Positions 1 to 64,000 of a DNA stretch of 64,000 bases are shown one piece after another. The translations under genes were made by a program, and so were the position numbers. The first letter of the stretch is position 1. Each line of letters begins with the position of its first letter. The stretch covers positions 248,001 to 312,000 of the forward strand of contig OZ025663.1 in the NCBI GenBank assembly GCA_964019335.1, in the 5' to 3' direction. The notes below the pieces were generated by a model. That model was not told the DNA's origin and searched no databases. It saw nothing but the letters and a program-made list of their open reading frames with translations. The DNA is from Diplonema japonicum (lineage: Eukaryota; Protista; Euglenozoa: Diplonemea).

Positions 1-2
1 CC

Positions 3-743
3 GACCTAAGCTGGGTACGCAACATCCCAAGCGATATCCTGATCGGTTATGAGCAGGAGATCTTCACATCACCATCGTTCGTACACCGCCTCTTCGCAGA
101 GGCACTCTTCGTGCTGCCGATGAAATCACAACTTGTCATCCTCCCAAACCCCATGAAACGTTTCAGCATCGACCTCAGCAAGGAAATCGATTGGTCATCG
201 TCAAGAAGAATGCATAAAAACCGTCTTAAAAAATACCGCCTCTCCATCGATCATGATTTCAAGAACAGTTTGCGGCTTGTCAGTGAAGCGCATTCTGCTA
301 AGGTGGGTTCTGGGAAGTGGATCACAGACAAGCTAATTGACCTCCTGTCTGGATTCAACAAGCATAACGCACAGAATGAAATACAACATCATGCCTTTGA
401 GCTTTGGGAGGGTGACGCAATCGTGGCGGTTTCAGTTGGGTTCTCTTATGGACGGGTCTACCACGACTATACACACGCAACTTTGGATAGAGGCGATTCG
501 CGAACCGGAACTTTGCTGACGAAAGTAGTTGGTGATCACTTGCAAAAATGCGGTTATGCTCTCTGGTATTGGGGGCAGGTGTCTGAAGGGACATCATACA
601 TGGCGGACTATATTGGGAAATACGGCGGCGGGGAACTCTCACGGGAAGGGTTCTACGCACGGTGGGACGTTTTAAAAACAGAATCCGCACGGCCTCTTCA
701 TGAACCTCTTGATCTTGGTGAAACCTTGGTTGCCAAAAAATAA
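3..743 (+). CDS. Leucyl/phenylalanyl-tRNA-protein transferase-like protein (5' end outside window)
   Basis: The frame is open from position 3. Motifs YRLSIDHDF, WITDKLI, HHAFELWEGDAIVAVSVGFSYGRVY and LQKCGYALWYWGQ follow the Aat/L-F transferase pattern. Confidence 0.7.
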   Translation, partial: DLSWVRNIPSDILIGYEQEIFTSPSFVHRLFAEALFVLPMKSQLVILPNPMKRFSIDLSKEIDWSSSRRMHKNRLKKYRLSIDHDFKNSLRLVSEAHSAKVGSGKWITDKLIDLLSGFNKHNAQNEIQHHAFELWEGDAIVAVSVGFSYGRVYHDYTHATLDRGDSRTGTLLTKVVGDHLQKCGYALWYWGQVSEGTSYMADYIGKYGGGELSREGFYARWDVLKTESARPLHEPLDLGETLVAKK

Positions 744-1492
744 AAGTGGGGGGGGGGAAAGTCACGCCCGAGCTTTTTTTTCTTTTTTTTATTTCCAGCT
801 GCCGTTATCCTTCTTTTTCTTCTTTCTTTTGTTGATATCACGCGGGAAGAAAATAAAAGGGGGAGAAAAGAATAGAGGAAAAAAAAAAAAGATTCTCCCT
901 TTCCCCCTTTTTTTCGGTGATTGGGAAGGAGAGATGAAAGTGAAAGAGAATAAAGAAATGGAAACAAAAAAGAAAAAAAAGCCCCTTTTCGGCTAAGGCT
1001 TCGGTTAAATTGCGATTTGGCCACTTTTGTGCGCCCCCCCTCATAAGCGGTTGTCTTCTTCTGCTATTTATTTTTCTGAGTTTTTCAGAAAGGTATTCAT
1101 TGTTCAAAAGAAAAAGGGAAAAAAAAAAAGAATGAAAACTATGGGCCGAGGGGGAACAGAACACGGAGGGGAAAAAAAAAAGAAAAAGAAAAGGAAGAAA
1201 AAGAAAAAGAAAAGAAAAACGGAAAACCAAAAAAAAAAAAAAAGAAGAAGGAAAAAAAAAAAAAAAAAAACATAAATGAACATTTCCCCTTTCCCTTGCC
1301 ACATACTTTTCCCTCTTAGCTTTCCTGCAGCTGCTGCCATTGTCTTTCCGTTTCCCCCCTCAAGATCCCCCACCACACACACGCCCACACAACACTCTCA
1401 CCCGGAACCTGCCGTACTTCAACTGTAATGTGGCAATCTCCGCGATGGCAGAAAGTGTTCACAGGATGCATGCCCATACTGGCAAACTGAAT

Positions 1493-1534
<42 letters not shown>

Positions 1535-1596
1535 CAACCTTCCCAAAAAAAAAAAAAAGAGGGTGTGGGGGGAGGGAGGGCAAGGGGGGAAAAAAA

Positions 1597-3027
1597 ATGG
1601 TACTTCCACAAGAGGCAACCCTAATGCTGGAAGACCTGCGAGACCGGCTGCTACACATCAGCCGGACAAAACAAATAAGCGTTATCGAGCTACTGAGCCA
1701 CTACATCTTGGCGGGGGAAACGGAAATGCTGGCCGCTATACGGCAAAACAAGTCAAACACCCGCCCCGAAGATGCCACAAGCGCTGTAAACGAAGAAGCA
1801 GCCCTCGCCATGATACCCCACGCACCTATGGACAGACGGGTTTCTAAGTTTGCAGGTATGAGCGGCTCATTCCGATCCTTCCTGGGGAGGGATAAACAAA
1901 AACGGTCGTCTTTGATATCAAGTAAAATACCTGAAATAAACGATATAGTAAGCCAGTCGACGTACGGGATTGAAATAGAGGCGTTTGTCACGAAACAGTC
2001 GAACGAGATGCACGTGCAGACACCTGTGAAGGCTGCGGGGGAATTCGTCCCGTTCCTCAACCAACAGTTGAACGAAGAATGTCAATTTATCTTTCTCGAC
2101 TGTGCCGCGTCAAAGGCAGACCGCATATACGACAGATGGAAGGTTACAACGGACTCTTCCATCACATCCGAGGACGGTCGTCCTTTATTCGGCTTGGAAG
2201 TTGTCTCAGCCAAACTAACAGGTTGGTCTGGGATGGCAACATCTGTATTGGTCGCTCAAGCAATGCTGTCATACGGGTGTGCCACTAATAATTCGACCGC
2301 GTTGCATGTTCACGTTGCCTGTCAAAACCACACACCGGAGCAGTTGAAGCAGCTGTTTATGTACATCGTCCACTTCGAGGCAATCATCGACACCTTCCAC
2401 TCTTATCCTAGGAGGAATGATGCGTCAAAGTATTGCAGGAGCCTAACACGATCTGTTACTGGCATGAACACGCAGGCTAGTGTGCGTGACGACGCCCCTG
2501 CCGCACTGCGCACGCTCAGCCTCATTGACGTCTCTCATAGTGCAGGCGTCGATAATCTTATTAAGCGGTTTAACCCGAAGCTTGGTATTAAAACAAATTC
2601 CTGTCGGAATCATAAGATAAACGCTACCCTGCTGAGAGGTACCAACCCTGGCGACCCAGCACGGAGAATAGAATGGAGGCAACATGCTGGGACGTGTGAT
2701 GGGCAGGAAATTGTGATGTGGGCCAGATTCTGTGTAGTGTTCACTCATAAGGCAGCCACGGCTGCTGATGCTCCTCTTCCCGTACTTGCTACTCAAGAGA
2801 GCTTCTGGGCGTTTATGCAAGAACCTCAACTTGCGTATGTGGGGGGAAGGAGGGAAAAAAAAAAAAAAAAAAAAATGTGTAGTCAATACTATTCGATGAA
2901 ATGCAAAGCGCTTCCACCTGAACCGCCTGGTTACCACGGGGCCGTCAGAGAGTTTGATCCTACTTCCACGACAACTTTCCGTGTCAGAGCGACTGCTCCT
3001 GCTATCACGGGGCCGATGATACTGTAA
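1597..3027 (+). CDS. Putative amidoligase (Amidoligase_2-like); probable 48-nt in-frame intron 2835-2882
   Basis: Motifs TYGIEIE, WKVTTDSSI, GLEVVS, NNSTALHVHV, FEAIID..R and IEWRQHAGT. Removing GTATGT...A-tract...TAG removes a poly-Lys stretch. Confidence 0.8.
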   Translation: MVLPQEATLMLEDLRDRLLHISRTKQISVIELLSHYILAGETEMLAAIRQNKSNTRPEDATSAVNEEAALAMIPHAPMDRRVSKFAGMSGSFRSFLGRDKQKRSSLISSKIPEINDIVSQSTYGIEIEAFVTKQSNEMHVQTPVKAAGEFVPFLNQQLNEECQFIFLDCAASKADRIYDRWKVTTDSSITSEDGRPLFGLEVVSAKLTGWSGMATSVLVAQAMLSYGCATNNSTALHVHVACQNHTPEQLKQLFMYIVHFEAIIDTFHSYPRRNDASKYCRSLTRSVTGMNTQASVRDDAPAALRTLSLIDVSHSAGVDNLIKRFNPKLGIKTNSCRNHKINATLLRGTNPGDPARRIEWRQHAGTCDGQEIVMWARFCVVFTHKAATAADAPLPVLATQESFWAFMQEPQLAYVGGRREKKKKKKMCSQYYSMKCKALPPEPPGYHGAVREFDPTSTTTFRVRATAPAITGPMIL

Positions 3028-3306
3028 GTACGAAAAAAAAAAAGAAAAGGAAATATAGGGCACGTTCTACCGCGTTTCCACGTGACACGAAAGAGTCCTT
3101 TTTTTTTTTTTCCCGCTTTCAAATATACTCATATATTGTAGCCGTCGTTGGGCATAGTGAGTAGGCCGGCTGAGGGCTACGACGTGTGGTCCATGGTTTC
3201 AAGTTTTCCTCTTTTTTTTTTTTTTTTTTTTTCATAGTGAATTTTTTTTTGTTTTTTTCCTGTAGCCGCGCTCCCGCGTCAGTTTGGTTGTAAGCGATGA
3301 TGCCGG

Positions 3307-3338
<32 letters not shown>

Positions 3339-3786
3339 AGGGGGGAAAAAAAGAATTTTTTTGTTTTTCCCCATTTTTCAGAGGTTGTTTGTTACTGGTG
3401 GGTCGTTGATAATTCTCCCTGTCCTGATCATGCCATCCTCAAGTTGGAAAAAACGGGGGATCCCTCCAACCGTGAGGTGTGAAGCGCAAAAGTTTTTTGT
3501 GAATATACATACGCTACAGTAGAATCTTTGTGAGCCTTTTTTTTCTTTTACTCCCCCCCTCCTTTTTTTTTTACGTCGGTTCAGGAAAATCTGTGTTGGG
3601 CAGGTTTTCGGGAATGAGACAAACCTTACCTGCACCCCAGCGAACATAGCTAAAAGTACCCCTCTTACGATTCATACGCAACACGATGCAGCACCCACTT
3701 CTTTTTTCTTCTTCTTCCCCTCTTCTTTTTCTTGGACAAGTTATCGAGTAGACGGGTCTGGCCTCCTTCATCTTTTTTTTTTTTTT

Positions 3787-4880
3787 ACGCTGTTCGGAGG
3801 ACCGACCACACACGGGTATGACAGGAGGCCAGTACTCCCGGAACGAACCATGAGTAGCATCGAAGGCTTGCGGGACAGGTACCTGTCGCAGACACCGACA
3901 AGGCTGCCCCGCAGTTTGACCACCGCAGTAGGAACCCGCCAGAGCCCCCAGAACGGGGACAACGGGGACTAAGCGCAGCTCGGCCGGTGAGCGCAAAAAC
4001 GCATACCTTAAAAGAATAGTTTTTTTTTTGGAGGAAAGACCGAAGCCGCTGAAGGGAGAAGAACAAGACAGGACGTCCCAGATCAGGGATTTCCTTTTAC
4101 CTCTTTATATATATATTTTTTTTTTTTTTTTTTTTTTTGCTTGGAACCACAGCGCAACAGGACAGGAAGGCCCCTATGTCTGGAATTGCACGCGATTCTG
4201 CCGAGAGGACATGACTATGCGTACCTAGAGAAGCTGCAACGATACTTAGCCGAGGTGGTTGAGAAACGAGACGTAGAGCTCATGCAGAAGGAGGATGTCA
4301 ACACACAGCCGCTACCGTGGATTCGAAATGTGGTAGGTAAGAAATGCCCCGTTCCGATAGCAGGCGAGCTCGAAGGAGTGAGCGGGGTCCTGTCCCAGTA
4401 CCTGAACCCGCTGCTACAATGGTTGTCACAACAGCGCTGGGTGGAGAAGGACACTACCTCGGAGGTGTCGGCGGTGGAACTGGCCATTGACTTCGAATGG
4501 ACGACCGGAAAGTCTTTGGGAGGCCTGCTGGAAGATAGGGCGCGCAGAATCAAAGCTCTCATCGTAAAGATAAACACAGCATGCAGGGCACGGAAGAAGC
4601 GACGCCCCTTCCCAGCGGACGAGAGAAAAAGAGTGAAGTCCCTCATCGCCATTGGAGGAAAGGCAGCTATTGGTTTCTCCAGGAGGCCAATTTTCGCCAC
4701 CCGCTCCACGCACGACAAGCTAATGGAATTGAAAGCCGACTACAAGCGGGACCGCATCACACGACTCCGCAAGACGCTCACGGCCTCAATCGGAATGAAA
4801 GCAATGCTCCAGAAGGGGAGTATTAACAGATAGACCCCCCCCTCCCATAGGGCGGCCCTCTAGCGGGGGGCTTGTCCTGT
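3787..4880 (+). mobile_element. Fragmented 3' part of a non-LTR retrotransposon (ORF 4141-4833)
   Basis: LLQWLS..RW...VSAVELAIDF...VKSL...IGFSRRPIFA aligns by eye with the C-terminus of the RT-linked ORF at 18211-19389. YLSQTP..TAVGTRQSPQNGD (about 3880-3960) resembles the fragment near 20300-20380. Confidence 0.7.
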
Positions 4881-5871
4881 ACTTTGAGTTTTTTTTTTTT
4901 TTTTGCTAAAATCTCTTTAAATATTTCCCCCCGAAACCAGAGAAAGAATCTTTTTTTTTTTTCCGGCGAGAAATTAAAAAACCTATTCTTCTTTGTTTTG
5001 TGTTAAGAAATTTCACAACATTTTCTTTTTGTTTTGTTTTGAAGGGGGTCAAAACGGTATGCTTTAGCCTATTAGGATAGAGCGTGCTGTGGCACCCTTC
5101 AAAAGGCCTTTAAAAGCGATATCTCTGTAAGGTGCGCGTCCTGTAAGCAAGTAGACAGTGGCTTGTGCAGAGCGCCACCAACAATGCTCCTTTAACTCTT
5201 CTATTTTTTTTTCTTCCTTCCTCTGTGGGGATGCATTGCAAGTACACCGGCAACAATGGTGATGAACAACCCAGGTTGTTGGTGAAAGTTTCCAGCACCG
5301 CTGCCGGTACTTCGCGAAAAAAAAGCAAATCTTTGAAATAAGGACAAAAAAACGTGGGGTTATAGGAAGAAAATAGCTATTTATTTGCAACAAATTATGG
5401 CCATAATTTACTCGAGAATCGTGGGTTTTTTGGCCGAGGGCCCACAGGGCCCGAGGTCAAAAAAAACGGTTCGAGAGTAAATGGGATGGCCATATTTTGG
5501 CGCAAAGTAAGTAATTTTATCTGATAGTTCAGAAATTGAGTCACTCCGAGTGACCGAGAAAGTGGGCCAAAAACCCAAAACCAAATTATGGGCTATCAAC
5601 TGTCAATAATAGCTATCAAATTATGAAAAACGGCCTATTTTTAGCTGATTCAGGCGGAAGTACGGTGACCCAACACATTTTTAGTCCCCCAGGCAACCCT
5701 GTTGACCTGCGATATTGCACCTTTCCAGGTTATAGTTCTCCGTACAAACAAAGCACGGTACAGTAAGGCACTCCATAGACATGAGCTCCTCGATATCCCC
5801 GTTCGAAAGTAGATGCTTTCGTCGGGACCCTTGTTCTTCAGCACGCTTGCAAAAAAGTTTGACACGGTCCT

Positions 5872-6191
5872 GGGGATAACATGAAAATATAAGAAAAACA
5901 TCAGATGTGTTGTTCGCTGTTGACCTCCTCGTCGGTCATCACCGGTAGCGCCCGAGTGGAAGAACATAGTGCAGATGCTCAGGGTGACGAACAGGCAGCA
6001 AACTGCACGAGTGCAGAATCTTGGTTACCCGGGACGCACCGGCTGGGGTTGAGCTGTACACCGCACGCATTAAGGACACGACGCGGAACGCAGAAGAAGC
6101 TACAACTCGGCCGCGGTGCGCCCCCTGTAATCAAGTAGACAGTTCTTGTGCAGGGCGCCGCCAACACCGGCCTCCTTTAACTCATATATAT
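5872..6191. repeat. Dispersed ~310-bp repeat R1, copy 1
   Basis: Near-identical to 24602-24908, 25791-26088 and 41475-41787 (GGGGATAACATG...CCTTTAA). Confidence 0.9.
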
Positions 6192-6321
6192 GGCATCGTT
6201 TCAAACCCCCCCCCCCCCCAAAATGAGGCCAATTGACACTTTCAATATTTCTCTAAGTACTTTTCCCAAAGAAAAAAAATTCTACAACTTCCCCGGCCCA
6301 GGTTAGGAAAGAAAACACCCC
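6192..6321. repeat. Truncated copy of the left TIR of the DNA transposon at 41788-43351
   Basis: GGCATCGTTTCAAA...GAGGCCAATTGACACTTTC...GAAAACACCCC matches 41788-41918. Confidence 0.85.
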
Positions 6322-6695
6322 AGAAAATGGGAAAGTATATTTTTTTTTTGATGATCTTCAGCCCAAATGTGTTTAAAAGAATTTCACTCTGCCCCCAATA
6401 ATGTCACTTCCCCCCCTATAATTTGGAGCAACGGGCCATAAACACCTAAGTCCTGCCCATAATTGAGCTATCAAATTATAGCCGGATTATCAAATTATGA
6501 GAGGGGGGTAATCAGATTATAGGGGGGTTTAGGAGTGAAGAAATTTCTGAACTATCAGATAAAAAAAAGAAGAAGAAAAAAACACACACACACACGCGCT
6601 AAAGTTTCCTCACGGTGGGCTGTTACAAAACACCTCGTTTTCATTTCATAGTGAACTTCTTTTGTTTTGTTTGTTTCCCCTCTTCCAAGAAAAAA

Positions 6696-7377
6696 TAGCT
6701 ATTTACTGCCAACAAGTAATTTTTATTTTTTATATTTACCGTTACTTCGAGGTCGGTAAAGCATTACTTGGCGGTAGGTAAGTGGTTTTATTTCACGACA
6801 CTCTGAAATTACTTCACCACGAGGGGCACAACGGGGTGACAAGGGGTACAACAAGAGAGGGGTTACAAAGGTTACAATACAAGTTGTTTTCCCTCCTTTT
6901 GTTGACTAAGAGCTGCCGCTGTCGCTGTCATTGCCATTGTCACCATCTCTAATCAGGCCTTCTCATACCTGGCGCGGCCGCTGGCTCCTTTTTTTCTGCT
7001 GCTTCGGTATTTTGAAGTCTTTTGGGGAGCTTGGGTAAGCTGACCAACCTTACCCACAGAAGAGTTACCCACATAAACTGGGAAAAAGGCCTAGCCAAAA
7101 GTGGGCAAATTGGGAGGAAAAAGTAGCCCAACTTGGAACTGAGCCGAGGCAAAAGTTGGCCAATTGAACTGAACCTGGGGGGAAACTAGCAAACTGAGAG
7201 GAAAAAGTAGCCCCACTGGGAACCGAACCGAGGCAAAAATTGGCCTACCGAGGCATATTATTTACCGGAAACCCCTATTACTTCACGGAAAACAGGCCAT
7301 TATTTCACCGTGAAGTAATGAGATGTAGCGTGAAGTAATGGGCCCTAGTGCGTGAAGTAATTTCTGAAGAGTGGAAT
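6696..7377 (-). mobile_element. Helentron/HINE-like non-autonomous element, family A, copy 1
   Basis: About 680 bp, near-identical to 20528-21202 and 52044-52751. Terminus TAGCTATTTACTGCCAACAAGTAAT. Asymmetric sub-terminal IR (ATTTCAC..GAAATTACTTCAC at about 6790-6817 versus GTGAAGTAATTTC..GTG(G/A)AAT at the far end). Confidence 0.7.
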
Positions 7378-7688
7378 AAAAAAAAAAATGTCAAAAAAAA
7401 AATAGTTTTTCTTCTTTCTTCATCATCCCTCTTTTTTATGAATTCTTTTGAGGGGGGGGGGGTTAAAGTTTCTTGTTGTTGTGTTGTTTCGTTTGCATCC
7501 TTTTTATGTGTCGGTATTTACCTTTTTTTTTTTTTTCAAGGGTGGTCCTCAAGTGAGATCTGCCCTTAAACATCGCCCTTTTTTTTTTTCTTTTTCCTCT
7601 TCTCCTCTCTTCATTCTCTCTTCTATTTACCATTCGTTACAAATAAATAAATAAATAAAAGAAACTTCGCACAGGGGTTGGTCAAGGA

Positions 7689-10600
7689 ATGGGTTGCACA
7701 TCATCGAAGGAAAAGGAAAAAGAGAGGGATGGCGGTGCTGCTGCTGCGGCTGCAGGTACAGGAGGGGAGCCTGCTGCTGCCCCTGCTGAGCCCCCTGCAA
7801 CCCATCCTGAAGAAGGCAACCCTGAACGAGAGCACAGACCACTCATACCCAGCGATTATAACCCCGATGCACCAGGCCTCTCTGACTTGGAACGGGGTAG
7901 GCGCAAGACACTGAAGAAAGCCTTCCTCATGGGGCAGAAGGGCGAGCCCCTCCCCCCCGACTGGAAGGAATCTGAAGCCCTTGAGCCCGAAGAACGTGCC
8001 GACCGCCAGAGCCTCCGCAACGCCTTCGGCAGAGGCAGACGATCTAGCAAAAAGGGCAAGCCCCCGTCTACAGGTGGCAGCAAGTCCACAACAACAAGGC
8101 AGCCTGCTCGACAAGGGGGTAAAGCCGTGCCAGGCGGCCCCCCACCTTCCATGGTCAAGGTGCAGGGCGGTAAACCATCGCAGCCCTCAACTACGTTGGT
8201 GAAGGGCATTCGTGGATCGTCCCCTCCGGAAGACAGAAGCTCGTCATCCTCCTCCAGCGACACTTCCACCAAGTCAGATGACGGGGAGAATTCCCTTCTG
8301 CTGGTGCTCTTGTCCAGCATCGTGTTGAGCGCTGTCTGCAGCGAATCTGCAATGAAAACGAGAGAGGCGGAGGAAAAGGAAGCGACGATGAAACGCATCG
8401 AGGAGCTCGAAGCCAGGGCCGTCGAAGCAGAGAGGAGGGCCGAGGAGCTGATGAAACATCGGCAGCCCACAAGCCCGCTGTCTCCGCAGTCCCCCGGCCC
8501 ACGGTCGCCTGGAGTGGTGTCCGTGATGTCGGAGGCAACGACGGCGCCCCCCAACGTGATCGGGCAGGGCTCAGAGGAGAGCTCCGCGTCGAAGTCGTCG
8601 GTTATCCACAACGACACCGATGACGGGCAGCTGTCAGACGAGGTGCCAGAGAGCAAGAAGACGGAGCTGCGGGAAGGGCTGCGAGTGTACTCAGTGGAGA
8701 CAAGCATAGAACCTGCAGGCACGCTGTACAGCATACAGAACATGTCAGACTTCACAGTGGCGGTGGTACTGTCCTTCATCGGAAGCGAAAACATCGACCT
8801 GAAGGTGGACGAAATCGCAGAAGCCCGCGGGACCAAGATTCTGACGGTGCACCCACCATACGGCATGGAGGTCTCATGCGAGGTACTGCCTAGCGACACC
8901 CTCAAAGTCGTGCGTGTGACGCCTGCCAATGAGTACGCTGCATGGACTGTTGCTGTGTCATCGCGATGGCAGCTGCTCACCGCGGAATCGCCAGCACGAG
9001 GCACCTCAGAAGCGCCAGCTGTTTCGTACGAAGTCCTGAACGCGGACAGCGAGCTGAAAACGTTGAAAGGCGGCGGCATCAAGACAGCGACGTCGCAGTC
9101 CTTGCCCTTCGTTGATGCGCATTTCCGCCCATCTGCGAAGTTTACCACTGAAACGGGTGTTCCTTCAAACGGGTGGCGGCGCAGTGAGAAGATCATGAAG
9201 AAGACCGTCATCAACGCGCTGTTCCCACGGGACTGCAAGATCCAAGCTGGCGAGGACTTGCGCTGGCTTGCGATGGGGTTGGCACTGGTGCTCGACACCA
9301 ACCCCGACATTCTCACATCCGTATACCCTTCTTTGGTGGCACCGAATAAGAAATGCAAGGATCTGGAGCGTGTGGGCGCCTTTGAGGCATGGTGGTGTGT
9401 CAAAGGGTGGTGGACAAAAATACTAACTGACTCCTACGTGCCTGTGAACGGGAAGCGCCCAGCTTTATTCTCGGATGAAGAAGTATGGCCGCTACTAGCT
9501 GTGAAGAGCTACGCAAAGGCGAGACGAGGGTTCAGGAGCGTAAAACACGGGACAGTGGGACACTTCCTGCAAGACGTGACGGGCTGCCCTTACAAAAGGA
9601 TACCGCTATCATACGCAGGCAACGAGTTCAACACCAACTCAGTGCATCCAGACGGCGACTACATGGTACTGTGGGAGGACCTGAAGTTACACCTAGACAA
9701 CGAACGAGTGGTGGGCGTCTCAACGAAAGAACATCTCGAGACGGAAATGACGTGGCGTGGCGACTGCGACGTGGAGCTCGTCGATCTGGACGGAGTGCGG
9801 CCACTGTGGAGCATCCCACCTGACACAACACTACCAGTTCTCGAATACTCCGAAGAAGGTGGGCTTCGCCTGAAAATCCGCAACAGGTGGGGATGGCCGT
9901 TGACGAAGAACACAAACGGCAAGATCGACACCTCCGATAGATGGGTCAACTACTCTGACGTACTCAACGCCTTCTCATCAGTCACCATCGGGTACGCCAC
10001 TCCAGGGTGGAACGACGTGAGACTACGCCTGCACGCGACAGATGGCAACATTGCCGACACCTTTTCAGAAGTGACTGTAGAAAACGACACAGCATGCCAT
10101 GTATGGCTGGGGTCCGACGATGAAAAACCAAGCCTCCTGGGCATCATGGTCCTTCAGCCCACCGAGAACAACAGGTACAGCGACTACACCGTCCGCACCA
10201 TGGTCGGTGTTGAGTCGTCGGCTCACGTCTGGGGCGAGGTGACGCTCCCTCGTTCTACAAAACCGTATGTCATCCTCCCGTTGATCATGGACGGCGGCGA
10301 GCAAGCGTTGAAGAGGGGTTTCACACTGGCAATGAGGACGTCTGAAGCAAGTAAAGGAAGCGTGGTGTTCAGAGGCAGTAAGGAGGAGGTTGTCCATCAA
10401 TCAGAGCTTGGCGCCATTTTACAGTTCGGAGAGTCGAAAGTTGTTGCAGAGGATGTGGAAACCGGTAAAGTGGTTTCCTTGAAGATCTGGCAGCAATACA
10501 GGCTTCTTGGATGCGCTGTTAAAAATGGTTCGGACTACCCAGTGAAACTCTCTGTTAATTTCACTGGGTCTGCGGGTTATGAGTGTGTTCGTGCCGGTCC

Positions 10601-10865
10601 GGATGTGTCGAGGAGGTCTCTTGCGTTCTTTTTGGAAGTACCTGCTAGGTCGTCACGTCATGTTTGTTCACTTGCTGCGCCTGGTGAGTCGTGGGAGTAC
10701 TCGCTTGAGGCTGAGTCTGCCTGGCTTCCCCCGCCCGCCACTAAAGCGAAACGTCAGAAAGATGCGCTCGTGATCCCGTCTTCTTACCCTTATGTGCAGA
10801 AGGAGATTCAAGTGAATGGGGATGTCAAGCATACAAATCACACTTCCTTCCCTACCCCATTGTAG
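7689..10865 (+). CDS. Calpain-like protein, catalytically degenerate, with N-terminal MGC dual-acylation motif
   Basis: Starts MGCTSS. CysPc-like motifs PFVDAHF.P, WRR, TDSYVP, WPLLAVKSYAK, LQDVTGCP and LKIRNRWG are present. The catalytic GDCW position reads DLRW and the HAY motif is absent. Confidence 0.8.
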   Translation: MGCTSSKEKEKERDGGAAAAAAGTGGEPAAAPAEPPATHPEEGNPEREHRPLIPSDYNPDAPGLSDLERGRRKTLKKAFLMGQKGEPLPPDWKESEALEPEERADRQSLRNAFGRGRRSSKKGKPPSTGGSKSTTTRQPARQGGKAVPGGPPPSMVKVQGGKPSQPSTTLVKGIRGSSPPEDRSSSSSSSDTSTKSDDGENSLLLVLLSSIVLSAVCSESAMKTREAEEKEATMKRIEELEARAVEAERRAEELMKHRQPTSPLSPQSPGPRSPGVVSVMSEATTAPPNVIGQGSEESSASKSSVIHNDTDDGQLSDEVPESKKTELREGLRVYSVETSIEPAGTLYSIQNMSDFTVAVVLSFIGSENIDLKVDEIAEARGTKILTVHPPYGMEVSCEVLPSDTLKVVRVTPANEYAAWTVAVSSRWQLLTAESPARGTSEAPAVSYEVLNADSELKTLKGGGIKTATSQSLPFVDAHFRPSAKFTTETGVPSNGWRRSEKIMKKTVINALFPRDCKIQAGEDLRWLAMGLALVLDTNPDILTSVYPSLVAPNKKCKDLERVGAFEAWWCVKGWWTKILTDSYVPVNGKRPALFSDEEVWPLLAVKSYAKARRGFRSVKHGTVGHFLQDVTGCPYKRIPLSYAGNEFNTNSVHPDGDYMVLWEDLKLHLDNERVVGVSTKEHLETEMTWRGDCDVELVDLDGVRPLWSIPPDTTLPVLEYSEEGGLRLKIRNRWGWPLTKNTNGKIDTSDRWVNYSDVLNAFSSVTIGYATPGWNDVRLRLHATDGNIADTFSEVTVENDTACHVWLGSDDEKPSLLGIMVLQPTENNRYSDYTVRTMVGVESSAHVWGEVTLPRSTKPYVILPLIMDGGEQALKRGFTLAMRTSEASKGSVVFRGSKEEVVHQSELGAILQFGESKVVAEDVETGKVVSLKIWQQYRLLGCAVKNGSDYPVKLSVNFTGSAGYECVRAGPDVSRRSLAFFLEVPARSSRHVCSLAAPGESWEYSLEAESAWLPPPATKAKRQKDALVIPSSYPYVQKEIQVNGDVKHTNHTSFPTPL

Positions 10866-11119
10866 AACCTTTTTTCCCCCCCCCCTAAAAAAAATAATAG
10901 AATTTCATATACATTGTCAACTTTTTTTGTTGTTGTCCCCCTTTCCCCTCTCTGTTTTTCCTTTTTTTTTGTTAGAAAAAAAAGAAGAAAAAAAAAGAAG
11001 AAGAAGAAGAAGAAAATGTGTAGGTACAGTCGTTTTTTTTTTTTTTCTTTTATAATATTATCACGGGGAAGGGAATCTTTAAATAAAAAGGCGTGGGGAG
11101 GGGGGAGGGAAGAAAGGAG

Positions 11120-11295
11120 ATGGATGATTACCAAGCGGGTTTGCTGAGAAGTTTTAGAGGAAGGAACCACGAAGATACGAAAGCCAACAGGAACGCCGTG
11201 AAAAAATGTAGCAACATGATGACAGCTTGGTCAATGGTGGGAATACCTTACTGGTGGACTAGCAAAATGACAGGACGCCCACCGGTACCTACAAT

Positions 11296-11326
<31 letters not shown>

Positions 11327-11970
11327 CGTTGGCAACGACGGCAGCGTTTTGTGTTTTCGGGGGGTTTAGCTGTGGGGCGTTGCATGAGTCGGCACTGTAC
11401 ACAATGGGTACCAATTCACACCCTATTACATAGTATGATGGCACAATTAAAAAAAAAAAAAATACTAAATAAATAAAAAGTGGTACGGCAATTACTATAA
11501 CAGCGTCAAGCCTGCAGCTGCTGATCTTGCGGGTGCCGCCGAGCGTAGCGATCCTGACCACAGGGCCGTTGGGGGTCTTCGGTGCAGCGGCTGTCCTCCT
11601 GGCAGAGAGCTACACACGACACAACTTAAATGAACGATTCGAAAAACTTGACGAAAGACAAGCTCCTGTCAGTTCTGTCCGCCCCGAAGACCGGCACCTC
11701 TACTCCCTCTACCGGCGTGCCGTTCGCGAGCCTCAAACAACAGCACAGCAACAAACACAGAAACCCCACATAGACGACTTCCGAAATGAAGCTGGGCAGA
11801 TTGACAGGACTGCGTTCGCCAAGGCCTACTCCGAACATATATGGGGCCCCTTTAAGCTTGACATCTCCCAGTTCGTGACCGACTCGACGAAGCTGCCCGA
11901 GTACGACCCTCACAAAGAGATCGAGAAAATGAACAACATTGTGGAAAAATACCGGAACAAAGATGAATGA
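11120..11970 (+). CDS. Hypothetical membrane protein; join(11120..11284,11323..11432,11481..11970)
   Basis: Removing two GT-AG A-rich introns (38 and 48 nt) joins three frames into one stop-free ORF with hydrophobic segments. Confidence 0.7.
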
Positions 11971-12107
11971 TAGAATGAGAAAAAGAAAATGATATCAAAA
12001 AAAAAAAAAAAAAAAAAAAAAGTGCTATCCCTATCTCATTCTTTTCTGTTCTCTTTTGTGCCGGGTTACTAAAAACATTAAAAAAAAAAGGGGGAGGGGG
12101 AGGGAAT

Positions 12108-14657
12108 ATGGCAGCCCTCCCAGCTGCCCAGGGGGGCATCCCCCCTGCATGTGGTCTACTCATTGTCGATCACGGCAGTAGGCGGTCCAACAGTAACGAG
12201 CAGCTAGTCGCCATCCGCGACATGGTACGGTCTCTCACGAAGTCCGACCCCCGCGTGCAAGACGTTGCCCATGCGCACATGGAGATCGCAGACCCCTCCA
12301 TCGAGGAGACGGTGGCAAGGCTGAAGCGTAAAGGTGCTAAGAACATCCACGTCCTCCCTTACTTCCTCTCAAGAGGCAGGCACGTCGCTGTCGATATCCC
12401 GAGCCTCGTGAAGGCTGCGTGCAAGAAGTACGCCGTCCCGTATAAGATCGCACCCGCACTGGGGCCGCATCCCGACTTGTCCCAGCTTCTCCTGACGCGT
12501 GCAAATGCAAGGAGCGGCACCCCCCTCATCGTCGTCGACCATGGCAGCAAACGTCCGCAGAGTAACAAGCAGCTCTTATCCGTTGTGGACGGCGTCCGTC
12601 GGCTTGTCCTCGGGCGCAACAAGGTGCACCACGCGCACATGGAGATCGCGCCCCCGTCTATCGAGGACAGCGTGCGGAAAATCGCGCGGGGCGGCGGGAA
12701 ATCTGTACACGTTTTGCCTTACTTCCTAAGCCCCGGACGGCACACTACAACAGATATCCCCGCCCTTGTGAAGGCAAGTGCTGTGAAGTATAACCTTCAC
12801 CACACAATGTCCCCTCCCCTCGGCCCGCACCCCATTCTGGCCAGGCTCCTCCTCAAGCAAGCATTTCCCAACTACACACCACCCGCACTTAAAAAAGGCG
12901 ATTGGCGCTCCCGCCACGGTCCCGAATCAGCATACCCCACGCAGCCTAAAGAGCAGCGCATCCTGAGAACCCTTTTTCGTGAACTCACCGCTAAGCCCGC
13001 CGACAGCATGCGTATTGCAGTAGGCTTGACAGCCATGATCGCGTCAAAGGACCTGGGGGTGCGCAGCGCTGTGGCGCTAAGGGATGCGGTGGACAGTGTG
13101 AAGAAGGAGAACACGCCTGTGGAGCACTTGATGCGGTACATGGGATACAAGGTCGCAGCGTCGTTACTGCAAGAGTCGAAGGATTTAATTTTCGGCCCTG
13201 TGGCGCAGAGCGTGCGGAGACGGGTGATGCGGAAGGGGTACGAGAAGCTGCAGAGCTTGGACCATGAGTTCCTCTCGGCACGATCACATGGGTCGCTGAC
13301 GAGGGTGTTGCAGAGGGGGGAAAGGGCGCTGGACAGGGTGGGGGCTATTCTTGTATTTCAGTTCATACCGACATTCGTGGAGCTGCTAATGGTGAGCCGG
13401 GCTTTGAGGAGCGTGGGTCCGCAGTACGCAGCGCGCACACTAACAATGGCAGGGGTCTACGGGCTGTGGTCCGTCCCGTCTACACACTTCAGAGCGAAGT
13501 TCAAAAAGGTGATGAACCACTCCGAAGACCTTTCCGCGGTGCGTGCCACCGATGCACTGCAGAACCACGAGCTCGTGAAGCTTGAAGGAACCCGTCGTGA
13601 CGAGGTCAAGAAGTTCGATGCAGCACAGCAGCTGTACTCCACAGCCTCACTCAACCAGCAACGATGCCTTGCGGCAATCAGAACCGGCCAGAGACTCGTC
13701 TTCGCGGGTTCCCTGTCATCACTCATGGCCCTCGCAGCTACGGGCGTCACAACAGGCGACATCACCCTAGGGGATCTGCTGCTCACGAAGACCCTCATGA
13801 CGCAGCTCACAAGACCTATGGAGCTGCTGGGCGCATATTACAGAGAGCTTCAGTCGGGCATCGCGGATTTGAGACAGTTGTTCACATTTATCCGACAGCA
13901 GCCGAGCATCGTGGACGGTCCGTTGAAAGACCTTCCCGAAGGGAGCCCGGTGCTGAAGCTGAAGAATGTGAGTTATAAATACCCGAAGAACGAAGATAGG
14001 AGCTTGAAAAATGTTAGTTTGGAGTGCAAGGCGGGTGAAGTCATCGCTGTAGTGGGGGAGTCGGGGAGTGGGAAGACCACCCTGACAAGGCTGATCCCAC
14101 GGTTAGTGGACCCATGCGAGGGGAGCGTGGAGGTGAATGGGGTGGACGTGAAGCGAGTTGTTGTAGAAGGGTTGAGGAAGAAGATCAGTGTGATCCCCCA
14201 AGGGAACACCTACATGAGGGACACGATACGTAACAACATCTGCTACGGGTTGGGAGAACAGAACAATGAAACACTTCTCGCCGCTGTCAAGAAAGCTGCC
14301 CTCGAGCCCGTCATTAAAAAAACCGGCCTGAGCGAGAACATGATGTCCCTTTCAGGAGGGGAACGACAGCGTGTCGCGCTCGCGCGCTCCTTCCTTAAAA
14401 ACGCTCCTTTGGTCGTTCTGGACGAGCCGACCTCTTCTCTCGACAAGCCCTCCACGGCAAAGGTGTTTTCCTCCCTCCTTAACGCACGGTCCGCCAACAA
14501 GGCGACCGTCATCATCGCGCACCACCTCCCAAACCCGCATCTCCTTACGAGAATTTACGTGTTGAAAAAGGGCCGCATCATCGCTGAAGGGACCCACGCA
14601 CATCTAATGAAGACATGCGAGCATTACAAACAACTAAGGTCGTTGAGCCTGACATAA
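12108..14657 (+). CDS. Tandem CbiX/SirB-type chelatase domains fused to an ATM1/ABCB7-like ABC half-transporter
   Basis: Two repeats of VDHGS..SN / AHMEIA.PSI / VLPYFLS.GRH..DIP / LGPHP. ATM1-like TMD (LTRVLQRG, F.PTFVE, DALQNHELVK, QLTRPMELLG.YYRE). NBD with GESGSGKT, LSGGERQR, LDEPTSSLD and IAHH. Confidence 0.9.
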   Translation: MAALPAAQGGIPPACGLLIVDHGSRRSNSNEQLVAIRDMVRSLTKSDPRVQDVAHAHMEIADPSIEETVARLKRKGAKNIHVLPYFLSRGRHVAVDIPSLVKAACKKYAVPYKIAPALGPHPDLSQLLLTRANARSGTPLIVVDHGSKRPQSNKQLLSVVDGVRRLVLGRNKVHHAHMEIAPPSIEDSVRKIARGGGKSVHVLPYFLSPGRHTTTDIPALVKASAVKYNLHHTMSPPLGPHPILARLLLKQAFPNYTPPALKKGDWRSRHGPESAYPTQPKEQRILRTLFRELTAKPADSMRIAVGLTAMIASKDLGVRSAVALRDAVDSVKKENTPVEHLMRYMGYKVAASLLQESKDLIFGPVAQSVRRRVMRKGYEKLQSLDHEFLSARSHGSLTRVLQRGERALDRVGAILVFQFIPTFVELLMVSRALRSVGPQYAARTLTMAGVYGLWSVPSTHFRAKFKKVMNHSEDLSAVRATDALQNHELVKLEGTRRDEVKKFDAAQQLYSTASLNQQRCLAAIRTGQRLVFAGSLSSLMALAATGVTTGDITLGDLLLTKTLMTQLTRPMELLGAYYRELQSGIADLRQLFTFIRQQPSIVDGPLKDLPEGSPVLKLKNVSYKYPKNEDRSLKNVSLECKAGEVIAVVGESGSGKTTLTRLIPRLVDPCEGSVEVNGVDVKRVVVEGLRKKISVIPQGNTYMRDTIRNNICYGLGEQNNETLLAAVKKAALEPVIKKTGLSENMMSLSGGERQRVALARSFLKNAPLVVLDEPTSSLDKPSTAKVFSSLLNARSANKATVIIAHHLPNPHLLTRIYVLKKGRIIAEGTHAHLMKTCEHYKQLRSLSLT

Positions 14658-14751
14658 GAAAGCAAGTCTTATTTTTTTTTTTCCCCCCCGCCCCTCCCTC
14701 TCCTTATTTCCCAGTCATATACAAATACAGTACAAAGGAGTGGACCGATTC

Positions 14752-16602
14752 ATGGGATGCTGTGCATCTACCAGCCTCGAAGGGGACTGGGAGTCGGAGG
14801 AGGATGAGGTCGGGAGGTTGATAAAGGATCGTGACGCGTCTGGAAACCCTATCAAAATAGGACTGTATCTAGAAGCAGTGGGCCTGCTATGGGGAGAGGG
14901 CGTGTCAAAGCTCGACTGCTTCGCTGTAGTCTTCGATGTGGTTGACGGGAAGGAGTCCATTGTAGGCCGAACAGAGACGAAGTACGACACGAAAAACCCT
15001 TCATGGGAAAACCCGGTTCAAATAGTGTACAAGTTCGAGGAGGTGCAGAACCTCATTGTCAGGATCTACGACGAGCAATCAAAAATCGGAGTTCTGTCCG
15101 ACCAGGTGTTCATCGGCGAGTTTGAAACAGAAGTAGCTACCATTTGGAACGAAACCCCGTGTGAAGAGGACATTGTGAATACATCTGAAAACCGATTAAT
15201 CGGGACTGCACGGATAACCGCGGAAGAGGTTCGACCAGAAGCCGTTCCGGAAGAACTAGTTGCTGACTTCCGAGCTGTTAACCTAGACAGTTCCATCGTT
15301 GGAACGTGCACGCCGTTCCTGGCCATCTCGAGGGTTATCGACCAAGAACTCGTTCCAATTGCTCGAACCGAGCACCGTCCGATAACCGAGAAAAAATCCA
15401 AAAAAGAAGCGTCCATCGTCGAGTGGTCATCGCTGCACGTTAAAGTCGATCGGCTATGCAAAGGCGACTACCACGCTTTGTTAGTCATTGAAGTCTACAA
15501 CTACGGCAGCAACAGGCATCATTTAATAGGGTCGTGCCGGACAACACTGTCTGAACTGTTGTCAAAGGGATACACAGAATACGAGCTTGTAAATGTGATA
15601 CGGCAGATCAACCCTGAATACAAAAACAGCGGTATTTTAAAAGTCGATTCTGTTCGTGTTGAAAAATGCCATTCTTTTCTAGACTTTGTGCGTGGGGGTT
15701 TCGACATCAACCTCACCGTAGCCATCGACTTCACATTGTCAAACAAAGATTTCGACAATGAAAAATCGCTTCATTACAGACGATCGACAAACAAGACGAA
15801 TGAATACATGTCCGCAATCCAAGCCGTGGGAAGCGTGATGTGTTGTTACGACCGGGATCAACAGTTCCCCGTGTACGGGTTTGGGGCTAGGTTACCTCCC
15901 AACCGAAAGATTTCTCATTGCTTCCCTTGCACGATGATGCCCAACAGCGTCGAAGTGTCCGGTCTAGACGGCATCGCAGAAATATACTGGTCCTGTTTGA
16001 AAGAAGTCGATCCAATTGAACCGACAAACATGGCTCCTGTTATACGGGAGGTCAACAATGTCGCCAAGCAGAAAATGGAACAAGGCGAGCTATCCTATCA
16101 GGTGTTGTTGATTATTACAGATGGTGCAATATCGGATATGAGGCAGACGGTGGATTCGATAGTGCAGGCCTCTCATCAGCCAGTGTCGATTCTGATCGTA
16201 GGGGTGGGGAATGGTGACGATTTTTCCAAGATGGACATCCTTGATGCTGATAATGTTCCTCTGGTAAGTTCGGACAACGAGATTATGAAGAGGGACATCG
16301 TGGGATTTGTTCCGTTTAAAAATTATAAAGATATGGATCCTGATGTTCTTGCGAGAGAGTGTCTTAAAGAAATCCCGAGGCAGTTTACAACTTGGACTCG
16401 GCAGAATAGAATACAACTGCCTGAACGCGCGCCAGAGAGGGAGAGTCGAAACCAGAAATTGAAAAAAGCTGAGAGAGAGGAGCGGAGGATGACCCGGCAC
16501 ATGACGAGCGACAACATCGACGGTCTACCCGAACAGGAGATTCTTCAGATGCGTTCGAAAAAATCCTTCAAGGAAAAGATTCAGGAGAAGATTGGGGGGA
16601 AG

Positions 16603-16640
<38 letters not shown>

Positions 16641-16869
16641 GCAGCAACAGCCATCTTTGACGGACGATTTGAGCAGCAGTCTCAGCGCACCGCTGTCTAA
16701 ACCATTGCTTGAGGAGCATCAGAAGAACCTCCCGCCTTTATCGCAGCCCTTGACATCTTCTAAAACAACCACCTCGACTGCACTGTTTAACAGCAGGCCT
16801 AACCTTAGCGAGCTTTCGTCGCCTGTACCTTTCCCTGTCCCTTCGGACGTCAATTACCAGTTGCTTTGA
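14752..16869 (+). CDS. Copine (2x C2 + vWA domain), MGCC acylation motif, poly-Q tail
   Basis: Motifs SFLDFVRGG, VAIDFTLSN, SLHY, FPVYGFGA, PTNMAPVI, LLIITDG, SILIVGVG, LDAD and RDIV.FV. Confidence 0.92.
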
Positions 16870-16961
16870 TTTTTTTTATTTTTTATTTATTTTTTTTTTT
16901 TTTTGCTGGAAACAAGTATACAAACTTTTGAAACGGGCTTGCACAAAACAACAAATCAGTT

Positions 16962-17004
<43 letters not shown>

Positions 17005-17063
17005 CTTCTTCTTTTCTTGATAGATTGCATTTCCCCCCTTCCTCTTTCACTCCGTACAATATC

Positions 17064-17096
<33 letters not shown>

Positions 17097-17098
<2 letters not shown>

Positions 17099-19440
17099 TC
17101 GTTAGATCACAGACCTATTACTGTATCGAGCGCATTCTATCGGCTCTGGGCTGGCGCACGACTACCAGCCATCCTCGAATGGCAAGAGGAGTGGATTACT
17201 CCGCTCCAATTCGGCTTCAGACCGGAACACAGCACAGATGACCTCATCGCGAAGGTCTGCACCAGTGTGGAGTTGGCAAAAGTATCTGGCAACCACCTTT
17301 GGGGTCTCTCGGTCGACTTCAAGAAATGCTTTGACTCTGTCCCCCACGCACTCACGTTCGAACTGGTCAATCGGTTAGGCCTAAGCCAGCTCATCCTGAG
17401 ACCGATCAAGGCCATCTACTCTGACCTAATCCGCCGCCTACGCTTCCCCGTGGGAGTAGGTGCTCCATTCCGAACCACGAATGGAATACTCCAGGGATGC
17501 CCGATCTCGCCCGTTTTCATCAACGCAATCCTTGCCATCTTCACCAAGAAATGTACGGCAAATCCAAGAAACGCACACCCAGTGTCATATGCAGACGACC
17601 TTAACTTCACGTCAATTACCTCGGAGGCCGCGGTTCAGCGTTCCGTAAATCTACTAGGCAGCCTTTGCAAGCTCACGGGGATGACCGTACACCCGAAGAA
17701 GACCAGGTCATTTGGAACGAAACCCAAATACCGGGGGAATGTGAAGTTGAACGGAGAGACCTTTGCCACGACCAGTAGTCTGCAAATCTTAGGGGTACAA
17801 ATCTACTTCCAGCCGAGCAGGAGGGATAACTCGAGGGTCCACAAAGCCCTGGCCGAAATAGAACGCCTCGCCTCAACTAGGCTATACCACGATCGCAAGG
17901 TACGGATCATCGCAGAGAACATCCTGCCATCCGCCTTCTACGGCATCCTGTTCGACCCGATCCCGGACTCTTGGCTGGAGAAATTGAAGAAGCGGATCAC
18001 TCTTTGCGTCTGGGGTGCCCGCAACCCAATGCGCTCCTCCAGCGCCCTATTGCCCATAAGGGACACACCCTGGACCCGTAATCTACTGCGATCTACAAGG
18101 CCATCTCTACTCTGGGACGACTTTGCACACGACATTCGAACAAGTCCCTTTTCATATCATGCTGGGAAGCGTACAGGAGAGCAAGGGATCAAGGCTCTCC
18201 ATCATTTCCGATGGGACCATTTGCCAATGCAGACCTATGGCTCCGAGAAATAGGGTCAAGGTGGAAGGACTTCCAGACGAAGATACTACCGCAAGGCAAA
18301 CAGCTCCTGAAACACGAGATCAGGACGCTGCTGAAAGCCAAACTACGTGAGGATCTGGCCGAAGAGCGAGACACCTACCAGGGGGTCGAAACAGGCATTG
18401 ACGAGGAGAAAACGAACTTCCTCCACAACGAGGTGACGACCACCAACCCACAGAAAGCAAGGAGGATACTTTGTGCCATTGCGGGCGCGATGCTTCCCCT
18501 ACACCCCAGAGCTTACGGCGACATGAACGGCTCACATACGAAATGCCTGGGGTGTGGCACACCATATAACATTGGGAACGGGACCAGCTCCCTACTACAA
18601 CATACGATCTGGCAATGCCCAGCGCACGCCGACTGCAGAACGACCAACACTGACCGCATTCGGCTGGTGCAAGACCACGTCAGCTGGCCAAGCTGCGCCC
18701 GACTACACGGCATTATTACCTCTGATATGGACATAAGCCTGACAAGTGTCAAGGAACTACACCTGATGTTTGCGGAAATTGCGGGGAAACTCGAGAGCCT
18801 GCACACCGAGAAGCAGGTCAGATACGACAATCTGCACTTCTGGAAAAGACCATTCCAACCGGGAAACCTATTAGAACCGAAACCCCTCATTTGGTATCAC
18901 AAGCACGGGCTGGGGAAGAAGTACTTCCCGGGGCTGATCCCGTTTGTCCTCAAATGGCTGAGTGCCCTGAAATGGGGCAAGGATGGAGGGCAAGTGTCCA
19001 AGGCGGAGCTTGCTGTCGACTTCATAGCAACGGAGAGAATCCATATGGGTGGTGAAGACCTGGCATGCTGGGCTAGGAAAATCGGAAGAATCCTCAACGT
19101 CCTGGACAGGGCACACAGAACAGGAACGGGGAATCACCTGATTCCAGCAGAAACTAAGAAGTCAGTACACTCACTGCGTACCCTGGGGCTCCACAGCCAT
19201 TCCATCATTGGATACTCCACTCGTCCGGTCTTCGCGTCCCCGAAGGCAACCCACCCGATCCTAGAGGAGCAACTGCGAACGCATTGCATCCTCAACAACT
19301 CGCTAGTCGGTTTCACGCCCAAGCTGCTGATGAGATACTACGACGGGCCTAAGGCACTACCACGACAGAAGGGATCAAACACTAGATGAGTTGATTGTCG
19401 TTAGGCGATCCTGTCACATACTGCAGGTTCCCCTTCAAAG
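17097..19440 (+). mobile_element. 5'-truncated non-LTR retrotransposon: RT domain, CCHC-like finger and C-terminal domain, with frameshift
   Basis: RT motifs RPITV.S.FYRLW, QFGFR, DFKKCFDSV, GILQGCPISP and YADDL (frame of 17267-18253). Frameshift around 18050-18250. CLGC...QHTIWQC in ORF 18211-19389. Confidence 0.9.
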
Positions 19441-19829
19441 ACATCTTTTTTTTTTTTTTTTTTGCCAAACAATAGGGGTGGGGGAACAATAGGGGGAACG
19501 TTATGGACTTCTCCAGGTTTCTCCCCCCCCCCCCCCCGCACGAATAAAATTACGGCCGGTTCTTTTTTTTGTGGTGAACCGTTGCTAACCACTTCGTTTC
19601 CTATCATAGTGAATTCTTCTTTTCTTTGGTGGTTGTTTGTTGTTAGTACGATTATTCTGTTCCTTGAAAGAGAATAGAAAGAAAGGGGGAAAAAAAAAAG
19701 AACTGGCAGGAGGGAGAGAGAAAGAAGGAGAGAGGAGCAGCCTTTTTTTTTTGTTGCTATTGTTGTTGTTACTTTCTTTGTTTCTCCTCAAATACCCCCC
19801 CCCCCCCCCCCCCCCCCAGGCAAAGCTGT

Positions 19830-20050
19830 GAAACGATACGCGTTTTCGCATCATTTTCGCAAATTTTCGCAGTGCGGAAATATGCGAAAACAGTACAAAC
19901 TAGGTGAAAACTATCACTGCTCCCGTCGTCCTTCCTGTCCTCGACCTTCCTCAAAAAACCAAAGGATCACACTGCGAAAATATGATGCGAAAACCCGATT
20001 CGCATCGCTACTATGCCAAGGGGGTCACATGGTAGCAAAATGAGTTTTTT
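19830..20050 (+). mobile_element. Small IR-bounded element with 3' hairpin (HINE/MITE-like, family D)
   Basis: GTTTTCGCATCAT (19842-19854) is inverted at 19982-19994, with internal TTTTCGCA/TGCGAAAA repeats. Hairpin GCTACTATG...CATGGTAGC at 20007-20036. Confidence 0.5.
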
Positions 20051-20057
20051 CAATTTC

Positions 20058-20425
20058 GCCAGTCAAGGAGTGGTCCTTTATCATCGCCTTGCGAGGGGAA
20101 GCGAATGTACCACATACGGTAAGGCAGGTGATCAGGCCTGCGATTGCGAAGGAATTGATAAAGAGGAGGACATCTTTTGCTGGAATGGAGACCGGTGCGT
20201 GTCCGTCCACGAACGGTTGGTGGAAGAGCCTCCAGGCGAGGAAGCCCCTGATCGCCTTCAGGATGAGACGGGCCATTAGCGGAGCACGACTCCATGTAAT
20301 GTTCCTCGCCCAGATGCCGTCCATCTCATCGCGACAAACAGCCACCGCAGGCACCAGACAGCAACCGCAGAACGGTGACCGATTAGTGTGCATTTCTTCT
20401 TGAACAGTGAGCACCCCCATGCACA
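20058..20425 (+). mobile_element. Third fragment of the same retrotransposon family (post-RT region)
   Basis: HTVRQVIRPAIAKELIKRRTSFAGMETG...RRAISGA aligns with HEIRTLLKAKLREDLAEERDTYQGVETG...LCAIAGA at about 18310-18490. Confidence 0.65.
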
Positions 20426-20527
20426 CTGAAACTTTATCGAATTTTTTTTTTTACCTTAGAAAAAACTTTCTTTAGAAACTTTTTTTTTTTCTTCCACTTT
20501 TACCTACGTTTTTATTGTCACCAAAAA

Positions 20528-21202
20528 TAGCTATTTACTGCCAACAAGTAATGACTTTACCGTTACTTCGAGGTCGGTAAAGCATTACTTGGCGGTAGGT
20601 AAGTGGTTTTATTTCACGACACTCTGAAATTACTTCACCACGAGGGGCACAACGGGGTGACAAGGGGTACAACAAGAGAGGGGTTACAAAGGTTACAATA
20701 CAAGTTGTTTTCCCTCCTTTTGTTGACTAAGAGCTGCCGCTGTCGCTGTCATTGCCATTGTCACCATCTCTAATCAGGCCTTCCCATACCTGGCGCGGCC
20801 GCTGGCTCCTTTTTTTCTGCTGCTTTGGTATTTTGAAGTCTTTTGGGGAGCTTGGGTAAGCTGACCAACCTTACCCACAGAAGAGTTACCCACATAAACT
20901 GGGAAAAAGGCCTAGCCAAAAGTGGGCAAATTGGGAGGAAAAAGTAGCCCAACTTGGAACTTGGAGCCGAGGCAAAAGTTGGCCAATTGAACTGAACCTG
21001 GGGGGAAACTAGCAAACTGAGAGGAAAAAGTAGCCCCACTGGGAACCGAACCGAGGCAAAAATTGGCCTACCGAGGCATATTATTTACCGGAAACCCCTA
21101 TTACTTCACGGAAAACAGGCCATTATTTCACCGTGAAGTAATGAGATTTAGCGTGAAGTAATGGACCCCCCAGTGCGTGAAGTAATTTCTGAAGAGTGAA
21201 AT
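20528..21202 (-). mobile_element. HINE-like family A, copy 2
   Basis: Near-identical to 6696-7377. Confidence 0.7.
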
Positions 21203-21245
21203 ATAAAAAAAAAAAAAATGTTTTATTTGCTCCTGGGAACTCGAT

Positions 21246-21278
<33 letters not shown>

Positions 21279-21397
21279 TTCTTTCTCTTTTTTAGAAAGA
21301 ACTGGCCCAAAAGGGGGTGAGGATGAAATTTCGAAAAATAAGGGGGGAATCCTTATTAATTTACGGTATGGGCTGAGGGAGAAAACACTGAACTTTT

Positions 21398-21398
<1 letters not shown>

Positions 21399-21444
<46 letters not shown>

Positions 21445-21458
21445 GCTGTTGTTGTTGT
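21399..21458. repeat. (GTT)n microsatellite
   Basis: About 20 tandem GTT units. Confidence 0.95.
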
Positions 21459-21697
21459 CCATCGACTTTTTTTTTTTTTTTCATTCTTTTTTTTTTTTTC
21501 AATAAATAAATATACTAAAAAGAAAGAGGGAAAAAAGAAGAAAAAAAAATACAAAATTATTTTCCATTTCTTTTTCTTTTTTTATTTTCCGGTCCGGTCT
21601 TCTTCATTTTTTGTCCTCTTTGCTACACTTTTACTTTAACGCACACCAGGTGTTGGGTTGGTTGTGTAACAACAAACACACCCTTTTTTTTAAAAAT

Positions 21698-22012
21698 ATG
21701 ACGAACGTCTTTGAGATTCGGCGAGAACAGGATCTAGAGGCGCTGCGGGATGGCATAAAGCGAGAAGTGGAAAAGGTGATCAAGCTGCTGAAAGCAAACA
21801 ACAGACAAGCAGCGCGGGAGAGCTTAAAAAGAAAGAAGCTGATGGAGCTAGCGCTGGACAAGGGCCTTCGCACCTTTAAACAACTAACCACCACCTCCGA
21901 ACCCGCTGCCACGTGGGCCCTTGCTGATGTGGCACCTACCTTTTCGTCAACAATGCTTGCGACTTGTGCTTTGTTCGCACTTATACCGCTTGTTGCTGCA
22001 GTTAAGAAGTGA
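21698..22012 (+). CDS. Small protein with an ESCRT-III (Snf7/Vps20)-like helical hairpin and hydrophobic C-tail
   Basis: REVEKVIKLLKANNRQAARESLKRKKLMELALDK resembles the Snf7-family N-terminal signature. C-terminal MLATCALFALIPLVAAV-KK. Confidence 0.5.
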   Translation: MTNVFEIRREQDLEALRDGIKREVEKVIKLLKANNRQAARESLKRKKLMELALDKGLRTFKQLTTTSEPAATWALADVAPTFSSTMLATCALFALIPLVAAVKK

Positions 22013-24066
22013 GAAGTGAGAAGACCCTTTCCCCTACTTCCCCTACATCCATCCCCCCCCCTTTCCATTCTCTTCTTTTCACTAGCTCTCTTGCTAATGA
22101 CGGCCCCTTTGTTAGCAGGAAGAAAAGCTACTGGAAGAATAGGTGAAAAAACTGGGGGTTGGTTGGGGGACAGAAATAAAAATTTAAACACTGGAAGAAA
22201 TGAATGAGGTGGTTGTGTGTGTATGTGGGGGGGGGGGGGGGGGGGGGGGATGGACTGTATCAATAGCTAATCAACTCTATTATAGAGTGATAACGGATGG
22301 AGGGAGAGAGAAAGAAAAAAAAAAGAAGGAAAAAAAAGTACTGTATAAAAGCACTCCTGGGCAGGTGGGTCCCTCTTCACCCAGGCGTGCGTTTCCAGTG
22401 CTAAACCCAATGAAGAAAAAAAAAAGAAAAAACGAAAAAAAAAAAAAGAGAAAAAAAAAACTAGAGGATCCCCCCCCTCACCTCTTCTTTTTGTTTTCTT
22501 AAGTGTGCAAGGCTGGCACCTCGTCCCCTTGTGCCATGGAAAGGTTTCACGGAGAAGAAGTAAATAGAACGAAGGGAAAAATATTGTTTGACCTTAAGTG
22601 GGTACTTTCGCCTTTTACAGACAAGCTTTGCATTTAGGTTTTTTTTCTTTTTTTTTTCTTCTTTTTTTCTTTTTTTTTTTTCTCCTTCTTGAAGCTGCTG
22701 GTCAGTTGCAACCAAACATGGCAACACAAACACACCTTTTGTATTTTTTTTTACCCCCCTTTAATTTTTTTATTCTCTCTTTTTTTCAAATAATTTTTTT
22801 TTTAAAAAAAATCATAACTTAACCCGATTCGAAAAAAGAAGGAAGAAAAAGAAATTAAAGGGGTGCGCTAACCTTTTTAAAGAAAAAAAAAAATGGGAGG
22901 GAAAACAGTATCTCCTATTAAACTCAAATGGGAGTCTTTTCCCCCTTTTTTTTTGGTAGAAGGTTCCTAACTTATAACACTTTAACGCTCCCCCTCCTTT
23001 GCCCCTTTATTTTTTTTTTCTTTTTTTCCCTCCCCTCTCTTGGATGAGACTGGACCCCCGGTTAGGTGGGTTTAGACTGGTAGTGCAACATATATCTTTT
23101 TGGAAAAAAAAAAAAGAAAAAAGAAAACTGACTGGGTGAGATCGGCACTTTTCTTAGCCTATTTTTACCAGGTAACGTTAACCCCTATTTCAATGCAAAA
23201 AAGAAAAAAAAAAAGAAAAAAGGTGCCAGGCCAACATGAAAATTTCGGTTTGAACCGAGGGCCCTGGATGAGATAGCACTTTAAAAAATTCAAAACAAAA
23301 AAATATTCTAGCGCTGTTGAAGAAACACTGTAAAAATGAAAAGGTGCCGGACTGACTAATTTCGGAGTTCCATCAGCAGTCCGTGGATTTCTCAGGTCGG
23401 CATTTTCAGTTTACAGTAACTTTTTCTTGACCCCCCACCCCCATCGTTGGCTTGCGATTTTTTTATTTTTTCAAAAAAAAAAAAAAGAAGAAGAAGGGAC
23501 AGAGAAGACGTTGGTGTTGATGCCTTGCACAAAAAAAAATATATATATATATATCTGAGATGTATTTCTTTTGTTTCTTTCCCCCTCCTTTTTAAAAAAA
23601 AAAAAAGAAAAGAATACAAGTGAAGTTCTCAGATATCAAAGCTGCCCCAGCGATCTTCTTGCTTTTCTTTTCTTCTTTTTTTTTTTTAAAGATCCAGAAA
23701 CCCAGCCAACAAGCCCAACAAAGGTCTCTTTCCAATAGGACACCGAACAAATATAAAGGTTTTAAACACAAAATATTTTCAGCAAAAAGAAAAGGGGGAT
23801 TTTTTGAGTCTAACCACGAAAGGGATCAGAGTGAGCCGTGCTCTTTTAGTAAAAGCTTGATTCTGTATTTTTTCGATACTATGAACTCGCAAGGATCTCT
23901 TTTAACCAAAAGTGTAGCATGAGGCTTTTGTTTCCCAATTAGTTTTTTTTTTTTTTTTTTTTTTTCCTCGTATTATTACGAACCAAAAACAAGAAGGAAG
24001 TGCTTGCTATGTCACCTATAGAGTTGAGAATTATATCACTTTAGTCGGGCCAAATCTTTGAAAATG

Positions 24067-24099
<33 letters not shown>

Positions 24100-24601
24100 C
24101 CCTTTTGAGGAGTAATGAATTGTAGAGTAACTCACCCAAATACCCCCCCCTACACGCTCCACTACCTCAAAAAAAAAAGGAAAAAAAAGGTACTCTCAGG
24201 GCTCGTTTGTATTTCTGAAGGGGGAAATAACCCTCTCCCCCCCCCCTTTTTTTTGCACTCTGCAAGGGCAAATCCCATGGCCACATTTATCCCTTTTAGG
24301 ATTAAGTGAATTATTGCCCCTCTTTCTTCTTTTTTTTTTTTTTTTTTTTTACCCTTCCTACTCCCTTCTACTTAAGTCTTTTTAAAACTTTTAAGCTTTT
24401 TCTTTTCGTAACCATTCCATCAACAAGGCCATTTAAACATTGGGTTTGGAGGGGGGGGAGGGGAGGGGGGGATCGTTTTCAAAGTGCTGGACATTTCAAG
24501 TGGTACACAGCCACAGAGCATTAATAGTTCCCCTCCCCCTCCCCCTCCCCCCGAAGTTTCAAAAAAAAGTTAGACAAAAAGAATGGCCGATTTTTTTTTT
24601 A

Positions 24602-24908
24602 GGTGGTGGGGATAACATGGAAATATAAAGAAGTACATCAGATGTGTTGTTCGCTGTTGACCTCCTCGTCGGTCATCACCGGTAGCGCCCAAGTGGAAGA
24701 AGCAGATGCTCAGGGTGGCGAACAGGCAGCAAACTACACGGGCTCAGAATCATGGTTACCCGGGGCGCCCCGGCTGGGGTTGAGCTGCACACCGCACGCA
24801 TTAAGGACACGACGCGGAACGCAGAAGAAGCTACAGCTAGGCCGAGGTGCGCCCCCTGTAATCAAGTAAATGGTGCTTGTGCAGGGTGCCCCCACCGGCT
24901 TCCTTTAA
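24602..24908. repeat. Repeat R1, copy 2
   Basis: Direct sequence similarity to 5872-6191. Confidence 0.9.
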
Positions 24909-25580
24909 ATCATCAAATTTTTAATTATTCAGCGCAAAAATGAAACACTTATGCATTGTGTGGGTGTGAGGGGTGGCTTTTTTTTTTTTTTTTTTTTTTT
25001 TCACCCGAAAAATGGATTATCTACGAACCTTTCTCTTTTCTTCTATTGCCATTTCTTTTTTAAAAATGGGAGAGAACAATGTGTGCTGCATGCACTTTAC
25101 GGTTACTATTCTTAGCACAATGTTTTAACCTATTGTTTTCTGAGGTTTTTGCCAAAATCCCCCCCCCCCCCCGCCTACTGCGCTTCTGAAGTTTTATTTT
25201 ATTTAATTTTATTTTAAGAAAGATGTACAGTATAACTGAGGAGTTGTACTGGAGTTTTAGTGTCCAGAAACAAAAATGGAGGAGAACGAAGAAGAATGAA
25301 AGGAAGAAAAAAAAGGGCGCTTCTACTTTTTTTTTTCTTTTTTCTTGACACCCTCCCCTAGGGCTTTAGGGGGGTTTCATACTTTGCTATTTAAAAAGAA
25401 AAAAATAAAAGAGAGAAGAAAGAGGAAAAAGAAAAAAAAAAAAAAAAAAAAAAAAAACACTGGCTAAATGGAGACCAAGCAGGAATAAAGAGCATTTTCA
25501 GGTAGATTAAGAAACTGCCTTATGAAGCCTTTTGGAAACCTACCTCTTCATTTGACCTCGCCATTTTTATTTATTTCTTG

Positions 25581-25620
<40 letters not shown>

Positions 25621-25726
25621 AAGAACGAGTCTTTGACTTGTCTAAACAAAAGGGGAACGTTGGCAACGTGTTTCGGGTTGACAAACTTCTCCAGGTTTTA
25701 CCCGGCACGTACAAACAACGGCCAGT

Positions 25727-25780
<54 letters not shown>

Positions 25781-25790
25781 TTTCCCTTCG

Positions 25791-26088
25791 GGTGGTGGGG
25801 ATAACATGGAAATATAAGAAGTACATCAGATGTGTTGTTCGCTGTTGACCTCCTCGTCGGTCATCACCGGTGGCGCCCGAGTGGAAGAACATAGTGCAGA
25901 TGCTCAGGGTGACGAACAGGCAGCAAACTGCACGAGTGCAGAATCTTGGTTACCCGGGACGCACCGGCTGGGGTTGATCTGTGCACCGCACGCATTAAGG
26001 ACACGACGCGGTGCGCCCCTTGTAATGAAGTGGACAGTTCTTGTGCTGGGCGCCGCCAACACCGGCCTCCTTTAACTCTTATATATAT
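25791..26088. repeat. Repeat R1, copy 3 (internal ~30-bp deletion)
   Basis: Direct sequence similarity; the deletion lies between two CGCGG words. Confidence 0.9.
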
Positions 26089-26351
26089 TTTCTTTTTTTT
26101 CAAAAAAAGAAAGAAGAAAAAAAAGAGCCCAATATACACCAGCTGAAAAAAAGTGCTTCCCCCCCCCTCAAAAAATTATCTCTCGAACGAAAATACCAAC
26201 AGCAACACAACAACGACATAAGTCATAAGATTTTTTTTTTTGTGCTTTTACAAAAAAAGATTTTTCTTCACTCACTCTCCTGATTAACAAATTTCGCTCT
26301 TGTCCCATTTTTTTTTTTTTGTTACAAATATTTATCTTTCAAAAAATGATT

Positions 26352-26447
26352 TTATAACTATATGCAACTTGTGCCGAGCAAAAAACTTTCGCAGCTTTTT
26401 AAAAAACCTTTTTTGCTCGTGCGAACAACAAAGACATATAGTTATAA
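26352..26447. repeat. ~96-bp imperfect inverted repeat/hairpin
   Basis: TTATAACTATATG / CATATAGTTATAA outer arms and CGAGCAAAAAA / TTTTTTGCTCG inner arms. Confidence 0.75.
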
Positions 26448-27213
26448 TAAGTTATAGATAAAGAATTTTTTTCCCCCCCCTTCTTACGTCCGATCAACAA
26501 ATTTGGTGATGAAAAACTGGGCTTTTTTTTTTTTTTTTTTTTTTTGCGTGCTCAATTCACATGATTACCAGAAAAAACAAATAATGAAGGGCTGCATTAA
26601 AAAAAAAAAAAGAGAAAAAAAAAAGTGGAAAATGATAAAGGTGAAAAGAGCAGGTGCAGTGTGTGTGTAAGGGCTTAATTTTGTAAAGGATAAATGAACT
26701 ACTGTAAAACGAAAAAAAGTGCTGGGACCAAAATGCATTTTTTTTTTTACCCTCTTTTCACTTTTTAATGGGGGTTACATGGATTGTCCCCCCCCCCCCC
26801 CCCCCCTCCCCCCCCCATCAATAGTGAAATCTCTTTTCTTCTAAAAACTGCTGTTTTTATGTACACGGTTTTGAGGGGGTTTTTTTTTCTCTCCATTCAG
26901 GAAACCATCAAGCACGCCTAGGATGGGAGGGGAAAAAAGTGGGGAGGGGGGGGGGGGGGGACAAAATCTAGTTTTTTTTCCCTTTTTTTTGATGCTCACA
27001 TTTCTTTTTTTTTCTTCTTTCTTTCTTTCAACGCTTCATGACTATTTACAATTGGTCTTTTTTTTTTTTTTTTTTTTTCTGCGCATTCTCGCAGCACTTA
27101 ATAGAGATGTGGCAGTATACTCCGCTCCCCTTCCCTTCCCCTCCCCTCCAACGCCAGCAAAGGAGCAAGATCCAGGATTTCTGAGTACCCAGCTCCACAA
27201 TGACATGGCATGT

Positions 27214-27252
<39 letters not shown>

Positions 27253-27679
27253 ACGGACCGTGGATATTCTTTGTCTTTCTTTTCTCTTTTTTTTCCCCTT
27301 TCCCAATCTTTTAAATTAATTTGGAATGGGAAGAAAAAAAAATGAAGGAAAAAAAAAAAAAAATCATCATTTTATTTTGTACACTCTATTTTTTTTTTTT
27401 CCATACCCTTTTCGGGTTTTATTTTTCATTTGTTCTTATTATCTGCATTTTTTTTTCTTCTCCTTTTTTTTTTTTTTGTCTTTTTTACTACTCACACATA
27501 AATTATATGTCACCCCCCCTCCCCTCCCCTCTTTTCCCCCACGTTTTTTTTTTTTTTTTTTTTTTTTTTTTCTGCTATTCAGTTTTCTTCTTCCTTTATT
27601 CTTATTAAATTGTTCGATCATTTGAAGAGAGTCACGAAACAAGTTCATTGCAGGTTTCTTTTTTTTTACACAAAGAAAC

Positions 27680-28990
27680 ATGAAAGCACGCGTTGGTATT
27701 AGCATAGGAGTTTCAGTGCTGGTGTTTTGCAACATTTTCCAAAAGCACGACGAAAACAAAATCAAGCCCGAAAAAGCAAAACCTGCCCCCGTGCAACCCA
27801 TATCTGAAAAATGCACCACACCCATAAGAGAGGAAGGGACGGTTCATTTCAAAGAAGGATATTGCTGGAGCGAACCCGAGCAAAGCGGGGACTTCTTTCA
27901 ACATCTCCGTGTTTTCTACCCCGCAAAACTGGGACCCGGGTTCAAGGTAACCAAAGGGAACCTCGGCACGAAAATGAAAAACCTGACAAAAACAGCTTGT
28001 GGCCGACCCCATCCCTCAGAACGGTCCCTGTGCGCACAATCTCAAGAATTCGGCATCGGTGCCATGACCGCAGCTATCATAAAAGCCTCATTGACAGCCG
28101 TATCCACAAACACCGAATTTTACTTCTCAGAGCTAAAAGGCATATGGGGAACCGGTCCAACCAACCCAACCCATCATTCTTACTATGATTCTGACTTATT
28201 TCCTTGCACAGGGACCTGTTTGAGCAACAACACCGGGCTGGTTCATGTGGTAGTTCCTGCTAGTAAACGCTGCCGTAAAAAAAGCAAAAACAAGCTCAAA
28301 TGCTCGTTCCACCCAGCTAGGACAAAAACCTTACAAGAGATTATCGGTTCTTCCGAAACATTCTACACCGTCGCAGAGATGGCCAGAACGGTCATGAAAC
28401 CCAATAACATCGTTAAAAAGAAGATTGAACAGGCACGGCGGGATATGAACCTAAATGAACGGGATAATTACTTAGGGGTCCATATACGTTTGGGCGACTC
28501 CTGCCCTGGTGTTGAAGGGCGAAGCGGAGTGAAAACGTGTAAAGGTGTTGAAGAGTATATTAGTGACATAAAAGAGATGGTCGAGAGATATAACCTAACT
28601 ACTGTCTTCGTGGCCACGGATGATAACGCTATACGGAAAACCATCGAAACAACCCTCATAAGCCAGGTCGGGTCCCGCAACCTCCGTGTTGTCGCCCCGT
28701 CCTGGACAACCCCGAACTTCACGAAGGCGATTGAGCGGTACGCCGAGCTGCACGACCCGCAGGAGATCGGGACGCGTGCCCTAGCCGAGATCCACATCCT
28801 CAGCGAGGCGAGGGCGTTCGTCGGAAAGTTCTCGTCGAACTTCTTCAGGCTCGCGTATGTGTTGGGATCTCACACCTCTGAATCGGTGAGATGCCTCAAA
28901 CCCATTGTCTCCCTGGACTCCCCATGGTGCTTTGACTTCGGTGTCATGGCAGGCTTGGACTGCGCTACGAACACAAGATTTTTGTGTTGA
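27680..28990 (+). CDS. Alpha-1,6-fucosyltransferase-like glycosyltransferase (GT23/NodZ-FUT8 fold), type II membrane
   Basis: N-terminal TM. Motifs LGVHIRLGD, VFVATDD and LAEIHILSEARAFVGKFSSNFFRLAY. Confidence 0.8.
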   Translation: MKARVGISIGVSVLVFCNIFQKHDENKIKPEKAKPAPVQPISEKCTTPIREEGTVHFKEGYCWSEPEQSGDFFQHLRVFYPAKLGPGFKVTKGNLGTKMKNLTKTACGRPHPSERSLCAQSQEFGIGAMTAAIIKASLTAVSTNTEFYFSELKGIWGTGPTNPTHHSYYDSDLFPCTGTCLSNNTGLVHVVVPASKRCRKKSKNKLKCSFHPARTKTLQEIIGSSETFYTVAEMARTVMKPNNIVKKKIEQARRDMNLNERDNYLGVHIRLGDSCPGVEGRSGVKTCKGVEEYISDIKEMVERYNLTTVFVATDDNAIRKTIETTLISQVGSRNLRVVAPSWTTPNFTKAIERYAELHDPQEIGTRALAEIHILSEARAFVGKFSSNFFRLAYVLGSHTSESVRCLKPIVSLDSPWCFDFGVMAGLDCATNTRFLC

Positions 28991-29074
28991 AAACCGTTTT
29001 TTTTTTTTTTTCTTCAATGGAGGAATTACAAAAAAAAAAATCGTTCAGTGAGGGGGGGGGAAAAGAGAAAAAAA

Positions 29075-29158
29075 ATGGGTGTCGGACGACGTTTGCTGAT
29101 GAACATCCCCATGTGGTCTGTCCCTGTCTGGGGGAGCGGTATTTTATACCTTGTATGT

Positions 29159-29192
<34 letters not shown>

Positions 29193-30150
29193 TCCTGTTA
29201 GTCCTGTTCATTATTTCCCCCCTCCATTACAGATAGTCCAAAGCAACAGATACTTGCAAGGTGTTTCCGTATATGGGCAGATCCACACCAACAAACAGCT
29301 CAGAAGGCCAATTGGTATCTACAAAGCGGGGGCGTATGAGATCAGCCAACTATGCAACGTCGTACCGTACGGCGTCTTGGGGACGGCACTGACACAGGAC
29401 AAGCAGATTGAAAAAAGGGAGGAACAACCGGACGGGATGCAAGTAATAATTGTGGATCCTGCTGGTCTGCACCACATACACGGGCTCCCAAAAGGTGCGG
29501 CTGGCGCTGCAGGAGCAATCTACGCGTGGATCGGCGAGGAACATCTTCCCATGGATCAACCCTTCCCCAGCGACGTCTCAGAAGGAATTCAACACGCAAC
29601 GCATGCTGCCCGCCATGTGTATGGCACTCGGCCTGTTATTCACGCTGTCGGCCCGGACCTCAGGACGGAGAAGTACCAAGGCGAGGAAGGGTACTTTGCA
29701 GCGAAAAGGGATTTGAGCCTCACATACACAAACATTTTAAAGGAATTCGCGGAATATCTGAAGCCGGACTTGATGTCGTGGAACCCTGATGAGGAGAACC
29801 AGAACGTGAGGCAGCCGTGGGGCACGCTACGTGTGCTTCCTGTGTCTGGTGGGATTTTCAGCGGGCGTTTTAAAAAGGACATGCCTGAGCTTACTGCAGG
29901 CGCGCTTGTTTCCGCCATCCAGGCCCTCCCTCCCACACACCGACGGGCCCTGGCTTGCCGTGCCCAGTCCATAGACCTTTGCGTGTTCGATGATAGGGAG
30001 TTCAAAGGTTTTAAACAGGAACTCTACCGCGTCAGTGAGAACGTACGCGTTTCGACTCCTTTATATGCTGATACTTTCTCCGACTCAGGGGCGTCGATGC
30101 AAAACCCTGGTGCTTACAAAGTACATGAATACAAGAGCAAAGACATATGA
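29075..30150 (+). CDS. Macro-domain (ADP-ribose binding/processing) protein; join(29075..29152,29233..30150)
   Basis: Motifs IIVDPAG..GAAGAAGAIY, VIHAVGPD and LPVSGGIFSG. One 80-nt T-rich GT-AG intron restores the frame from ATG 29075. Confidence 0.75.
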
Positions 30151-30395
30151 AGAAGAGTGTGCGATTTTCCACTTTTTTTTCCCCCCTCAATAAAAAAAAA
30201 AAAAAAGGAAGAATACAACAAAGGCGGGGTGGAGGGCGGTTAGTGTACCTGAAGAGGATACATTATACAAAAAAAAAAAAAAAAAAAAAAACAAGAAGAA
30301 AAAAGAAAAAAGAAAACTAAAACCCATATATATTTATCCCCCCCTTCTCTCTCTCCCCCTCTCTTTCCCGGAAAAAAAAAAAAGAAGAAGAAAAA

Positions 30396-32032
<1,637 letters not shown>

Positions 32033-32118
32033 AGAATGGGAAGGAACAAGGGGAAAAAAAAAAAAAAAAAAGAAATGAAAGAAAGCAAAAAAAGAAAATG
32101 TCGGAACTGTTTCATCCT

Positions 32119-32156
<38 letters not shown>

Positions 32157-32655
32157 CCCCGTGCGTTAGTTACTGTTCTCCCTTTTTCCAAAAAGAAGGG
32201 AAAAAGAGGAGAGAAAAAAAAAAAGGGAAAAAGAAAGAGAGTTTACTTTCTCTGTATTTGTATGTGTAAAAAGAAAAAAAAAGGAAACAAAACAAAGCAA
32301 AAAGAAAAATAGGATGAAAGAAGAGAAAAAGAAAACAGATGACAAAAGAAGAAGAAAAAGCATGGGGCAGAGAACTTTTTTTTAAAGACAGAAGAACGAA
32401 AAGGAAAAAAATAGATGCGATTTTTTTGTTTTTTTTTATCCCCCCCCGGTGGCTGGACTTGCTAGGGATAGGATGGGCTGTTAAATACCTTTTTGTTCTT
32501 TTTTTCTCTTTGTTTTCCTTTCCCTCTGCCTTTCCTTTCACCCCCCTCATTGTCGCCTTCTTTTTATTCCCCCCCCCCCCCCCAACACCCTTCTTCCCCC
32601 CACCTTCTTTGTGTCTTTCCCCGTTCCTTTTGTTTCTTTTTTCTTTTTCTCCCCT

Positions 32656-32707
<52 letters not shown>

Positions 32708-32884
32708 ATCATAGTATTTTGTCTTTCTTCCTTTTTATTTGAAAAAAGATTTTTCTTGGCCCTCCCCACCCCACCTGCTTTCCGTGGTTTTATTTCTTTT
32801 TTCTTTTTTATTACATGCCAACACGAGCAAACATATTTACTGCCAACAAGCAGTAGAAAAGAAGAAGAAGAAAAAAAAATAATA

Positions 32885-33175
32885 ATGGCAACACGCCTGG
32901 AGCTGGAGAAACAGGCGACGGACGAGCTGATGCAGGTGTTCCGAGAAAACAAGCAAAGCATAGGAAGCTCACATCAAAGATTCATGAAAGAGGTGGAAGA
33001 GGCAGTGCCTCAGGGGAGAATACCTTGTGCTGCAGAGCAAGATACCGTGAGTAGGTGTTACGCGCAATATGAGGGCGCTGTGTGGAACTGTGCCGAGACA
33101 GTGAAGGCGTACAACAAGTGTGCCTCCACAGCTTGGACGAAGTGGCAGAGCGACCATGAAAAGCTAAACGAATAG
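32885..33175 (+). CDS. Twin CX9C (CHCH) mitochondrial intermembrane-space protein, Mic19-like architecture
   Basis: C-AAEQDTVSR-C and C-AETVKAYNK-C preceded by a helical region. Confidence 0.7.
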   Translation: MATRLELEKQATDELMQVFRENKQSIGSSHQRFMKEVEEAVPQGRIPCAAEQDTVSRCYAQYEGAVWNCAETVKAYNKCASTAWTKWQSDHEKLNE

Positions 33176-33281
33176 CAGTCGATATTTTATTTCTTTTTTT
33201 TTTTTTCTCCCCTTCAAAAAAAAAAAAAAAATAATAATCATAAAGCAACAAGGCGTTTTTTTTTTTTTTTTTTTTTGAAAT

Positions 33282-34730
33282 ATGGATCTTCAACGGGAGC
33301 ACTCTAAAAAGGTGCTCCTCTCACCGCCTTCTGGAATTCTGACCCCGACAGAGCTGGCGAGTATCTCGGCTATGCCACCGCCTCCTTTGTCGTTAGACAT
33401 TTCGGAAAAGAGCACCACCGTCAACAAGCGAGAGGCAAAACGGAAAACACAAAAACACATAAAAACACACGAAAGCACCTCCTCGTGGTGCGTGGTGTGC
33501 AGAATCCAACTTTACGGGAACCGCGTGATGAAGGCCCTCGGCTCTTGCACATGTTGCATGTTTGACATAGGGGCGCATATCCGTATATTCTACACAGGGT
33601 TCTGGCACCACGGCATCGTGTCCGACGTGATGTGGTGCGCCAGCGAGGACCGCGTGGTGTCTGGTGGCAGTGTGATCCACTACTGGAAGGCACCCAGCGG
33701 GGCAATGGAGGTTATTGAGAGCAAGCTTGCTGAGTTTATCGACAAAAAAGGTGTCGGCGCAATCGAGATCGTGAAGTACTGCAAGAACCAGTTCCACTCC
33801 GAAGACACGCTGTTGCTAGCCATGCGGTCACTCGGCACAGGAAAATACTCCTTCTCTTCCAACAATTGCGAGCACTTTGCTACCTACTGCAAAACAGGCA
33901 TTATGCACTCCAAGCAGGCCGACTCCCTGAAGGACGGTGCTGCTGTCGGCGGTGCTGCTTTGGTGCTCACACAAGTCGCGCCTGCTTTGTTCGGCGCCAT
34001 GACCCTCGGCATCGGTGTTCTTGCTGCTGCTGGCTACCACGCCATCAAAAGCTCGATTCCTGATAAAAAGTCCAGCCAGCACCCCACCCTTCCTGCTTTT
34101 TCTCGTGTCATGTGCCTTCGTCTCATCATGTCTGACCTCACCAGCCCTACCGCGCCTGAAATCCTCGAAAATGTGAGAAGCAACAACATCCCCAATCTCA
34201 GGGAAGAGCTCATCAAGCGGCTTTGCCTTGGCCCTGAGTGGCACGTGGAGGGCTTGTACATGACCTTCCCTGAGGATTACAACGACGACTTTGTCAAAAT
34301 ACAATCAAAGGAAGAGGTCGAATCGCTTCCTGACATCTGCAGCATACGGTTGTTACTGAAGCTGAAGAAGCACCCCCCAACACTGCCCGGTGTGTCGCCT
34401 AGGAGGCGGCAGATGTTGCAGCCCGCGACCAGGGACAGGCTGTCGGATAGGTTGTCTGCGTGTGCGCTGTTGTTGCCTTCGGAGACAACACAAACGCCCA
34501 AAGACCCGCAACTGGAGGGCAACATGTCCGAGAGGCAGACCACCAGCGACGGCGCCATTGCTTCGTTCTTGCCATGCAGTGATGACGAGTCCATCTCCTC
34601 CTCCGACGACGGGCATCCCATCCTGCTACAGCCGCTCTCTTTAACATCTCGTCTGCGCCTTGACTATGTCCCCTCGTCAGACTCTCTAGCTGGCTCTGAG
34701 TGGGGCGACAAGTCTGTTGTTGATGAGTAA
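33282..34730 (+). CDS. LRAT/NC-domain (permuted NlpC/P60) protein with TM segment
   Basis: Motifs HHGI, VIHY and NNCEHFATYC, followed by a hydrophobic Gly/Ala helix. Confidence 0.8.
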   Translation: MDLQREHSKKVLLSPPSGILTPTELASISAMPPPPLSLDISEKSTTVNKREAKRKTQKHIKTHESTSSWCVVCRIQLYGNRVMKALGSCTCCMFDIGAHIRIFYTGFWHHGIVSDVMWCASEDRVVSGGSVIHYWKAPSGAMEVIESKLAEFIDKKGVGAIEIVKYCKNQFHSEDTLLLAMRSLGTGKYSFSSNNCEHFATYCKTGIMHSKQADSLKDGAAVGGAALVLTQVAPALFGAMTLGIGVLAAAGYHAIKSSIPDKKSSQHPTLPAFSRVMCLRLIMSDLTSPTAPEILENVRSNNIPNLREELIKRLCLGPEWHVEGLYMTFPEDYNDDFVKIQSKEEVESLPDICSIRLLLKLKKHPPTLPGVSPRRRQMLQPATRDRLSDRLSACALLLPSETTQTPKDPQLEGNMSERQTTSDGAIASFLPCSDDESISSSDDGHPILLQPLSLTSRLRLDYVPSSDSLAGSEWGDKSVVDE

Positions 34731-34822
34731 CGTGCTGTTGTTTCCACAGCTGCACACTTTTTCTCGAAGCATATTATTATCCCCTTCCACCTCCCACCAC
34801 AACAGGACTGTCACCTGCCACA

Positions 34823-36520
34823 ATGCCCGACGACCACTCTCTCGGCACTATGTTCGTCTCGGTCATGATCGGGGTACGTGTCATGTATGCCCTCGTGTCC
34901 AGCGTTGCTGACTGTGATGAAGTGTTTAACTACTGGGAGCCAGCACACCAGCTGATGTACGGGAAGGGGCTGCAGACATGGGAGTACAGCCCTGACTACG
35001 GCCTGAGGTCGTACCTGTATTTGTATGTAAACATGTGGAGTGGTGTGATGGTGCAGAACGTGTTGACAAGGAGTAGCGTGTTCATGGTGATGCGCGGTGG
35101 CCTCGTCGTGTTGAGCGGGTACATCGACAGCGCGTTTGTGAATGCATGCTCCGAGGCGTTTGGTAGGAGGGTGGGCTGGCTGTTGGGTGGCCTGCTTGTT
35201 TTCTCCACAGGCTCCACAATGGCCTCATTCTGCTTCCTGCCCTCGTCCTTCACTCTGATGTGCCTCACGTCAGCTATTTCCAACCAGCTTTACTTCAAGT
35301 CTTCGTCACTGGCACCCGTTTTCTACGCCATCTTCTTTGCTGTTATTTCTGTTGTCCTTGGATGGCCTTTTGTTGGCTTCATTGCTGTCCCCATGGGTCT
35401 CCACGCTCTTACCGTCTACGGTTTGGTGCGCCCCCTTGTCGTGGGCATCCTCGTCACAGGGACGCTTGGTGTGCTGGTGTACCAGACGGACAGCACTTTT
35501 TATGGAAGACCTGTTTTCTCTACCTGGGAACTTGTGAAGTACAATGTACTGGGGTGTCTTCCGTATGCGGACACGAAGGATCTGAGTGTGGACCCTTCCA
35601 ACCTGCTGCAACGGTTGGGGTGCTTCAAGGACGAAACTGGGTCGAGGGGGGCGCACCTGTATGGGGTCGAAGGGCCGGAGTTCTTTTTCAAAAACCTGTT
35701 CCTGAACTTCAATGTTGCGTTTCTTGCCGCGCTCTTGTGCCCGGTTGCCCTGCTCCTGCGCAGGGTGGTCGTGGGCCCCAGCGAGAAGGTGTGGTTGAAG
35801 GTGACCTGCGTGTCGCCGTTTTTTCTGTGGTTCGTGTTCTGGTTGTTCATTCCACACAAAGAAGAGAGGTTTATGGTGCCCATCTACAGCACGTTGTGTC
35901 TGACGGCAGCTGTGACATTGGACGCGGTCATTGATGTGACCGACCAGCTCGTCGGGAAGAGGACAGGAAAGGGAACATGGCCAGCGACAGCAATGGGCAT
36001 TGCAGTGTGGCTTGTGGTTGCCGTGGTGTTCATTGTGCTGTCCATTTCAAGGTCGTCAGCACTGACGACGTACTACTCTGCGCCCCTGAGCATCATGTAC
36101 GAGGTGAGCGTGCTGCAGGGGGGCAGTGGCGAGGTGCTGTGCATGGGCCGCGATTGGTACCGCTTCATGTCGCACTTCTTCGTGCCGGAGTTCCTTGTTG
36201 TGGCCTTCGTCAACGATGGGTTCGCTGGACTGCTCCCGAAGTATTTCACCTCCACCACCACTGCACCTCCTGGTTTCAATGACCTCAATCAGATGGACCC
36301 CAACCAGTTTGTGTCGCCCGACACTTGCACCTACCTCGTCGCCACGAGCTTTCCCTCCGACACTGCGCCTTCCTACAACCCCGACGAGTGGACAATGATG
36401 TCGGAGACACCCCTGCTCGACGTGCAAAGCACATCAACGCTACACCGTGCCTTCATGCTTCCCTCGTATGTCCCCGGCGACGCTGTTTACGGAAAGATGA
36501 TGCTGCTGAAGAGAAACTAG
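34823..36520 (+). CDS. ALG9: Alpha-1,2-mannosyltransferase ALG9
   Basis: Motifs DCDEVFNYWEP, QTWEYSP.Y.LRSY, PHKEERF.PIY and CMGRDWYRF.SHFF; multiple TM segments. Confidence 0.9.
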   Translation: MPDDHSLGTMFVSVMIGVRVMYALVSSVADCDEVFNYWEPAHQLMYGKGLQTWEYSPDYGLRSYLYLYVNMWSGVMVQNVLTRSSVFMVMRGGLVVLSGYIDSAFVNACSEAFGRRVGWLLGGLLVFSTGSTMASFCFLPSSFTLMCLTSAISNQLYFKSSSLAPVFYAIFFAVISVVLGWPFVGFIAVPMGLHALTVYGLVRPLVVGILVTGTLGVLVYQTDSTFYGRPVFSTWELVKYNVLGCLPYADTKDLSVDPSNLLQRLGCFKDETGSRGAHLYGVEGPEFFFKNLFLNFNVAFLAALLCPVALLLRRVVVGPSEKVWLKVTCVSPFFLWFVFWLFIPHKEERFMVPIYSTLCLTAAVTLDAVIDVTDQLVGKRTGKGTWPATAMGIAVWLVVAVVFIVLSISRSSALTTYYSAPLSIMYEVSVLQGGSGEVLCMGRDWYRFMSHFFVPEFLVVAFVNDGFAGLLPKYFTSTTTAPPGFNDLNQMDPNQFVSPDTCTYLVATSFPSDTAPSYNPDEWTMMSETPLLDVQSTSTLHRAFMLPSYVPGDAVYGKMMLLKRN

Positions 36521-36622
36521 TGTTTGTTTTTCGAGACAGTGTTCTTTTTTTTTTTTTTTTTTTTTTTTTCATTCGTTCCAAAAGAATTCCTGTGATCCCC
36601 TCCCCCAAACTCACCGCAGGAA

Positions 36623-37701
36623 ATGGAGTATAAAGATGTAGGGCGGGGGATGGGCGAGTGGATGAAGTTTCAAGTGGCATTCAGCGTGTTCAGAAAGAGC
36701 ATCGACGGGGTGGCAAGCTGTGAGGAGGTGACAAGGCGTTCGTTCATCGACTCTGCATACAGGAAGGTGGGAGAGCGGGAGGAGAAGGAACGACGAAAGC
36801 TGGCAGAGGCCATGGGCAACAAGCAGTTCAACGACAACGTGTCCCTCGTCATAAACAAATCGTGGGCTCGGATCAGCAAGATGCTCGCCGAGGAGTGCCT
36901 CCTAGACGACGGCGTCACTGAACTGAACTTCCTTCTCTTGAAACAAGCCTGCAACAACACCACATCACACGCTCTCCAAAACCTTGCTCTGTGGAGCAAC
37001 CTCAACCGGAGTATGACTACCTTCCAGTCCATTGTCATTCCTTATATCGCAAGGATCCCTCTCTGTCCTCCTTTACCCGAAACGGCACTAGACAGCTACC
37101 CTGCCATGTCTCCACAAGAGGTTTTTTCAACGTCTTTGAATAGGCAAGGGCTCATGGCGGCTGCAAGCTTTCTCTGGCAGTTTCAGAAGCTGAGCCTTGG
37201 GGTCGTGCGTGGGAAGGTGTCCTTTGGGGGCATGCTCCGATCGATGATACAGTACGTCAGAAAGACTTCGCTTGGCATGGTGACTAGGGCTGTTGCAGCT
37301 GTGGTGGTGCAGAAAGCAGGATTTAATTGTATGTTGGAAAATAAAATAGTAAACCTTCACTCGCAGACCGCTGGGAGACCGTTCTTAACCTATTGCTCAC
37401 GGCAGCTCTGAATTACGGATTTCCATTTACGAAGATCTTCCGGTTCTCGATCACCGATGACTTCTCTGCGTGGTGCTCTGCTTCTCTCCTCCAGACGGAA
37501 AACGAAGCCGCCTTCTGGCCTTGGCTCTCCACTGCTTCTTCCGCACCGATTGTCCCATTTGTTGAGGAGATCATGCAAAACACTCCCGTCCCTGAGCTTC
37601 GCGCACCAAACCCGATGGGCTTCCCCGGCTTCAATCAAATGCCGCCCATGCCTATGCCCCCGCAAATGGAGGCGAGACCTCATGTGCCCGACCTTGATTA
37701 A
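36623..37701 (+). CDS. Hypothetical protein; join(36623..37328,37367..37701)
   Basis: A 38-nt GTATG...CAG intron joins ORFs 36623-37411 and 37393-37701. Confidence 0.65.
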
Positions 37702-38090
37702 ACTTTTTAAAAAAATGAAGGAAATAATCTAAGAAAGAAAGGGGGGGGGGGGGGGGGGGAGATTTTTTGTTGAAAATCCAATGGGTTATGGGGGAGGGGA
37801 ATGTTTGTGGGAGGGAGCGACCAAAGTGTGTTACAATAAATATTTAAAAAAAAAAAAAAAAAGCCATGACATTGAAGGAAGGGAACGACGTTCTGCCGCT
37901 GCTTTACACCCCCTCCCTCCCTCCCCCCCCCCCCCCCCCCCCCCTCTTTTTTGGGGGGATTCTTGGTGGGACACCGACTCCCCCTTTTTTTTTCTTTGGG
38001 TTTTATATTTATTTTTCTTTGTTTCCCCCCCCTTTTTTTTCTCACCTCACCAGTACAAAAGGAAACCCCACTCACCACCCACTGTACACG

Positions 38091-38831
38091 ATGAAGGTCC
38101 TTGTCGTGGGCGCAACGGGTGCAACGGGGAGGCTTGTCGTAAAACAGCTACTGGAAAGAGGCGATGAGGTCCGTGCAGTTGCTAGATCCATGACACACTT
38201 AGAAGAGGACAAACAAAAGTATCAAGACAGGCTTGAGGTGAAACTGGGGAGCCTTCTCGACTTCAATGACAAGGAATTCGAGGACCTTGTCGAAGATTGT
38301 GCTGCGGTGGTGTCGTGCCTGGGGCACACTGTTAGTTTGCGTGGAATAGCGTGCCCGCCTTACAGGCTGTGCAGAGACGCCGTCAAAAGGCTGTGTAAGA
38401 GTATTGACGCAAAAAAACCTGACGAAAAGGTAAAATTTATCTTGATGAACTCAACCGGCTGCCGTAACCCGGAGAATGACCCATCCAGGTCATGGACCGA
38501 AACGGCCGTTATTGGCTTGTTGCGATACTTGCTCCCACCACATACTGATAACGAACAGGCTCAGGCCGTACTCCGAGGCATCTCCTCACCTTACCTTTCA
38601 TGGGCCGCTGTGCGCCCTGATGACTTGATTGATGAAGACCTGGTGAGTCCTTACACGGAGCACCCAGCTCCGACAAGGAGCTGTATCTTCGATGCTGGGA
38701 AAACTTCCCGTGTTAACGTTGCGCACTTTATGTGCGAGCTTATTCACAACCCTGACGTGTGGGGCAGATGGGTTGGCCAGACCCCTGTCATTTATAACAG
38801 ACAGGGTGCCGAAGATAAGAAGGAGAAGTGA
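38091..38831 (+). CDS. NAD(P)-binding Rossmann protein (flavin/biliverdin-IX-beta reductase-like atypical SDR)
   Basis: MKVLVVGATGATGRLVV; AVVSCLG; W.AVRP..L; SRVNVAHFM. Confidence 0.85.
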   Translation: MKVLVVGATGATGRLVVKQLLERGDEVRAVARSMTHLEEDKQKYQDRLEVKLGSLLDFNDKEFEDLVEDCAAVVSCLGHTVSLRGIACPPYRLCRDAVKRLCKSIDAKKPDEKVKFILMNSTGCRNPENDPSRSWTETAVIGLLRYLLPPHTDNEQAQAVLRGISSPYLSWAAVRPDDLIDEDLVSPYTEHPAPTRSCIFDAGKTSRVNVAHFMCELIHNPDVWGRWVGQTPVIYNRQGAEDKKEK

Positions 38832-38861
38832 GAATTATTCCCTCTTTCCTTCCTCCCCTCT

Positions 38862-38892
<31 letters not shown>

Positions 38893-39358
38893 GTTTCTTT
38901 CTTGAAGATATCCAATTGAACTACAGTGAAAAAAAAATATATATATATTTTTATGTAACCCCCGGAGAAAGAACGGAGGTGGGGGGGGGGGGAGAAAAAG
39001 ATTTTTAAGAAGAAGGAAGAATAAAAGTGAAATTTAAAAAAAAAGGGGGGGGGAGAACAATCCTTTCTTTTTTTTCTTTTTTTTTCTTTACCCTTCTTTG
39101 TTTCTTCTTTTTTTTTTTTCTCCCTCTCTCCACTGCTATCCCCCTCCCTTTGTTGAGGTGGGGGGGTACTGCAATAATGATCTTTTCCCAAAAAAGAAAA
39201 AAAAAAAAAAAACCATTTTATCCTTGCTCAATATACACCTTTTTTTTTTGTTTACGGCAGCAAAGCTGCCAATCTTCAAAAAACCTTACTTTTTCATTCC
39301 CCCTCCCCCCCCTCTTTTGTATTGTCTTACATTCACAGATAGGTACTTACAACAAACA

Positions 39359-40021
39359 ATGTCCACGAAGCTCACAGGCAAGATAAAAGTGTTTGACGCC
39401 AAATCTGGTGCAGCCCTGGGGAGGTGGGGAGGGACGGAGTGTCTGCTTTCCATTGAAAGTGACTTCGGCCCCGTTCTCATCGTTAAGACAGCCAGCCAAC
39501 CGATGCACAAGGGAACTTTTTACGACTTGCCCAAAATCTCTAGCGTGGTAGGCATGAAAGCAAGCGGCGGGAAGTACACCATCCCCACTGGCGTCAGTGA
39601 TGGTGTGCTTTCCTTCATCGTCACCCGGTTGCAAAGGACAGCAAACGTGCAGATAAAAGTCCCTACAGAACAGGTCGACACTCTAACCAAAATCGCTGAA
39701 TTTCTCGGGATGGGTCTCAGTGGAGCGGAAAAGTGGGAAAGGCTACCCTTAGACATCAATGTGGGCAGGAGTAAACGTAAACGGGCTGAAGGGGAGTCGG
39801 CAGCTCAGATTCGCCTCGAACAGCTTAAAGGCGCTTTAGACACACCGGACATGGAACCTTGTGACGGTCAGGAAGCAGAGGAAGAACACAATTATCCCAA
39901 AAAGCGATGCCTCGTGACCGAAAGAAATTTGGAGCTTGCCGAGAAATCCCACGCCATGCAGGGACCGTCTAGCAAGGAAAGGCTCAACGACTGGGTCCTC
40001 AACAATATTGTTGTGTTTTGA
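39359..40021 (+). CDS. Hypothetical protein
   Basis: 220-aa ORF with coding-like composition between homopolymer spacers. Confidence 0.6.
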   Translation: MSTKLTGKIKVFDAKSGAALGRWGGTECLLSIESDFGPVLIVKTASQPMHKGTFYDLPKISSVVGMKASGGKYTIPTGVSDGVLSFIVTRLQRTANVQIKVPTEQVDTLTKIAEFLGMGLSGAEKWERLPLDINVGRSKRKRAEGESAAQIRLEQLKGALDTPDMEPCDGQEAEEEHNYPKKRCLVTERNLELAEKSHAMQGPSSKERLNDWVLNNIVVF

Positions 40022-40163
40022 GGAAACAAAAAAAAAAAAAAAAAAAAAAAAATGTACATCCTCCCCTTTTGTCAATATTGTACTAATTTTTTAAAGAAAA
40101 AACTTTTTTTCTCTTTCCAAATGCTTAGTAAACTAAAAGGAGGGGGGAGGGGGGGAAAAGAAA

Positions 40164-40433
40164 ATGTCAGACCCCGTGTGGGGGTATATAGGGTTTGCCA
40201 TGGGCTTCCTAGCAAGGTGTTCCCCACGCGATGCCGCCTGTCCCTCCATGCTCGCTGAGTCTTCTTTCTTTGCTTTCATCGTCATGTGGGTAGCTTCGTG
40301 GACTTCGTCAGCATTGTCTGGAGCCGAGCCAACACTGTTCACCTCCTTGGCGGTCACCTTGCCCTGTCTTGCAGTGGTGATAGCAGCGTTACACTGTAGA
40401 GTGAACCGAATTTTTCTGTTCAATTTATTTTAA
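40164..40433 (+). CDS. Small hypothetical membrane protein
   Basis: 89-aa hydrophobic ORF; GC-balanced island preceded by A-run + ATG. Confidence 0.4.
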   Translation: MSDPVWGYIGFAMGFLARCSPRDAACPSMLAESSFFAFIVMWVASWTSSALSGAEPTLFTSLAVTLPCLAVVIAALHCRVNRIFLFNLF

Positions 40434-40532
40434 AAAAAAATTTTTTTTTTGAATTTAAAAAAAAAAAAAACTCATTTTCAAGAAGAAAAAAAAAAAAAAA
40501 AGAAAAATGAACCGGGAAGGCATCCTGTCTTC

Positions 40533-40844
40533 ATGAACACGAATGATACTTCGCCGATCGAGTCGCCAGCTGCCACAGATGGGAGCGGCACTGTGTCGGT
40601 ATGGTTAATTGGGGCAGTTGTTGTTGGGATCTCGTTGTTAGGGATCGCGCTGGTGTACGCGAAGTGGTTGATTTTCCGTAAAGAAATGGGTAGAAAGTAC
40701 CCAGACGCTGCTACACCGAATACAGACAGCCACATGGACGCCTCGACTACAATTGAGGTGCAGAGTCCTGGCAGCGAACTGCTAGCTCCTTTGATACTTC
40801 CGGGTCGTGACTGCCCGCTTTCTATGACCGCCGATATCTTGTGA
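40533..40844 (+). CDS. Small single-pass membrane protein
   Basis: N-terminal NDT sequon, TM ending YAKW, then basic residues. Confidence 0.55.
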   Translation: MNTNDTSPIESPAATDGSGTVSVWLIGAVVVGISLLGIALVYAKWLIFRKEMGRKYPDAATPNTDSHMDASTTIEVQSPGSELLAPLILPGRDCPLSMTADIL

Positions 40845-40993
40845 CTAATTATACATGCATCCTCCCCCCCCTCCCCCTGTTCTGCTTTCCTTTCAAGCGT
40901 GTTTTGGTTCGACCAGACTGGGTACCCCCCTTCCCCCCTTTGTTATGATGGGTTTTTGGTGGGTTGTTTGCTAGCACTTCTCCCCCATCATAG

Positions 40994-41032
<39 letters not shown>

Positions 41033-41084
41033 AGCTCGGCGCAAAAACAGAAAAAAATCAAGCCCGCACTTGCAAAATTATAAA

Positions 41085-41117
<33 letters not shown>

Positions 41118-41474
41118 CTGGGCTTTTGGAAGGGAGAAGAAAAAAGAAAAAAAAAGAGAAGAAAAAAAAAAATCATTATTGCAAGGAGCTATCTGAGGCC
41201 ATTTCCCCGCCAGTGTTTCAGCAACTTTTGAACATTTTTTTTTACACACTGGGGGGGGGGGGGGTGCTTGACATACTATTATTTCTTTCGTTTTTAGTAT
41301 GCAGCATTTTTACTCCGGTGGACAAACATTCAAAAAGAAAAAAAAAAAAAAAAAAGGAAAATACAAGACTTAGTTTCCACGCCGGTGTGTGTGGAAATTA
41401 GTAAGATGCTGTGTCCGGTAATATCTCTTGTTGTATTCTTTTGTCTGGAATTTCTTTCTTTCTTTCCTTTTTCA

Positions 41475-41787
41475 GGTGGTGGGGATAACATGAAAATATA
41501 AGAAAACCATCAGATGTGTTGTTCGCTGTTGACCTCCTCGTCGGTCATCACCGGTAGCACCGTAACGCAGATGCTCAGGGTGACGAACAGGCAGCAAACT
41601 GCACGAGCGCAGAATCTTGGTTACCCGGGTCGCCCCGGCTGGGGTTGAGCTGTACACCGCACGCATTAAGGACACGACGCGGAACGCAGAAGAAGCTACA
41701 ACTCGGCCGCGGTGCGCCCCCTGTAATCAAGTAGACAGTTCTTGTGCAGGGCGCCGCCAACACCGGCCTCCTTTAACTCATATATAT
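41475..41787. repeat. Repeat R1, copy 4
   Basis: Direct sequence similarity to the other R1 copies. Confidence 0.9.
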
Positions 41788-43351
41788 GGCATCGTTTCAA
41801 AAAAAAAAACCCCCCAAAATGAGGCCAATTGACACTTTCAATATTTCTCTAAGTACTTTTTCCCAAAGAAAAAAAATTCTACAACTTCCCCGGCCCAGGT
41901 TAGGAAAGAAAACACCCCGGGAAAGTGAGTGTTACTAGTACCCAGAAAATTCAGTCCTAGGGGCAAAAATGGGTTTTTTCACTTTGCACAAATTCAGTAA
42001 AAGAGGGGGTGACAAAAATGGATGCTTTTAAACTTGCTGTTGAGAAGCTAGGGGTAAAAAAAAATGGTATTCGGACCGAGAAAGGGTAAATGGGAACACC
42101 ACGGCGATCAGGACACTCGCCACAGAGGTTCTTGAGAAGCTCAGTGGCAACGACTGTGCTGCACTAGTTTGTGACGTAGTGTGTAAAGGGGAACTTTTAG
42201 CGGCACTTTTGCTATCATTTTCTGGTTGGTTTAGTAGCCAACAAGACACCACACGGCGCCAATTGGTCAGAGGCATGAGGCTTGACCACATCACACATGA
42301 CGAAATAAGGGCAGCTGGCCTTACTGTTGGAAAAAACGTGTTCCACAGTAGTAAAGAAAAAAAATGGAGTGGATACTCTGGACTGACGGTGGGCGTCACT
42401 ATCGTGCAAAGGAATTTTGCTACTTTGTTCTTTTTGGTCTTCGTTATGTTTATCCTGATCGGACGTTTTCCCTGTGGTTTCTGGGGGAGAAACACGGCAA
42501 AAACAGCAGGGACAGCCACTTTGGTGTGCTCTCTCGTGTTTGGCTTTGGGTGCCTCGTTCCACAACAATTAAAACTGTGGAACAAATAGCTAACATCACC
42601 AATACGATACGGTGCGCCGTGCATGTAGTTACTGATGTCTTTGGCCCGTACAAAAAGAAGATTCTTGAGTTTCCGGATTTTACAGGTGCATATGAGCTCA
42701 GGAGCACACCGGGGGGTGTATTTGCTACGTGTGCATCCACGAGCTAGAAGGAACTAAAGTACATCATCAAGGAACTCGATGCAGACAGGGCAGAGAAAAG
42801 GCCCCCAGTCTATGAATCTTGTGATGAGTATGAGGACGTTCCTGATAGCCTTCCCGGACTTGAAAAACGAGAAAGAATAGTAACCAAATTACAAAAATAC
42901 TCAACACCCCATGACAAGCCCAAAGCACCAAGTACACCTACGAATGAGCCTCTTAAAACCCCCCAAAATGCGGTAGAAGGCCTAATAGTATGAAAAAGAA
43001 ACGAGGTCGCCCACTCAGCAGCAGCACATCTCAGCCGCAGAAGACTAGGAAATGAAGGTTTCCACTTCCAACATCATTTCAGCCACCTTCTAGTAGTGAG
43101 TTCCGCTATTTCTTGCTATTGAAAGCATGCTCTCTGACTTTACCAAAACCACTAAAACCCGATTTTTACCCTAAAACTGAATTTTTCATAGGTCAAAATA
43201 GCACTCTTGAGCAATTTCTGACCCGGGTTCTTTCCTAATATGGGCCGGGAAATATGAAGAATTTTTTTAAAGGGGGCGGCATGCCCAAAGATGCAACGAA
43301 AGTGTCAATTGGCCTCATTTTTTTTTGGGGGGGGGGTTTTGAAATCGACCC
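41788..43351 (+). mobile_element. DNA transposon remnant with ~200-bp imperfect TIRs and frameshifted DDE/DDD-type transposase
   Basis: Left arm ATGAGGCCAATTGACACTTTC..TTCCCCGGCCCA..TTAGGAAAGAA..AAAATTCAGT is inverted at about 43155-43351. Both flanks are (AT)n. Internal WTDGGRHY and FLGEKHGKNSRDSHFG motifs (42364-42747). Confidence 0.8.
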
Positions 43352-43606
43352 ATATATATATTTTTTAACCCATTAATTTCTATAACCGATGATTAATAAT
43401 TATTCTGCGAAAAAAAAAGAAAGAAAAAAAAACAAAAAAAAAAGGGAAAAAAGCTGATTTTTGACACCAGGCAGCAATCAGCTCAGCGAATCTATTTCTT
43501 TTTTTTCTCTCTCTTCTCTATTCCCCTCTTCTTCTTCTTTATATAAAAAATCCCCACCCCCAAACAGAGAAAAAAGAGAAGGGGGGAAAAAAAAAAAAAA
43601 AGAAAT

Positions 43607-44326
43607 ATGAATGAAACATCCACGATAACCCTCCTTATTGATGAAAGTGAGTCTACCACACCAAACTGGGTGGTGATACTTTTGGTGGTGTTTTTAGGAG
43701 TGGGGGTGATATTGCTTGCGATATATGTGAAATGGTGGTGGTTCAGCAGGTCAGTGGGAGGGAAAGAACAGAGCGGTGGAAGGCAAGCCCCACGGGAAAT
43801 GGAAAACCCAATGATGCAGCTCAACGACACGGGCAATGTGGAAATGTCGGGGTGGGGGGTCCAGCAAGACGGCGACGGGCTAGTAGGCTCTCAAATTATC
43901 CCGAACTCCTCCATCGATCCCAGAGAAGAGATAGGACCCCAACAATCCGAAGACTATTTACAATGGCTGGCTTTTGAAAAAGGCCTGGAACATGTACGGG
44001 AGGGGAAGGTGGTAGAAGCGTCGCAGGAGTTCAACGAGGCAAGATCCCGTCCTCCTAAGGACCCTTCTGGTGAGTCTACTGCCGTTCTTAAAATAGTTGA
44101 AATGACTGACTTTACCACTTCGCAAGCTGCTCATCTCTTGAAGCAAGCCCAGCAGTCCGCTTTGCGAGCAGCCTCCGGCTGGCCTCGGGACTGGGGTCTC
44201 TCCAGCTTCAACACCCCTTACTCGAACGAAAAAAAACCAAAGAACAACTTGTACGCACCTATTGAAAGGAAATCTGACCAACCCCCTCCGCCTCTGTCGA
44301 AACAAGGCGGCGGGGTAATAATATAA
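43607..44326 (+). CDS. Single-pass membrane protein, hypothetical
   Basis: NET sequon, TM ending YVKW; 239-aa ORF. Confidence 0.65.
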   Translation: MNETSTITLLIDESESTTPNWVVILLVVFLGVGVILLAIYVKWWWFSRSVGGKEQSGGRQAPREMENPMMQLNDTGNVEMSGWGVQQDGDGLVGSQIIPNSSIDPREEIGPQQSEDYLQWLAFEKGLEHVREGKVVEASQEFNEARSRPPKDPSGESTAVLKIVEMTDFTTSQAAHLLKQAQQSALRAASGWPRDWGLSSFNTPYSNEKKPKNNLYAPIERKSDQPPPPLSKQGGGVII

Positions 44327-44625
44327 AGAAAGTGAGGGGTTTCGGCACGTAAGTTGTGAGTCGTGGACACGTTGCGGTAAGTTGAACGATTCTTTGCGTT
44401 TGCAAACTATAATTAAAAAAAAAAAAAAAAAAAAAAAAACGCGGTTGGCTCACTTTTAACGGGGTTTGATACGGGGGGGGGGGGGGGGGGGGGGTACACT
44501 GCAATGAGCGACAAAAAAAAAAAAAGATGAAAGAAAGAAATTCGTGAACGCTAATACATATAAAAGTGAGCGGTGGCGGGGCGAGCGAAAACGAGAGAAT
44601 TTAGTTTTTTTTTTTTTCAGTTCTG

Positions 44626-44656
<31 letters not shown>

Positions 44657-44861
44657 TCTTGTATGATTTGGAGTATTCCACTTTTTTCTTTTTTTTTTTC
44701 CTTTCCCCCCTTCTAACAGCCTTTTTATTTTTCTCAGTTATTATTCCCCCCCTTCTTTCCAAAAAAAACACACACAAACAAAGTTGTTGCTCGGGGAGGG
44801 GGAAGGGGAGAGACAACAACAACACACACACAAACACAAAAAAAAATTTTTTTTAAAAAAA

Positions 44862-46174
44862 ATGATCAATTCACTATTCATAATGAGCTCAGGAGGGTGT
44901 GTGATCATCGAGAAGCACTGGAAAGGAAAGGTCCCAAGGCACATCGCCGACGACTTTTACTCCGAGTTCGTCATGCCGTGCGAATCTGCTAAAGACGTCC
45001 TACCAGTGGTGACCTCGGGAAAACACATTTTCGTGCACATCCTGCACTGCGACTTAATCTTCTTGGCAGTGCTCAGCCAAGAAGCACCCGTTATGATGAT
45101 CATAGAAATTCTTCAGAGGATTGTGGACACGCTGGACAAGTACCTTGATGATGTGACTGAAGACTCTCTACGTGATCACTTTGTGACGACTTACGAGCTT
45201 CTTGAAGAAGTTCTTGATGATGGGTTTCCAATGTCATTTGAATTGAATCTGTTGAAGGATCTTGTCCCACCGCCTTCACTTTCTAAACTGCTTGACCGGA
45301 TCAGACCCGACACATCGAGTCCTTCTGTAAACCTTGACAACTCGCCTGTACCGTGGCGGAAGTACGGGCTTAAGTACGCGAACAATGAGATCTTTTTTGA
45401 CATAGTAGAGGAGCTGCACACCGTTTTGGACAACGAGGGGAAGGTCCTGTCGTCGGAGGTGGAGGGGAAGATTGAATGCAACAGCAAACTGACAGGGATG
45501 CCCGACGTCCATGTTCAATTCTTGAACTCGGAGATTTTTGACGATGTGTACTTCCACCCGTGCGTTAACGTCACGAAATTCGAATCCAGCAGATGCCTAC
45601 AATTCATCCCTCCTGACGGCGGCTTTACTTTAATGGGATATTCTGCTGTTGAGCAAACCCAGCCTTACCAAGCACCTTTTTACGTCCAACCTCAAATTGG
45701 GTTTGGGGACGGTGGTGGGAGGGTTTCCATAATGGCTGGTTTGCGAGGCGGTGGGCTTGGGAAGGGTGATGATCCTGTTACCGATGTTAAAATCACGGTG
45801 CCCATGCCGCCCACGGTCGATTCTTGTACGCTTGATGTTTCGCAGGGGAATGCGATGTTTGACTACTCGACGAGGGAGATTGTCTGGGAGGTCGGCAAGC
45901 TCAGCAAGAACAAATCGTCGCCTTCTCTCACCGCCAACGTCCATGTGCGCTCGGATGCACCAAAGCCGAGTGTGATCCCGCCCGTGCTCGTTTCCTTTAG
46001 ACAATCGACTACGTCATTCACGGGGTTGAAGGTATTGGTTGGGGATTTAAAAAAAAAAAAAAAAAAAAAAAAACCCAGATCGACAATGTCACTCTTCTCA
46101 ACGAGAAATACCGTCCCTACAAGGGCGTGCGCAGTATGTCGAAATCGGGGCATTTTATCATTCGTTCGAAATGA
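44862..46174 (+). CDS. AP3M: Adaptor complex AP-3 mu subunit; join(44862..46031,46079..46174)
   Basis: MINSLFI..IIEKHW, YELLEEVLDDGFP, VPWR...KY.NNEIFFD, LTGMPD, FHPCV and FIPPDG. Splicing restores the C-terminal KYRPYKGVR. Confidence 0.9.
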
Positions 46175-46176
46175 GG

Positions 46177-46212
<36 letters not shown>

Positions 46213-46798
46213 TGTGATTTTCTTTTTCTTTTTCAGTGTTGAAAATAAAAAGAAAGAAAGAAAAAAATGAAGAAGAAAAAAAAAAGAGCGTCTTTCCCCT
46301 TTTTTTTGTTTATTTCGTCCTCTCCTAGCTTTTTTTTTTTTTTTTCCCTCTCCCCCCTTTTACTTCATCTCCTGGAAATGAACTGTTTGCTGAACGTGAT
46401 TTTTGAAATGTTTTTTCAAATGGGGGGGGGGAATCGAAAGATGAAAAAAAAGAAAGAACAGGGGGATGATGCTTCTTTAAAAAAAAAAAAAAAAAAATCC
46501 ATTGTATTTCCTGCTTTTTTTTTTTTCATATTCCTTTATGAGAAGAAAGAGGGGGCTGTGAACACACAATAAAGGAGGAAAAAAAAGAGAAAAAAAGGAG
46601 AGAGAAAAAAATGAAAGAAGACCTGAAAACTCATTCCCCCCCCCCCCCCCCCCCCCCGTTCTCCCCCTCTCGATCTTTTCTAGACCCGTCGTGAAGTGTT
46701 TCTTTTTTGTTTATTTGTTTCCTTTTTTCTTCCAATACTCCTTGTTTCTGTTCTATGCTTTGATCATCTATTTCAAAAACAAGAAAAAGAAACAGAAA

Positions 46799-47031
46799 TA
46801 GCTATTTATTGCCAACAAATTATGAGTTTTCGATTTTTCTTTTTTTGGGATTCCCCTAAGGTAATACAAGGCATCTATTTCGCCGTGGCATTTAAAGGGG
46901 AAGTAAAGCACTTATTCCCTTGCGGGTATGCGGGTTTTAAGGGCAGATGGCCAAAAATAGTTAAAATACCCCCAAAAAGAAATTTCAAGGGAGTTGGATA
47001 CATCGGCGTCGTTAAATTATCAAGTGAGTGG
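46799..47031 (-). mobile_element. Short element beginning with the HINE-like terminal motif (family C; far end uncertain)
   Basis: TAGCTATTTATTGCCAACAAATTATG matches the family A and B termini. Confidence 0.4.
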
Positions 47032-47098
47032 AAAAAAAAAAATAATAAATAAACAGTCAAATCAAAAAAAGAAAAAAGAAGAAAAAAAAAAACAACGA

Positions 47099-49434
47099 AT
47101 GCGGCGATTATGCAGCACTGGCCGTCGGCACTGCATGACTTGGGAAAAATATCAAAAGGCACAGTCCAAGCAAGTGGAAGAACAACAGCAAAAAGAATTG
47201 AATGAAAAGCTCGGGGTCCGCATGAAGTGGGAGGACGAGGTGATCCTCGACAAGCCGAGGGACCCCGAAAAGGCACGAGGAACAGTACTGGAGAAGGTGG
47301 TGTTGGAAAGCCGGAAAGTAGGACAACTCCCGGATGACGAGAATATTCAAATGATGAAAAACATACATCCTGCGATGCCGTCCTTACCAGACGCTTCTGG
47401 GGAATGGTTCCTGAGCAACAATGAGACGGTAACAAGTGAGGAGGTCATCACCACCGACGATGTTCAGGTTAAACTACAGGACGTCCGTGCTAAAAAGAAC
47501 GAGCTCGACCAAATCCGAACCGAGAATCGAATCGCCTACGCCCAACGAACCCTCGACAAAATGCGCAAAGAAGCTGCTGCTTCCAACGTCGATCTTGGCC
47601 TACTCGAGAACGAGGAGAATCTCTCAGTCTCGCCCTCCACCGAAATAACACAAATGCCCACCCCCGATGCCGAACCCGTGAAAGTCGCGAAAGCTCCAAT
47701 GCACGAAATACCCTTCGACCGTTTACCGCCGCTTCCCGACTACCCGCACAATTCGAGAATGCCCACAGGGGATGAAGTAGAATTCATCCACGAGTCAACG
47801 GAAAAGGTATGTATTTCACAGAAACCAAAAAAAAAAAAAAAAAGAGGGACGAGGCGACACAGCGTATTTACGATGATGTGTACGGTAAATGGAAGGCGTT
47901 GAAGAAGCTTGAAATTCAACGGAAAAAAGGAATCATCGCGGAGGAGCAGAACCTGACTGAGGAAGAGAGTATGGAAACTTTAAAAAAAAAAATCAAAAAA
48001 AAAAAAGGAAAAGAACGCACGGAACGGCGGATCAAAGCCACACAAGAACGAGAAGAAGCCCAGAAGCAATACACCGACCCTCTTGAAGCACTCGAACGAG
48101 AAATGTACCCTGAGCGGTATGAGACCGAGGAGGACATCCGAGCGAAGGCCGAGGAAATGGAGGAGAAAAAGCGAAAAGCCCGCGTGAACCTGAAACCGAT
48201 CCCGAACACGATGACGCTCCACCTCAAGAAAACGATCCAGATGAGGGGCCCGATACCCATCTCGGAGTTCATGAAGGAGGCGTTGTTAAACCCGGAGTAC
48301 GGTTACTACACAACAAAGAAAAAAGTTTTGGGCAGAGATGGGGACTTTATCACGTCCCCCGAAGTAAGTCAGATGTTTGGAGAGTGCATTGCAGCATGGG
48401 CCGTGGACACGTACGAAAAACTAGGGAAACCGCAACAATTTCATTTGATAGAACTTGGAGGTGGGAAAGGAACGTTGTTGTCTCGTGTTTTGAAGGCGAC
48501 AGAGAATTTCCCGGAGTTTCAAGAAGCCATGCGGGTTGGAATGGTGGAGGTGTCGCCTTCCATGATCGAAGCACAGAAAGAAACAATCGCAAAGGTGAAC
48601 GGCGGGAAAATCCTCGAAAAAATCTCCTGGGCAGACGACGTGGAAGGTCTCGGAATCCACGACGATCTCGCACCGATAATCTGCTTCTCGAACGAACTCT
48701 TCGATGTCTTCGCTGTCTCGAAATTCCAATACACCGAAAGGGGTTGGTGCGAATGGATGGTTGAGGTCGACGACGACCCCGAACACCCTGAACATTTCAA
48801 ATTCGTTCTTTCTTCAGGCGAGACAGCCGGTTCCATTACATTCCTTCCGCACGATATCCGCAAAATGGCAAGAGACAACCGCCTCCTGGGCAAGACCATC
48901 GAAGTTCAAATGCAGGGCTACCTTTACCTTGAAAGACTCCTCACCCAAATCACTCGGTCGAAGGGGACCTGTCTTGTGATAGACTATGGTGTAGATGACT
49001 ATGTGGAGGATTCTCTCAGAGGCATTAAAGGGCATGAGTTTGTGCACCCGCTGACCAACCCGGGAGAAGTTGACTTGTCGGGTTTTGTCTCGTTCAAAAT
49101 GCTGCGCGACACTGTGTCAAGGAGTGCAAAACTCTCCGGGAAAATACACTGCACATCTGTTATGAACCAAGGAGAGTTCTTGAAAAAGGTTGGAATAGAG
49201 GTATGTTGAAGCAAAAAAAAAAAATAAATAAATAAATAAAAATAAAAAAACCCTCAGGCTCGAGCCTTAACTTACCTCTGTAACGTTAAAAACGTCCGCG
49301 ACGCTGCCAAGGTCGCTCGTGAGTTCACCATGCTCACCGACGAGGAAGATTCCAGCGGGATGGGGATCAAATTCAAGGCCATGTGTTTCAGTTCAAAACA
49401 ACCGTCTGGTTTGATACCTCCGTGCCCGTGGTAA
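47099..49434 (+). CDS. NDUFAF7: NDUFAF7/MidA-type SAM-dependent methyltransferase with long N-terminal extension; introns 47807-47844, 47969-48007 (probable), 49201-49257
   Basis: GPIPISEFMKEAL.NP.YGYY, GDFITSPEVSQMFGE, IELG.GKGTL, NELFD, IDYG, PGEVDLS, QGEFL. The last exon gives MG.KFK. N-terminal MRRLCS presequence-like start. Confidence 0.88.
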
Positions 49435-49696
49435 AAAGCAGGGAGGAAAAACCTACTGTAATGAAAGAACTGGGCATCCATGGTTGTAGTGAAGAAGTGT
49501 GTCGCGGGGGAGGATAACAGGTGACAGAATGTTTGGTGGCGACTCAATTTCTGAGCAGTTAGCTGTTTTAGTGCTTTCTCAAGCCATTGTAGAATTCTTT
49601 TTTTTTTTCAAGGAAAAAAAAAAAAAAAAAAAAGAGTGTTCGTTCCTCTGCATGTAAAGCGTCATCTTTACAGGTAGAAAAAAAAAGGGGGGGGAA

Positions 49697-50450
49697 ATGT
49701 CAGGTCCATGTGGACACGAACACAAGGAGCTCGGAGGTCACTCTCATGGCCATACCTGCGATCATCACCAAGCGGATAAAGAGAGTGAAATGGTGGTGAT
49801 GGGTGATGCGCTGAACAATTACATCGACCAGGGCAAGACTCGTTGCATGAACGTGTCAGAGCCCGATAACCTCAACACGATATTCAAGACATGGGACGAC
49901 AGGAAAGAAACGGGTGATTTCATTGAATCGGACGCCGATGAAGAGCTGCTCTTGTACATCCCCTTCACAGAGGTTGTCAAGATCAAAGCGATTAGCATTT
50001 TGGGCGGTGAAGAAGATGATGAAAGCAGCGCACCTTCGAAAGCCAAGGTATCGTGGGTTCTAATTATTCCTCCCACATTTCTCCACAGCTTTATATCAAC
50101 CGCGATGACATTGATTTTGACAAGGCAGGCGAAGTGTGTGCTGCACAAGAAATCGATCTGCAACAAGGTCACCTAACTGACCTCGAATACCCCTTAAAGT
50201 ATGAGCGACACTGAGAGAAGACGACAAAATTCACAGACCAAGTAAATTCACCGCCGTGCGCGACCTTACTATTGTGATACCAACCAACTTTGGTGCCGAC
50301 CTGACACGTATTTCTTGTGTTCACCTCAGAGGTGCCAGTACGAAGATTTCCACTAACCGTGTTGTTATGCATGCGGTTTACGAGTCCCAGGGCCAGCTCA
50401 AGGATCACAAAGTGCGAGGTGTCCCAGACGGTGCGTCTGCAGGAATCTGA
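49697..50450 (+). CDS. PITHD1: PITH-domain protein; join(49697..50047,50089..50198,50237..50450)
   Basis: IESDADEELLLYIPFT..VKIK.I, PSKAKLYINRDDIDFD and EYPLKPSKF after splicing. Confidence 0.85.
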
Positions 50451-50787
50451 AACTATCTTGCCCCTTCCTAACCTGCACGTGGCTTTTCCATTTTTAAGCT
50501 TTCACAAATAAGAAGAAAAAGTAGTTTAATAAAAAGAATACAGACCGCATTGGATGTTGTGTTACATTTCCTCTAACATTCCGAATACGGTGGGATGGAA
50601 TTTTTGTCTCTTTCTTTGGCTTTTATGGTTTCACAAGAAATGCACCACCCACATACCTTGGCGTCTTCGCAAAGCGTTGTCCTCTCCTTTCTTGAGAAAC
50701 TTATGAAGTTTTTTTGCACTCGGAGGTTGTTTGCATACTGTTCTCTATGATGCGAGTAACTCGCAATTATCGCAGGCTCAACTGTAA

Positions 50788-50860
50788 GGTCGTGTAGCTC
50801 AGTCGGTAGAGCATTGGTCTAATAAGCCAACGGTCCCAGGTTCGAGCCCTGTCACGACCA
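50788..50860 (+). tRNA. tRNA-Ile (anticodon AAT)
   Basis: Acceptor stem GGTCGTG/CACGACC, D-arm GCTC..GAGC, anticodon loop CT-AAT-AA, T-loop GTTCGAG, followed by a T6 Pol III terminator. Confidence 0.95.
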
Positions 50861-50906
50861 TTTTTTGTTTCGGTGTTAAAAACAACTCAGGGGCAAAAAA
50901 GAGGAA

Positions 50907-52046
50907 ATGAACAATTCGTTGAGAGGCTCTGTTGGCAAAGGCCAAATGAGCATATCAAGAGAAATGGGAAACCTCGATGAACAACTGCAGAATTTGCGGG
51001 ACGCCGTGAAGCGAGAAAGGGAGAAGAGAGGCGGCGGGAGGATTTGGAAAAGCAGTGAGCGCTCTCAAAAAGGGGGCATGACCGTGAGACGAACTTCTGT
51101 TCTTCAAAACAGGTTGCCGGTTAAGCGAGAAGTCGCCGCTGCGAGCAGTACTTGTGATACAGGGTCATTGGACTTTGACGCGAGGCCGGCGTCGGCTGAA
51201 GTAACTGACACATTACAAAGGATACAGGCATTTGATCTTTTTCAAGGTGCATTCTCATCTGAGGCACCCAAGTCGGCGCCTCAAACCGATACTGTGGCGA
51301 TCGAGAAGGCAAAGGCCACATATATGCAAGACTTCAAAACGATTGAAACATACAAGTACGATGAGGATGAAGAAGCCAGAAGATTTCAACAGCAGATGCA
51401 CGGAACACCCAGTACACCAACAACAAAGAAGACTGTGAGAATAGAGTCACCAACACCTCCGACCCCATCACCTCCACCGGAAGCGGAAAAGAAGCCTAAA
51501 AATCACAGAGGGGGTATCTGGAGTGCATACGATGTGGATGCTCGGGGGTCGAAAGCGCTTCAGTCATGGGGGAAAGGAACCGCGAAGAAAAAACCGGATA
51601 ACAAAAAAGCGGCTCGCATATCAGAGCTGCAGAACATATTGCTGAGCGCACCGCCTGCGGACGGAGACACCGGAGAGCATCAAGAAGCGCAACGTTTAGC
51701 GTTGCTAGAGTTGCAGAGAATACAAAAAGGCGACAGCACAGAAGCACAGCCCTCACAACCTGCATGGACATATAAAAATGCTCAAACAAGTAAACCAAAA
51801 CCCGAAGAGAGTACTGCGGACCAAGGTGGCGGTGGCCTCCTCCTCCAAGGAGAGTACAACGAAACTGAAAACCGACGACAGTTCGAAGAAGCGATTCGCG
51901 TGTGGCGAACAGGCGACAAACCCAAACAAGCAACATCAACAAAGACGACTGCATCCGCAGCTATTGGAAGCAATACACCTGTCACCAAGCCTCTCAACGA
52001 AGCATTCCTCTCCGAGTATGAGAAAATAACGGGGGGAGGGTTATAG
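50907..52046 (+). CDS. Hypothetical protein with ZBBX-like motifs (no B-box seen)
   Basis: LQNLR..VKREREK...WKS and LLQGEYNE.ENRRQFEEAIRVWRTG resemble ZBBX-family conserved blocks (recalled, not searched). Confidence 0.55.
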   Translation: MNNSLRGSVGKGQMSISREMGNLDEQLQNLRDAVKREREKRGGGRIWKSSERSQKGGMTVRRTSVLQNRLPVKREVAAASSTCDTGSLDFDARPASAEVTDTLQRIQAFDLFQGAFSSEAPKSAPQTDTVAIEKAKATYMQDFKTIETYKYDEDEEARRFQQQMHGTPSTPTTKKTVRIESPTPPTPSPPPEAEKKPKNHRGGIWSAYDVDARGSKALQSWGKGTAKKKPDNKKAARISELQNILLSAPPADGDTGEHQEAQRLALLELQRIQKGDSTEAQPSQPAWTYKNAQTSKPKPEESTADQGGGGLLLQGEYNETENRRQFEEAIRVWRTGDKPKQATSTKTTASAAIGSNTPVTKPLNEAFLSEYEKITGGGL

Positions 52047-52751
52047 CTATTTACTGCCAACAAGTAATGACTTTACCGTTACCTCGAGGTTCTGCATTTT
52101 ACCGTCAAGGGCCCGAGATGGTAATGCGGAACCGAGAGGTCGGTAAAGCATTACTTGGCGGTAAGTAAGTGGTTTTATTTCACGACACTCTGAAATTACT
52201 TCACCACGAGGGGCACAACAGGGCGACAAGGGGTACAACAAGAGAGGGGTTACAAAGGTTACAATACAAGGTGTTTTTCCTCCTTTTGTTGACTAAGAGC
52301 TGCCGCTGTCGCTGTCATTGCCATTGTCACCATCTCTAATCAGGCCTTCTCATACCTGGCGCGGCCGCTGGCTCCTTTTTTTCTGCTGCTTCGGTATTTT
52401 GAAGTCTTTTGGGGAGCTTGGGTAAGCTGACTAAGTTACCCTTACCCACAGAAGAGTTGCCCCCAGAAACTTGGAACAAGGCCTAGCCAAAAGTGGGCAA
52501 ATTGAGAGGAAAAAGTAGTCCAACTTGGAACTGAGCCGAGGCAAAAGTTGGTCAATTGAGCTGAACCTGGGGGGAAATAGCAAACTGAGAGGAAAAAGTA
52601 GCCCCACTGGGAACCGAACCGAGGCAAAAATTGGCCTACGGAAACCCCTATTACTTCACGGAAAACAGGCCATTATTTCACCGCGAAGTAATGAGATTTA
52701 GCGTGAAGTAATGGGCCCCCAGTGCGTGAAGTAATTTCTGAAGAGTGAAAT
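52044..52751 (-). mobile_element. HINE-like family A, copy 3 (retains an extra ~50-bp hairpin)
   Basis: Similar to 6696-7377, with extra hairpin ACCTCGAGGTTCTGCATT...AATGCGGAACCGAGAGGT at 52081-52140. Confidence 0.7.
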
Positions 52752-53075
52752 AAAAAAAAAAAAAGGCTCGCCTCTGCTTCCGAGTACGTCTACTTCAATC
52801 ATCTCCTAGAATGTTGTGATCTCTAGCAACTCCAAAGTAGAAAGGGGAATGCGAAGGAAAGAAGGGGTATTCTAGAATAAGAAAAGAGATAGTGTTGGTG
52901 GCACAAGCACTGTCTTTAAAAAAAAGAGGTGGGGGTGATAGAATAACCCGTCCCTTCTTTGGAAAAGTGCCAGAAATGACATTTCCTCCTTAAGAACGAA
53001 AGCTATTCTCCTTATTTCTCTTTCTGTACACACGTAACTCCGATAGGGCAAGGGAGTGGAAAAATCCACTTTTCG

Positions 53076-54287
53076 ATGCTATGCAAAAAACTATTTGTGA
53101 GGGTCGTGGAAGGGCGGGGGCTAGGCGGTCATGTACTGGGAGAAGCCAGTGTGAATATAGAGCTGGGGGAGGAGCTCGTAACAAGCAAACCTTCAAAAAT
53201 AGAGAGCGGTGGAAAGCTGGTGTGGAAGGCGGAGTGTCTGTTCTCGATCGATGATCCTGAAGAGCAGAAGCTCAAGGTAGACATTAAAGATTATGGCACG
53301 ACCCGTGGCACTGTTGCAGTGCAATTAAACGAGCTTTATGAGGGAAGGACGGAGAAATGGTACCCCGTACACCATAAAAGATCGGTTGGGGGGAAAACGA
53401 ACGCAGAGGTGAAAATCGTCCTAAAAACTTACGGTTTCGGAAAGAAATTCGACGTGCTGACCGTGGATGGAACGGCCAACACGTTGGTCCCGATCCCACC
53501 GTTTCCCGATATTATAGTGAGCGAGCTTGACATGTTGCTGCACAACCCCGAGGATAAAGGTGTGACGAGGCTCCCAAGCGAGCCGCAGTTTTGGTGGGAA
53601 CTAAGGGTGTCGGTGGAGAAAAACCAGAAGCTGTCGCAAACGCCGCCGCTTATCAGAACGCAGACCCCGGATCAAGCTTCGGTTAACGTCAATGTTGCGT
53701 TTTTGCTGTCGTTTTACAACAACTGGAAGAAAAACCGGACCCACCACGTTCTTGTCAAAGACCTGTCCCGAGACGTTGCTCAAAAACTCTGCGTCAATGA
53801 AGAGTTCTGGAACACCTTTGTCTCGGTCGTTCACGTGCAGCGTGCTGCCGAGAAGGCCTCTCCTAACATCTTCAAGTCGGGTGATGTTGTTGCGTACCAA
53901 CACCCTGAGCACCGTGCTCAAGAACCTCCTAGGAAAGCACGTGTTTCGGGCGTTTCAGTTCGTGGAGATCGGTTATTCTGCACATTAGAATTCACAGACA
54001 CCAGCAAGAGAGAGAAGGGTATAAAACCCTCTATGCTGCGCCACTGGACTTCTCGGTACAATCTCCTCATCACGTGTAGCCGCTTCCCTAAGGAAAACCT
54101 TTTTATCTCTTCAGCCGAATGGCGCACGGCTGTCGATGAGTGGGCCGAAACAAACGCGCTTGGTAAGCATTCCTGGCGAAAGGCCCTCAAACCCGAAATC
54201 GATGATGACGGGAAAAAAACCTATTCTACCGACCTTCCGCTTTCTTCTCTCATAGAAAGCTTCACGATCGTAAAAGGGAAGGCATAG
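53076..54287 (+). CDS. C2-domain protein
   Basis: LFVRVVEGRGL, W...F.I, LKVDIKD, G.V.V.L.EL and KWYP pattern. Confidence 0.7.
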   Translation: MLCKKLFVRVVEGRGLGGHVLGEASVNIELGEELVTSKPSKIESGGKLVWKAECLFSIDDPEEQKLKVDIKDYGTTRGTVAVQLNELYEGRTEKWYPVHHKRSVGGKTNAEVKIVLKTYGFGKKFDVLTVDGTANTLVPIPPFPDIIVSELDMLLHNPEDKGVTRLPSEPQFWWELRVSVEKNQKLSQTPPLIRTQTPDQASVNVNVAFLLSFYNNWKKNRTHHVLVKDLSRDVAQKLCVNEEFWNTFVSVVHVQRAAEKASPNIFKSGDVVAYQHPEHRAQEPPRKARVSGVSVRGDRLFCTLEFTDTSKREKGIKPSMLRHWTSRYNLLITCSRFPKENLFISSAEWRTAVDEWAETNALGKHSWRKALKPEIDDDGKKTYSTDLPLSSLIESFTIVKGKA

Positions 54288-54574
54288 CAGAGTTCGATTC
54301 TTTTGCATTCAGTCTTCTACCTTTTCATTCACTTCATTCGCCCCCCTCCTCCCCGATAGAACTGAAAAATGAAAATGAAGAAAGAACAGAAAAAAAAAAA
54401 AAAAAAAAAATCACAAAAACGAATTTACTGGGAGGAAGAAAAAAGGTTGTTTGTGTGACATATCGAATTTCTTTTTGCTTCTTCTCTCTTTCCCTTCCCT
54501 CATCGTTTCGCTTTTTTGTTCTGTTGTCCACTGCACCACAGGAGTATTTAAAAAAAAAAAAGAAAAAAAAAAAA

Positions 54575-55954
54575 ATGGTCGGTGTTAGTAAGATGCTGCT
54601 TGTCGCGGCAACAACTGCCTTGGCGTCAGGTGCTGTTAACAAGACACAGGAATGTTACAACCACCAGGCTTGTCAGTACAAGCCTTTGGCGAACCTGAGA
54701 ATGGCTGGCATGATGTCTGAGAAGAACCAGCTTTGGAAGAAATGCCAGGAAGATCACACCTGCCCGTACCCGAAGGCCGCCTCGAGCGGGAGGGCTGTTT
54801 GCACGAACGGTTTTTTAACGATCGGGACCGACCGCTACGAGTGCAGTGGTATGGATGTGATGTCCTTCGTTCCCTCCGCCGAGCTTGGCTCCGCTGTGAG
54901 GGGAAGCGACATCTGGGGATGGACCGACCCCGTGATGGGGAATGAAATCGCAATCATGTGCCTTACTGACGGAACCAGCTTCGTGGACATCACCAAGCCC
55001 GAAAACCCAGTTGTCTTGGGGTACCTTCCAGGAACCAACCACCCCACAGGCGCCGTGTGGAGGGACGTCAAGGTCTACAAAGACCATGCTTACATCGGTT
55101 CTGAGGTTGCCAATCACGGTCTGCAGATCTTCGACATGACTTTGCTGCGTCCGTTGTACGGCAGGCAGGGGACTAATGTCCCGAAGCTGTCCAACACAGC
55201 GTTCTATGACGAGTTCGGAAGCAGCCACAACATTGTGATCAACGAGGAGACTGGTTTCTTGTACTCGGTGGGAACGAAGACTTACAAGGGCGGACCGCAC
55301 ATCGTGGACATCAGGAAGCCTGCTGAACCGAAGTTCGTGGTGGGGTACGACACCCACGGGTACACCCACGACGCACAGTGCGTGATCTACACGGGACCGC
55401 AGAAGGAGTACAAGGGGAGGGAGATCTGCTTCAACTACAACGAGGACAGCTTGTTGATATTGGACGTGACTGACAAGGACAACATGGTGGTCATCTCCCG
55501 CACGGAGTACCGCAACAACTACTACTGCCACCAGGGGTGGTTGAACGACGAGATGACGATGCTCATGATGGACGACGAGCTTGACGAAGAGTACACCAGC
55601 GAGAAGCACACCAGAACACTTCTGTGGGACATCAGCAACATGAAAAACCCGATTCACACAGGAAGCTTCGTCTCGAAGGAGCAGGCGATCGACCACAACA
55701 TGTATGTTAAGGACAATGTTGTCTACCAGTCGAACTACTGTGCAGGGCTCCGTGTCCTCAACGGTACTGACATGGCGTCTCCTAACGAACTTGCCTTCTT
55801 CGACATCGCACCGTACTGCGACACCAAGACCACGAAGGGTGTTCAGTTCCAGGGTACTTGGTCCAACTTCCCTTACTATGCGTCGAACAACATTGCGGTC
55901 TCTTCCATCGAGCTTGGTCTTTTCGTTCTTAGGGTGCAGGACGGCATTCTCTGA
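54575..55954 (+). CDS. Secreted choice-of-anchor-B family (LVIVD-like beta-propeller) protein
   Basis: Signal peptide. Motifs GSDIWGWTDP, WRDVKVY.DHAYI, HNIVINEETG, YTHDAQCVIY.GP, HQGW, IDHN.Y and GTWS.FPY. Confidence 0.85.
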   Translation: MVGVSKMLLVAATTALASGAVNKTQECYNHQACQYKPLANLRMAGMMSEKNQLWKKCQEDHTCPYPKAASSGRAVCTNGFLTIGTDRYECSGMDVMSFVPSAELGSAVRGSDIWGWTDPVMGNEIAIMCLTDGTSFVDITKPENPVVLGYLPGTNHPTGAVWRDVKVYKDHAYIGSEVANHGLQIFDMTLLRPLYGRQGTNVPKLSNTAFYDEFGSSHNIVINEETGFLYSVGTKTYKGGPHIVDIRKPAEPKFVVGYDTHGYTHDAQCVIYTGPQKEYKGREICFNYNEDSLLILDVTDKDNMVVISRTEYRNNYYCHQGWLNDEMTMLMMDDELDEEYTSEKHTRTLLWDISNMKNPIHTGSFVSKEQAIDHNMYVKDNVVYQSNYCAGLRVLNGTDMASPNELAFFDIAPYCDTKTTKGVQFQGTWSNFPYYASNNIAVSSIELGLFVLRVQDGIL

Positions 55955-56797
55955 TGAGTGTGTATTGGCTCAATTCCATTTATTCTTTCTTTTCTTTTTT
56001 TCCTCTCTTTTTTTTATTATGCTTTTTTTTTTCCAAGAGTGACATTTGTTTTCTGTTCTTTTTTTTTTCTTTTTAAAAACTTGTCTTATGAGAAAAAAAA
56101 AAAAGAAAGTTATTGTGTGTTGACAAGTTAGAACCAAGGGGGTGGGGAAAAAAAATAGGCGGGGAAAAAAAAAAGACATAACTAGCAGGGAGGGAAAAAA
56201 AATGCAGGTTCTTTTTTTCCCCCCCTCTGTTTCTTTTTTCTTTTTTCTTTCTTCTTCTTTTTGTTTCCATCCACTTCTTCTTCCTCCCTTTCCTGGGAAA
56301 ACGTGTGAGTAGATACCAATAGTAAAGGTGCGGTAAACTGTACGTGATTCGATATTGTCCCCATTCCCCCCCCCCCTTTTTTTTCCTTTCTTTTTCTCTT
56401 TCCCCCCTTGAAAACAAAAGGAAGAAGGGCCCTCTCCCTGCCTTTCTTCTTTTTTTTGGCTGCACTTCCGCTCTTTTTTAGGTAAAAGACCCTTTTGTAT
56501 ATCACGTGGCACGTGACTGGCCGCAGTGCATAGGGCGTGTCGGAATAGGTTAAAAGTTATATTCGCAAAAAAAAAAAGCGGTGTACTTACTTAAAAACCT
56601 TTTTTATCTCTTTTATATTGGTTTGCATACCCCCCCCCCCCCCCCCCCCCCCCCCCTGCAAGAGAAAAGAAGAGAATTAAAGAAAAAAATCCACTCCACG
56701 ACACACTATATCTCTCCCTCCCATTTCTCTTTTTCTTTTTTTTCCCCCCCTTGAAATTTTCCTATCATCTTTAATGCAAAAAAAGAGAGAGAAAAAA

Positions 56798-58315
56798 ATG
56801 AATCTGCAAAAAAAGTGGGCGATTGCCAGGCGGTGGTACTGCAGCAAACCAGAGTGGGTGTCGAAGTTCGCAACAGAATACGGAGCTGAAGTTGACGAAA
56901 AGGGAGAGAAGTATAGGTTCCAAGGCTGGGCGAGGATGAAAGAGGATGTCAAAGAAAGAATGTGCAAAGGTGACGTGGAGAGGAGGTACCGAAGAATAAA
57001 TGGTATTCGGTTCGGGTTCGGGTCCCCCGGGGACAACCCAGTGCATCACGTACCCGACAGCGAAGTGGCAGTATGGTGGGACGAGACAGACACGACACCG
57101 AAGGTGCTTGTCCAGCTCGCTCCCCAGTTCCCGCCTCTTTTATGGATTCCGCTTGTCCCCACGAAGGCAGCTCTCGAAAGACTGTTCGATGATTTTGCGC
57201 AAAACGACGAAAAATACCTCGAGGCTGCGTCTGTCCAATACGAGAAATACCTTGAAGCCGGACAGATGTACCTTGCACCACCTGATGCTTCTCAGGAGAA
57301 AGCTCTTGCACACCAACGCCCCGACGAGGTTGCTCCCCCAGTGCGGCTTGCGAAACCCTCGAAGCAGTACTATGAAACGTCCCTCGTTCCATGGGCGAAA
57401 AAGGGTGAAGACGGAGATTTGTACCGTCGTGCTGCAGGGCGGCTGTCTGCACTGGACTTTAAAAAAGACTATGAAGAAAGTCATTGGTACTTCTTAGGGA
57501 CGGCAATATCACCTGAGGACATTGAAATGCAGATGATGGGGAACCCCTTCGTGTTCGGGAGGTGGCCGGACGCCGTTGTGGGTGGCGAGCAACGCAGGGC
57601 AGAGAGGGGTGTTTTCTGCTCGTCCTTCCGAACAGTGTACTCAAAGTCGCGCATTGTCTTCACTACACGTGAAGATGAACCGCATGCGGCAGTCAATGTG
57701 GGCGAAAAGAAGTACAAAGAGCTGTCAGGGGTTTATTGTTGCGTGAACCACCCATCGTCTGACCGCATGGCCGGCGGGAAGTCAGTCGTAGAATGGTACA
57801 ACCGAGTCTTCGGGTGCGACTTCCCCCTCACAACCCCCGTAGACGTAGTAGCTGCTTTGGCCATGTTTCGTGCCAAAGCAGCTTCGCAAGTCGCCTCCGA
57901 GTACGATGTCGTGGCGGGGCGGTATCTTGACAACACCAAAGAGGTAGCCGTCGAGCTTGCTAAGCGTCAGCAAGCTAAGCTTCCCCAAGAGGAGCAAGAC
58001 TACATCAACAGCCTGAATACTATTACGCAGAACAACGACCCTGTCATCGCACAGGACGTCACCCACCCCGGCGTCGTCCTCCTCACGCAGTACATCAGAC
58101 GCCTTGCCATCATGCAGCACCCCGAGTTCGAAAGCAGGTGCTTCAAACCTTTTTGGAGTTCCGATTCTAAATATGTCAGAATACGTATGTACGAAGCCTG
58201 TCTTGTCGCAGGCAGGCCCGACCTTGCGGAGATCCTCATGTCGCGTGAGTCCGACCCGTACGTAGTGAGTCAAATTGCAGGGATGGCCCCGAAGCCTGTT
58301 ACAGAAGTCGAGTAG
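56798..58315 (+). CDS. Hypothetical protein, possible mitochondrial presequence
   Basis: 505-aa ORF starting MNLQKKWAIARRWYCS. Confidence 0.7.
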   Translation: MNLQKKWAIARRWYCSKPEWVSKFATEYGAEVDEKGEKYRFQGWARMKEDVKERMCKGDVERRYRRINGIRFGFGSPGDNPVHHVPDSEVAVWWDETDTTPKVLVQLAPQFPPLLWIPLVPTKAALERLFDDFAQNDEKYLEAASVQYEKYLEAGQMYLAPPDASQEKALAHQRPDEVAPPVRLAKPSKQYYETSLVPWAKKGEDGDLYRRAAGRLSALDFKKDYEESHWYFLGTAISPEDIEMQMMGNPFVFGRWPDAVVGGEQRRAERGVFCSSFRTVYSKSRIVFTTREDEPHAAVNVGEKKYKELSGVYCCVNHPSSDRMAGGKSVVEWYNRVFGCDFPLTTPVDVVAALAMFRAKAASQVASEYDVVAGRYLDNTKEVAVELAKRQQAKLPQEEQDYINSLNTITQNNDPVIAQDVTHPGVVLLTQYIRRLAIMQHPEFESRCFKPFWSSDSKYVRIRMYEACLVAGRPDLAEILMSRESDPYVVSQIAGMAPKPVTEVE

Positions 58316-58372
58316 ACAATAGACATTGCCTGTGTGCAACTTCCGCTACATTTCTAGGTCGGGTGGGAATAT

Positions 58373-59842
58373 ATGTGGAATGGAGTCGATAATGTGGTTC
58401 TTACCAAGAGAGAGCGGCTGCGAGCGGAGGAGGTGTACAACAGATGCGAAGGCATGATAGGAAAAGAGAAGATATCGAGGGAGCTTGCGAAGGTGGGCGA
58501 GTGGATCTCAGGGAACGAGCTGAACGACCTTTTGTCAAGCGTTGGGTACGACAGCAACATGCATTCATGCCTGGACCCGAAGCAGTGGCTGGAGGTGTTG
58601 CGAACGTTGAAGAAACACTACTGCATGACAACACTGCAACCTGACAGAGACTCTGTGGAAGCGTTCACATCACTAGGCGGGGCGTCCGACAAAGAAGGGC
58701 ACATCACGCTGGGGAAGCTGCGCGAGGTTGTAGAGACATTCCGCCTGTGTGTAGACACTGATAAACTCATCGAGAACTTAGATGATGGGGATAAAGACGG
58801 AATGTTATCCTTCGCAGAGTTTGACAAGCTTCTTAAAGACCCTGACAAGCCACGCCCGTCGTTCGTTGCGTGTAAAGGATCGCCCATCAGCCTTCTGCGC
58901 GCTTCCTCTGTAAAATGCTCCGCCAGATCCAGGGAGTGCATGCCCCCGCCTCCCCATGGCTCACCCAAAAGTCTCGACACCATCCTCCACGACATCCAGT
59001 CAAAGAAGTCTGCGCAACCCATGCCCTCCGCTGTCTCCCCCGTCAAGGAACCCCTCCGCCCGTACCATAAATACGGCAACAACTATAAGTCGCCGTACCA
59101 AAGTCGTAGTTACCGCCCTCATAAAGCACCTCCTGTGCAGTCAAAAGTGTTTGTGAGCCCTTCAGCTTCTGTATATGACAGGCTGACTGAGTCGCATCGA
59201 TATCACCCGCACGAGGTGCTCAAAGCACTCCGGAAATGCTTGAACAAATTGGAACATGAAAGGCCTGAAACTGACTGGTCTGCAAGCAGAAGTTTGGACA
59301 AGTTGGGACAGAGCGAGAACTGGTTCTTGAGGGAACCTGAGAAGACGATGTCGTCACAGGGGCAGAGTGGGGAGGTAAATGAGTCTGACTGGGTAGAGGT
59401 CGAAGGTGGAGTGATGGGGAACAGCAGCAGATCTATCAGGCAAATGAAAGCAAGACAAAGAAAGGAGCGACCAGTCTCGGCAAAAGTAAACGGGTCACGG
59501 CCAGCACATTATACTGTTGTGACGGCTGGTGCTAAAAAGAGACCTTTGTCGGCACCGCTGCGTTCCCAGTTCAAACACACAGATCTTATCAAGGCACTCC
59601 AGCAGCAGCAGCATGAAGCTGCTGCAGCTGCATGGAACCCAGGTCTCTCTTGTTCCAATGCTTCGCCCCCTGCTGCCGTCGTCGTGTGTCTAATTATTGT
59701 TTTAGAGGCTTTCCTCAACCCGATTCTTAGCCATGTCACTGTCAACAAGTTGCACGACATTGCACGGTCCTACTCTATCCCAAGGAGTTCTGTGCCACTG
59801 GCACAGCGCGATCTCGTTGCGCTGAGAATACCGGTGAAGTAG
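58373..59842 (+). CDS. EF-hand protein (possible in-frame intron 59643-59705)
   Basis: DGDKDGMLSFAEF loop plus degenerate EF-hands. Confidence 0.75.
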   Translation: MWNGVDNVVLTKRERLRAEEVYNRCEGMIGKEKISRELAKVGEWISGNELNDLLSSVGYDSNMHSCLDPKQWLEVLRTLKKHYCMTTLQPDRDSVEAFTSLGGASDKEGHITLGKLREVVETFRLCVDTDKLIENLDDGDKDGMLSFAEFDKLLKDPDKPRPSFVACKGSPISLLRASSVKCSARSRECMPPPPHGSPKSLDTILHDIQSKKSAQPMPSAVSPVKEPLRPYHKYGNNYKSPYQSRSYRPHKAPPVQSKVFVSPSASVYDRLTESHRYHPHEVLKALRKCLNKLEHERPETDWSASRSLDKLGQSENWFLREPEKTMSSQGQSGEVNESDWVEVEGGVMGNSSRSIRQMKARQRKERPVSAKVNGSRPAHYTVVTAGAKKRPLSAPLRSQFKHTDLIKALQQQQHEAAAAAWNPGLSCSNASPPAAVVVCLIIVLEAFLNPILSHVTVNKLHDIARSYSIPRSSVPLAQRDLVALRIPVK

Positions 59843-59973
59843 CATTTCTTTTATCTTCATCTTCTTCCTTTTTTTTTTTTTTTTGCTTTCGCAAAAACAA
59901 CAACAAAAAAGCCATATTTTCCCTCCTTTTTCGCTCTCGCTTGCACCTGTCATGATATCTAACCAGGGCTCAG

Positions 59974-61275
59974 ATGATCGACGCTAAATATGTGAAGCTG
60001 TACTTGCTGGTAAAGGGGTACACGGGGGTCCCGTCAGAGGACAACGAGGTTGTGGTTCGCGCCCAGTACGCTGGAGAAGCCGGCGAAACATCAGGGAAAA
60101 GGGGCAGAGCAGCAGCGTGGAATTGGGAAGAGGGTGGTATGCTGTTTGAAATGGACACCGACCAAGGGCTTGGAACTGCAAAGCTAAGCTTATTGTTCAA
60201 TAGCTACGTGGTCGGGGTGGTGGAAATTCCACTGAGGGCCGACATGCATCAGCGGAAAGAGACGCTGATCAGCCTACCTGTCGAAGGCGTAGAGATCAAA
60301 ATAGAATTAGAACTGGAGCTCCTTACACAGGTTTCATATCAAGCCCTCTCAATATTAAACCGGCGTCGGGGCATCCGTCGTGCTATGAGCAGCATAACAG
60401 AGACAAGAAATTCCTCCCCGTCTAATCTGGAGCACAAAATCCTACAGCTGGAGGAAATGCAAAACTCCATCCTGTTCGATTTGAAGGTGAACCAAGATTC
60501 CGTGGCGAAAATATCCGACACTTTAGAAAGCAAGCTGGCAACAATCGCAAACATCAACGACGACCTACAGAGAAACAGCAGGGAAACAACAGACATGCTG
60601 GTACAAATACAGTCAGGCGCCACATCCCGCAAAGTTCTGTCCGACAAAATGGAGAAGGTTGTAAGTGATATAGGAAATTTGAAGCAACAGATAATGAGGC
60701 TGAATGACACAACCCAGATGTATGAGAAGCACCATGAGACGGAGTTTGCCGGGATCCATGAGGAAGTTCGTTCGATTTCACGTCAGTTAGATGAGGCTGA
60801 CAAGAGAACTGTGTCAGTTGCTGCGAAAATAGATTTTATAGAGCAGGAGTTGGAGAAGGTAACCATGGCGACTGGGCATGGGAACGACGGGGGGCAGAGT
60901 AGAGGGTACGATGGGTTGCTGGCATTGACAGTCGCGCTGCCATATCTTGTCAAAGGTGCTTACGCTCCGTTGTTCTTGATGTGGGAGTCGTTGACATCGT
61001 TGAGCCTTATCAGCTGGATGCTTGTCATCTTTGGCCTTCTCGACCCTCCAGCGGAGCCGCATACTCCAACCAGCCCAGATGCCGCTCCCATGACCCCAGA
61101 CCCGCAACCCATATCACTCCCTGGCCTCTCCCTCCCCTCCGCTGAGGTCGATTACCATGAAGATGACCATAGCGATGGGTCGTCCTCGTACTCGCCCAGC
61201 CCGGACGACAGACAGACGCTCCTAGACAACCTTGATATGTTTGGCGGACTTGGGGACCGCAAGAGCGGGGAATAG
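59974..61275 (+). CDS. Hypothetical protein: C2-like N-terminus, coiled coil, C-terminal hydrophobic segment
   Basis: 433-aa ORF with a heptad-rich middle and a hydrophobic region near residues 315-355. Confidence 0.7.
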   Translation: MIDAKYVKLYLLVKGYTGVPSEDNEVVVRAQYAGEAGETSGKRGRAAAWNWEEGGMLFEMDTDQGLGTAKLSLLFNSYVVGVVEIPLRADMHQRKETLISLPVEGVEIKIELELELLTQVSYQALSILNRRRGIRRAMSSITETRNSSPSNLEHKILQLEEMQNSILFDLKVNQDSVAKISDTLESKLATIANINDDLQRNSRETTDMLVQIQSGATSRKVLSDKMEKVVSDIGNLKQQIMRLNDTTQMYEKHHETEFAGIHEEVRSISRQLDEADKRTVSVAAKIDFIEQELEKVTMATGHGNDGGQSRGYDGLLALTVALPYLVKGAYAPLFLMWESLTSLSLISWMLVIFGLLDPPAEPHTPTSPDAAPMTPDPQPISLPGLSLPSAEVDYHEDDHSDGSSSYSPSPDDRQTLLDNLDMFGGLGDRKSGE

Positions 61276-61388
61276 ATCTTTTGTTTAACACTTCTCCATA
61301 GCGGTGATCCCCCCCCCCCCCTTTCTTGCATTTTTTGAAAGATAGTTCATCAACGGGCAAAACATAAAAGAGCAGGGGAAGGGAGGGG

Positions 61389-62381
61389 ATGCGTGGGGCA
61401 CGATTCCGAACCGCATGGAGTATGAAAGGAGTTGCCGAGACAGAGTCGCTCAAACGGTTGGAATGGGTCATAAGGGACGCAGAGGGTCGTAGAACATGGA
61501 AGGGCAAAGTCTGCAGGCGTCGCGATATGGAAAAAATGCTGCAGGTTCTGGACGAGGAGCGGACAGCAGGCGAGGTGGGAGGGCACTGCTACGAGGTGGC
61601 GTCGAAGTTTATCGGAGTGTGCTGCAGGGATTTTCAAACGGCGTATGTAGTCATCGAGGAGTCGAAAGAAGCAGGGATACCCAGCACCGAGCGTATGGCG
61701 CTTGGCTTGCTTGAGTCAGCAGTGCTGTGCCGTGACAAGCCTGCCGCGCGAATCGATATAGCTTTCCAACTCGTGGAGAGCCTCTCCAAACTGTCGCCGG
61801 ATTTCTGCGAGAAATGCATGAAAATATGCAGAGACGCACGTGTGAACGGGGATGTTTTATTGGATGTGTTCATGAGAGCCTACGATGCGCGGGAACCAGA
61901 AGATGACGACATCGAGCCGCTTTGCATGTTAGTTGCAGGCGGGTTGACCCAGACCACGCAGATTACCTGGTTTAGAAAATGGCTGACAACACACCAAGTA
62001 CCCATTCACGAAGACATGGCAAGAGAATTTCTCGTATCGGCTGGGAAGGCAAGATCGGCGGCCGCTATTGCTGAGACCTACAACGAGCTTCTTCTCCCCA
62101 TCGTCAAAACCCCTTCTGAAATTGACTACCTGTACCTCTTCAGAGCGTACATCGCAGCAAAAAGCATCACCGGATTGGAAGCGACCCTCGACAACATCGA
62201 TCTCACCTCTGCACACATCTCTATCCACGCGTTGCGTGCTATGATAGCAGCCGCTACCCAGCTCCATGATGAGTTTGGGCTGCAGGTTCACGACTCTATC
62301 ATCTCCCGTCTTGAAGCAAAAAATCTTTCTCTAAAATGTACCAACAAAGTTGAATCTAAGTTGCCTGTATGGGTGTACTAG
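61389..62381 (+). CDS. Hypothetical helical-repeat (PPR-like) protein
   Basis: 330-aa helical ORF with PSEIDYLYLFRAY and ..ALRAMIAA-type repeats; Arg-rich N-terminus. Confidence 0.55.
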   Translation: MRGARFRTAWSMKGVAETESLKRLEWVIRDAEGRRTWKGKVCRRRDMEKMLQVLDEERTAGEVGGHCYEVASKFIGVCCRDFQTAYVVIEESKEAGIPSTERMALGLLESAVLCRDKPAARIDIAFQLVESLSKLSPDFCEKCMKICRDARVNGDVLLDVFMRAYDAREPEDDDIEPLCMLVAGGLTQTTQITWFRKWLTTHQVPIHEDMAREFLVSAGKARSAAAIAETYNELLLPIVKTPSEIDYLYLFRAYIAAKSITGLEATLDNIDLTSAHISIHALRAMIAAATQLHDEFGLQVHDSIISRLEAKNLSLKCTNKVESKLPVWVY

Positions 62382-62503
62382 TTTGCTTGTCCGAAGTTTT
62401 TTTTTTCCCCCTCGATGGCGGTCACAAAAAAAAAAAAAAAAAAAAAAAAAAAGGAAGGGGGTGGTTGAGCCCTTTTTTTTTTTGTACAATACACAATACA
62501 CAC

Positions 62504-62753
62504 ATGGAGAGAATGATGCAAGGAGAGCGAGTGGGATGTTCTGACAATAAACAAAGACTTAAGATATGCAGGAATTGGGAACGGCATGGGGCATGTCGGT
62601 TCGGGGTCAGATGTTGGTTTCAACATGGGGGCGGCGGCGGTGCAGGATCACAAAGATGGCGTGACGGGAACGGACTGTCTAGGGCACAGTGGGGCCAGAC
62701 ACAGATAAGTCAAGAAAGTGTCAACAACAATGATATCAGACAGCCGCAAGAGC

Positions 62754-62803
<50 letters not shown>

Positions 62804-63574
62804 AATAAACAAACGTTTTACCGACCGCCTCATTTGATGAACCACCAAAACCAGCCGCATCATTATGCCCAGCCGCAAATATTGCAACAGCAACAGCAGC
62901 ACCGTTGGGTGGCAGCACCGCCGCCGCCGCCGCCACCAGCTAATGCACACAATCCTTATGAGGCACCTATTTACCATGCGCAACCTGTACTGAGCATTAT
63001 GCAGTATCCGGCATACCATGCTCCTCCACACCCGGTTCACCAACATCAGCACCACCACCATCATCACCAGCACCAGGTGTCTTTGGAAGAAAATGAAATG
63101 TGGGGACAAAGAACATACCACATTTGTTACGGTAGACAAGAAGACGCTAGTGACGGCAGTATACCCGAAGGCCTGTTCAGATCGGACGGGGAGGTCACTG
63201 ATGACTACGAGGTGCTTCTTGAGCTCGATAAGCACAAGGTTCAGGTTGGTGTCTCTGATACCCAAATGGAACTGGAAATGGTTGGGATCGATGCGGGAGA
63301 CGTGTGTCTAAAGGGCGAGATGTGTTCGATTTGCCATGATACTTATGAGGAGGCTTGCGAGGAGGTGTCCCGTCTGCCGTGTTCTCATTTCTATCACAGT
63401 GCGTGCATTAAAACTTGGCTTCGCTGCAATACACGGTGCCCGGTGTGCAATTGGGATTCGTGGGCAGGCGGGAAGACCATCATAAATACCTCACCGGCAC
63501 GATCCCCGATCCTGAGCTCTTTTGACTATTTTGATGATGATGATGATGACGATGATCTTGATGAAGAATGGTGA
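62504..63574 (+). CDS. CCCH zinc finger + RING-H2 protein with Q/H/P low-complexity middle
   Basis: CRNWERHGACRFGVRCWFQH and CSICHD...LPCSHFYHSACIKTWL...CPVC. Confidence 0.88.
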
Positions 63575-63604
63575 AGCATTAACAAAAAAAAAAAAAAAAG
63601 AATG

Positions 63605-63636
<32 letters not shown>

Positions 63637-64000
63637 TTTCACTCGTGTTTCCTTCTCTTTGTTCCATACCCTCCCTACTTTTCCCCATCCCACCAACAAA
63701 GGGGGGGAAGCATTTCCCCACCTTCCACTCCGCCTTGTTCCATACCCATATGTATGCCTATTTTTTTTTCTCTTTTTTTTTCCTTTCATACATGTGAACC
63801 CCCCCCCCCCCCCCCCCCCCAGAAGAAATTTCAGGGAAAAAGCAAACAAAAATGGGGACGGCCTTCCCCCCCCCCTTTTTTTTGCGTTTACTTTTTTTTA
63901 ACATCTGCAATTTTGTCACTCGCAAACTTTGTCCCCCCCCCATTTTTCTTCTGGGGAAGAACTCATTATGTGTATGCTTGTATCACTGCTTATTTTTATC

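Follow-up and report, generated by a model that had tools for sequence, protein, structure and literature searches.

The 64,000-nt window of Diplonema japonicum DNA analyzed here (contig OZ025663.1, positions 248,001 to 312,000) contains a gene in which two CbiX-type chelatase domains and an ATM1-like ABC half-transporter are fused in one polypeptide. We favor, with moderate confidence, the reading that the only sirohydrochlorin ferrochelatase (SirB) of the cell is tied to an ATM1-like pump, so that iron insertion would be fixed to the membrane and probably coupled to transport. We found no description in the literature of two CbiX domains followed by an ABC half-transporter, in line with the preliminary description of this stretch, which was made from its letters alone and whose author knew of no such protein. 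Such an architecture physically ties cofactor synthesis to membrane transport. The features of the gene are as follows.

12089..12090, + strand: AG acceptor for spliced-leader trans-splicing (start of the X8 contig and its loose end)
12108..14657, + strand: complete, intron-less coding sequence, 849 aa and TAA (ORF list, Pfam, colinear X8 contig, model)
12108..12125, + strand: N-terminal hexapeptide MAALPA (model, comparison of N-termini)
12150..12506, + strand: CbiX domain 1, aa 15-133, with H22, E59 and H92 (Pfam, PDB sequence matches, alignment, model)
12522..12863, + strand: CbiX domain 2, aa 139-252, with H145, E179 and H212 (Pfam, PDB sequence matches, alignment, model)
12864..12950, + strand: linker, aa 253-281 (model, alignment)
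12915-12935, + strand: HGPESAY motif in the linker, aa 270-276 (alignment)
12951..13895, + strand: transmembrane domain (Pfam, model, structure matches, alignment)
13953..14651, + strand: nucleotide-binding domain, aa 616-848 (Pfam, model, motifs)
14055-14078, + strand: Walker A, aa 650-657 (motif reading)
14193-14204, + strand: Q-loop (motif reading)
14349-14360, + strand: LSGG, aa 748-751 (motif reading)
14412-14426, + strand: Walker B, aa 769-773 (motif reading)
14511-14525, + strand: H-loop, H805 (motif reading)

The fusion gene is genuine and expressed, and consists of a single exon. As first described, one uninterrupted ORF of 849 aa, started by an ATG, occupies 12108..14657 (+) in the ORF listing; within the 43 open codons upstream of 12108 there is no in-frame start codon. 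A contig of run X8 covers 12090-14688 colinearly, through both halves, with 0 differences and 0 gaps, and its start at 12090 is preceded by the loose end TTTCTGTACTTTATT, the 3' part of the euglenozoan spliced leader, whose 3' end diplonemids share. The mRNA body begins ~17 nt 5' of the ATG, and a pyrimidine-rich tract (~12030-12062) lies ahead of the AG acceptor. We infer that X8 is RNA on grounds other than its record, namely the spliced-leader tails, contig ends that fall at gene ends and 50-fold depth differences between neighbors. A DNA contig of run X7, from another study, matches the window from 12030 to 15700 without any difference, and in the ABC part 12 of the 16 listed differences from a close relative (run X1) are synonymous, the single indel being 3 nt long. 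The preliminary description had named mis-assembly at the junction, or a trans-splice or poly(A) site between the CbiX and ABC parts, as findings that would undo the fusion; neither was seen in the colinear X7 and X8 contigs. It is extremely improbable that neighboring genes appear as one through mis-assembly or because a stop or processing site was overlooked, or that this is the ATM1 of the organism with a chance N-terminal extension, given that the spliced-leader-headed X8 contig spans both halves with no internal spliced-leader or poly(A) loose end seen within 12090-14688 among the contigs compared, that DNA contigs of independent studies cross the CbiX/ABC junction and are identical there, that a complete transcript ORF of Flectonema has the same architecture, and that the genome holds a distinct canonical ATM1.

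The two CbiX-small-like domains recognized earlier (12150-12505 and 12520-12865) match those delimited here (12150-12506 and 12522-12863). Pfam finds CbiX twice (E 5e-46; best stretch aa 22-128), PF01903 scoring 155.7 bits over two stretches against a cut-off of 22, with per-domain scores of 84.6 and 80.4 bits in the genome scan. PDB sequence matches of the module include CbiX-small and SirB; its best NCBIfam match, the CfbA Ni-chelatase model, scores 119.5 bits where the cut-off is 120. Catalytic residues were placed by alignment with 27 CbiX proteins and A. fulgidus CbiX-S: the histidines of DHGS (H22, H145) and GRH (H92, H212), already noted in both repeats, are indeed kept, as is the Glu of HME (E59, E179). 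Both full His/Glu/His sets are present in all three fused species, whereas the unfused two-domain CbiX proteins compared (n = 24) have just one full set each, in one half. An AlphaFold model of aa 1-271 (pLDDT 92.4, pTM 0.87) has B. subtilis SirB as its best Foldseek matches (5zt7/5zt8, TM 0.76-0.82), followed by SirB 6jv6 and then by CpfC, CbiK and human ferrochelatase; the CbiK-fold heme-binding proteins FetB (9b86) and periplasmic CbiK (2xvz) are also among the matches. No C-terminal Fe-S-binding Cys motif is evident in the CbiX module. As modeled, the two halves together are one complete SirB-like class II chelatase fold, and the likeness to a covalently linked CbiX-small homodimer proposed earlier holds in the form of a pseudo-dimer placed before the ATM1-like half-transporter. 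From its sequence, the N-terminal module would insert Fe2+, or else Co2+ or Ni2+, into sirohydrochlorin.

Each half is, like the homodimeric, one-domain CbiX-small and plant-type SirB proteins (e.g., Archaeoglobus CbiX-S, 6m25), a ~115-aa CbiX with the DHGS His, the ME Glu and the G-x-H His. The tandem mimics the symmetric CbiX-small homodimer but differs from it in that the copies naturally form a single chain, which also carries a membrane pump. It is thus a natural counterpart of the artificially built, symmetric covalent CbiX-S dimer (6m2a) and bears on the evolution of two-domain chelatases. The overall fold is shared with the two-domain class II chelatases B. subtilis SirB, CbiX-long and CbiK, although sequence identity to B. 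subtilis SirB is only ~18%. Since domain 2 is 53% identical to domain 1, the duplication looks lineage-specific. The closest sequence relatives of the halves are one-domain proteins of 125-260 aa, including the stand-alone SirB of D. papillatum, and in a tree of single CbiX halves the diplonemid halves and a few one-domain proteins form a clade with 95% support, within which there is no internal resolution and no dating of the duplication relative to speciation.

Behind the chelatase module, a linker of ~30 aa with low pLDDT at aa 263-270 carries the HGPESAY motif, in which H, G, S and Y are invariant in 4/4 clade members. In the full-length model an elbow helix (aa 282-293) and six long TM helices (aa 297-596) adopt the type IV exporter fold, and there is no membrane-spanning element between CbiX and TM1. 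Pfam places ABC_membrane at aa 343-571 and ABC_tran at aa 633-776, and the ABC half is a half-transporter that, with its ATPase motifs intact, is predicted to be ATP-competent. Its best PDB sequence matches are AtATM3, CtAtm1, ABCB7 and ScAtm1, and the best structural matches of aa 272-849 are CtAtm1 (TM 0.91 on target), AtAtm3, NaAtm1 and ABCB6, with CtAtm1 bound to a glutathione-complexed [2Fe-2S] cluster (7pro) and hemin-bound ABCB6 (7dnz) also among them. A search of the ESM Atlas returned generic ABC clusters only.

Although the pump was first described as ATM1/ABCB7-type, that label stands for its ATM1-like sequence and fold and its intact NBD, not for orthology. The conventional second ATM1 that the preliminary description had suggested looking for lies at C89:395235-397010; it is 100% identical to the D. 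japonicum ATM1 of EukProt, has an Arg-rich presequence with the N-terminus MLRHTGMVLSFSGMRRD, and is 46-50% identical to fungal and plant ATM1. Identity to insect ABCB7 is 45% for this ATM1 and 34% for the fusion. In the tree, the fusion clade (99% SH-aLRT) stands apart from diplonemid ATM1 and other ATM1 clades, and ABCB6 groups with two paralogs of the same genome (L005 and L006), apart from the fusion. The fusion pump belongs to the ATM1/ABCB6/HMT1 group as a diplonemid-specific branch and is not an ATM1 ortholog.

The six-TM plus NBD layout is common to the fusion, ATM1/ABCB7/plant ATM3 and bacterial NaAtm1. ATM1, ABCB7 and ATM3 are mitochondrial exporters of glutathione-polysulfide or Fe-S precursors. 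R462 and K466 (13488-13505) and E580 of the fusion align, with the same 4/118-residue spacing, with ScAtm1 R280, R284 and D398; R462 and E580 would occupy glutathione-contact positions of yeast Atm1 (residue numbers for ScAtm1, ABCB7 and LmABCB3 taken from PMC4700571). Unlike ATM1, the fusion lacks an Arg-rich presequence, and about 40% of the ATM1-invariant positions are changed (52/89 of those in the TMD, or 58%, are kept); several residues invariant in ATM1 and the compared bacterial ATM1-like proteins are replaced throughout the fusion clade. Because so many ATM1-invariant TMD residues are replaced, the substrate of the fusion pump is not readable from ATM1. ABCB6 and HMT1, which face the cytosol and have porphyrin and metal-phytochelatin substrates, share the fold, and hemin/GSH-bound and Cd-phytochelatin-bound ABCB6 are among the structural matches. 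Like them, the fusion has an extra N-terminal module and probably cytosolic NBDs, but their module is a membrane domain (TMD0) whereas that of the fusion is a soluble enzyme domain.

Two further cases of the fusion are P0001 of Flectonema neradi and P0002, from an ENA contig. In D. papillatum the two parts are separate genes, one for a stand-alone, one-domain "sirohydrochlorin ferrochelatase" of 144 aa (KAJ9460733.1) and one for an ABC protein of the fusion clade that lacks CbiX (KAJ9464148.1). This distribution of fused and split states is a true Rosetta-stone case, as the preliminary description had proposed. D. papillatum P0003 and the D. japonicum paralog L007 are pumps of the same type whose N-terminal extensions are similarly long but are neither CbiX nor degenerate CbiX domains, hhalign giving a probability of <1% for both.

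Genome content favors siroheme among the three pathways named in the preliminary description (siroheme, cobalamin-precursor or heme handling), so that the siroheme part of that suggestion gains support. The CbiX and CbiK models match only the fusion gene in the genome, and PF13241, the CysG-N/Met8/SirC domain, has no match there. HMBS is present, as are two uroporphyrinogen-III C-methyltransferases (SUMT), both above the TIGR01469 cut-off, and an assimilatory sulfite reductase of the CysI type (C4; NF010029, 467 bits against a 457-bit cut-off). We conclude from this inventory that the N-terminal module is most likely the sirohydrochlorin ferrochelatase of the cell. A ferrochelatase (C24), the HemH that had been proposed as a further check, is also present. 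The PF13241 scan of the genome found no precorrin-2 dehydrogenase, which leaves a gap in the reconstructed pathway; plants have the same gap. A Rossmann protein carrying the N-terminal tag described below (L039), considered as a candidate for this step, matches only the uncharacterized SDR-like structure 3ius.

The compartment is suggested by the N-terminus. The fusion begins with MAALPAAQGGIPPACG, which contains no Arg and runs straight into the CbiX fold, aa 1-8 being disordered in the model (pLDDT < 50). Its hexapeptide MAALPA also starts the fusion orthologs and other siroheme, sulfur-assimilation and SUF proteins of the genome, and the form MAA[LVI]PA is common to SufB, SufD and a SufS-like protein. 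Sulfite reductase, both SUMTs and the fusion have this tag and none has a presequence, which argues for a single compartment on the cis side. The SUF system was judged likely cytosolic in D. papillatum (PMC12699882), and the face on which the chelatase and NBDs lie is probably the cytosol, an assignment that rests on an unexplained hexapeptide and the SUF location of another species. The organellar route suggested in the preliminary description is not supported. Among the listed entries of the supplement to the D. papillatum mitochondrial proteome, too incomplete a set to bear on location, there is one Atm1 and there are no siroheme or sulfite enzymes.

We propose that aa 1-252, with two CbiX-small-type domains, would form a class II chelatase, most likely the only SirB of the cell. 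It would complete a siroheme pathway of the plant type (SUMT and SirB, with no CysG/Met8) that would supply assimilatory sulfite reductase. A flexible linker of ~30 residues joins it to the N-terminus of the six-helix half-transporter. As there is no extra membrane helix between them, chelatase, ATPase domains and substrate entrance are predicted to share one side of the membrane, and each pump would have two chelatase modules if it is a homodimer. Such an architecture would fix the iron-insertion step of siroheme synthesis to the membrane. We infer that this step is probably coupled to transport, the pump using ATP to move a ligand that is handled on this face too; the candidates are either a thiol-liganded iron/sulfur species, such as ATM1-type pumps carry, or the tetrapyrrole, which ABCB6 is reported to move. 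Against this, siroheme would have no obvious need to cross a membrane if SUMT, sulfite reductase and chelatase all face one compartment, as their common tag suggests, and the presequences of ATP sulfurylase and APS/PAPS reductase (see below) speak against a firm assignment of the later steps to a compartment. More tentatively, ligand might pass directly between pump cavity and chelatase: the chelatase would receive thiol-liganded iron, or the pump would receive siroheme or a mis-metallated tetrapyrrole. In that case the protein would be the first known instance of a tetrapyrrole chelatase incorporated in an ABC transporter, and also one part of a hitherto unrecognized, probably cytosolic, "plastid-like" diplonemid module of proteins tagged with MAA[LVI]PA. 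This possible module would unite SUF Fe-S assembly, sulfite reduction, cysteine synthesis, siroheme synthesis and NADPH supply.

Several other functions can be weighed against membrane-fixed iron insertion. Export of the product, the coupling of insertion to export raised in the preliminary description, appears unlikely to us; here siroheme made on the cis face would go directly to the pump and be moved into a compartment where sulfite reductase or another siroheme user matures. It would account for the predicted position of the chelatase on the substrate-entry side of an exporter-fold pump and is consistent with the match to hemin-bound ABCB6; moreover, ATP sulfurylase and APS/PAPS reductase carry Arg-rich, mitochondrial-type presequences, and sulfite reduction in that compartment would require siroheme made in the cytosol to be moved. 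However, the tag and the lack of a presequence that sulfite reductase and both SUMTs have in common with the fusion point to one compartment on the cis side. D. papillatum, furthermore, manages with an unfused SirB.

Somewhat less likely again is import or delivery, by which the pump would work toward the NBD side, or bind glutathione- or trypanothione-liganded iron while inward-facing, and so feed iron or tetrapyrrole to the chelatase. A parallel is mycobacterial IrtAB, an importer with an exporter fold; the iron-siderophore that it brings in is processed by its N-terminal domain in the cytosol. As in the fusion, a soluble enzyme domain lies N-terminal to an exporter-fold ABC protein, on the NBD side, and in IrtAB this domain acts on the transported iron compound; IrtAB differs in being a bacterial importer with a flavin reductase and from another ABC subfamily, and homology is not implied. 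The kept or conservatively changed R462, K466 and E580 at glutathione-contact positions, and the match to CtAtm1 with its glutathione-complexed cluster, would agree with delivery. Nevertheless, importers are not known in the ATM1 family, many ATM1-invariant cavity positions are changed, and the idea is drawn wholly from analogy.

We regard as least likely among these functions that the CbiX module is a tetrapyrrole- or metal-binding regulator or loader of the pump, siroheme chelation being left to a protein that was not recognized. This role is modeled on the CbiK-fold heme-binding proteins of bacterial heme uptake; FetB and periplasmic CbiK among the structural matches are compatible with it, and the similarly long non-CbiX extensions of L007 and P0003 suggest that the N-terminal position may be a general slot for accessory domains. 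Against it, all three fused species retain both full His/Glu/His sets, the genome offers no CbiX, CbiK or CysG-N candidate besides the fusion although it needs siroheme, and in D. papillatum the nearest stand-alone relative is an ordinary CbiX-small.

Membrane-fixed iron insertion is of wider interest because the hand-over of iron and tetrapyrroles between enzymes and membranes is poorly understood and the substrates of ATM1-type pumps are debated. To our knowledge, the evidence that links ABCB7 to ferrochelatase is limited to a protein-protein interaction. A ferrochelatase-fold chelatase and an ATM1-like pump that are fused in some diplonemids and separate in another provide a natural fused/split pair for testing their cooperation, and D. 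papillatum is genetically tractable. Diplonemids are among the most abundant marine heterotrophic eukaryotes, which makes their sulfur and iron cofactor metabolism ecologically interesting.

Leishmania LmABCB3 is likewise a euglenozoan half-transporter of the ATM1 family with a long, lineage-specific N-terminal extension, and has been linked experimentally to heme and cytosolic Fe-S biogenesis (PMC4700571). Unlike the fusion, it is mitochondrial and encoded by a syntenic ATM1-type gene, and its extension of ~200 aa comprises a presequence, a TM segment and a TRASH motif, with no CbiX. We considered this "UNE" as a known equivalent of the fusion and rejected it, as it has no CbiX and is Leishmania-specific.

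As for gene organization, a spliced-leader tail, poly-T spacers and same-strand genes were noted. A kinetoplastid origin, considered because of these features, was rejected in favor of a diplonemid one, since the canonical ATM1 is 100% identical to the EukProt entry of D. japonicum. Apparent frameshifts in ferrochelatase (C24), sulfite reductase (C4) and L007 (C68) were considered as signs of pseudogenes or homopolymer errors; they fit short, A/T-rich GT-AG introns, which have been described in D. japonicum (PMC12621601).

The fusion gene is real and expressed. Its features in the window are as follows.

12089-12090, + strand: AG acceptor of trans-splicing, with a pyrimidine tract in front
12108..14657, + strand: coding sequence of the fusion, a single ORF of 849 aa with an ATG start
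12108-12125, + strand: first six codons, encoding the tag MAALPA

Four public sequencing runs were compared over window positions 10700-15700. A 2616-nt contig of run X8 follows 12090-14688 colinearly, without a single difference or gap, and the unaligned letters TTTCTGTACTTTATT at its 5' end correspond to the 3' part of the spliced leader of Euglenozoa; an identical tail is present in the same run at 11090, on the small gene upstream. X8 is probably RNA-derived, since its contig ends match gene ends and the depths of neighboring genes lie ~50-fold apart (213.6, 41.2, and 2-6). There is no alternative start codon in the 43 open codons 5' of the ATG. Run X7, from a separate study, looks like DNA because its depth is even over genes and spacers, and it spans 12030-15700 with no difference. 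The preliminary description had proposed that both parts belong to one polypeptide, and this holds, with the reservation that a contig is not one molecule. An internal processing site was looked for and none was found, the X8 contigs having neither a spliced-leader nor a poly(A) loose end within the gene; nor was there a mis-assembly at the CbiX/ABC junction, which contigs of X7 and X8 cross without difference. In the close relative represented by run X1 (90-99% identical), 12 of the 16 listed differences in the ABC part are synonymous, and besides these sites there is one 3-nt deletion.

The Pfam order in the fusion is CbiX, CbiX, ABC_membrane, ABC_tran, and the domain coordinates proposed previously are correct to a few bases. 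The DHGS histidine, HME glutamate, and GRH histidine are retained in each CbiX half, as H22/E59/H92 in the first and H145/E179/H212 in the second. The predicted structure of residues 1-271 consists of two beta-alpha domains (pLDDT 92.4, pTM 0.87), and its top structural matches in the PDB are Bacillus subtilis SirB (TM 0.76-0.82), with further matches to FetB and CbiK (CbiK-fold), coproporphyrin ferrochelatases, the siroheme CbiX 4ccs, and human ferrochelatase. Each half is similar in sequence to CbiX proteins that have one domain and 125-260 aa, and the two halves are 53% identical, which equals or exceeds the closeness of either to nearly all outside proteins compared. The 24 unfused two-domain CbiX proteins that we aligned have the full His/Glu/His set in one half only, N-terminal in some (the SirB pattern) and C-terminal in others, whereas all three aligned fused proteins have it in both. 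Given the one-domain likeness, the similarity between halves, and the retention of both catalytic sets, the module is a naturally occurring, covalently linked CbiX-small dimer, as suggested earlier.

The best sequence matches of residues 272-849 are AtATM3, CtAtm1, human ABCB7, and yeast Atm1 (E 1e-80 to 1e-89), and all ATPase motifs of the nucleotide-binding domain (NBD) are intact. The full-length model (pLDDT 90.9, with low-confidence stretches limited to residues 1-8 and 263-270) matches CtAtm1 (TM 0.91 on target), AtAtm3, NaAtm1, ScAtm1, ABCB7, and ABCB6, and comprises an elbow helix (282-293), six long helices (297-596), and the NBD. It contains no membrane helix between the CbiX module and TM1, which places the chelatase module, as modeled, on the NBD side of the membrane. 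A search for a second, conventional ATM1 found one on contig C89, with an Arg-rich presequence at its N-terminus. Its identity to insect ABCB7 is 45%, compared with 34% for the fusion, and its identity to ATM1 of fungi and plants is 46-50%. It matches EukProt entry EP01064 from Diplonema japonicum at 100% identity and its D. ambulator counterpart at 78%, which sets aside a kinetoplastid origin, at first considered because of the poly-T spacers and the spliced-leader tail. It falls within a well-supported diplonemid clade of canonical ATM1, separate from the fusion. The four diplonemid fusion-type proteins form one clade (99% SH-aLRT) whose sister is L007, a D. japonicum paralog on C68 (also 99%), in a quick-method tree with an unresolved backbone and several long branches. 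The fusion keeps 52 of 89 transmembrane-domain positions and 49 of 80 NBD positions that are invariant in 16 ATM1 proteins, and the fusion-type clade throughout has other residues at a set of positions that do not vary among ATM1 and the compared bacterial ATM1-like proteins. Its R462, K466, and E580 align and are spaced like R280, R284, and D398, the glutathione contacts of yeast Atm1 (PMC4700571), and are their predicted equivalents. Thus, of the proposed ATM1/ABCB7-type identity, the likeness stands and orthology does not: the ABC half is ATM1-like but not the ATM1 ortholog. Besides the fusion, this genome encodes one further protein of the fusion-type ABC clade, the paralog L007 (C68:162380-164841), which starts MSALPAY. 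Its N-terminal region of ~260 aa gives neither a Pfam nor a CbiX signal, and its gene probably has one short intron, located within the NBD.

A search of 5.8 billion clustered proteins gave only three strong full-length relatives of the fusion, as follows.

P0001, Flectonema neradi: 890 aa, complete transcript ORF, CbiX + ABC
P0002, on a 300-kb ENA contig: 901 aa, CbiX + ABC
P0003 (KAJ9464148.1), D. papillatum: 899 aa, named 'atm1', fusion-type ABC with no CbiX signal

The ~300-aa N-terminal region of P0003 was examined for CbiX and gave no signal; this unexplained extension is similar to that of L007. When 1.84 billion representatives were searched exhaustively with HMMER, the N-terminal module returned one protein at E < 1e-30 (P0001), and none of the best 150 matches besides P0001 exceeded 410 aa. 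The preliminary description knew of no protein with this architecture; we likewise found none in the literature searched, and no large CbiX + ABC cluster in the ESM Atlas. In the data searched, the fusion thus appears confined to some diplonemids, which are little studied but ecologically important protists. The novelty lies in the domain architecture, both component families being well known. D. papillatum also has a 144-aa 'sirohydrochlorin ferrochelatase' of one domain (KAJ9460733.1), its gene lying on a different contig from that of P0003. The parts are therefore fused in D. japonicum, Flectonema, and P0002 and encoded by separate SirB and ABC genes in at least one species, D. papillatum, a genuine Rosetta-stone pair as had been proposed, and this natural split counterpart makes a functional link between chelatase and pump testable.

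The window is C16:248001-312000 of the D. japonicum assembly (62.5 Mb, 132 contigs). The assembly has porphobilinogen deaminase, two uroporphyrinogen-III C-methyltransferases (SUMT; both above the TIGR01469 cut-off), and one assimilatory sulfite reductase hemoprotein (467 bits on NF010029 against a cut-off of 457), together with a CysJ-like FAD/NADPH reductase, cysteine synthase, ATP sulfurylase, and APS/PAPS reductase. CbiX and CbiK profiles had no match in the assembly outside the fusion gene, and PF13241 (the CysG-N/Met8/SirC Rossmann model) had none at all. D. japonicum thus appears to need siroheme and to make precorrin-2, and it has no second candidate chelatase; we infer sirohydrochlorin chelatase activity for the N-terminal module. 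The arrangement is plant-type, with SUMT and a CbiX-type SirB and without a recognized precorrin-2 dehydrogenase. Plants have the same arrangement, no such dehydrogenase being known there either. HemH was also looked for, and a ferrochelatase gene was found (C24:325466-326526) with one intron, at a poly-A run. The sulfite reductase gene (C4:800565-802516) has two short A/T-rich GT-AG introns of ~50 nt each; the introns of these two genes mimic frameshifts in a six-frame view, and the short A/T-rich GT-AG type agrees with that published for D. japonicum (PMC12621601).

The tag MAA[LVI]PA recurs, exactly or in variant form, in relatives of the fusion: MAALPAH in Flectonema and P0002, MAVVPAV in P0003, MSALPAY in L007, and MAAVPAS in the stand-alone D. 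papillatum SirB. The genome has 28 matches to the pattern M-A-A-[LVF]-P-[AG], versus 10 to the reversed control, and 48 to a relaxed pattern, versus 14 to its control. In at least 12 cases the match begins at the first ATG of a long ORF, without an in-frame ATG upstream; by a rough estimate, chance would give < 1 per ~20,000 genes. The tag loci (within L020-L071) are as follows.

C4:800565, C53:350859(-), C54:306048(-), C74:186261, C41:499533, C29:152769(-)
C53:348904(-), C33:123509(-), C13:433898(-), C11:138686(-), C98:29809, C57:453375

Tagged proteins include both SUMTs, the sulfite reductase hemoprotein (MAAIPA, one in-frame ATG upstream), the CysJ-like reductase, cysteine synthase, a SufS-like aminotransferase, SufB, a SufD-like protein, an NADP-isocitrate dehydrogenase whose gene adjoins a SUMT gene, glucose-6-phosphate dehydrogenase (two in-frame ATGs upstream), and an HxxEH-motif ORF with no Pfam match, possibly an M16 peptidase of the presequence-protease type. 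By these assignments, the set forms a coherent functional group. Tag codons differ synonymously from gene to gene, so any selection acts on the peptide. We found nothing on a MAAxPA motif in the literature; the tag may mark a plastid-like SUF/sulfur/siroheme module, as a signal for sorting, processing, or degradation. An internal peptide, MAAVPAVPLQQCRCHCH..., recurs in five near-identical copies over ~36 kb (C49:314283-350734). These look like members of a gene family in tandem array that has no connection with the tagged proteins, since in-frame ATGs lie upstream.

In tagged proteins, the tag leads directly into the catalytic fold. Arg-rich presequences are found instead on canonical ATM1 and on two early enzymes of sulfate assimilation.

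ATP sulfurylase, C102:48254-48892: N-terminus MMTFTKTAMRGSLRQVRF..., Arg-rich, mitochondrial-type presequence
APS/PAPS reductase, C100:42176-42706: N-terminus MSIRRALQSTTRMTSMKRF..., Arg-rich, mitochondrial-type presequence

Since sulfite reductase and cysteine synthase bear the tag, sulfate assimilation may be divided between two compartments. The SUF system was judged likely cytosolic in D. papillatum in a mitochondrial proteome study (PMC12699882). Because the fusion shares its tag with SUF proteins and tagged proteins lack such presequences, the tag end, with the chelatase and NBD, might tentatively be placed facing the cytosol. The orientation of the fusion would then be that of ABCB6/HMT1 more than that of ATM1, and the organellar location previously envisaged is probably incorrect.

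We propose that the N-terminal module would be the active sirohydrochlorin ferrochelatase, that the C-terminal part would be an ATM1-like pump, driven by ATP and belonging to a separate subfamily, and that the two would act on one membrane face. For why they are fused there are three candidate readings. In one, iron would be presented to the chelatase by the pump or by its thiol-binding cavity. In another, siroheme or mis-metallated products would be handed from chelatase to pump, although the tag common to SUMT and sulfite reductase speaks against a need for siroheme export. The third candidate is a CbiX module serving only as a ligand sensor, but conservation of the double catalytic set and the lack of another candidate chelatase in the genome both argue against a pure sensor.

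The small gene upstream of the fusion (ORF 11527..11970, + strand; span 11090-11970) encodes 147 aa from a TTG or later start and belongs to no Pfam family. Its depth in RNA-like contigs is ~5x that of the fusion, and 13 of its 16 differences from the close relative are synonymous, which shows coding constraint. The flanking genes encode a calpain-like protein (7689-10865; N-terminus MGCTSSK) and a copine (14740-16869; C2 + Copine, likely start MGCCAST at 14753), whose N-termini look like myristoylation/palmitoylation motifs.
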